A stretch of 60,000 nt of DNA from Schmidtea polychroa. Its lineage: Eukaryota. The notes under the pieces are model-generated. The model did no database searches and was not told the origin of the DNA. It saw only the letters and a program-made list of their open reading frames with translations. Positions 1 through 60,000 of this stretch are shown piece by piece. The stretch spans positions 23,562,001 to 23,622,000 of the forward strand of contig CM097885.1 of NCBI GenBank assembly GCA_044892525.1, in the 5' to 3' direction. Each line of letters starts with the position of its first letter. Within the stretch, counting starts at the first letter, position 1. Both the position numbers and the translations under genes were made by a program.

Positions 1-140
1 TTTCAAAAATTATTTCAATTTATTTTTCGTAAAACACTCTCAACTTTTGCAATATGATAATTTCTTTATTTGAATGTTATCAGTTTAAACAATTTAATTT
101 TATACAATGGAACATGTTTAGCAATTCTAGATAGGCATAA

Positions 141-788
141 TGTCACGGGCTACCGTAGGACAAGACGTAACTCTTTTACGTTTGTTATTCATAGAAAAAG
201 AAAAGCAAAAATGTCGAATGGAGAAATTTTTATACTTTTAGTGAATAAAGATAAACAAGTTTTTTCTTAGCAAAGTTAGAATTTAGAGACAAATTACAGT
301 TTTTGTTTATAATTTGCAATGTCTAAAACAAAGAAAGAATTTCAATGGTATATCCTAAGAAATCCTTGCAGATTATTAAAAAGCGATGAAGGATAAATGA
401 ATAAATGACGTATGATTCTAGGGTGATTGCATAAATATTCTAATATTACTATTCAGGCCACTTAGTGGTTATTTTATTCTATTAAGCTCGTGGTAGTAAT
501 TTCATGGTATACAATTCGATCAATAATCGAAACATTAAATATATTTATAATATTCATGGGTTGGGATAGGGTAACATGCAGAAGGACATATATAACAGTT
601 CACATCCGATAATAGTTAAAGTGGCAATGGACGTGGATAACTATGACATTCTGAAAGAATAGTTTCTATGCATATATTGTGGTCACGTAAGGGTCAGTTT
701 AGCAACTAAACATACAGAGATTATTTCTTACACGATGCTTTATAATTATTACATAACACTAGAAGAGTATTAGCAAAGTACCGTGACA
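141..788. mobile_element. Possible solo LTR
   Basis: Starts TGTCACGG (141) and ends CCGTGACA (788): TG...CA with an 8-bp terminal inverted repeat. TATA-like TATATAA near 588. No target-site duplication is visible. Confidence 0.45.
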
Positions 789-1593
789 CGTCTAACTAAT
801 TATCGTCTCTCCCAATCATCCTTATGCTGAGTTGTCAAAGTACACTAATTCAGTGATTTCAAACTTCCAGTACTTTCTTCAACATTTTCATAACATATTG
901 TTGCGCCATATTTAAATTGATAAATATCGTTCTTATAAACTAATTTATTTAAAAGACTACAAAATACATATCTTATTTTGTACAAATGACGACTTTTCTT
1001 TCAAAAAAAACTTCGTTGAATCCTTCTTTCGGGACTGATTTGACTTTTAATTTGTTTGTATTCAAGAACAATAATTTGATGTAAGCTGCGCTTCCCTTAG
1101 GCAAAATGAAAATGTTTCCATCTAATTGACAATATGGTGTATACAAGACACTATCAAATTATATAACAAATAGGGATACCTGAAAAGGATACCCATAAAG
1201 GACTAAATTTATTGCATATATAAATCCCTATATGATAGTCATCTGTAATAAAATTTTAAAATAATTTTTGTTTTAATTTTCCTAGTTTATCGAAGTGGGA
1301 AGCGTTCGAAATACATAGGAGTGATTCACAAATCTAGAGACATAAGAAGTTGGGAGACTTTTTGATATTTCCTTTGAACAATATTTTTGAAGATTTTGTG
1401 TTGATGGGATTTGTTTGAATTTCAATAGATTTTGCTATTACTAAAACTTTTGAAATATTTTTCATTATTTTTATTTGAGTTTTTTTTCATTTTGAAGTTA
1501 TTATTATGATTTATGAAAATCTATTTATGTTATAGCTGTATGAGAAATATGGCAGAGTCCAGCCGAGTCACTTGTAAAAAGTAGTATCAAGAC

Positions 1594-1842
1594 CAGCCAT
1601 GGCCAACCGGTGGCCCGCGAAGCGTTTTGATGTGGCCGGGACACAATTTTAAACATCAAATCAATAATTGTCCTTTTTAGAATTCATATTCGAATTAAGC
1701 ATGTTTTTAATTTAAAAAATTGATTCTAAGTTTACTTGAATCGTAAAAACGAGTTATATTTATTTAAATGAATTTATTGTGGCCCGTGATAGTATTTTTC
1801 CGAAAATTTGGCCCTTCGATTGATTTTGGTTGGCCACCACTG
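1594..1842. mobile_element. hAT (Charlie/Buster-like) MITE, 249 bp
   Basis: TIRs CAGCCATGGCCAACC / GGTTGGCCACCACTG, subterminal TGGCCC motifs, 8-bp TSD ATCAAGAC (1586-1593) / ATCAAGAT (1843-1850). Confidence 0.85.
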
Positions 1843-2060
1843 ATCAAGATAATCTAGGAGCTCTCTATATCAGGGGGTCTATGAAATTATTTATGCAATT
1901 TTATAAATAAAAGAAATTGCTTACTACAAGTGTTGAGGTCTCAAAAGGTTGTATTATTGTATATTATAACATTGTTAATTTTAATTAGCTTATTATAATA
2001 TTTGTACTTTATTAATGAGTGGATTTTCACTTAAATTAATTAACAGTGACTTTCAATATA

Positions 2061-2190
2061 CTAGTAACCTTTCTAGTGACCTTTTTAGTGACCTTTCTAG
2101 TGACCTTTCTAGTGACCTTTCTAATGACCTTTCTAGTGACCTTTCTAGTGACCTTTCAAGCGACTTCTAGTGCCATCTCTAGTGACCTTT
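2061..2190. repeat. 12-bp minisatellite (CTAGTGACCTTT), about 10 degenerate copies
   Basis: Tandem array read directly. It explains the spurious (LVTF)n ORF 2046-2255. Confidence 0.9.
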
Positions 2191-5100
2191 CAGGAGGATT
2201 GGACTTTATTATATCATTGAGAATGACAGAAGAAATTATGCAGACAAACAGATGAAACTGGAAACTAATATAATTTAAAGGAAAGGTTTGGCTTCACATA
2301 TTTGAATATCACGAGTTCTTTAAAGTTAAGCCATCAACCGTAATCTTCAAACTTTCTTCAGCAATTCGATTGGTCAATGCAGCGCTTTATTTGGAAATTG
2401 CAGTTTCATTGGATGCAGTTGACTCAATTAGTCGAATAATTTGGTAATTGCGGACCTTACACTTTCACTAATTCTCTTTTCGCTTTCAATCTTCTTTTAT
2501 CATTTATATTAGTAATCACTTTTGTCTCTGATTCTATGTCGTTTTTCTGCAATCCAAATACATTCATGGTATCAACACCACCAAAAGACCTCGAAAAATA
2601 TCTCTAATAGTCAAGCATTTTATATTCCTCATCTTCCTGTTATAAACACTTCCGTACAACTTAGTAGTCTTTTATAAAAAGTCCTATATTTAATGTTGCA
2701 ACTGGTAAATTTAAATTCTTTTTGTTTTCTACTATTACAACTAGTCTTCACTCAAGGATCATATTCCGTTTGTGTTGCCAGATCTTTGTAATTTCCATTT
2801 TTTCGAAAAAAATTGGAAACGCGAAAAACTATTATAAAACAAAAATTGATGTGCTATAAAATAAAAATATACATAATGTAAAAAATTATATAAAATATAT
2901 TCAAAGTAGTACATAATAACAAATATTTGTATACAGAAACCTTTATTCCTTCACACAAAGGTCTTTAAAAATATCCTATGACTCTAAACCATCTGAGCAA
3001 TGCACAACTATGAATGAATCTGGTATGGATGATAAGGTTAAAGAAGTAATGAAGTTTGTCGTAAATTTTGATCTCTGGAAGCATATATTTTGAAGGAATG
3101 TCTTCGAAGGGTCAGACTGATCATGTTTTTATTATTAGAGCTGCTTCTATTAACCATCAAATTAATTTGTGTATATCACCAAAGTACAATACCATCCAGA
3201 TCAAATCCTATCTCCAATTTAATTTACATTTTAATTTTGGAATATCAGATTTTTATCCTTCTTCGATATTCTTTGGAGTACCTTCATCAAAAAACTCATA
3301 GATTATTTCGAACGTCATGTTATTCTTACACCTAGTCTCATGATATTTGTGAGCTGACGAAATTCAGTGCCACTTTAATAATATTAATTAAAAAAACATT
3401 AAAATGAAAACCGTCCATCACATAAAACATTTCATATTCTCATTGGAAAGTTAATTCCTCTTTAAATTTTATATTGGTGGCACGACACTAAATGTCCATG
3501 AAATCACAAATATTATGGGGTATAAATAAGGATTTTGTAACAGTCGTTACTTTACACTCAAGACTACCTAATGATCATAAGAGAAGGAGCAAAACCTGCA
3601 AAGAAAATCCCGGGAAAGAGATTTGAGAAAAGAAATAAGAAATTTTACCTACATATGACCTTCATAGCAACCGTTCATAACGACCCCTTCATAGCTAACT
3701 TTGTCAGGTCAATCAAAAAAATATTTATTTTAGAGCAAATAAAAATCAATAATTAAAAGATTTCCCCGAAAATGCTTTGTGCCATTAACATACTTTATAA
3801 AGATTGACATATCTTCACCCGAATTTCATTTGCTTAATAAAGGAATTGATAAATTCACTTGGACAATTTGCACTTAAAAATCATTAATTACACACATATA
3901 TATTGTGTCATACGATTGTCCTATGTCCAAAAACAGTATTTATAAGAATATAGTTAGGAAGATGGGGGGTATTACGCCAGGTGTATAATATCAACCTACT
4001 ATGGATGTCTGTGGAATAACCATAAGTACAAAAAACCATTATCATTTATACTAATAATTATAAGTATTTAATATTGTTATATCGATTAAAACAATGAAAT
4101 TAATAAAAATATTTAATTTACAAATTTCTCATTTAAAACCATTTTATAATATGGGTCGTTTAGTGATTGTTTCATTTATTATAGTATTTTAACCAATCAC
4201 ATTCGAGCTACAGTCTATAATAAATTTTTATTCCATAATTATTCCAGTAATCATAGCAAAAGTGAGTTTTAATCGTATTCATTATCTAATAATTTCTTTA
4301 AGTAATTTTAAGGTTCTAATTTCTATAATAATACTTTTTGTTTTAATTATGTAATATTTCTCAATATTATTTAATATTATTTAATTAACTAATAAAATAA
4401 TTCAGCGAAATTAATTGTCTTTGAAATGATGCTTTGTTTTTGAAATGTTTGTTAAGTTGGTTTATTTTTCAATGAATTTCTTAAATTTGGATATTATTTA
4501 TAAATTTATAAGTAGTGTACTTTCTTGACAAATAAAACAAACAAATCAAAGGATGAAATGTTTAAACAAAAGTACCGAAATTCCCAATACGTCAATAAAA
4601 TTTGTTTTTCTCTGATTTTGAAGTCGATTCTTTTAATAATTGTAATAAAATTAATGTTTTTCATAAAAAAATTATTATAAATTTAAATTCAATACTTTTA
4701 TAAATAAAAATAAAAAAATAAAAATTATTAATAATATATTATCTAAACAAAGTATCTTAGTAAATTATCCCAAAAATGGAAAAATTTTTATTTTTTACAG
4801 TGAAATAACAGTTAATTTAGTTACCAATAATTAGATAATTCTATGAGCTCCAAATATCCCAATTGTATTCAGAGAAGGCAGATAAATTTCTGATGAAAAA
4901 AACAAAGGAGAAAAATTATTGTTATTCCAACAAAATCAATTTCCCTTTATTTGTTTATATTTCGCAAACCCATTTTCAATTCATGTATTTATACACTATT
5001 GTGTTTTCCCCTATTATTTATTTTGCTCATTCTCGTTTTGGGAAATGCCATTTAGCATGTTCATTATTTCGGATTTCTGGATTTTGTTTTATCCTAGTCA

Positions 5101-7511
5101 TCGCTATAGAATGATGGGAATTGTTTTTGTATTTTTTACATTTTGTTTATTCCGATGCTACAATGAACAATAATGACGAGATTAGTAATAGAATTTATGC
5201 GGTAATAAAATATGTTAAAAGTAAAATAGATTAAACTCCCAGTGGGGCGGGAATACAAATTGTAGAGAAAGTCGACAACAAATATCGAATCTCATATTGC
5301 AGAAAATGTTAGAATTAATTCACAGAATATTACACAGGATGAAGCGTTAACTTTTCATAGAAAATCAATATTTCTATAAGCACATTTGAAAAATTGATAA
5401 AAAATAATTAAAAGTATTTCAATATTATAATCTTTAGTAGACAATTTCCCATATCCATTTTCAAACTTCATTTGAATTATAGTTAATTGCGGAAAAAATT
5501 GGAAAAAAATAGTATTTGATTGTAATATTGAAAGAGTATACCCGAGGAATGAATAAGAACATTCTCTACAATCCTTTGAAAATAAAAAAATGTACCGACG
5601 AATAATTATAATAATTAAAATTTCCTGTTAATGATTATTTTGTGAAATTTTTATATAGTGCTCAATATTAAACTGTATTTATTTTAAAATGTTACTATTA
5701 ACATTAAATAAATCTGACAGTATAATTATCAATTCCAAATTCAATCTGCTATAAATCGAAACTATATATTGAAAAAAACATTCAAATTTATCCATATTCA
5801 TCAAACTTACAAATGAACACACAAAATGTTGTGTGTGTGTATAACGGACAATTTGCGTGCTTATAGCAGATTCAGTTTGTAAATGGTTTACTATTTCATA
5901 GGATATTACGCTGCAATATTAGAGGCTAAATAAAAAAATTTACAAACGTTTATTTCAAGAAAATTAATCTTCAAAATAAATATCTAATTAAATCAGTATT
6001 TAATTTTAATATTTTTTTTACATTCCGTTGAAATAAAATGATTATCTAAAAATCATTTCATTTCTTATGAAATGTAATCAAACGAAATAGATGATTTTAA
6101 GAAGTCACATTGTCTGTAAATTAAACTGAATAAAGCTAAACCTTTTAGCCAAACTTAAGTAATATTTTATGATTCTAATCGCTGAACTTTTGTAAATATT
6201 TTCAGTACATTTTTGTTATATTTACAGTAAATATTTTCTGTCCCGGTTAAATTCGTAATTAATACAATATCTTATTTTATTTTATCCTTTAAGTGTTTGA
6301 AAAAGGCTGTACCAGAGACTTGTGTTAAATATGAAAAAAAATTGATTTATAGAATTGATTTATGAGATACAATCAAGTCAGACAACTAAGGGCTTTTTCT
6401 TTTACCCTAATCTTTAAAAAAGAAATGATTTTGAAATTTTACATATATATTAAAAATGATTAAACGTGTTTTTTATTGAGACCACAATATCTCCCACTAA
6501 AATACCCATGTTCTAAGCGGGGGGTACGCAAAAGCTCATACTGCTGCAATAATGACTACCTATTACTATGGGACTATTAATATAGTAAATATAGCATATC
6601 TCATAATTACTAATTTTATTTATTTGCAAAGAGTTATTCTTATTATCATAAATTTAGTTCTACTTTTTTATTGCATTAAAAACTGAAATTAAATGAATGA
6701 TGTAAAAAATAAAATTAAAAAATATTATCATATGAAGTAAAATAACAAAATCTAAAATAATAAAAAAAATCATTAATTAATAATTTATATTTAGTAATAA
6801 TTTAATAAATATTTAATTAAAAAGTAATAAAATCTCAAAATTGTTATCCATATTTTTAAGAAAAACTTCAATTACTAAAACAAATTATCAGTCAAAAACA
6901 ATCTATTTAAACTAATTCAATTTCAAAGTTTAATTTCAATTAAATGATTAAAGATTCGAAAATATTTATTTCCAAATAGAAATAATAAATTACTTATTAA
7001 ATAAATATTTTTTAATTTTTATTATTTTGTTTCAATTTTAATAAAAGAAAAACTAACAATCAAAATATTACATTTTTTTCTTTGTTTACCTTTGATTTGT
7101 TTTTATTTTTATTAACATTCATCATTATAGATCAATTTGTGTTTTATAGGAAAAAAGGGATCTGTAAATAAATTAATTGCCGAATCAACGAATAATATTA
7201 AAAAGGAAAATCAGAAATCTTTGTAAAAATCTATCAGGAAATTAATCAAATTATAAACATCTGTCGAAATTAATTTTAAACGGCTTAGAAGATTTAGGAA
7301 CCGTTTCTTGATTCTTTATATAAATTTTTATTTAATAATTAATGATTAATTATTTTCTGAATTCTCTCTGATCACATTCTTTATTGAATAAATTCTAAAA
7401 TATTCTAATTTAGATAAATTGATAAAAAATTATATAAAAAATTATATAAATAATTATAATAATATTATTAATAATAATAATAGAAATATAAAAAATAAAA
7501 AATATTATTAC

Positions 7512-7569
<58 letters not shown>

Positions 7570-7691
7570 TATAGATCAAATATACTTTTGAAAGATCATT
7601 AAGAATAAAAATCAAAATAGAAACATTTTTAAAAATATTTGAATTGAGTATAAAAATAGTTATTTGAAACTATATTTTATTAATATTTTAA

Positions 7692-7930
7692 CACTCTCAG
7701 TGCCATGCCAGTCATTTTTGACTGACAGTGCTTTGCAGTGACAGCAAAGAAAGAGAAAATACGGAAATATTTTAGTCTACTGTGATTTTCATAATAGGTA
7801 AGATCATTTGCATAAGGTCGATAAGGTCGATTTGTCTGACAGAGACTTTTTTTAAAATAAACTTGTCAGGTCAATAAGTCTGACAATAACATGTTAAAAA
7901 AGGCCTGTTTTTTCTGTGGCACTGAGAGTG
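7692..7930. mobile_element. piggyBac-type MITE, 239 bp
   Basis: Perfect 14-bp TIR CACTCTCAGTGCCA / TGGCACTGAGAGTG, flanked by TTAA on both sides (7688-7691, 7931-7934). Confidence 0.9.
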
Positions 7931-8031
7931 TTAAGATATTATGTATTAAAATAGGTTTCTATGAGCAAATTATAGAATCTTTAAAAATTTAAAAATTCTT
8001 TTAGTGTTTCGTTTTCAATTTTAGAGAATAT

Positions 8032-8091
<60 letters not shown>

Positions 8092-10077
8092 TAAATTTTC
8101 TAATTATTTGAAAACCAAAAAGTAAAATAAAATGAAATATTTGGTCCACTAACAAAAACATTAATATATTATGAAATATTTTTAATAAAAATTTCAAAGA
8201 TATTCTATTACAAAATTTTTTTCTAAAACTAATAACAATCTGGGAATTTCTTTCTCACCGAATTTCATTATATCTAATGAATATGGGATATTTTTAATTA
8301 TCATAATTTTCGTAGTATACGACAGAATTATCTATAGTGATTGTTTCAGTCTCATTAATATTTACATGAAATCTCATAATTAATGCATTACGACAAGCCC
8401 GTGAAAGAATATCCTTCAACTATCTCTTTTAATATCCCTTATTGACGTTAACATTTCTTTACCTGTTAAATTAAATTCCCATTCAACATCAATCTTGACT
8501 GTTCAATTATTTTATTTTCCCTCTCGCATTTCTACATTTTATTATTATCTCTAATACTGTTATTGTTATTGTATTTCTTTGTAATTATTCAATTCATACG
8601 AATGATTACAAATTTCATTATAGCTAATACTTTATTAATCAAATTATTATCATTTTATTTATATAAATTTTAACTGGTTTAAAATGATAGATTAAAATAT
8701 GATAGATTAAAACAATGTATTATTTTTAAATTTTATTTTTAATTGCGACGTACAATAATATTGAGGATTTTTAATAACATCAATGAAATTTTAAATCCGA
8801 TTTTGTTTCTTTTTAGCAATTGAAAGTTTTATGAACGTTATTAGCAATTCAGATGTTGAAAATTAATTAATTAAATGTAAAAATATTTATCAATACTGCA
8901 ATACTTCCCTTAAACTATGACATCGTTGAGGTAAATTTTTAAGTGCTGTGAATTTCTGAACCGTGACTGGGCAACATAAATTTTAATTATAATGAATCTG
9001 ATTAAATGATGGGAAATTAACGACGTTTCAGGGGAAAGGAACATTTAGGTTATTCTTTATCCAAGCAATAACTATTGCTACATTCCAAAATTACTTCTGT
9101 AGTTTTGAATTTATTGCTTGTAAATTTCAAAACTATATAAGTTTTATTACAATGTCCTTGTTTTGGGTTTATGTGTTTGGAGAAGCATTACAATAACGCA
9201 AACTTTCAATAAAATTATATGCGAAGGCATTTCTAAACGTTTTGTTAATGAAGAAACTTTGATGGCTAATTTGCCCTTGGTAACTCCAAAAATTCACAAT
9301 AAAAGAATTCTGTTATTTTCAATAATAGGAGTTTAAAAGTCTAAAACGTTTGAATGTTATGTTTTCATGAAGTCCACAAGGAATTAGTTAAATAAAGCTT
9401 AACTTAATTAATTAACTAATTTAAATATTATATATTAATTAATTTAGAATTAGTATAATCATAATATAATTATATAATTTAAATTAACAGAATGATTGTA
9501 GAATGATGTTTTCTTGCTCAAGATATTGTTGACGTAAAATAATCCCCTTGTTTGAGTATGGTGAGTAACAATAAATTTTTGAATATTGAATTTTTAGTTA
9601 ATTTAAATGGATACCATCAATACTCGGTTCACGCAGTCTACCAAAGCCTTTTGATAATTTCTAGATTTCAAACACAAGGAGAATCTATCTGATATTTTAT
9701 GAATAAGAAGTTTTTAAAATAATAAAAAATCCCTAAACACACAATAACAAAAGAAAAAAAACATTTAACGCTAACTATGGCTTTCTTTGCGCTAGGAATA
9801 TGCCACTCATTTTATATGCAAAGTCAATTTTGTAAACAGTCTGGTTCTACGATCTGCCTACTTTCTCAATGTTATTTGAACAAATAGATTTATTTACTTG
9901 CAAACACTTCGAAAAGAATTTGTTGCAACTATCTTATTAAAGTAATTGAATAAATATTTATTTTTGTAAAAGTCTCGCGCATAAGATATAATTGAATGGA
10001 ATAAAGTTGAAATAAAAAAGTTATGTTGTCGATTATAAGTAAAAGTTATTGTAAAATTTTAAATGTTCTATATGTCG

Positions 10078-10601
10078 ATTGATACTTTTGAAAGTTGCAG
10101 AAAGACGGTTTCTCAGCTCAAAGAATTATGAATAAATCTTATTGACACATGCATATATTTTCTCATTTATTTGGTTTTGTTTATTAATACAAACAGAATT
10201 AACTTCATTTTCTGTAGTTTTAATTTTCTGTAGAAAATATTTATTTTTCATTTGTTTAACATACCATATTTGACATAGGTTCTCTAAACATTTTACATAA
10301 AATTTAATTTTATAAACAGAAAAATCTTTTCGTGGTGTCTTAAATTTGCATGTTTAATTGAGGTTTTGTCTAAAAATTTAACATGAATTTCAAAAAAAAG
10401 TTACTGTGGGGAAAACGTTTTGGAAATCTTTTATTCTATTCGAACATTTTTATTAAACAATATTGGATAAGAAATTTACATTATCTATAACTACAAAACA
10501 CACTCAAGTTGGCATCTAGAGCTTATCAGTATTTTCAATCCTCTATATTGTCTCCTTTCATTAACAAGGTCACACTAATTTAAATCATTTTTTAATTATT
10601 A
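10078..10601 (+). repeat. Left copy of a ~520-bp inverted repeat pair
   Basis: Reverse complement of 17782-18305, roughly 95% identical by eye. Confidence 0.9.
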
Positions 10602-12485
10602 TTCTTTTTTTAATCCATTATTTAGTCCTAGACTGTATTTTATTAAAAATATTTTTATAACGAAACCAAAACTACAACTGAAAGTCTATTAGAAAAATGT
10701 TATGATTATTACAATTATATTATTAGAATCATACATAATTATATTAATTATATTAATTAATTAATCACTTTTAATTACAATAATTAATTAAATAATTTTC
10801 GATAACATTTTATTTTCATATAAAAATAGAAATAATAAATGAAATTACTCGAAAATCTAATTTAGTAACTTTTTTCCCCAGTAACGCTTTTTGTATTAAT
10901 AGAATAATTCTGACGTGGTCTTTCGAATAAAAAAGACTTCAAATAAAGAAATAATATCATTAAAGCCTGTGATGAAATACCAATTCAAATTTGTTTCCAG
11001 CATCATAATAACTGGGTAAGAGTCCCATAGAAATCAAAACGACTTAATCTAACTTAATCTAGAAATTGTTTCCTCAAAACTGGGATATTATTATGGGAGA
11101 CCCATTGGAAATGCAAATAGAATCATGAAATTATCGGGCTCCCGTTCAATTATGCCACACTCGAAAAGATAATTGAATTTTTGAAGTTTTCTTTCACCAA
11201 AAAATTCCAACTGTAGTAATTTTTTATGCTGACAAATCATCCGTGAAATTCAATTCGAATCATTCAAACTTATTTATTTATTTGTTTTAATGTTTCCTGG
11301 ATATTTTTTAAAAATATTTTTTTCTCAATTTTGATTATTTTATGAAAATTCCAATTTATTCCGGATATTTGATTTGCATTCTATTTTCGTTTTAATGACG
11401 TTGTAAAAAATTAAGCAACATAGGAGTTCAAAATGGAAATTAGAAATAGGTTTCAATGAATAAAATGATATATTCAAGGGTTTCCAAACCTTTGGCTAAT
11501 GGAAAACCTTTGTGACACACCCAACTAAAAAAGAAGGTGCCAAAGGGCACATAAAAATATTAAATTATTCTCTTCTGTTTTCTATTTAAAATATTTAATT
11601 TAGAATCACAAAACGATCAGAATAAGCTCAAAGTAAAAATAGTCGTTTACATGAAAATATCCAAAATCTCCATTACGTATTTCTTGGTGTTTAGAATTCT
11701 AGGGTGTTCGCAATCTGATGGTGCATCATATGCCTACTATAAAATTGTCTGTTAATTAATGATTATTCTCATTTTATGTATGCGACCGGCATTTTTCCTT
11801 ACACCGAGACCATAATTACATCTATAAAATATAGATAATGGAGATTGTTTTTTACATTCTTTCATTTTCCCCAGCACATTGAGGCGAGCTCATTTCTGAC
11901 TTCTATACAATATTAATGTCATAAATTTGCTAGAAAAATAGAACAAGATTACGTAGCGCCAATGAATAAAAAAACAAAAAAAATCCACCTCATTGTCAAT
12001 TATGAAGCCGAAGTAATTGTACCCCCCCCCCCCCAATGAGTTGTTCCAATTGTAATAAATTTATTTGTCAAAATCACTATTGTCTAATTGTGTCAATCAA
12101 GGGCAAAATGTCAAAATACTTCCTATTTGGATTTTCAATTGACAAATTTTCATTTTTTTCCAGATATTTAATTGTTTTAATTTCTCATACTTGTGAATGT
12201 TTCAAATGCGTAAAATATAACAAAAACTAAAAATATGAGAAATTAAAAAAAATTCCATTTGTTATAAATAAATAATAATTGAAATTTTAAAAGTTTAACA
12301 GAAAATATTTGAAGAATAATTTATATAAAAAAAATTTTTACTAATTATTACAATTGCGTATAATTAGTTGTAACTTTAATTACAGCTCTGTTAGATGATG
12401 TCAAAATTATATTTTCTTACATTTGATTGAGTATTGAAGATTAATGAAATCGGAACTTAGATGACCTAAAATATCTGGGCTTGAC

Positions 12486-12489
12486 TATA

Positions 12490-12565
<76 letters not shown>
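12486..12565. repeat. (TA)n microsatellite
   Basis: Read directly. Other (TA)n runs lie at 13461-13538, ~30258-30281 and 38047-38088. Confidence 0.95.
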
Positions 12566-12568
<3 letters not shown>

Positions 12569-12643
12569 TCGAAAAAGACAGTGCCGAAAATTCGTGAATA
12601 TCCAAAAAACATCGATATCTTCACTGATTCATAATCAAACTTT
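12566..12643 (+). repeat. ~80-bp dispersed repeat abutting (TA)n, possibly a Penelope-like terminus
   Basis: Its reverse complement matches 30282-30360 and partly 27176-27220. It carries CTCGAAAAA-GAC-AGT-GCC-GAAA. Confidence 0.65.
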
Positions 12644-12759
12644 TTAATAAATAAAATGTCAAATGAAAAAAATATATAGCTATGACGTCAGTGTTGCAAT
12701 CAATTAAATAAATTATAAATTAGAATAACAAAATAGATAACAAGAATATTTAATGCTAA

Positions 12760-13280
12760 TATTCGATAATTTTCCGATCCACTGACTTATTTAGATACCT
12801 CAACATATTTTGATAATAGCCATCACAATCTGTGGATGTAATCTCACCAAATGCCATGGTGATCCTATCCTTCAATTGCCATTCATTTACGCATCGATGC
12901 CCCTTAACAATATTTTTCCATTTACTAAAGCAATTCTTAATGGGATTAAGAAATGGACAGTATGGTTGTAGGTATAAAGTCGAAAGACCCTCAAAATTTG
13001 AGTTCCAATTATGATTCCAATTATTATTCCATCTTTATTATGGGAGAAAAAATACCTAGCATTCCGCATTTGTTTCTTAGTTCTGTTAGACAAACTTGAA
13101 AGTTTCGCTTTAACAGCACGACTGCAACAATAGATATGTTTTAGCTTTTTGTGTGTGGAATAGTTGTAATTGCGCGCGTACCAAATTGCGATGTTCCTCT
13201 TTTCCGCCTTGTTGATACTTTGAATCCAACCTAGTCCAAAGTTTAAAACGATTCGATTAGAAATTTTTTGTTCCAACTGA
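12760..13280 (-). pseudogene. Decayed IS630/Tc1-mariner DDE transposase, catalytic domain
   Basis: Minus-strand translation across frameshifts and stops: LD*VGFKVSTRRKRG..FGTRA...KS*NISIVA, then LTELRNKCGMLGIFSPIIKME, then YLQPYCPFLNPIKNCFSKWKNIVKGH...AFGEITSTDCDGYYQNMLRYL. These match the DE-GF, I-MDN and YLPPYSPxLNPIE motifs. Confidence 0.85.
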
Positions 13281-13456
13281 CGGAATCCTTGTAACGCAAT
13301 CGTAACGCAATCGTACGCTCAGTATTGCGAGAAACGGGACGGGGAGCACAGTTTTGATTGTATTCGTCTATTTTGAAACGTTTAATTAAAAACTGTAATT
13401 ATCGTTATTAACATCTCTACATAATTCATTCCAGCAGAATCCTTTCCCTTTGTATC

Positions 13457-13542
<86 letters not shown>

Positions 13543-13546
13543 CAAA

Positions 13547-13586
13547 TAGTAGACTAGTTTCGAGCTATTGGCTCTCATCAGTACTA
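13547..13586 (-). ncRNA. Minimal type I hammerhead ribozyme (Penelope-like class), copy 1
   Basis: Minus strand reads UAGUA-CUGAUGA-GAGC caaua GCUC-GAAA-CUAG-UC-UACUA: full core, 4-bp stem II, palindromic minimal stem III, GUC site and 5-6-bp stem I. Confidence 0.85.
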
Positions 13587-13764
13587 TGCAAGAGACGCAA
13601 AGATTTCCATAAGTTTCTGTGTATAGACGGTGTCTGCAGAGGTAAATATGATTTTTCATACGCCATGTTTACAAGTTTGCAGATATTTTTTATGTGATTT
13701 AGCTAATTTGCAAGTGATGTAATTTCGAGTGTAGCAGGTAAAGTAAATCTTCGCGTCTCCTGCA

Positions 13765-13804
13765 TAGTACTGATGAGAGCCAATAGCTCGAAACTAGTCT
13801 ACTA
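13765..13804 (+). ncRNA. Minimal type I hammerhead ribozyme (Penelope-like class), copy 2
   Basis: TAGTA (13765) CTGATGA (13770-13776) GAGC-CAATA-GCTC GAAA (13790-13793) CTAG TC TACTA. Cleavage is predicted after the GUC at 13799. Confidence 0.85.
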
Positions 13805-15922
13805 GACATCCGTAAAATAATATTATATATATATCGAAATTATTATTAGTTACAGAAGTAATTTAATATTTTTCAGAGTAATCAAATAGACATTACATAT
13901 CCACCCAATAACATGCGTTTCTCATCACTAAAAATGTGTAAAATATTGCACTCTCACAATTAAATGACGGGAACGAAATAATATTTGCAGTTATTAATAA
14001 ATATTTCAATTAGCACACAGTTCAATGTGGATATTTATTATGTAATGTCCCACAGTTTCTCCAAAAATCCAAATTACTAAAACTATTACAAATTCGATTC
14101 ATATAAACAAAACATTGACTAGTAATTAAATCTTTAACTTTAAATGCCAATGAAAAAAAAATTTAAAGGTAATATTTTTTAAAATTATTTTCAAAATTAA
14201 TTAGTCCGTACTGAAGGAGAGCATTTATTGGGGATTATTTTTTTCATTTGAAAGAAATAGTTAATGATAAATAATAAAATAATATATAAAAATAAATAAA
14301 AGTCTATTTTGAAATTAGTGTTAAATATAAAACAAAATATTCAGTTATAATTTATAAAATATAATAAATAATAATATTAACCTTTTTCGAAAGACTGACG
14401 GACATGTAAGGTTTTTATTCTACACCACGCAGGCCTGTCGCCGTACTTTTGCGATTCTTCCTCAAAATAATCATTATCACTTTCACAAAGCAACATTTCA
14501 ATTTCCTTATCACTTAGGAGTAAAGAAGCTTTGATGTTTTCGGTTAAAACAAAAAGTTCACAATAAAGAGAATAATCAATTTATTATAGTAAATATGCAA
14601 TGCTGCCTCTAAAACAAATCATGCCATATACAAAATTTTCCAAAAGCAAAGAAAGAGAAAAAGAAAGACGTGGGGAAAATAAACAATTTCAAAACGAATT
14701 CTGACAAGTAATTATGAAGAGGAGAATATAAAAAGTTTTAGGATCAGACAATAATAAAAAAAATTTAAATCTTCATTATCCGAAAATTACATGGGTTTGT
14801 TTTCAGGTTTGACTGCAAAATCATAGCCAAATCTTTTTTAATTTCCATACAACTGTCAAGAGAATAAGAATATGGAAGTGAGAATGTAATTAAATTAAAT
14901 TAATTTAAATATTTGACAATTTAATAAAATATTTTTTGTTGTTGATTGATTTTGTTTGTTGAATTTATTATTCATATATTGCTACACTAAAAAATTTCTC
15001 ATGAAGATTTATTCAAACAATATTATCAGAAAATGATGTTTGGAATAAAAAAAACATTACGAACATTTGGAAATTTTTATCATGGATACAATAAATACCA
15101 AAAGCAATGTACTTAATTAGTGACCCATAACGAAGTTTGCAGTAAATAAATGTAGACTACCATGTGCCAAACACTGATTGACATTTTAAAATATTATATT
15201 AATCATTTTTAAAAATAATTTAACAAATAATTACTAATTTTAAAATAAATTTTTAATTAAAATTTTAAAATATCTTTTAAAAATTATTAAAAATGTATTA
15301 TAAATAATAATGATATTTATTTTTATATATTTATTTTTAAATTATTGTAACTTATTCTGCTGAATTCTTGACAGAAAAAGTAACTTTTTCCTTATCCAAA
15401 GTCTATCTTTGAAACAGTTGATATCATCAAACTGGTCCCGTTCTAAATCTACCTTCAAATAAAATATAAATTATTAATTGTTTATAAAATGAATTATGAA
15501 AACTTATAAATGCTAAATCAAATTCCAGAGATTTGTAGACTTGACTTTATTGTAAATTTTAGACAAAATGATTTTAAAATTATTTTGATTGCGCAAAAGA
15601 TAGAGTTCCATGAGAAACATGAATCCTAAATGGAGAACTGTAATCCTATTCTATTTTAAAGGATTTGAATTAAAATTTAAAATTTAATTAATAAATTGAA
15701 AATAACTTTTAAGTTAAAATTATTAAAAAGCTAAAAGAAAACGAAGTGTAGGGCAAGCTCGGTTTTTGAGTATATTATACAGTTGAAAGAGTACCATTTG
15801 TAATCCAATATCGTCGTAGGTTAACAGAGCAAAAGAAAGATTTAAAAAATAAAGTGAGTATAAATTTCAACCGTATTTCTTTTCTTTTACCTGACATTTC
15901 TTTTATATCTTATATCTTTTAA

Positions 15923-15990
<68 letters not shown>

Positions 15991-15995
<5 letters not shown>

Positions 15996-16135
15996 CAATA
16001 AAATGATAATTTAAGCCTTTTGCTGCAAATAATGTATTTAATGAAAAAATTTTGGACTATAAGATAGTCCTTGTCAATTGACAACTATCACTTTATTTTT
16101 TTAAATAATAAATGCTGCTACCAAGAAATCATCAC
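15991..16135 (+). repeat. ~145-bp unit embedded in (AAT)n, second copy at 37221-37415
   Basis: Near-identical reverse-complement sequence at 37.2-37.4 kb, also flanked by ATT repeats. Confidence 0.8.
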
Positions 16136-16302
<167 letters not shown>

Positions 16303-17781
16303 TAAAAAATTTTAAAAATTTTAAAAATTTTAAAAATAATATTTTATTTAAATTCTAATTTAAACCTCTTCATGAAATATCGTCACATGTAACTTTCCAA
16401 TCTGGATTTTATGAGACAATTTTTACAGACATTTTACTAAACCTAAGATCCATTCGAATTTCGTATTTATATTAATCTTGTAATAAGTAATGAAAATTGT
16501 CAAAAAGAAGCAAAAAAATGGGAATGATAATGAAAATGTCATAAAAAGCATTCAGATCTGGTCTCTAGGAATTGCAGTCTCCATAGATTGCAATCGGATA
16601 CATGATAACCAAGCAAATAAGCCTAGCTAAACAAAACAAACTTCAATTAAAACCATTTTACTGCCAATTAAGCATGCTTCGTTACTGAATTTCAATTGTC
16701 GTTTCAATGACGGAGAATCGTCATTTCTACGACTAATTTCCTTCAACGATTTCCATAGAACATCTCAACATATGCTAGCGTGACAAATTAGATAAATGTC
16801 TGAAAATGTACGCGGAAATGAAAATCATAAATTATCTTTGATATATGAATTCTTAATTGCTTCAATTTTTTGGGGAAATATTCTAGAATTTTAATTTTTG
16901 TTTTATATTATTAATTGAGACTTTATTGATTTATTAAATTATTTTTTTAATTAAATTTATTAATTAAATATATAAAAGTTCTAATAGTTGATTAGAAGTG
17001 GAATTCTTTTTTTTCAGTTTTTGTGGATATTAGTTCCCTTTTTTTGGTGGGCAATATGAAGATTCGAAATTTCTTTTGATTGTAACTGATCCTCTTAATT
17101 GTGGACTTTTGGTGTTACAGATATCATAACATTTTTTATTTACTGAAGCCTAAAAAGTCTAAAATATTTGTTATTTTATAACATTGTGTCGAAAGTAATA
17201 ATTGGAAATCTTTTCTGACTTCTTGTTTTGTTAGAGATGTTTTCCAAATTCGAAATATTTTGGCTTGCATTAAGACTTCAATAGAAAATGAATTAAAAAT
17301 CATTTAAGATGGGAACTCCTCGTGAATTAGTCGATTTGAAATTATATACTCTTTACAATTTTCTCACAAAATTCAAATATACAGATATGAAAACCAAATT
17401 TACATTCATTAAATTGGAATTTTTATCAAAATCCTCCAAAGCCTCAACATCAAATGAATTTCATGATAATCAGAGACCTTGATTCCAGAATTTCTATTAC
17501 TCGAATTTTTCCCTCGAGCAACAATTTTCTTAGAATCTGAACTCTAGGAATCATCCGTATCTGAGATTAAAAGAACGAAAAGGAATTTAAATGTTAAATC
17601 TAAGAAACTAATTATTTCTGATTATTTAAAATACATATTTATTGCAACTGTTATATAAGTTCTATGAATTTATTTGAAATGAATATTGCAACAAATATAT
17701 TGACCAATAATACTTGCTGCATTTTATTCCATTGATATTGATAATCGATATCATTAATTCTTGAACACACAATGGTTATTT

Positions 17782-18305
17782 TAATAATTAAAAAATGATT
17801 TATATTAGTGTGACCTTGTTAATGAAAGGAGACAATATAGAGGATTGAAAATACTGATAAGCTCTAGATGCCAACTTGAGTGTGTTTTGTAGTTATAGAT
17901 AATGTAAATTTCTTATCCAATAGTGTTTAATAAAAATGTTTGAAGAGAGCAGAAGGTTTCCAAAACTTTCTCCCCATAGTAACTTTTTTTTGAAATTCAT
18001 GTTAAATTTTTAGACAAAACCTCCATTAAACATGCAAATTTAAGACACCACGAAAAGATTTTTCGGTTTATAAAATTAAATTTTATGTAAAATGTTTAGA
18101 GAACCTATGTCAAATATGGTATGTAAAACAAATAAAAAAATGAATATTTTCTACAGAAAATTAAAACTACAAAAAATGAAGTTAATTCTGTTTGTATTAA
18201 TAAACAAAACCAAATAAATGAGAAAATATATGCATGTGTCAATAAGATTTATTCATAATTCTTTGAGCTGAGAAACCGTCTTTCTGCAACTTTCAAAAGT
18301 ATTAA
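17782..18305 (-). repeat. Right copy of the ~520-bp inverted repeat pair
   Basis: Reverse complement of 10078-10601. Confidence 0.9.
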
Positions 18306-21300
18306 TTATTTTTGATTGTTTTCAATAAACGTCTTTTTTCAATAAAATAATTGACAAAAATTATTGGAAAAAAATCTATATAGTTTTAGTCCTGGAGTTG
18401 ATGAAAATTTTCCTTGAAAAAGGATGTTTAAATATTGAAAACAAGCAAAAAATATCCAAAATATCAAAGATTAGGAAAACTTGCCAAACTTAATTAATAT
18501 GGCGCATTTGCATTCAGAATATTTTAAATTTTATAATATTTTAATATTAAAATTATTGACAAAATTTTAATTATTTACTTATTTTCTCTTTATATTCACT
18601 GGATTTTATTTGTAACCGTTTTGCAATTTCATGATAACCTGATGAAATTTATGATGTTATCATCCCCTCATTTTTGTGTCTTAATTTACCTTTAACTCTT
18701 CGGTTTGCTTATAATGTGTTGGAAGGATAACATTTTAACTTTGAAATTTTGACTCTGGACGTTGTGATAATAATGATTAGAAATAAAAACTTTTCTTTTA
18801 ACAAAAATAGAAATTATTATTTTAATTAAACCATTTATTACAAATCAAAAATACCTATACAATATTAATTGTAATTACCTTATATTTTGATCTTTTTACA
18901 TGTATGACTTGATTAAAACAAATTCAAACAAGTTCCCTATTTTTGACCTTAAATTGATCTACTTCCTTGTTATCACGGTACTCGGTGTTGTTTGGTTTTT
19001 ACTTTCAGGGGATTTGTAAAAGACGAAAACCCACCCATTTGCTTTGTGGGACAAAGCTTAATGAAGACGCTACCTGGGATGTAACATACAGTTTAGCAAA
19101 AGACAATGAACGTACTATTGCCGCAAATCGAACTAGATAGGTTACCACTCATTGTCCTTTTTTAATCTTACATAATATTTCTTCACTCTTTCCACTTTAC
19201 AAGGCTTCAATGTCGGAAAGTTGTTTATAGGAAATAATTTAAAACTTTCTATTCTGTGAAGAGCCCAAAATAATTTATTAGGGATTTCTCATTAAATTTC
19301 TAATTAATATTTTTTATATAAATAAAAGCTTTGATAGATCATGTAAAATTTTTCGATATTTAAAATATTTGACAAATCAATTACTAATTTAATTTAATTT
19401 TTTTTTTATTTTTGTCCCATACAGCACGTGATAATTAGACGAAATTAGATATTAAACAATCCAGATATATCAAGTTAGATTATCAATTGAATTAAAATAA
19501 CTTACAGCTTACCCCCCCCCCCCCCCCAGCCCACACACACAATTGTTTTGCATGTGACTTTACAATAAACCTTTTAAGCCGATTATTGGCAATTAAAAAT
19601 TCTACCATATTTTCTTCATGTAAGAAAAATACAAGTTTAAACTTGACTATTGCATATAATAAACATGGTTTACACTTTAAACACACACCATTCGTCCTCT
19701 GGATAAAATCAAAGTCAAATAAACCTTATACGAAAATATACGATCCTTGAACTGAAAGGGGTCAGTGTATGATGTCAAATTGGAAATGGTAGAGTGAAAT
19801 GCTGTGAGTTCTATTTTTAAAATATTATAAACCTGATTGAATAAACAATGAAACCTTTATAAATATTTTTACAAATTCTCTTAATAATAGGCGATAACAA
19901 TGAAAAATCTTTTTATTATTCTTCGAATTTCTCACATAAATTTACATAATAACGTATTTTTTTTCAAAATAAAATGCGCATTATATGCTGAAGTCAATTA
20001 AAACAAAGATTTTATTCAACTTTAAAAAATATATTTTTTACTGATATTAAAAGCTGGTATTGTTATTTTTTTGCAGAATTAAAAATATAATTCTTCTTGA
20101 TTAAATATTATCAAATAAAGAATTAGTAAATTATTTTTTATTTCTTTTTAGTTTCTTATGATTAAGTATTCCCATCTATTTATTTGTTTAATTTAATATA
20201 TGTCGATGCAAGCTAATAAATGTTGGATAGATTTTCAATAAATTTATTTCATTAAAACAAATGCAATAAAAAAATCAATAAAATCCAATCAAAAAATTCC
20301 TTTAATCATTTGAGTGATTTTATCGAAAAAAACTCTTCATAGATATTTCTGACAATGAAATTGTACGATTGAAACAAAATATTATCTAATAAATGACATT
20401 TTAAAAGCTAATTATTTAAAGAATCAAAGGGTTTTTCTACTTTCAGTCTTTTTACATAAAAAAACAATCAGCAGACAGAATTACTAATCATTTTATCTTG
20501 TGTTTTGATTCGAATAAAAATTCATAGGATTTGTTTTAATAAATGATCACTGGAATTCTGATGATTAATTTTTCATAAAATCTGATTTCAATGTTTAAAA
20601 GAAAAAAAATTAAATATTTAATTGATTAATTATCAATTTGATTAATGAATAAATTAAGAAATCAATAACTGAAAATGTATAAATCTTTTGCAATTTCAAT
20701 TCATTTTAAACAAAAAAATTTTTTTTGTTGAATAATAAAACGGTTGAATAATTTCATTTAAAATAATAAAAATAAAAATAGAATTTTAGTAATTATGTAA
20801 ATCCCGGAAATATTATTTACAAAGTAAATCAAATGAATTATCAAATTTTTAATCTTATTTAATAAATATTGAATTGAACAATTCACATTTAATGATCAAA
20901 CTAATTGCTAGTTTTCGTAAAACATATTTTTCAATTAATTTATTTGTTTTAATTGATCGTCAACTAGTTAATGAATATTTTATTTCTTTACATGGTAATT
21001 AGGAATTAATTAATAAATAAAAAAGTTAGTACATTATATATAAATTTAATTTAATTAATAAGAGTTTATACATTAAATTTAACAGACTATCCAGTCAACA
21101 TTCTCATAGAAAATAAAAATAAAATATAAATTTGTTAACAACTTTTATTAAAATATATTATATAAATTAAATTTATTTTAAATAAAATTGGCCAGTGACA
21201 AAAAGATTTTCAATATTTTGCTAATAACGTTATCGTAAATAAATGCAAAAAATGTAAATTAAAGAATTTAAATTTAAATATTTTAAAATTTTAAAATGAA

Positions 21301-22186
21301 ATGAAAATTGAATCACTTAAATATGCTTTTAAATTTTTATATAAATAAAACAAATCCTTTTAAGAAAATCGATAATTTATATAATTTTTCCTTTATTGTC
21401 TTTTTACTAATAATAATATATTTTTAATAAACACGCTACAAAATGAACTTTGGAAATTAGAATTTGCAGAAAGAAAAGTCTTTATTTAAAATTGTGAAAA
21501 AAATAAGAAGACACAAATACTTTTGCAAAGAATCATTTTCTATTTCCCAGACAAATTAGAAATTGAGATTTATAAAATACATTTAAAATGCTAATGGAAA
21601 TCTATTGAAATTGTCAGTGGCTTAAACGTTAATTAGTCTATTATCCTCATCCTATATCCGCCACTGAATATTCCTAGTTTTCAGATGGTATTTTATTAAT
21701 AATTTAAAAACAATTTTTAGCAATTGAACTTTTATGACAGCTGCACTCGGTGAAAGGTTTTAAGGGATTTGTTTTAAGGAAGTTCGAGATTTGATGATTA
21801 ATCCTCAACCGTTATCAAGTGTGATTCAACCAATCTTAGTTTATATGAATGAGAATTGTACAAATAGTACAGATTATTACGATTTGTTATTATTTTAGGA
21901 ACTAAGACATCGAAAGATATACTTTTTTATTACAGATGATTTTTCTTAATAATATTTAGAATAGCTTTATAAAAAGTACATTTTGACATGAAAAGAATAT
22001 AGGCTAATTATATGCATATTTTTCGAATTTATTAGATTAAAATTTGCTATACTAATTTAATAATATTGTAAAAATTCATTTGTAGATAATACCCTTCGAA
22101 TTTTTATTAATTAAACGAATTGAGCTATTTATAGGGTTATTGACATTTTTTACACAATATTGACTCTCCCTCTCCCTCTCCCTACA

Positions 22187-22225
<39 letters not shown>

Positions 22226-22773
22226 TAACAGATTACTTATCACAAGTTTTACATATTATAAAGATAGTGGAAAGTTCTGTACACAAAAATGCTGAACATT
22301 TATTACATATTTTTCGAAATTTGCAATCTTGGTCAGATTTTGAAATTTCGACGTAAAAGTAGTTATAGCTGTCCACAGAAATTCTGTAAAATGTTGATTG
22401 TTCAACTGTCAATGAAGTTTGATTTCACGAACTTCGTTATGGATCACACAAATTCCCAGTAATATGTTGAACCAAAAATCGAAAATAAATAACAATAGGT
22501 TTAGGTGGAAAATAAAAGTACAATTTTATTGGAAGTCGCACTCGACTCAAAGATGAGCCGCATGTGGGTCTTGAAGCTGCATTTGCCCATCGTTGATATT
22601 TATAAATAATCTAAATTTATTTTCAAACAATATTTATTAAAAACCTTTGAAGAAAATAAAAATTTTACTCAACTGAAATCGACTTGACATTGGATTTTAT
22701 TAATTTTAATTGTCCACAGTTTCGCTAGGAGACTCGTAAATTTAATTATTAAATCAATTTTCATTAGTCTGAA

Positions 22774-23176
22774 CAGTACTTTTTTTCTGACGGAACGCTC
22801 CGGAACGGCTTTCCGGCACCTTTTTTCGCTGAATGATTTAAAAAAATTGACATATGTTTTGGTTTTTTGTCATGTTTCTATTTCTGACATTTCAAATAGT
22901 CAATTACAATCAAATTAAAAGTAGTAGTCGTAAGCCAAAACAAGTGAATCATAACTCCGTGCTTCCTATGTGTTATTACTATTATATGAAACACGCTCAC
23001 GTTAAATATACTTAATATACTACATCATTAAAATCTTTTCCTGTCATCGGTAATAAGTGTATATTTTGTGTCCTGCATAATTATTTTATTTGTTATCTAA
23101 TTTCAGCGTCATATTTTGCATATAAAGGATATTACAGATACGTTCCGGCACCTTTTTTCCCAGAAAATAAGCACTG
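22774..23176. mobile_element. hAT MITE, 403 bp
   Basis: TIR CAGTACTTTTTTTCTG / CAGAAAATAAGCACTG, perfect 8-bp TSD AGTCTGAA (22766-22773, 23177-23184), subterminal TTCCGGCACC and CGGAACG repeats. Confidence 0.92.
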
Positions 23177-23403
23177 AGTCTGAATATATATATATATATA
23201 TATCGACATTCCAGATATAATTTAGTAAATTTTATGTACTTTTCGTCAAGTAATTAAACAGCTCTCTTCTATTTCTATTTTTTATTCACTATCTGATAAC
23301 TTATTTGATGTTCTATGATGTAATTAATTAATCTTGATTCAATATTAGATTAATATTATTATTATTGTTAATGATGATGATGATGATGATAATAATAATA
23401 ATG

Positions 23404-23521
<118 letters not shown>

Positions 23522-25391
23522 AGTCTAATATACATATATAAATACAAAGTTTTCTATTTCTTTGTTTATACTTGTCAACGAGAATTATTGACTAAAGCTG
23601 CCTTTGTAATGGAAACCAAATCCCATTAATCATTTCTTGTTTTAATCAAAAAGAACCGGAATTAACCTTGAATACTTTTTCATTCACAACTAATTTTTCC
23701 ATATTATTGGTAATTAAATTGACTTCCAACCGCAATTTATTCAGTTATTAAATTTTTTAAAATCTTATAAAGAAATAAACCGAAATAATTATGTTCAATT
23801 TTTTCTCATCTGAGTGATGGCACTCCGAATAAACAATAAATTATATTGGATAAATTTGGTTTACAAAGATTTTTGATTCGTAAAATTTATCGCCATGGGC
23901 GAATTTTGTCAACTATATGAAATATATTATTTACACATTTCCAGTGACTGAGAAACTGTATTTTTCATATGCCATTTAGGCTGTGCAAGTTTTTCTCTCA
24001 ATTTTGATATACTTTTCAATTTTATTCAATTAATATAAATATTTTATAAGCAAAAATAAATATTTTTTAATCCGGAACTGAAAAACTGAAAAATTGAGAA
24101 GCTGTTTAATGACAAACATTTCTTTGTTGACCTTGATCAGCAAATTTCATTAATTTTACCTTTAAAACGTTGTTTTGTCATTAATAATTTTAGATCAACA
24201 ATCATTCTTGATTTTCTGTAATATCACTAAATAAACAAATAGATTTATTTACAGATCTACCACAGTTTACTAAACCGCTATCATGCCTATTAAACTCAGC
24301 GCTTTTGTTTACCCAACAAGTACTATTATGTTGTCGACAAAAATTTTAATTAATTAGCTTTTATATGTGCAATTGCATTTTTTGGGGGCACTAAAATGGA
24401 TTTATCTTTAACTTGTCATTTGTTACCATTCTTTAATTTTATGAACAGTAAAATATGATTTTTTTATATTTTAATTAATTTTACAATTACATATTAATTT
24501 CAATGTGTAATGTTGTAATTTTATAACAGGAACTTTATATTGAAAATTCATTAGTGTAACTTGTATTATTATTATTTTATTATTTTAATTCAACAAGTAA
24601 TAGATGGCATGGCAGTAATTTTAGCAAGTTAATTTAGCAGCTTAGAAAAAATTGAATTAAACAGTATAATGAAGTTAAAGTTTCACATAATTATTACAAA
24701 ATTATTATATAATAATTAATTAATTATCTAATCATTGGATTCTAATGCTGATATGATAATATCGTCATTCTGTATGTATGCTTGAATTTCATTGGATGCA
24801 GGACTAATCATGATTAATGTCAAGCGAACAATTTTTAGTCTTTCTTTTCGTTTTATTCATTATTAAACTATATTTTACACTTTTAAATTTGTATATGTAT
24901 ATTTTGAAAAATAAGCGAAATAAGTTGCGTTTCTCTAAGTAGAAAATTACTCCATTAATTATGACCAAATTATTGCAGAGAAAGAAAAAATAATCAAAAG
25001 AATAAAGCTAAAGGAAAATATTATATAAATAAAGAATGGTTAAAAAAATACAAAATTTTTATATCATGTTCAATGTGAATTAAATTTTTACAACAGTAAA
25101 TTTACAGATTTCACGTAATTTATGTTGTCTATTGAGCCTCCCAAACGGAGACAGTCGAATCCTCATCAAGTTATAATTTGAATTCGATTCCATATTATTA
25201 TTAGAAAGGTTTCATAAATTTATTAAATTATTTTACTTTAAAATAAATATATTTTCGAACTTTGCTTTTATTGTCGTTGGACTATTAATTAAAGATATTT
25301 GATATCAAAGTGGCCGGCCCAGTGGTCTCAATTCAACTGAAATATATGTACAATAGAGTATAAAATATTCGGGGCCGCATAAACTGGAATC

Positions 25392-26745
25392 TAGATTCCC
25401 AAAGTGGTCCATATGAAACTCCAAGGGTCGATTTCAACTTACTGTGAGTCCATGTCAGCGAGAAAAGTAAATTTGAGTCTACATAAGCGGACTCTATATA
25501 TTTTACATGTTGTTATACCAGTCGTAACGCACCGCGCACAAATATGCAGTAAGTAAAAGTGGTTCAAACTTCAAACACTGTTTATTTATTTTCTGAGTTT
25601 TGAGAAGAAAAAAGGTTGGAAAAAATCGTTCAAATTTATAAAAATAGGCACATGCCAAAAATGAATTAAAATTATATTATTTAAGAGTGCATAAGAAAAG
25701 TTTTATATATATTACAGTTAAAGTATAAAATTAGACAATGTACACATAAACAAGACAATGTATAAACTTTCTATTAAAGTACATAATGTCATTCTAGTAT
25801 GTATGTTGCATTACTGCACACTTTATCTAGACATAGTGTGCATTTAATTATTAATATTATTACTATTATAACATTAACATTATCTAGTTAATGCATACAT
25901 TGTCTAAGTTTATGCTTTAGCTGTAACATATATTTGTAGTCACTTTGATTGCATAAAATAAATTTGAATTGTTTTGTCTAATCATATTTAAATAGCTTCA
26001 TTTTTGTCGACAAATAATTTATATTCCAAACTTATTTTTGTACAACACGAATTTAAAAAATGCCACTTTAAAACCTACCAAGCTGGAGGATCAACTGAGA
26101 AGGTGTCGCCCTGATAAAATAAGTAAAGATCTGGCATACTTTAAAACAACTTCAAAAAAGAACCACGGGGGTCCGTATATTCATTTTAATGTCAAAAATA
26201 GGTTATAATAGTTTGCTAGAGTCTGACAATATCTCAAAATCAGCAAAAACAAAAAGGTTTCATGGAATTGGGAAATTGATTTTGCCCGTCACTGAAGACA
26301 TTTTTAAAGATTCTTCTATGCAAGCCTGTTGGGGCGTTTGCAATTCATCAACAGCATTTAGTAGATAAAAATCTAATTTCTAAATTGTATCAATCTCTTC
26401 AATTCGTCAAAACAGAGTAAAAATTCGTAGCAATGCGTGAAATTCTAGGTTTTAAGCAGTTCTGTCTCAATTAAATACATTGGCTCTTTTAAGACGATTT
26501 AAGTGTTTGTGGACATTTAATTAAATAAAAACTAAACAATGAATTTAATGACGCAAAACATTATTCCCAGTCCCCAAATTTGTCATTGTCAAGACTAAGC
26601 CTCACTAATTTGAAGTCAAATATTGAAAGATTTGCTATCAAAGCATTTGAAGTTAATAAATTAAAAAAATTCAATATTAGCAGACACGGGGGTCTACAGA
26701 AAACAGAAAAAGTGGTCTACGGAACCGAAAGGTTTGAGAATCTAG
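25392..26745 (+). mobile_element. Decayed hAT (Charlie-like) element
   Basis: Eroded ends TTCCCAAAGTGGTCC... and ...GGTCTACGG...GTTTGAGAA. Relic C-terminal coding RLSLTNLKSNIERFA near 26590-26640. Boundaries are approximate. Confidence 0.5.
25715..25923. mobile_element. TA-flanked MITE (Tc1/mariner-type) nested in the hAT relic
   Basis: TA|CAGTTAAAGTATAAAATTAGACAATGTA... pairs with ...TACATTGTCTAAGTTTATGCTTTAGCTG|TA, an imperfect TIR of about 45 bp. Confidence 0.7.
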
Positions 26746-27862
26746 TTACTAAATAATAATTAATTTTATTAATAATCTGTTAAAATACATGAAATGTCAT
26801 AATTTTTCATCCAACTGTGAAATATTAAATAAAAAATAAAACTGAAAAATAAAGTTCCGGTTTGATGACAAGAAAAAACAAACTCCTTTGCTCATGTACA
26901 TTAGTTAAAATGGTAATATTTAGGTTTTAATTTTTTGTAATTTTTTCAATATTGTTTCGTGTAAATTATCCGGTGTTCTTTAATTCGGGTTTTTTCTCTT
27001 CTCTCCACCCCCTTTATAATCACATGTTATTATATGGTAAGACATTACCAAAAAACAATTTAAAATAATATTATAAAAATTGTGCGGTTGACAATAAATA
27101 ATTAAATAACAAGTTAAATTAAATTAAATTAAGACATGGATGGAAATAATTATTGATGATGTAAGTATTTATTAAAAAGCTTGAAGACTATGAATCAGTA
27201 AATATATCGATGTTTTTGATATGTAACTATTATTATTCGGAAATTCATCGTGTTGTTTTATTAAATGAGTCAATGAAAAATTGTATTTAAATAAATTTTA
27301 ATCAACAAGTTTGGTCTTATTCCTAACAGAGATATTAACCCTTTTCTTCATTTTGAAACGAAATTTTGCACTTTAAGAGAATCTCAAATAAGATTTGAAC
27401 TTTACGAGAATGTAAAATAATTTATTTATGTATTCTCCTGATAATTAATAAAGACAAATTAACATAAAAATATCTTTCTTAATTTTTTTTTCAACATTGT
27501 CCTCACATTTCTACGTGATATAATTGTCTTCTAAACAAAAGTTTTAAAGTAATTTTATAGAAAACTCTTATTTCTTTATTTATTTGTTTGTGATAAAGAT
27601 TTTGTTAGAAGTTCAATTAAAACCAGACGAAAATAAGCAAAAACTAACAAATCCAGTCGTTTAAAACAAACCGTGATCCTAATTGTTATATCCAACAGAG
27701 TAGGCATTAAACGACCACTATTTTCTATATTGAAATTGTCTAAAATAATGGATTGAAATGGATTGAAGCATACCTTAAGTGCAACATTCCTGGCCGATAA
27801 GAAGAAACCTCTAATCTTGTAACACTTGTGAAAGAAATCCTGGGCTTGATAATGGCATTTTT

Positions 27863-28032
<170 letters not shown>

Positions 28033-28488
28033 AGTCTAATGAAGTCTTGCACTCAGATACTTGACTGGAGGATTATTATCAATTTCGTAATCCTTCCCAA
28101 TCAAAACAAAATCATCGACAAAATAAAAGTTAAAAATAAGACGTTTTGTCCTGCTATTTGTAATTTAATTATTTTGCTAATTTAAACAAAATAATTTTTA
28201 GTATCTATATTTGTGGGAAAATAAACGGACTGCCAGCAATTTTCAATGCATAAGCGAGTCGAGATTGGAAATCAATTGAGGCAGGTGTAGAAATATTTAA
28301 TTATAAATGCGGCGGGAAATCTATTTATAAGAAAAGAGGGAAATGTTAATTCAATTTTAAGAATAAAACTTGGAAGTCGATAATTGGAAGGAACAGTTTT
28401 TGAAAATATTTTCATTTAAAATTCATTAAATGTAATATATTTCGATTTATCTTTGCCTATTAATAAAAGTAACAATAACAATAATAAC

Positions 28489-28629
<141 letters not shown>

Positions 28630-30251
28630 TTGAATATGAAATTATTCACAAACACTTCTAAAAAGTCAGATTATTCTATTATTATTATATATTTTATTAT
28701 TTTGATTTTAATATATTTAATATATTTATATAAAGATCTAGTCTGAAACTGAAGATTATGCAATTTTAGTTAGATATTATTTCATAAGCCCAAGGTGTTA
28801 TAAATATATTTTAAATAAATATTGTTGGAATTATCTATTAAGGGATTCAAATTACTCTATGTAAAAATTTTATAATTATTTTATTATTTTTTTTTCACAT
28901 TGAAATCTAGTTGATATTGTAGTTGTTTAAATTTACTTTTTCTTTATATCTGTTCTTTCAAAATATCAAAATTTAAACAAATAAAAAATAACTTTAATAA
29001 AAGAATAAATTATAATTAAATTTCAATTTCAAATAATTCTTCTTCTTTTCTTAAATAAATAAAATCTAAATTTTTTGAAATTTTATTAGCAAAATTTACA
29101 ATTACAAAAATTTACGACAAAATCAAAAATGATTTAAAAATCTTAGTTAGAAAGATCTTGATCCTGAGAATCGTAAACGTTCTGTAAGACCAACTTTAGC
29201 AAAGTAATCTAGAACAAGATATACTCGACAAAGAAACCCGAGAATCGACTGAACGGCTATTTAACCATTCGATTATTCATTTAATAAGGCTCTTAAAAAG
29301 ACAATTTATACAAGTAATTGTCAAGATCAAGAAGCACCAAAAATTATACGGGAAATATCATTTCAAACTGTTCAAGTTAATCAGATGAAGTGGGAGATCT
29401 GTAATCCAGGATCACGATCATCAATCATGATCTGATGACAGTTTGGGCAAGCAATATCAGATTTTCAATGCAACACCGAACATACAACTATTGATGCTAA
29501 TTAATAATCCATCATATTCATAGATAATTTTTGAATTTTTTTCAATCTCCCAAGCCTAATGGGAAATGAGGATTGAAATAATTTTCCAAAATTTTCTAAT
29601 GAATAAAGAAACCCAATTTCCTAACTTAAAATTAACAAAATAAAAACGAAATCCAAATCAACAAAACGTCTATAATTACAGATTATCGAAACGGAGATGC
29701 ACATGAAAAATTATAACTCAAAGTGAATTTGATAAAACAAAAAAGAAACGACTGGAAATATTTGTCGACGCGGATGTGTAATTAGTTTTGTTTTAATACT
29801 TCTTGTTGATTCATCTTTATAGGGATTTGGCCAGAATAACCCTTTGAAGTGAGGAAATGAAACGATATTTGTAGTTGTATATTTTGGATTTAATTTGCTT
29901 TATTATTGGAATTGAGAAGGAGATCGGATAAATTACATTTCCTAAAATGATTTTTATGTATTTATGAAATAGATAATAATGAATAACACTGACAATCAGC
30001 CAAGGCTTCCTGAAAGGAGAATGGAATATCAATTGGGGGTCTTTTATATTAATATTCCATAATCTGACCCTTGGACACAATTTATTATCCTTGTGGATAA
30101 AATAGTGTAGTGTTCTTTTGAAAAATTTAATGATCATCTCCTTGTCATATTTAAATTAAGTCGAAAGAAACCTGTTTTTGTGTGAAAATATTTGATTAAA
30201 ACTTATTTAATTGATGAATTGGAAGGTATACTATCCTAAAATATCCAATAT

Positions 30252-30281
<30 letters not shown>

Positions 30282-30282
<1 letters not shown>

Positions 30283-30360
30283 AAGCTTGACTATGAATCA
30301 GTAAATATATCGATGTTTTTTTTATATTCAATAATTTTCGGCACTGCCTTTATCAAGTGA
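30282..30360 (-). repeat. Second copy of the (TA)n-associated ~80-bp repeat
   Basis: Minus strand reads CACTTGATAAAGGCAGTGCCGAAAATT...CATCGATATATTTACTGATTCATAGTCAAGCTTT. Confidence 0.7.
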
Positions 30361-31119
30361 TTTTGATATAAACAATGATGAGAAATTATTGTATGGTCTA
30401 TGAATTTTGTTAATGTTTCACAGACAGACACAACTTTTATTCCATACATTTCATCAAATGTATTTATACATGCCAGGCTTAATAGTATTTATATAAGGTT
30501 CTAGACTCTTGGAAAATTGAAACATTTCTCGAAAAGTTAATTAAATTATTAAAATAAATAGCATTTTCAATTAAAAAAAAACATTAAATAGAAAATGTCC
30601 CCATAAACACGTAAAATATTTCATTTAGTCAATTGATGCCAAATTTAACTGAGCCGTGAGATGCGTTATTAATATAAATGAAGTGAAACATAAAATCCTT
30701 GAAAATATATTAATTTTTAGAAAATTAATTATAATTAAAAATATAATTAAAACCATAATCACAATTCCTATTTCCAAAAAACGAAATATTTATTCCCCGA
30801 GAGATTTCCATGAGTTTTCTCTAATTATTTCTAATTAATTCCTACAACTAAGTTTTCGTTTTCAATAATTTCCATAAGCCAGAAATTCTTCATATAGTTT
30901 ATTTTCCACAATAGTTACGATGAGAACATTTTGCATTCGATGTCAGTAAAATTATTTCTGCCGTATTTGCGCTCGAATGTCTTGGTAACGTACTAAAACA
31001 GCATCATGAAAATTAGAAGATACTAATATTTTGTTTTAATTTTTTAAATTTTCGAATGACTCATTTTTAACTAGAAATCGTATTAGAATTTATAAACATT
31101 AATAATTATAATAGTAATA

Positions 31120-31470
<351 letters not shown>

Positions 31471-32259
31471 GATACAATAATTATTATTATGATACAATAA
31501 AATTTTAAATCTATACAATTAATTGCCAATTACAAAAAACTCTTTAATATAATCAAAAACATTTTCAATTTACTTGTTGGCGGATGAAAGCATGGGAAAA
31601 CTGTTCTATCATTCATTGCAAATGCATTAATAATGAGCAAAATACTATATACTTTTTGTCTGTTTGAAAATAATTTTGTTGAGAAATTAAATTTACAGAC
31701 CTGAGTAAAATATCATATCCCAATGGGCAATGGGGTATGGGCAATGATTGACAATGTATAGAATTCATGTCTTTTATGGTTGATTTTTCATGGGTAGGAC
31801 AAGTTTTTTTTCTAACAATTTCTTTATTGAAATTATTCTTTTTTACAATGTAAACTTTTTTGCTGTTCCTGTTTTAGCTCTTTTGTGTTGATATTAATTT
31901 TATTTCAATAATGTCTTCATTTTTATTACAAGTTTGGCTCTATATTCCTAATTTCATTACATATCAACTGAAAGCTATTCATAGAAATTATTTTCATCTC
32001 AAATCTATTAACTCATCAATTACTAAAACATTTCCAAAATATCCCTTTATTGTTTTAATTTCATTTTTCTTTTTGTAAAACTAGTAAATCTACTGCATCA
32101 TATGTCAAACAAAGTGTCAAAATGTCTAGAGTTATCAGAATTTGTTTTTTATTTACAATTAACTAACAAAATTTTGATGCGTCACTTTGTCAGTAATTGC
32201 ATTGAAAATTTCATTTTAAATTTAATTACTTTGTTCAAAATATCTAAATTTAAATAATG

Positions 32260-32416
<157 letters not shown>

Positions 32417-32834
32417 GTCGAAATTCTGATCATTGATAAATAACCAATAATTAACACTAAAGTAGAAATCAGTGAAAACCAGTTTTTGAATCTTTTAAAA
32501 ATAAATAAATTTAAGTAAATAAAAATAAATTTAAGGAATAAAATAAAAAAACAAGTTGTTAAATTTGAATTACTATTTTTTGAAAGAGTTGATTTATTTT
32601 AAAAAGAAAAACCTTTTGAAAACTTTCAGTAATTTTAAAATTGTAAAATTTATATTTTATTATATTTTTAATTTAAATTTTATTTAAAACAACAAAAAGG
32701 GCAGAAATGGAATGTTAAAGAAAATCAACAAACAATTCAGACATTGTAAAGGATTAACTTATAATCGAAAATTTTGTCATTTAATATAATATATATTCTG
32801 CAATGAAGACTTATAATATCATTTACTTGTTTAA

Positions 32835-32945
<111 letters not shown>

Positions 32946-32970
32946 TATTATTTTTTTATTTAATTTTTAG

Positions 32971-35658
32971 ATGAAACAACTTGAGGGTAAAATTATATTA
33001 TTTCATTTAATATGTGGATACTTGCCTTCAATTATTAGTACCCAGGAAATAACATTCCATATGATGGAAGAAAATAAAAGAGGATTAATTCTTGGAAATT
33101 TAAACTATTTCATTTCTAGTAAATTGAAAACGGATCCGAAAATCACAGAATTTCATGTGAGCAGTAAATATTTTGAGATCGAGAACCAAACGAAGAACGT
33201 CCAAATGATCTCATCGATAGATCTCGACACGATTTGTTCCACAGATTCCGAATGTTGTGACAAAGAGAAATGTTTGATCGAAACAAAAGTTGTTGTACAG
33301 GAGAATAGTCAATATAGATCATCATTTTTACTGAAAGTCGAAGTAAAAGATCTTGACGATAATTTCCCTTTATTTCAAGACGAAAAACAAATAATAAAAC
33401 TATCGGAAAAGATTTCAATGAACACATCAATTTCAATTGACGGAGCGATGGATAAAGACTTTTCAAAAATAAATCAAAAGAAAAACTATCAGTTCTTCGA
33501 CGAGAGTATGACCTTTCAACTTGTTGTCCATCAATATGATCCAGATATTCTATCAATTATGGTAATGAGGAGTTTAGATTATGAATTGAAACAGATCTAT
33601 TTTTGTAAACTAAAGGTCTGTGATAAAACTTATCAGAATTGTGTTAGGAAATCGGTAATAGTGCAAGTTGTCGATGAAAATGACAATGAACCAATTTTTG
33701 AAGAAAAGAAATATTTGGTGAAAATTCCTGAAAGTTATCCGATTGGAAAGAAAATTCTCAAGGTCATAGCAAAAGACGCAGACAGTTCGTCGTATAATAA
33801 AACCTTTTATGGATTCCAAAGCGATTATAATGTTAAATCAATTTTTAATATAGAAAAGGAAAGTGGAGTGATAAGCTTGAAGCAAAGCCTTTCTATTAAT
33901 AAAAAGACTCGATATTCATTTACAGTTTATGCAATAGACGCTTTGTCGGTGACATTCAAAAAGGATTATGCTGATGTCGAAATTGATATTGAAGATGTAA
34001 ATGATAATTATCCCATAATATCCCTTCTCCATGGATTTATGCCCGACCCATATTCAATTAAAATTGATGAAAATACACCTCCAAAAACATTGTTCTCTAT
34101 CCATGTTTCCGATAAAGACACCGGCATCAATGCAATTGTAAATTGTTCCCTTCGTGTTCGAAAAAATGATCTATTAGAAATGATTAAGGCCGACCTTGAA
34201 ATATATCAAATCCGCACTGTTAGATCTTTTGATTATGAAACCCTACAAATGATCAAGGCGGAAATTCTGTGCATTGATTTCGGAAGTCCACCTCTTTTAT
34301 CGAGAAAGGCGATTAAAATTATTATAGTCGACGTAAACGAATTTGAACCATCTATAAGAAATAATGTTGAGGAGTTTTCGTTGAAAGAAAACATACCCGA
34401 AAATAAATTTGTCATGACTATTGACGCCACGGATAGAGACAAAGGTGCAATTTTGAGATACTCATTGGATGAAGTAGGAAGGATTTATTTCACCATAAAT
34501 TCCAGAACCGGGGATATTATTACGTCGAATGTGACACTAGACAAGGAAATTAACGACAGTATAAAATTCAAAGTCTTCATCACTGACAGTTTAATAAATC
34601 CGCATACAGCTACAGTCTTTGTCACTGTCACAATTACAGATCAAAATGACAATGGTCCTCAGTTTATTCACACATTACCCTTTACCATCCAAGAAGGATT
34701 GCCTTTTTATTCTAAATTATCAACAAGAATTGAAGCTAAAGATGCTGACAAAGATGAGATCAATCATTCTATCATTTTTCGATTACTTCATACTTATAAT
34801 TACAAAATGGAACTACTTCACGAAAAGATTTTTGATGTTACTTCAAAAGGTGAAATCGAAACTGTTGTAACAATAGATCGGGAAAAGGACAGTAATTATA
34901 CTTTGACAATTTTAGCACAAGACAAAGGAAACCCTCCAATATCAACTTCAACAAATATAACAATAACAGTGATAGACGTGAATGACAATGGCCCTGTTTG
35001 GGTTTCTCCATCTTCATTGAATTCATCAGAACCAGAAGCCAGATTCAACATTTCTAAAGAGGCAGCAATCGGATCTACCGTAACACAACTGAAAGCATTC
35101 GATCAAGATCAAGGTGATTTTGGAAAAGTAAGTTATGTTATTATGTCCACCGAGTCTCATTATCAAGGAGAACAATTCTTAACTTTAAATGAAACATCGG
35201 GAATATTAAGCATTAATCAGCATCCTTTATCATATGGTAAAACACTTCTTAAAATAAGTGCCCATGACCATGGTCATCCTCCATTAAAGAATTATGCTAC
35301 CCTAATTATAAATGTTCAACAGCTAAATGACAATCTATTCAGTGGATTGAATATGGCAATAATTATCGGAATGCTCTCTATCACTGCCCTTATCTCAATA
35401 TTCCTCATAATTGCTATCTTCTTTATTCGACGTAGCCCAAATCCTCCCAGACATTATAGAAATTCTAGTCAAAACATCAGAAAAGAGTGTGAAAGCAATT
35501 TGAAATCATCCTACAAAGATCTTGTAGATTATAATGATAAAAAAGAATCGGTCTTTACAGATAATGACTGTCATCATGTATATTATCGTAATGGAAATAT
35601 AGATTCCAACCTTGCTATGTATTCTCAATCTCCAGTAGAGGTCAGTGCCTTATTTTAA
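32971..35658 (+). CDS. Protocadherin with 7 extracellular cadherin repeats (delta-1-like architecture), large ectodomain exon. The true exon probably ends at 35640.
   Basis: 895-aa ORF: N-terminal signal peptide; Cys-containing EC1; linker motifs DLDDNFP, DENDNEP, DVNDNYP, DVNEFEP, DQNDNGP, DVNDNGP; AxDxD and LDYE/DRE motifs; DxGxPP; TM LNMAIIIGMLSITALISIFLIIAIFFI followed by RR. A donor-like GAG|GTCAGT lies at 35640/35641. Confidence 0.96.
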   Translation: MKQLEGKIILFHLICGYLPSIISTQEITFHMMEENKRGLILGNLNYFISSKLKTDPKITEFHVSSKYFEIENQTKNVQMISSIDLDTICSTDSECCDKEKCLIETKVVVQENSQYRSSFLLKVEVKDLDDNFPLFQDEKQIIKLSEKISMNTSISIDGAMDKDFSKINQKKNYQFFDESMTFQLVVHQYDPDILSIMVMRSLDYELKQIYFCKLKVCDKTYQNCVRKSVIVQVVDENDNEPIFEEKKYLVKIPESYPIGKKILKVIAKDADSSSYNKTFYGFQSDYNVKSIFNIEKESGVISLKQSLSINKKTRYSFTVYAIDALSVTFKKDYADVEIDIEDVNDNYPIISLLHGFMPDPYSIKIDENTPPKTLFSIHVSDKDTGINAIVNCSLRVRKNDLLEMIKADLEIYQIRTVRSFDYETLQMIKAEILCIDFGSPPLLSRKAIKIIIVDVNEFEPSIRNNVEEFSLKENIPENKFVMTIDATDRDKGAILRYSLDEVGRIYFTINSRTGDIITSNVTLDKEINDSIKFKVFITDSLINPHTATVFVTVTITDQNDNGPQFIHTLPFTIQEGLPFYSKLSTRIEAKDADKDEINHSIIFRLLHTYNYKMELLHEKIFDVTSKGEIETVVTIDREKDSNYTLTILAQDKGNPPISTSTNITITVIDVNDNGPVWVSPSSLNSSEPEARFNISKEAAIGSTVTQLKAFDQDQGDFGKVSYVIMSTESHYQGEQFLTLNETSGILSINQHPLSYGKTLLKISAHDHGHPPLKNYATLIINVQQLNDNLFSGLNMAIIIGMLSITALISIFLIIAIFFIRRSPNPPRHYRNSSQNIRKECESNLKSSYKDLVDYNDKKESVFTDNDCHHVYYRNGNIDSNLAMYSQSPVEVSALF

Positions 35659-36599
35659 TTGATTTTAATATATTTTCACATATCTTCTTCTATTTCCTCC
35701 TTTATCTTGGACTCCATATACTATATATAATATCCAATAAACGGATTGAGAATTAACATCTTCTATAATCGAGTTTGGTAAAAGTCAAAATCTATTTATT
35801 TAATGTCTAAACGGTATTTGATATTAATTATTTACAAAATGTCCAATTTTATTATCATTCAAACATTTTTAAATTTATAAATTTCTATTAATTTTATAAT
35901 ATATGTAACACACAAACTTGAAATAATTTCACTTATTAAGCATAGGGAAGATAATGAAACATTTAAACACAACACACAAATTCCTGTATCAAAAAAATAT
36001 TTATAACATTTAAAAGAAAATAACATTTTTTAAAAGAAATTATCCATTAATAATTTTCATTTTATTTTTAAAATTATCATAGTCACGAAAAATTCTCGCA
36101 AAAATTTACATTTATATTAATAAATAATAAGTGATATGTCAAAGCATTAATTTATTCATTAATGCCTACAAAACAAACTATAAATTCAATAATTTTCATA
36201 TTAATATTTGTGAGACTATAGATCAAGACAATAAATAAGGTAGACGATATTTTGTCATAGGTTTTATCAATTGTGTATTTAATACACACATAATAAATAC
36301 ACACCGCTAGCAATGGAGACTTAAATAAATTCCAAATTTAATGCGTTATAAGCAGAAAAATGTATATACGACCCTAATACATGCACCATGCATATTAGTT
36401 GCAAGAAACAAAACCACATTCAAAATTACACTTAAGTACTTAATTTTGAGTTAATTACTCGTTGATGTATTTTTTATAATATTACAGAAAATACTAAATG
36501 TAAATTCCATGCAATCTATTTTCTACGTACCTTTCCTTAATTTTTTAAATATAATCTTAAATATATATTATAGCCGTTATTATTAGCATTAATGTTTAT

Positions 36600-36705
<106 letters not shown>

Positions 36706-37119
36706 GATCATCATCCTCATTGAAAAAATGGATAAGTTAATTAAAGAAAATTTAATATAGAAATAAATAATATTTGGTTTCTGTAACTTGAAAAAGCATT
36801 ACAGAAATTGTCAATAGCCAACAATCAGCGAAATAAGTAACAACAGAAACCCATTAAACTACGAATAATGGAATATATATTTCATTAAAAGAATTGAAAA
36901 GTTTCACTTTTGACGAAGACAAAAGAAACAATATAAGAATTTAAGGAGAACAATGGGCAAAGGAAATAAATAAATGAAAATAAATACAAAAACTTTAATA
37001 GCTGGACTTAATTGGAGTTTAAATGAATTAAAAACTGTAAGCAGCTTATAATTATTTTTCTTCAAGTAAAACGATCCATATTAATTTAATATTTAATAAT
37101 ATATATTTTAAATTTATTG

Positions 37120-37211
<92 letters not shown>

Positions 37212-37220
37212 AGTATAAAA

Positions 37221-37415
37221 TGATGATTTCTTGGTAGCAGCATTTATTATCTAAAACAATAAAATGATAATTTAAGCCTTTTGCTGCAAATAATGTATTT
37301 AATGAAAAGATTTTCGACTATAAGATAGATTGACAAGGACTATCTTATAGTCGAAAATTTTTCATTAAATACATTATTTGCAGTAAAAGGCTTAAATTAT
37401 CATTTTATTGTTTTA
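37221..37415 (-). repeat. Rearranged copy of the 15991-16135 unit forming a ~77-bp-arm palindrome
   Basis: Arms 37252-37328 and 37340-37415, loop ATTGACAAGGA. Confidence 0.9.
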
Positions 37416-38043
37416 TTATTATTATTATTATTGCAAATGTTATGTATAAATATTTATATTTTATAATAAAATTTGACAATAGAAATGTAAATGTTACAAA
37501 TTTCCGGTAGAAATTTCGACATTGCTGGGTCTTATGCTATTGTTTACGAAATATTTTAATGAAATTTCAAGTGTAAAATTGTATCATTGTTTGTTGTTTT
37601 TACCATTTGTTGATTATAAATTATGCATAATACAATTACAATTAATGATTAATAATAGACCTGATCTGATGATCTGTTGCAAAATTAATTAAATTCTAAA
37701 TATTATTTTGATATAAACAGATTAATAATAGTCAAAAATTGAATTTTACAAGAAATGCTATTTTAATAAATTGGCTAGGGAAAACAATTTAATTTTATTA
37801 TATATTTTGTTTAAATTACGATCAGATAAAAACAATAAAATGTGCATTTCTAATATTACATTACTCCTTTGAATATATCGCTTGTTTTATTTTTAAGAAT
37901 TCTAATTGATAAAATTTTTAATTCATTGTTTTTATCAAAATTCCGTTAATTTAAAAGTAATTTGAAATGAATTAAAAATTTTAAAAATCATTTAGGCCTT
38001 TTGTTATTTATTATTTTAAAAACTACATATTACAATTTTAAAG

Positions 38044-38090
<47 letters not shown>

Positions 38091-38809
38091 CTTTAATATT
38101 AAGTGAAAAAGAATTTTATGTGAGGCAATTCAATCACAATCCCCACAACTAATATTCAATAAACAATTAAATTATTGAGATTATTTAGTTAACTCATTAA
38201 ATCCTAAAACCAATTCACTATATACATGTTAATTAATTATTAAGGTTTAAAAAGACATGTCATTCAAAGGAAATATGTCTCAAGACACCTGGAGTGCGTG
38301 AATGTTACAATTCGCAATATTATAAAAATATAATAATTATACAAACAACTGTTTTTCTTGAAAAACATGAAAAATATTCTCTTAATTCAAAAATTTCAGA
38401 GTATCTCTATCAACATTTGCCATATTATTATATTATTAAATGTTATAATCTATTTCTCTAGTTCTATCTATTTATTTTTTCTTCATTATTTATTTTTATT
38501 TTCAACATTTATTTTGTAGAAAATTAAAAAGGGTCAATGTATTTTTATCTTGAAAACTATTTACACACGATCCCTTTATGATAAAAAGTAGTATATCAAA
38601 ATTCTGATCTTTTTTTATTTTGATTATTTAAAGAATTTTTCAAAATTTTAAAAACATTAAATTTTTAGAAGATATTATTATCTTTTCTAAATATAATAAT
38701 AAGAAACTACAATTTCTATGGAGAAGTCCAAGATTAATTGTGTTGATTTTATTTCATTTTAAATTTTAAATAAAAAGAATGTAAATAAAAATTAAAACTT
38801 TAAAATATT

Positions 38810-39811
38810 TGTTGAGGATACCTAATTAACAAATTTACGAATAAATAGATAAAATTATTTAGGGTAAGATCGTCATAACAAACGGGAAGATTTAAAGGAA
38901 CTCGGAGAAGGAAACGAAAGTAAAATGAAATGGAAAATGAGAAAAAGAAATTAAACGGAAGAAAACAAATAAAAGCTAAACAAAGGTCATTACTAATTAA
39001 TTAGTACAAAGAAGAAAAGGAATTTCAATTCCAAAAACAGAACAAGAGGAAAAAGGAATATCTTGACAGCTTGTCAAAGATATTGGAATTGCCGGGAGAA
39101 GTCGGCCTAATAAAAATGGGAAAAAGCAAAAGATATCTCGACATCTGTCAGAGATAAAATGGGAATAGTCGGGAAATAAGGGAGAAAGAGAAGTGGGAAA
39201 CACAAGATTATCTCTAGTGCCACAAATGAAACGAACTATATAAAGAGGAACTGTTGGCCGAGAAATTGACAAAAATCAGACAAAAATTTAGACAAAACTT
39301 AGACAAAAACGAACGGAAAACGAGGCAAGAGTCTACAGAAAAGGAGATAAAACTAACGGAGAAATTGTGGAAGAAATTTATAGAAGTCATTGAGTCGAGT
39401 ATTCGTTGGAAAACGATTTGTTGGAGAATAATTGCTGGCAAAGATTTTCAGAAAAGAATTAGTTGAGAAATAAACGAATAGAAGTTATTTGAATATTTGA
39501 ATAAAGTTGTCGAAGAAGATCAAAGAAAACAACCAACTAAAAGTTCTAGTCGATAAATCAATCAGTAGTTAATGATCTTTCAATCCGGTGTTGTACACGA
39601 GTGCTATTCCTTACCGAGAGTTGCAATAAGCATTGTTATAGTAACCGAGCCGAGTGTTGAATTGATTTTCAGTGTAATGTGAAAATTATTTGTGATTAAC
39701 AATAAAGATTTCTGTTGTCAAGTGTTATTTGTGGGTCAGTCAAAGACACGCTTGGAGTCAGAGTAAGAATTATAACTTTACAAATATTATTACCAACCCA
39801 ATAACCCAACA
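38810..39811 (+). mobile_element. Solo LTR (Gypsy-type), about 1.0 kb
   Basis: TGTTG...CAACA termini, 4-bp TSD TATT (38806-38809, 39812-39815), purine-rich U3-like region, TATATAAA near 39237, AATAAA at 39701. Confidence 0.75.
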
Positions 39812-41454
39812 TATTGAATATTCCAGAGAAATAGAAAAATAAAGGTTTTTGATTCAATATTGTAAATTTATCTTTTTATTTGTAAGGAAAAAAATTTGTT
39901 ATTTACTTAATACATAAATATTTCCTATAATTTTCATTGGCATTTATTATCATTTACGCAATCATTTAATAATATAACAATACTTGAAAAATGTAAAATA
40001 AAGTTAATAAAAACAATTAAAAAAAGTGTAATGCAAGTAATAAATCTTTTCCGTAGGTTTTGGAAAGTTTAAAAAATCTTATTACATATATATATTCACT
40101 AAAAAAAGAGTATTAAATCAAACAAAAAAATTAATCGATAAAGACTAATTAAAACAAGCGTTTATTGAAAATTGCAATAACGCTATTTAGTAGAATATTT
40201 TCGTGTTATATTTTGAAAATTATTTGAATCCAGCTCCTAGACCGACTTTCGTTTACGTTTTGTTGACGAATCTCGTTTGAATTTCCGGATCCTCAAATAC
40301 AGAGAAATTGTATTTTGCCATATAATTATTCCTATTCGTGTTTGTTAATTATTCAAAAATGAAATTTTCTTTAATTAAAATTTAATTTTTGTTTTATTGG
40401 TCTGAGATTTTTGATTTAATAATTAACTTGTTAATGTAAAATGTTTATAATTAGGTCAAAAGACATTTTGAAGTTTAAAGGGGAAAATATATTTTCAATA
40501 GTTATTTTTTTAATTTTTAAGATTTATTTTGAATAAACTATTTATTTAATATCCAAAATAGGGGAGAACAAGACAATTAATATTAGTTCCTTTTGGGGCA
40601 AGAGGCATGGTATTATCATTTGGAGATAACTTAACAGTCTGTCACAAAGGGTTTTTGAAGGTTCAGGAAATCATTATATATATTTATGTGTGTGTGTGTT
40701 ATTTTAAAATACTTCTTGCTTATTTTTTAAATAAAACGACAAGTACCGATCTCCAACTTCCAGTCCACAAAAATCTAAATCCCATCACATTGAATTTTTA
40801 CTTTGAAATTGACTGTTTTCTAATCATAATTTATTGCATCTGAGATTCCACAAAATTCCTGTCAACTCTCTGATTGGCAATATCATCTTTCGAGCGGATA
40901 TTCAAGCCGGAAATAATGATACTCGATCATCGAATTATTTTGAAATTAAAACAAAAATTTTCTTTACATATACTAGCTTAGAAAAATCAATAAAATTTTA
41001 TAATTTTTCAAAACCAAATGAAATTAGGAAATTTTCCTCTCTATTGTTATTATCAGTAATTATTATGATACTATTTTGTTAGCTAAAAATTAAAAAAAAG
41101 AAAAATTAATTGTGTTTAAATGTTTACAAAATAGCTATTATTAATACTATTGTGAGTATGTGTGTGTGTTTTTTGTAAATGTCTTTAAATAAAGTTTTTT
41201 GTAATTTAAGAATGTTTACTGATTAACCAATGCTTTTTTGAAAATAGAATATAAAGAAGTTAATTCATAATTGTTTACTCTCTTTCGTTGTAAATATTAT
41301 GGAGTACCGGAAAGTATGTAGATAATTTATAATAATTTCTATAATTAAACTTTTTTATTGGTAGCATTATTATATTATTTACAAATGATAATTATAATAT
41401 TCAATGATAGCTCATCAAATAGGGGAATGTGAAAACATACTGTTATTATTATTA

Positions 41455-41540
<86 letters not shown>

Positions 41541-43689
41541 TCGACCTAAGATATGCATAGCACTCAAATGTAAATTTTATTTGTTATTTCTTATTTCCAA
41601 ACATGGTGTATGACATGGTGTATCTTTGCCTAACCCTCAGTATAATTTTATAAACCTTAAGCCATATAGTCTAAGGGAAATTTAGTTAAAAAATCTAGCC
41701 TTTGTAAAATTAATTTCGATTTAGGTCATAAAGTTATATAGTTACTTTTTCAAAAACTTGAATATTGAGTAGGTTATATTATCTAATGACACTACAAGAT
41801 AAAAAATTAAATCTTACTTTTGTAGTCAATTTTATATAGAAAAATTATTTTTATATTACTTTCATTTTTGAAATTTTTCACTTGAAACTTTTTGTTGACA
41901 ACTCTCATTATTTATAATATTGTTGTTTTAATTCAGCAAATACTTTTTGATTGTTTTTATCGTTTTGATTTATTGTTTTTTTTCTGGCAGATTTTGACGC
42001 CGACATGAAAGGTGATTTGATTGAAATTAATTAAAGATTTATAGCTAAATTTGTTTTCCAGTAAAACTTTAAGTCGAATATTGAAAGAGTATTTAACCAT
42101 GAGAAAAATTGGTTTACTTTTAATTATCACAGTTATACCTAAATTTTATATGAGAATATTATTTAAAAATATTCTGTTTTAAAGTATTTAAGTCTGTTTT
42201 ATTAAAATAAAATCTTTAATCATAAAGTGCTATTTTTACATTGTATATTATTTAAGCAGTAAAATGTGAACAGTACTCGATCTATGCACACGTACACTAT
42301 TGTGGCATGCAATTAAAATCACGTGAATAATGACACCCGGTTTTCTAGTGTGTGTAATTTTGGCACATTCATGGAATTTATTTTTGGAATTTTATTTTTG
42401 AAGCCATTTTATTAAAATGTAGTTATACTTAATTTATTTTACAAATAATTTAAACGTAGCCTAATTTATTTTCAAGTAATAATTTAATTTTAATAAAAGT
42501 TTAAAAATAGTTATTTTTACATGCTGTTAATGAATTTATGAATGAATTTTAATACTACATTAAATGAGTACGTTTATTAGATATTAGTAAATAATTATCA
42601 AGTTTTTAACCATGTAAGTATTTATATTTTTACCGGGGATTTTTTGGAGAAAAGTCTACCTTAAGATTCAATTTTGTATATTTAAAAAAAAATCATAATT
42701 TCGACCTTTATCAACTTTTTCATTAAAATGAGTTTTGTCAGATTTATTGAAAGGTGTAAAATTAAATCTAATTAAATTTTAAATTTTAAAATTAATTTAA
42801 AATTAAATTTTATTAAAAGTTATTACAAAATTTTGATAGCCAGTATTTAATTTAATATTAAAATTTACCAAGTTCCTAAGAAAAGACTTTGGAAATTTTT
42901 GTCTAAAAATTAACAGAATTTTGAAAACCTATTTTTGTAATTAAAAAAATAAAATTGTATTGTTAGATATTGTTTTGTTGTAATTTTGATTGACAACGGT
43001 GGAGAAATAGAATGTGATATAATTGCGGCTAAAATTTATCATTTAAAAGGATTTTTCTTAGAAATTACCATATTAAAGTCAATAGACCGCAAAGATAAAT
43101 TTGATCGTGTGTTTACATTAAGAATCATTTGAGGTGCGTAAATTTTTTTTCGTAAATGTTAAGAAAGTCATAATAAGAACGTTACTGAGTATATCAAGAT
43201 TTTCAAAATTAAAGTAAATTGGTCATTTTTATTTTACATTAAAGAAAATGGTATTCATTGAAACCATATATAAACCTGGACTGCTATTAAATACACTCAT
43301 AAATATATACAAATTTCAATCACTTGAAAAAGGCTGTGCCAAAATTTCGTGAATACCAAAAAAATATCGATATCTTACTGATTTAAAGTCAATATTTTTT
43401 AATAAATACAATGTCAATTGAAAATAAATCAGAGGTGAAAATTGAAAAATGTTCTTATTTATATAATCTAAATTTCTTACGAACCATTTGCCTAAAACTA
43501 TGTTACGCAAATTTGACTCAAAAATGATATGCTTATAACTGATTCAATTTGGGAATAGCGCAATTATAATATATGGAGTTAAATTAATACACTAATAATA
43601 ATATTCTTCACAATTAATTAATTAAATTAAATTAAAATATTCAAAAACTGTATATGTTATATATATTTTATAAAAGACTGTTTACATGT

Positions 43690-44760
43690 TGTTTATCTCA
43701 TATCCCCCAACAAATTCTTTAGGGTACTTTCAACCTACTTTGATCCATAATCAAAAATGTGCTATTTCTATTTTATCATATTGGGTATCTTGCCAATTTC
43801 CATATATTTCCCCCTCAGTTATATCCCCTAACTATCCTTTTCCATTATGATATCATCTGATCTACTCAGAATTATTTATATTTGATAATAATTTTGCTGA
43901 ATTATTCTTCCTTCCCTTTTTCACTGAAGCTTCATTGTCTACTTGTTTATTTTCTAAATAACTTCATCCGGTATTTTGCTTCCAAAGCTTTCTTCGGTTC
44001 AATTTCAGCAACAGCCCAATCTTCTAATACATTTTTGTTCCAGCTATTTTTATTGTAAATCTTTTCCTTATACTTTTTGATTTGTTTGACTTTATTTTGA
44101 CTTTATCTTTAATTTGCCTAATTTCATTTCTCAAACTTTCAATATTTCTTCCATGTTAGGTGTTTCAATTCTTCCTATTAACTCTCCCCTTCTTCGCAAT
44201 TTCCTTCATAAACATTATTTCAAAAGTCATATATCCAATAACTTTATAGACTGTATTTCTTAACCCATACTCAATCGTAAGTTTAACTCTCTCTCATTCA
44301 TTTGTTTTTGTTCGTACATTGTTGCCAATATCATACTTTTACTTGTTCAAAAAAGCCGTTCTTCCCATTAGATTGAGGATAGTTTGAAGATGTCACTATA
44401 TATTTAGTTCCAAGTATTCCGGAGAATTCTTTAGACATCTTAGCTTCAAAATTTGTTCCTTGGTCAGAATGCATTCTTTCTGGAATTTCTAACTTTGTTA
44501 TTTATTGTTCTCATATCACTCTTGCTACATTCTTAGCTGTTATTTCATTCAAACCTTATAAGCCAAGGTAACTTAAAAAAGTAATTAATAATTCCAAGAA
44601 TAAGTGGGTTTCTTTCTTATCATAGGTAAAGTACTTGAGATATCGAGGCTTGTATTACTCAGTTGTGATTTTCTTTCGCTGCACTCAATGTTCTTTCAAT
44701 ACTACGGGATCCGTATGTTGTGTCCAAGACTCTTTCATATTTGATCAATACAACGACTGT
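43690..44760 (-). pseudogene. Decayed Ty3/Gypsy integrase fragment
   Basis: Minus strand KLEIPERMHSDQGTNFEAK (about 44440-44495) and, frameshifted, TSSNYPQSNG (about 44364-44395). Multiple stops. Boundaries are approximate. Confidence 0.85.
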
Positions 44761-45422
44761 TTCATGTTACTATTTTCTTTTTTTCTTTTTCTTTTGCAAT
44801 TTAATGAATAGTAATAAATTAAATTATTATTACATAAAAATAGCAAGATAAATGAATAGGCCTAATTGGTCGGATCATTCGGATATCCGGATTGGAAACC
44901 CTAGTTGATATTGTTCACTGTGTTTAAATAAAAATGATGTTCCTTTAGGGTCTTAGTGTTCTTTAGTTTATCTTTCTAACCCCTTAACCATTTGAGCTTC
45001 CATCGCATGATCCCTATGTGATTTGGTATTCAATGTTGAAAAGATGGCATATTTGAATAAATCTACCAAGTATCCTAAATTATTTATTGTTTTGTTAAAA
45101 TGCACAAAATTAGCTGAATTACAGAATACATTTTAGTATCAAAACAGTAATTTTTAAAGAAAATCAAATTAATTAATTATTTAATTGGTTTCTTAATCAG
45201 TTGGCAAAAAGAAAAAACATTTAAATATTGAGACTAATTCGCATTAAAATTCAATTATTTTTATAATTATTAATTTGTTTAATAACAATTACAACATTAG
45301 TCTTCGAAGACGTCGAATTGCCAAATAATTATTTATTAGAGTGAATTCTTTCCGAAAAGCTACAATCAATGTGAGACGACTTAATCTTTGTCTGACATTA
45401 TTATTATTATTATTATTATTAC

Positions 45423-45504
<82 letters not shown>

Positions 45505-45562
45505 TATAAATATTTTTATTAATATTTGTTATTAATTATTATTGTTATTATTTTTAGTATTA

Positions 45563-45630
<68 letters not shown>

Positions 45631-46581
45631 TTTATTATTATTATTATAATTATTATTATTTTTATTTTTATTTTTTTTAAATGTAGCTTTAAAGTAATAT
45701 TTAAATCTAAAATTACAAAATATTAATTGAGGATGAAAATATTATATTTCGACCAATTCTATCGTCAATCCGATAATTGCTTGCTTTTAATTCCATTACT
45801 TGGACCTTAATTTGATTATCTCATGAGAATAAACAATTTGTTTTGCAGATAACATTCACTGCAAAAATATATTTTTCGATAAATAAAAAAATAAATTTCT
45901 AATAACCGTTTCAAAGAGTTGTTTGAAATGGATGGATGCTATAAAAAATATAGCGTTTGTTTGAATTTTGTGAAATATTGAAACTTAGGAAAACAATTTA
46001 CAATGACAATACGGCCCTGTGTCCCCCATAATTAAGCCGAGCATTTAGTTTGTTTTAAATTTTGAAAAACAAATCTAATTAGAATATTTTCCCGTTTGTG
46101 TGACTTATATTTTCAATTTGTTTTAATTGATGCCGGCATGACTTTATTCTTTTCAAGTTTTTCGCAAGGAATTACAATTACTCGCAATTGCTATTATTTA
46201 TTTTGAACGTTACTTGAATTGCGAAAACTTTATTTATCTCAATATTCCAGCGCAAATTTCGCCAACACGAAAATCTAGCGCAGACAAATGAAATCCACTC
46301 GACTTACATAAACAAAAAGCGTAAATTAAAAACACACAATATTATATAAAGTACAAGATTTAATGAACGATTAAAACAAAATTTTAAATAAAATTTCAAA
46401 TAAAAAAACGAATCTTTCTCGAAACTATTGCAACTGATGATAATGAAATTTAAATTTGAAAAAACCTGATGAAATTCAAGCTTTAAAAAATGACCCAATT
46501 GACCTGGTAGGGGACCCTGTAATGAGTTGATCTCCAATAACATAGGGATCTTCATCATAATTCGGAAATGACCCAATAGAA

Positions 46582-47353
46582 CAGCGGTTCTCAAAGTGGG
46601 GTCCACGGTCCCCTAGGGGACCGCGACGAACTAACGCATATTTATTTTTTTAAATCATTTAAAAAAAACATCAAAAAATAATTTAATCATTTCTGTTATT
46701 AAAAATCAATTCAACATAAGCCCACTTACGGGGTAAAACTGCGTTTTGTGTCTCCAATATTTTGCGTGCATGTTGAGGTTGTATGCTAATTTGTGACGTC
46801 ATTGTTTTAAATTGTTTTTAAACACCATCGGTTTATCACTAACCCATTTGAAGTATCCATTAGTGACCTGCCCTCGGACGACAATTTAGTTCAGGAACAA
46901 CTTATTGATTTAATAAACGATGAGGGTGCAAAACATGTTTTACGTGGAACTTGCTGTAGTGACTTTTGGATTGAAATGGCACTGTCCTATCCTGATGTTG
47001 CAAAGATGGCTCTAAAAGTCCTCACTCCATTTGCAACCACCTATGAGTGTGAGTCGGCTTTTTCTACACTACTTACAATTAAAACAAAAGCAAGAAATAG
47101 ATTATGTGCAACAAATGATATGCGAGTTGCACTGGCCAAGACAAAGCCAAACTTAGAAGCTCTAGTTCTGGAAAAACGCCTGCATCCGTCGCATTAAAAT
47201 TGTTATTTAACTTTTACGATGTAATATTTTCTCAATATATATGTTTTATTTGCTATACCTTCTTTATTTTTTATTATTAAGGGTCCGCAAGCTATCTAAC
47301 AATTTTTAAAGGGACCGCCTCGCAGAAAATTTCAAAGAATTTGAGAACCGCTG
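46582..47353 (+). mobile_element. Internally deleted hAT (Buster/Charlie) transposon, 772 bp
   Basis: Perfect 14-bp TIR CAGCGGTTCTCAAA and perfect 8-bp TSD CAATAGAA (46574-46581, 47354-47361). Confidence 0.95.
46829..47197 (+). pseudogene. hAT transposase C-terminal dimerisation domain fragment
   Basis: Open frame ITNPF...EQLIDL...DFW...YPDVAKMALKVLTPFATTYECESAFSTL..IKTKARNRL...DMRVAL....PNLEALV...RLHPSH*. Confidence 0.92.
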
Positions 47354-47377
47354 CAATAGAAGATCAAAAGTTTAGAT

Positions 47378-48702
47378 CAGGGGTCAGCAACATCTTGGCT
47401 ATGTGGGGCCGGATTGCGTTTTTTGAAACTTTAGATGAAGTATTACATCCTTTTTCTTATAGATCCATAGCAGACATTTTTCGTGACTGACAATTTTAAA
47501 TTGTTGATGATGTAAAAAAAATCATTTTAGGAAATTTTTAATTTCAAATATCTGTAATAATGTCATCAAGAATTGGGACAATTGACAGAATGATCACAAA
47601 ATGTCACTTACCTAGATTGTTAGAATTACTTTTGAGGTGAAAAATATTAATAAATGGCTTTTTGAATAATAGTTATTTATTTTAGAAAGCATTTTAACGT
47701 GTCCAATATCCCTAATGCTCCTTTATTTTCCTCCGGCTGGAAAATTGAACTTGCGGTCCCACGACTGAGAACTGGACTAAATATTCATTCTCTAGATTCT
47801 AGTATATTAACTCGGGCTTCTTTAGTCAGAGCCACATAAGAAGAAGAACCATGTCTTGTATTAAAATGTCTTGAAATGTTATTTTCTTTACGCACGGAAA
47901 CATTTTCATTACATAACAAGCACAAAGGCTTATTATTATACATTGTAAAATAATATTTCCATTTCCATTCCTCATTAAAGCTTCTATATTGAGAATTCTT
48001 CTTTCTTTTCTTACCTTCACTACTCATTTCAGATTTCACACAATTATTTAATTTTAAAAAAATCGTACTTATATTAATATTATTCAAAAGTTTAAATATG
48101 TCACCTTCAAGACAACCCTCAGGAAACAAAATTAAGCTAAAAATACGTAGATCAAGTTAAATATTTTTGAATTTTCACTATTTTCCCATGGTTTTTTGAG
48201 AAATTTTTCTAAGTTTTTATGAAATTGAACTGATTTTATCGATTTTTTCACAAATTTTCTAGGTTTTTATGTAGATCAAGTTACTTTAAACATGTGTCAC
48301 CTCCAGGACACTATATAAAATATGTAGTTCGCAACTATATAGTTTTAAAATAAGTAGGTCAAGTTAAAAATAACTAGGTCAAGTTACTTTAAACACCTCC
48401 AGGACACTATATAAAATATGTAGGTCACGACTATAAAAACTTCACCCAAAAAGTAATTAAATATGAATGCAAAATAACATGTTAAAACATTATTAAAATT
48501 ATAAAAAATTTGCAACTAAAATTTTTGTAATTTCAAAATTTACAAATTTCTGATCAACCGAATTTATAATTTTCGTTACGTTAAAACATTATTAAAAAAT
48601 AAAAAAAAATTAAAATTAAAATTTTAACTTTTTTATCAAATATTCTGGATCGAAGAGTGGGCCAAATTGAAAGCTCCCGTGGGCCATAGTTCCCCATCAC
48701 TG
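47378..48702 (-). mobile_element. Internally deleted hAT (SPIN/GTF2IRD2-like) element
   Basis: Ends CAGGGGTCAGCAAC / GTTCCCCATCACTG with GGGCC subterminal motifs. Flanks GTTTAGAT / CTCTAGAA fit the NTCTAGAN target preference. Internal direct repeats CACCTCCAGGACACTATATAAAATATGTAG near 48298 and 48394. Confidence 0.8.
47785..48030 (-). pseudogene. hAT transposase N-terminal zinc-finger (BED-like) fragment
   Basis: MSSEGKKRK..QYRSFNEEWKWKYYF..YNNKPLCLLCNENVSVRKENNISRHFNTRH, typical of SPIN/GTF2IRD2-type N-termini. Confidence 0.88.
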
Positions 48703-50205
48703 CTCTAGAACTAAGGAATGATTTGTAGCATTAAAGGTTTTTATAAATGTTTGTCACCACACCTTGAATATCTAGCTGATTAAAACAAAGAATACACTGC
48801 ATTGCAGTAAAAACTAATAAAATTATTTGAGCATTTAAGGAAACACCCATTATTTACGTATTATTCCTAACGAGGGCAAATGCTGCAATTTAATTATTGT
48901 TTGAGGAAAATTCTAAATTTTATTCTAGCTAAATTATTTGCTTCTCTTTTCCGAGAATCATTCCTAGACTAGTCTCGCAGCCAAGGTTTTTTTTTATTAT
49001 AGAGAATGGTAGGCTCAAAATATTAATACAAATATAAACAAATAAATAAATATATTTATTAATTTTGTTATTATATATGTAAAACAAATACGAAATATAG
49101 TATTTCCATAGCGTTTAGAGTGAGACCAAATGTTGCGTACATCCTGTTAGAAAGTCAGTACATTTCACTTGAATAGAATTTCTTAACCTTTTTGTGATCG
49201 GAAACCCCTTGAATTTAAACTTAGGTTCACGTACTCCATTGTAAATATGTATTATATTTTTCTTATTTAAGAAATGTCATTTATTTCAAGATAATGTTTT
49301 TATTAAAAGACATACAAATAAATTTACAAATCTTCTATATGTAAATGTGCAAGTTTCAACCAGTCTCTTATTGATTGTGCTGCACAACCACTGTACAAAT
49401 GATCCTTGATTATATATAAAACAATGATGTACTGCATAATAATACATAATACCTCGTCTATGGTTTTGTGATAGGAATCGTTCAAGTCATCCTCCTCCCT
49501 CATTGCATACTTTTTTCTGACCCTATCGGATGAGAGGAGTTCAATGAAACGTGTTATTTAGTAAGGTCTGCTCTTTCCCAGCGAAAAATTAAAAATATCA
49601 AATAAAGTATGAATGACATGACATTGAATATCAATGGGGATTTTTCTTTTATAATTGAAATTTGAGATAATTTAATTGACAAATCGCATGTTAGAAAAAA
49701 TGGATGAACAAAAATATCAGTAAATATATCCGAAATGACACAATCACTATAGAAAATTGTTGGTTTGCTGTTAGAAAATAACAGCAATAAAAAAGTAATG
49801 GTGGTGAAAATCCAGAAATGTTTTATTTTACTATTATTTGCTCGATTTAAACTTTACCAAGTAAAATTAATTGTTTTAATCGACCGTTAATAAAATATCG
49901 ATTAGGTGGCAAATCAAAGAAATTATCCCGGTTTTATCTGGGAATTTTTGATGAGCTGCAAATAAATTATAAGAAATTTTAATATTTTTTTGAAAACACC
50001 ACATGAAACTAATTGATATTTCAATGCATTTGATTGATTAATATTAAATTTGCTAATTAATTGATTTATAGTAATTTCAACTGATAATAAAGCAATTATA
50101 AATTAATAATATTTTAATTGTGCTAATATATTCACAAGCAAGTCAATTATTTTACAATTACATATAAAAGAAAAAAAAATTAGGGAACCAATAATAATAA
50201 TAATA

Positions 50206-50461
<256 letters not shown>

Positions 50462-51634
50462 TAATAATAATAAATTTCATCGAATAATGATGATGATTAA
50501 AAAATAGCAATAGCAGTGCTAAGTAAGATAAAAAAATAAGAAAATATTATAAAAATATGCAGGTCAGTAAATAAGGATTTGAACTGTAATTTTGCTCATG
50601 AACAATTAGGAGATTTAATTAGAAAAATTAGAAATTATTCAGACATCAAAAGCAAAAAATGAATTTTTCAAAGTATTTCAAAAATTGAATGTGAAATGAA
50701 ATTTAATATTAGAGTTGTCATTATCTTGATTGTTTCAATGAGCCTTATAGACCCATCTTTTTCTGTTATTCTTTCTTAATAAATTAACTGCAATTGATCA
50801 ATGGAATTAATTAAATTGTTCTTTTGTTTTAATTCATAAATCAAAAATTATCTATTATTTTAATTAGTTTAAATTGTTCTTTCTAAATTAATCAGAAAAT
50901 TTCTTAATCAGAATAATGTAATATTATTATTGATAATTAAATTAATTCATTTATTGCTAATTTGGAATATGCAAAAGTATTTCAAACATCAAGTATATTT
51001 TCTGCACTTTTCATGAAAGGACAAATTTGCATGTATTTGTTTGCTGTCTTTTTTACTTTTTTTATTATTCATGATTAAAATGCATAAAAAGTCTTTTACT
51101 TCCTTAAAGTTTTTTGTCGTTTTTTGTAATCGCTATGAAAGTTATATTTATGCAAGCAACTCTTTGCTAGTGATGCAATAACCAATTTCATTGCTTCATT
51201 GCCAAAGTCATCAAAATGTGACATGGAAATCATGATATAACAAAATATAACTTAGTAAATTTTTAGGTCTTCGAAATAGTTTAAAACGTTTTTCTTATTT
51301 CAATTTAATTTAACATCATTATTATTTGTTATATGACCAAGGAATCTTATTACTTCAGTCTGAGATATAAATCTTTATAACCGTTTCAACTCATTGTTTA
51401 CCCTAATATAATAAGGCCATTTTTATATAATGAAAATATCAAAATATTGTTAAGATATACTGCAGGAATTTTCCATAACTAATCACTGAATACTTTATTC
51501 AAAGTTTTAGAGATTCGAAAGAACTACAACAACTGTAAATTACATTCTGTAAAAAGAAAATTATCAAAATTATGTTAGAAAACGTGTTAGATCTTGATAA
51601 ATATCCATTGTGTTACAAAAACCTTTGAACCAGT

Positions 51635-52350
51635 TGTTGAGTATTTTGTGCAATTCGGTATCACTGTCTAATTCATTTGTGTTCTTTTCGAAATTAAATA
51701 AACAACCCAACACAAAACTCTTTATTCGAGACAAATACAGTTACACTTTGGTTAAACTTTTATTAATTCAACCACACTTGATATAACCCTTTTTTGGTCT
51801 GCTCTTTTCAATACAACTGTAAATCTTATGTAGGGATAAATCTTCCAACGGGAGATGTCCCTTTTTGGTACGCTCGATTTAAATTATTCAATTGACACTA
51901 ACTTCAAAGTTTTCTTTGGTACTCTCGCTAAATTTTTCGTTTCCTTTACTTCGACCAACTGGCAATTCTGTTTACTTGCCGGTCCCTTTTATACCCATCC
52001 TATAATTGATTTTACTTTGTTAAATTAGTCTGAATCTAACTTCACCCGGGCTTTCTCTTGAAGCTCGTCTCCTTCTCTCAATTTAGGTTTAGTCGGATGA
52101 TTTAATTGCCTTTCCTAATTTGATTGATAATTCGGGTTCTCTCGCATCGCTTGGGTTGTCCATTAGCTCAGGTTCTTCATTAGTTAATTAATTTTTAATT
52201 AATTTTTAATTAAGTTTTAATTAAGTTTTAATTAATTTTTAATTAATTTTTGTTTTTTGTAATTTATTACTTCTAGGGACCTCCCATTGATTTTATTTTA
52301 TTATAGTTGAACTCGTCTCATTATTCAGCATCCGCCCATACCAGTTTCCC
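51635..52350 (-). mobile_element. LTR-like fragment related in layout to the 38.8-kb and 57.1-kb LTRs
   Basis: TGTTGAG at 51635 (CTCAACA on the minus strand), minus-strand AATAAA near 51721 and TATAAAA near 51990, pyrimidine-rich plus strand. The far boundary is not defined. Confidence 0.55.
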
Positions 52351-52906
52351 ATTTCAAATATTCATTTTTAATTTTTGATTTTTTTAATTAATATTTTGTA
52401 CTTTAAATTATTATTGTGAATTTGGTGTTTTATTGGTTTTTCACCTCATTGTTGTACCTCTCTTGTAAAGTCCAAACACATTTAATGAAACAAGTATTTT
52501 TTCAATATTAGGAATTAGGAATTTCTGATTTTCTATAATTCTGTTTTCATTTCTTCGTTCATTTTCATACTTTTATAGATGTTGTTATAAATTTGTTGCT
52601 TATATATAGTTTCAGTTTGCAAAAATTCCAATATTCCTCCAAAATTAGTTATTTTTAATTTAAATAATATTTTGTTAAAAATTGTTTTGATTATTTTCGT
52701 TAAATCATAATTAAAATGATATTTTTAAAACAAAATTATTAATAAATTTTAAATTTAGTTATTTTTATATTATTTTGAATTTCATTTTAAGACGTCATCA
52801 CAATAGATTTTTTCAATTTTATTTAATTTTCAATTATTTAATAATTTTAAATTTTCACTTCCAAGGGTTTTCTAAATAGAATAACATTTATTAATAAATG
52901 CCTTTT

Positions 52907-53104
<198 letters not shown>

Positions 53105-54409
53105 TTAGATTTCAATTTAATGCTGATAAATATAATTATTTAAACAAACTATAATTATAATAATAGTTAGATTTCCTTTACCTGCATTCATCTAAAGACA
53201 CTCAGTAAAAGACACGCATGCAGTTTTTATAAAGTATTAAATTATAAACAGAAAATAGTAATAAATATTGCTTTTTCTAAATGAAATTTCTTTTTCATTT
53301 TAATAAGAAGCAGTTGATAAATTTTGTATTCGAAACCTAAATGTTATTCTCCCCTAAAAAGGAATTATAAGTTTACGCATCCATCCGATTTGTTGTAACT
53401 TATATTTTGTAAAAGTGATACTAATTGAAACAATAAATGTCCTTTAAAAGTGTAAAATTCAAATTTCTTTCAATTCAGTATTATGTAACAATAAGAATTA
53501 GATTAGAAGTTGAAAATAAATGAAAGTTATTCTATCTCACTTTGTGAGCATATATTTTCTCCAAGAATTTCTTTCCCTCTTCAAACTTAAGTTCAAAGAT
53601 TTTTAACAAATATTTAATGACTAATTGCGCGACCTCATTTAAATAGAGTCATATTTTATTTTTTAAAGTTTCTTTACCATTTATCTGTTTGAAATTGTTT
53701 ACCATATTCTTAAGTCAATATTTTAAAATATATTCTACGTCTATTTCTTAAAAATCCCAATTTTTTATAATCGAGATACATAATGGAGGTATTTATTTTG
53801 GCTCCTTTTGCTTTGATAATTATTTGACATTATTGAGAACATTGCGTCCAAGACTTCTGGATACTTGGCTTTAAGGTTTCGTTTATTGACATCCATAGTT
53901 CATATGATCTGATTAAGGTTGTTAATATTTGGGCCACGAATGTCACCAAAACCTATTCAATATTTCACAATACTTCTTTACAAAATAATAAATTCTAATT
54001 AAAGATTATGTAGATGTTATTTATTGGCCGAGTTATAGCTTAGCAAATAACAAATCATTCACCAGGACTCGGGTTATTACCGAAAGAATAGAAAAAATAG
54101 ATGAAAATGTATACTCGTGTTTGTTAAAGAAATATACAAATTTTACTTTTTTTTCTATAACATATACATACAAGCATTTATATACATTAATTATTTAGGG
54201 TGTACATAACATATTATGGGAGACTGGGAAATTAAATATTCCAATAAGATTACACCGCAATGTACCTAATAAAATTCAAAGGTACTTTGAAAAATATTAA
54301 ATTTCAAATTGAAATTACAAAAACCTATTTAATTAATAATTTGGGAACAATTGTAAAAAAGGAACTAATGCATACATGGAAGCATTGTGGTCAATCTTGA
54401 GTTTAATTG

Positions 54410-55664
54410 TCGCGTCTGTGTGTATATTTTGTGTTCTAAAATTGGATTTTTCATGTGTGCGCACACAGACGCGAACAATGTTTTTTTTTAATTGTTGAAT
54501 TTTGGATTTTGGATTATATGGATATTTTTGTTCGAAGTTGTTTTAAAAGGTGGTTATTTTGAATTTTTTGTTTTTGAAAATAAAGATTTGAACATAACGA
54601 TTTCATTATTTGCTAACCTTTGTTGTTTTTTGAAGAGTTTTTATGACAGCCGAAACTAATGATTCTTCCAAAATGATTTATGATGTTTCTTGTTACTTAA
54701 AAGCAGAATCGAATTGAGAATCCAAGATGGCAATGATAGAGCGGAGTCGGCGATGATATTCAAACACATTGGAAATTGGAAGTGATATTTCAATGATTTG
54801 GCAATCTGGTGTTGTTCTCTATTCATCTTTATTGATGGCAAATAAAGTGCAAATTATATTAAAAAATGTAATTCGATTAAAGTTTTTTTTATTAATGAAA
54901 CACATTAAATTTTAGCATTTATATATTTACAAACATTCGGATAATACGAAATTTGAAAGATGTAATTGTATTGAATATGTAACACAAAATAATTATTATT
55001 TATTTGAATGAATTACTTACATTAGGTTAAATTAACGCAACGTAATCATATTGTATATAAATCTTGTTCAATAACATATTCTGATAACACTAAAAGACAC
55101 TATTGCAAAACCTTTAGACTTTGAAGACTTTTTAAAATCAAAAGAAGTACATTTTTAGTTGTAGGATAGCCGCTAAATGTTGTCTTCCTTACACTCAAAA
55201 AAATCAAAGAACCTGTCTTATATATAGGTGAAAATATTAAAACATTTAAATGAAAAATAATATATTTTTAGTAAACATAAAATTATTTTGTTTTAATTTA
55301 ATGTTTTTTTTCAAAAGTATCGAAATTAATCTTATTTAATTTATCATTTTTTTGATTTTTAATTTATTTATTTCAACATCAAATAACTCATTTCAAATGA
55401 CTACAAATTAGTAAATATAATCTAAAGTTAAAAATGTATTTAAATTAGTATATTGTAGGTTTAATTTGTAAAAGTCTTTTTTAAAAGGAATTCAAAATGT
55501 TTTCCAGACAATTAGTAGACAATTTTGGTGGTTTTCTTTTTTCACTTTAAATTGATAGTCAAACTTTATGAAAATTGGAACTCAGCTTGCATTTTTAATT
55601 GAAAAATAAAACTGTATACAGGCAATTAATAATTAAATTATATAGCAAATATTCCAATATTACA

Positions 55665-55737
<73 letters not shown>

Positions 55738-56627
55738 GAATAATTCCAAGAGCGATTATCAAAATTTTATTTTTCGCCTCTACAGGGCCGCGTGGATCAG
55801 TTTTGAATAATAACATTTTGTCCATTTCAATGTTATGTCCAATGTCAGATGTTAATCGAGCTGCTTCCATTTGTGCACGACAAACTTGCGATCGACAATC
55901 AGGGATCATACCAATCATAACACCTCCAGTACTTTCAGTAATATTAAACAATCTCGTAGCTGAACTCGTCTCAATATATTTTATCGTCATATGCCATTTT
56001 ATCCAGTAGCGGTTTCCGTCGAAGCACACGCGCGATTTCAAACTTCGACTTACCCAAATGTTTTAATTCGGACAACTGAGAAAATCTGTTGGATAATTCT
56101 TCAATTAAATAATTTCTGATTTCCGTTTTGCAAACAAATCGATTTGAAAAATCCGACATAGCATTATTCAATATTATTTTCTTACGAATACATAATACAA
56201 TATCGTTGTTTTTATTGACGAACTTATCTGTGAATTTAGACGACTCGATCCCATGATGGCAACAACTGTGAAAGTTCCGTGACAATCGATACAATTAATT
56301 TATCGAGAACTTTTCCTTGGAAACCAGTATAAATGAGATCGCCTTTCACAAAGTTAATATTTTGAAAAGATGTAAGAGAATTTCTGATCACAACCTACAT
56401 CACATCGCAAAATCATACTTCCACCGATTTCGATTCAAAAAGTCCTCCAACAATCGCCGTTTTAAACAAAAACCAATTTAAAACCTAATTTCATTCTCCC
56501 AAAAAATAATCGAATTAAAATTACAATCAAAAACTTACTCACAAAGACCAACCGAATTTCCATTGCTCGCGTCTGTGTGCGCACACCAACAATAATCGGT
56601 CTAACCAGACCGCGCACACAGACGCGA
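54410..56627. mobile_element. Unclassified putative DNA element with self-palindromic inverted ends and decayed coding sequence
   Basis: The motif TCGCGTCTGTGTG / CACACAGACGCGA occurs at 54410, 54462, 56567 and 56615. Frameshifted minus-strand ORFs at 55733-56420. Confidence 0.5.
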
Positions 56628-56684
56628 TAGAAAAAAGCCAAAACTGCAAGTCCAGAGGCAATCCCCCTCTGACTGGTCGAAACA

Positions 56685-58170
<1,486 letters not shown>

Positions 58171-58174
58171 TTTA

Positions 58175-58269
<95 letters not shown>

Positions 58270-59061
58270 AATAATAATAATAATTTTGCCTAAAAGAAAA
58301 TAAAAAAGAATAATTTGATTGATATAGGATATTTGTTATAATTTTTATTAAGGGACATGTTAGTCCTGAAAAGCAGTTGCCAAATTGGAATAAATTTTCT
58401 TGTTAACATGGTCAACATCATTATCACATAACAATTAAACAATTATCAAGGCAACTATAGAAACAACTATTAAAATAATTAATTATGTTTATATTCAGTG
58501 AATGACATATAAAATAATAAACAATTGAATACAATTTTAATTTTATTTGTAAATTTAAAAAGCATTTAAAAAAAAATAAAAGTTAAAGTAAATTAAAAGT
58601 ATTTAAAAATCATAGAAACGATTTAATTAATCCAGCTTGCTATTATTTGAAAAATATAATAATGACACTTTTTGTCAAGATTAATAAAACACATTATTTT
58701 TTTGTAAACAAATTTTGGCTTTTAAGCCATAATTGGGTCTTGGTAATTTTGATTAGCTTTCCAACTATTATATATAATTATGTAAATTATATATTATTCC
58801 ATATAATTGCAGAATCCAAAAATTAATTATTTTGCTTTACATTGAAGACTTATGAATAAATGTTAGGAAGAGAAAATTTAAAGATTGTCAATCTTCTTGT
58901 AATATCTTACAGAATTTCCCACATTATACTTACAACAGACGCATTTCATAATCAGAAAAATATCTTTTTAATAAAGATTTTAATAACTAAAATAACTTTC
59001 AAATTATAGAAACAAATTATTAATAATAATAATAATAATGATAATAATAATAATAATAATG

Positions 59062-59290
<229 letters not shown>

Positions 59291-60000
59291 TAGTAAAACA
59301 AATTATCGAATATTTATTAGGAAATTCATATGAAATTAAAACTTATAAAAGCATTTCTGAGTGCTCCATAAAATATTTATTGGGTGGACGAATCGCATTA
59401 ATTGAAATATTATTTCTGATAAAGAATTACAATAATAATTATTATACTATTGATAATAATGGTTTTGTATTGTCTATGTTGTCAATGAAATGCAGAATAT
59501 ATTTCATCTCACTTTTACAGTGTGAGTTCAAGTTCGGAAATGTAACGCTGTCACAATCAATTACAACCAATTATCCCAACTTCCGGAATCATTAGCTCCC
59601 CTATAGTATACGGTGTTCTGGCTCTTTTAGGCAGAATGAGCTTTCATCGCAACCAGCATTAGAAAGATTATATGGAGACCAGATATCTCATGAATTTGCT
59701 GGTTTAATCGATTATAATAAATTAGTTTTGTTTTAATAATTCAATTTATTGTACTCTCGTTTGATAATGAAGGAGAGAGTAGTTTTCGAATGGTTTCATT
59801 TTGGCTACAATTAACTGAAATTATTATTAGATGCAATATTACTAGGAATTTTTGTAATCTCCCAGTCGTTTTTATTGCTGAGCACTTAAACATATGTAAC
59901 TTTTGTCAAACAATTGTAAAAATTATGAATTAAGGACAACATGTAAGGTTAATTAGGTAAAAAAAAAATTAGGTAAAGAAGGATGTTTGAAAATATCTAT

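Follow-up and report, generated by a model that had tools for sequence, protein, structure and literature searches.

Genomic context of the cassette

At the centre of this analysis is a cassette of two inverted arms, each with a hammerhead ribozyme motif, at 13547-13606 (minus strand) and 13745-13804 (plus strand). The window around it, by which we mean the whole stretch of 60,000 nucleotides that was analyzed, is AT-rich (19-33% G+C in 2-kb bins) and contains many (AAT)n and (TA)n tracts. A single-exon gene at 32971-35658 on the plus strand encodes an 895-aa protocadherin-like protein (Cadherin, E 8.4e-61, in five stretches), for which a search of a protein collection gave no exact match. Given the AT-rich repeats and this cadherin gene, the window is animal genome; a sigma-70 scan gave 1 site against 1.0 expected and is irrelevant to such DNA.

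Remnants of DNA transposons are found near the cassette and further downstream. A broken Tc1/mariner-like piece (12566-13460) sits between two long TA tracts and includes a DDE_3 fragment on the minus strand (12759-13034, E 1.3e-4, below the cut-off) just left of the TA tract that starts at 13461. The left end of this piece (12544-12672) has repeats at 82-89% identity near 27166, 30271 and 43299, and no inverted counterpart of this end turned up ahead of the TA tract at 13461. A hAT C-terminal dimerisation domain (46811-47197, plus strand, E 6e-10) and a Spin-doc zinc finger (47785-48156, minus strand, E 7e-9) are regarded as pieces of hAT-type transposons on opposite strands. The DDE_3 fragment and these pieces near 47-48 kb are the only mobile-element Pfam matches in the 234 of 249 window frames scanned. 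Rows for Takusan, zf-C2H2_7, Phospholamban and KinB_sensor fell below the cut-off and were set aside as chance.

Layout of the cassette

The two arms are reverse complements of each other at 58 of 60 positions, with differences at 13591/13760 and 13599/13752 only, and they enclose a spacer of 138 bp (13607-13744). This agrees with an earlier reading of the letters (the sequence-only reading), which had described 60-bp inverted repeats with 2 mismatches and a spacer of about 138 bp. The same reading placed the cassette between (TA)n tracts. That is correct for the left side, where a perfect (TA)39 tract of 78 nt (13461-13538) abuts the left end and is the probable insertion target, but not for the right side, where a short (TA)5 run of 11 nt (13824-13834) lies 19 nt away from the arm.

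The outer ends of the two copies are unequal. On the right there is an extra segment of at most 19 nt on the plus strand (13805-13823), which may be host flank. Gapped alignment of the outer ends yields a 5-nt gap followed by a 5-nt match, and fits two readings: in one the right copy has lost 5 nt and goes over to a short tail; in the other its end is at 13804 and host DNA lies beyond. Besides the TA runs, no target-site duplication was found at the cassette ends, and no palindrome was seen at the inner junction. Within the 60-kb window there is neither a second copy of the cassette nor a direct repeat of the unit in a head-to-tail tandem.

Two divergent type I hammerheads

Both arms hold CUGAUGA, a helix II of GAGC/GCUC closed by the loop CAAUA, GAAA, ACUAGU and GUC; at the level of sequence, the complete core, stem II, palindromic stem III and cleavage site that had been claimed for each arm are thus present. 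The cores (13581-13552 on the minus strand and 13770-13799 on the plus strand) diverge, with their starts 189 bp apart, and the predicted cuts fall at 13552/13551 on the left and 13799/13800 on the right. Both copies have the features of a type I core: CUGANGA, GAAA and UH, helices I to III, and an opening at helix I.

The copies differ in completeness. On the left the hammerhead has its full-length form (13539-13596, minus strand; active-like fold -11.5 kcal/mol), with a helix I of 6 bp, an internal loop and a distal part of 5 bp, a helix II of 4 bp, and a helix III of 2 bp with a UA loop. It extends to 13539, which closes the distal helix GUCUC/GGGAC; such a distal helix beyond the internal loop is the form that lets loop 1 make contact with loop 2. 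The right hammerhead (13755-13804, plus strand; active-like fold -7.3 kcal/mol) lacks those letters and has a helix I of 5 bp without a distal helix. Two earlier statements therefore need adjustment. Describing the ribozymes as intact holds for their sequence, but the copies are not equal, since the right one has no distal helix. Likewise, the arm mismatches lie outside the minimal core, but 13591/13760 falls within the internal loop that helix I has in its extended form.

The core pattern occurs twice in the window, even when 3 mismatches are allowed, and not at all in each of 100 shuffles; a relaxed hammerhead descriptor run over the whole window finds the same two loci and no others. At the Rfam gathering scores the whole window has 0 matches. 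Ranked by E-value, however, the covariance models that had been proposed as a check do recognize both copies below those scores: the left copy is matched by Hammerhead_HH9 (13529-13600, minus strand, 32.4 bits, E 3.7e-6, against a gathering score of 52), the right copy by Hammerhead_1 (13764-13805, plus strand, 21.7 bits, E 0.016, against a gathering score of 34). Compared with these two models (RF02275 and RF00163) all core positions agree and the left copy is a full-length match including the extended helix I, whereas the scores stay under the gathering thresholds and helix III has no real loop. Further Rfam rows (miRNA, RUF21, pestivirus, U4 and RAGATH) were weak, with E-values of 0.066-8.1, lay mostly on the TA tract and were rejected as chance.

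The sequence-only reading had called both ribozymes minimal hammerheads. As defined by Cervera and De la Pena 2014 (PMC4209133), a min-HHR has a helix II of 7-8 bp, an unpaired base between positions 9 and 10.1, a short helix I and an ill-defined loop 1, and a helix II of this length is the form of many metazoan PLEs (Penelope-like elements). Here helix II measures 4 bp, the extra base is missing, and helix I has 6 bp and is extended distally in the left copy. Its helix lengths of 6, 4 and 2 bp and its palindromic loop of 2 nt make the motif, judged by its sequence, a canonical metazoan type I hammerhead with a short helix III, not a min-HHR. According to the same source, this type requires a second copy to form helix III.

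An ATG within the core was considered as a possible ORF start, as described for Anolis Poseidon (PMC11167929). It was rejected: on the right copy the frame runs for 10 codons only, and on the left copy it runs into the TA tract.

Relatives in metagenomes and covariation

Scanning metagenomes with a degenerate core pattern yielded three loci (L001-L003), while pattern scans gave 0 matches in viral contigs and 0 in prokaryote genomes. In an alignment of five sequences (the two window copies and the three loci) 92.7% of 55 cells are paired, against 20-36% when the pairing partners are slid. Compensatory changes relative to the metagenome loci are seen in 4 of the 5 helix I pairs, which lie outside the search pattern, and in 1 of the 4 helix II pairs. 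Loop 3 is palindromic in all five sequences (TA or CG); helix I of L002 is poorly paired. These comparisons lend modest support to the idea that the hammerhead motif is a selected structure, modest because they represent only about three independent sequence families.

The similarity is confined to the ribozyme. None of the three loci shares the spacer, and none has an inverted partner, with the limit that L002 offers only about 210 nt upstream. L001 (185-214, minus strand) and L003 (140-169, minus strand) carry the same family of hammerheads with a short helix III in AT-rich DNA. Their common stretch measures about 55 nt, and a common GTGCCTGTTTCTCG motif follows about 100 nt downstream. On the contig of the L002 hammerhead we also observed a 630-bp fold-back element (228-855) that is 81% self-complementary.

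Predicted folding of the transcripts

A transcript reading through the whole cassette is predicted to form a long hairpin (-135.4 kcal/mol, z -16.1, 44 bp perfect) in which the probability of helix II is 0.0 in both directions. The proposal that the transcript could fold into a 60-bp hairpin blocking the ribozyme is thereby upheld as a prediction. In either read-through direction the antisense arm is made first. It had also been proposed that a transcript of either strand carries an antisense copy; this applies to read-through from the flank, but not to an RNA that starts in the spacer. For spacer-started RNAs the predicted probability of helix II amounts to 0.90 and 0.96, and helix I is predicted to close with a probability of 0.006 on the plus strand and 0.26 on the minus strand.

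Helix III seems too short to stand alone, and the ACUAGU homoduplex has a predicted energy of -4.8 kcal/mol. Two spacer-started RNAs could, in this model, pair through ACUAGU, which is in line with the cleavage as dimers that the sequence-only reading mentioned for hammerheads with a palindromic stem III. Published tests of PLE hammerheads report poor cleavage in vitro (PMC11167929, PMC4209133). A read-through hairpin follows from any inverted pair, so its presence is no sign of design. Moreover, the insertion looks young, as its arms differ at only 2 of 60 positions, and intact cores would then need no selection.

Polarity of the spacer

Folding of the spacer differs between the strands: relative to shuffled sequences the plus strand has a z of -2.15 (9 of 300 shuffles as good) and the minus strand a z of 0.11 (154 of 300). 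The plus strand of the spacer also contains two donor-like AG|GTAAA sites (13642 and 13738), compared with a window-wide density of 0.13 per kb, and YAG occurs on this strand at 13682 and at 13767, the latter within the 5' strand of the right helix I. In the Penelope of Drosophila virilis the pLTR intron extends as far as the 5' end of helix I (PMC4209133), and an intron in the 5'-UTR may be common among PLEs (PMC8557442). It may be that the splice-like sites ahead of helix I mark a retained pLTR intron.

Taken together, plus-strand folding and splice-like sites weakly suggest, on a comparison made post hoc, that the spacer is part of the copy on the right. The cassette would then consist of a long plus copy of about 200 nt and an inverted minus copy of 68 nt, the spacer probably being the upstream part of the long copy (a body resembling that of a pLTR or a retrozyme).

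Comparison with published systems

Insertions of PLEs are strongly truncated at the 5' end, where an adjacent, inverted and likewise 5'-truncated copy is frequently present (Craig et al. 2021, PMC8557442). As a result inverted repeats flank the unit, optionally with a tail of 30-40 bp at one end. Microsatellites such as (TA)n are preferred targets and hide target-site duplications. Head-to-head is the commonest inverted arrangement of PLEs, and in the Penelopes of Adineta palindromes are present at the inner junction (Arkhipova et al. 2013, PMC3846280). The cassette shares with these truncated units the head-to-head copy, the flanking inverted repeats, the unequal ends, the (TA)n target, the lack of a discernible target-site duplication and a hammerhead near the 3' end. 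It differs from them in that no ORF is left, its possible tail does not exceed 19 nt (against 30-40), and the junction shows no palindrome. As to enzymology, the Poseidon protein of Anolis cuts AT-rich DNA on both strands and extends both, and its reverse transcription starts downstream of the hammerhead, at two nearby internal sites (PMC11167929).

The layout of an inverted pair has already been described in other animals. In Schistosoma mansoni dual hammerheads lie on opposite strands 100-700 bp apart and were interpreted as truncated PLEs, and a truncated PLE of Cotesia has a second hammerhead on the opposite strand at its 5' end (PMC4209133). The cassette resembles the Schistosoma pairs in that its hammerheads lie on opposite strands, in distance and in the lack of coding sequence in between. 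The ribozymes are of another kind, however: those of Schistosoma are min-HHRs with an extra base before helix II and no or a tiny helix III, whereas the cassette has classical hammerheads of 6/4/2 bp with a palindromic 2-nt loop. That paper lists one PLE hammerhead from Schmidtea, with a sequence different from those in the cassette. In our search of open-licence literature no paper came up that deals directly with planarian PLE hammerheads, with head-to-head pairs of hammerheads in planarians or with the exact sequence studied here, and the core 15-mer is absent from one supplementary file of PMC8557442.

Classical hammerheads are mostly assigned to tandem retrozymes (Cervera and De la Pena 2020, PMC7229834). 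With non-LTR retrozymes the cassette has in common a classical type I ribozyme, the non-coding nature, a long copy whose size, about 200-225 nt, falls in the range of 170-400 nt, and modest self-pairing of the sense strand; moreover, monomers exist and these retrozymes are thought to derive from PLE pLTRs. They are, however, organized as head-to-tail tandems and give circular RNAs, whereas the cassette comprises one unit plus an inverted fragment. Within the window it lacks the tandem that defines such a retrozyme, but it could be a solo monomer. The available text of PMC7229834 makes no mention of inverted retrozyme pairs ('inverted' and 'opposite' both occur 0 times). Retrozymes have been argued to be non-autonomous derivatives of pLTRs, of which solo monomers exist (Li, Clavereau and Pollet 2026, bioRxiv 10.64898/2026.07.22.740005).

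A probable truncated, inverted insertion of PLE type

The explanation we prefer, at a probability of roughly 70%, is that the cassette is a by-product of a PLE-type insertion, with a long plus copy (about 13607-13810) and a short inverted minus copy. The template would have been an end module with a hammerhead, either a PLE's pLTR or a retrozyme monomer derived from a PLE. After nicking of the (TA)n tract by the endonuclease of the element, reverse transcription would have produced a heavily 5'-truncated plus copy of about 200 nt (13607 to about 13805-13823). A second, shorter copy of 68 nt (13606-13539) would then have been joined to the 5' end of the plus copy in inverted orientation, head to head, so that the left arm probably represents a short, 5'-truncated copy. 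Because both copies kept their 3' end, each has a hammerhead and the two point outwards. In the parent element the ribozyme's task would be the processing of RNA multimers, for which it would probably dimerize through the ACUAGU palindrome. In the cassette it would be a passenger, and as the hairpin of a read-through RNA is predicted to destroy the ribozyme fold, the locus is most likely inert. The parent element, which copy is the longer one, the order of events and this inertness are what we infer from the layout.

Several observations speak for the PLE-type insertion: the 78-nt TA tract directly at the left end, the differing outer ends, the diverging cores, the covariation of the ribozyme helices, the plus-strand polarity of the spacer and the predicted loss of helix II in the read-through hairpin. 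On the same side stands the Pfam result, in which no RT or GIY-YIG domain was detected in 234 of the 249 window frames (stop-to-stop, at least 45 aa; the 15 frames overlapping the cadherin ORF were left out, and low-complexity frames as well as frames over one short downstream stretch are excluded from the count). Counting against it, the window contains no parent element or second copy, there is no target-site duplication besides the TA runs, the putative tail (19 nt or less) falls short of the 30-40 bp reported for PLEs, the inner junction has no palindrome, and none of the three metagenome motifs has an inverted partner.

The classical hammerhead type, with its 4-bp helix II and loop-loop contacts, shifts the choice of template towards a retrozyme. 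By analogy in ribozyme type and unit size a retrozyme monomer is a possible template, and PLE machinery is the likely agent in either case. In structure the cassette works like an end module of a PLE or a retrozyme, and it is assigned to no named PLE family. The earlier proposal of a coding-free PLE derivative or retrozyme-like piece is therefore supported. The idea of an inverted cassette built for a purpose is not supported, given that its geometry is a published routine outcome of PLE insertion and that its outer ends are unequal.

On this most likely explanation the locus is one more young footprint of PLE-type retrotransposition, and as such matters little. It can be of use as a seed for finding the parent family, and for testing dimeric cleavage and antisense blocking. 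The combination of a classical, retrozyme-type ribozyme with a PLE-type inverted insertion is notable in itself; if the parent proves to be a retrozyme, it would give direct structural support for the movement of retrozymes by PLE enzymes.

Alternative explanations

It is also conceivable, though unlikely, that the whole cassette of 270-290 bp forms a mobile family of its own, a non-autonomous fold-back element. Such an element could spread as one RNA copied by PLE enzymes, or in MITE-like fashion by cut-and-paste with a Tc1/mariner-type transposase, the arms serving as TIRs. Its size and shape are indeed MITE-like, the arms start and finish with TA as in a Tc1/mariner target duplication, and the DDE_3 and hAT remnants show that DNA transposons are present in the window. 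However, the terminal TA is part of helix I, and the left distal helix reaches 8 nt past the arm to 13539, which suggests that the element does not end at that TA. No second copy occurs in the 60 kb. Furthermore, a read-through RNA could not cleave in its predicted fold, and it is therefore hard to see how selection would keep the ribozymes.

Somewhat less probable still is a single hammerhead insertion that was later duplicated in inverted orientation by a template switch during replication or repair near (TA)n, a route in which no PLE-specific step is involved. The long TA tracts and other palindromic stretches in the window would suit such an event, as would the left neighbour that resembles a broken Tc1-type piece. 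Yet what was duplicated coincides almost exactly with the ribozyme end, and the distal helix I letters of the shorter copy are absent from the longer one, so the shorter copy was not simply copied from the present right arm. In addition, the published PLE route gives this layout without extra steps.

We are a little more doubtful again about a functional, selected RNA switch, in which the hairpin feeds small-RNA silencing of the parent family and RNAs from the spacer cleave as an ACUAGU dimer. Predicted folding permits both states, both cores are undamaged, and candidate bidirectional promoters have been described in the pLTRs of Adineta (PMC3846280). Both states, however, arise automatically in any inverted pair, and a young insertion needs no selection. 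The predicted closure of helix I in spacer-started RNA is low (0.006 and 0.26, as given above), and the weak cleavage of PLE hammerheads in vitro is a further argument against the switch. Even more doubtful, by a small step, is the fuller version of a multicopy, self-regulating unit with a bidirectional promoter in the spacer, hammerheads that complete each other in trans and silencing by small RNAs fed from the hairpin. If true, the cassette would stand beside tandem retrozymes as their inverted, two-strand counterpart, and the in vivo role of PLE hammerheads would become open to direct testing.

A fold-back chimera made by the assembly at the TA tract is very improbable: inverted structures of PLEs do trouble assemblies (PMC8557442), but the two arms are not identical, with 2 mismatches and unequal outer ends, and 6 sequencing runs from 2 studies contain 0.59-0.84 of 90 words sampled from the cassette and right flank, a sample that is no test of the junctions and in which the best run may be the source of the window itself. 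The share is lower in study P2 (0.59-0.61) than in the other study (0.79-0.84), which could reflect an empty site or plain divergence. Among the runs holding cassette words no RNA runs are listed.

Some further structures in the window may be mentioned. A 525-bp repeat, 96% identical and inverted, occurs at 10078-10601 and 17782-18306, 7.2 kb apart, and encloses the cassette region. A proteasome-subunit fragment on the minus strand (55733-56294, E 3.5e-5) is apparently split over two frames and is possibly a pseudogene or a spliced gene. Finally, three stretches are palindromic in themselves, with 69% (25705-25933), 93% (37252-37415) and 71% (18309-18451) identity to their own reverse complement, and these are possibly fold-back elements or MITEs.
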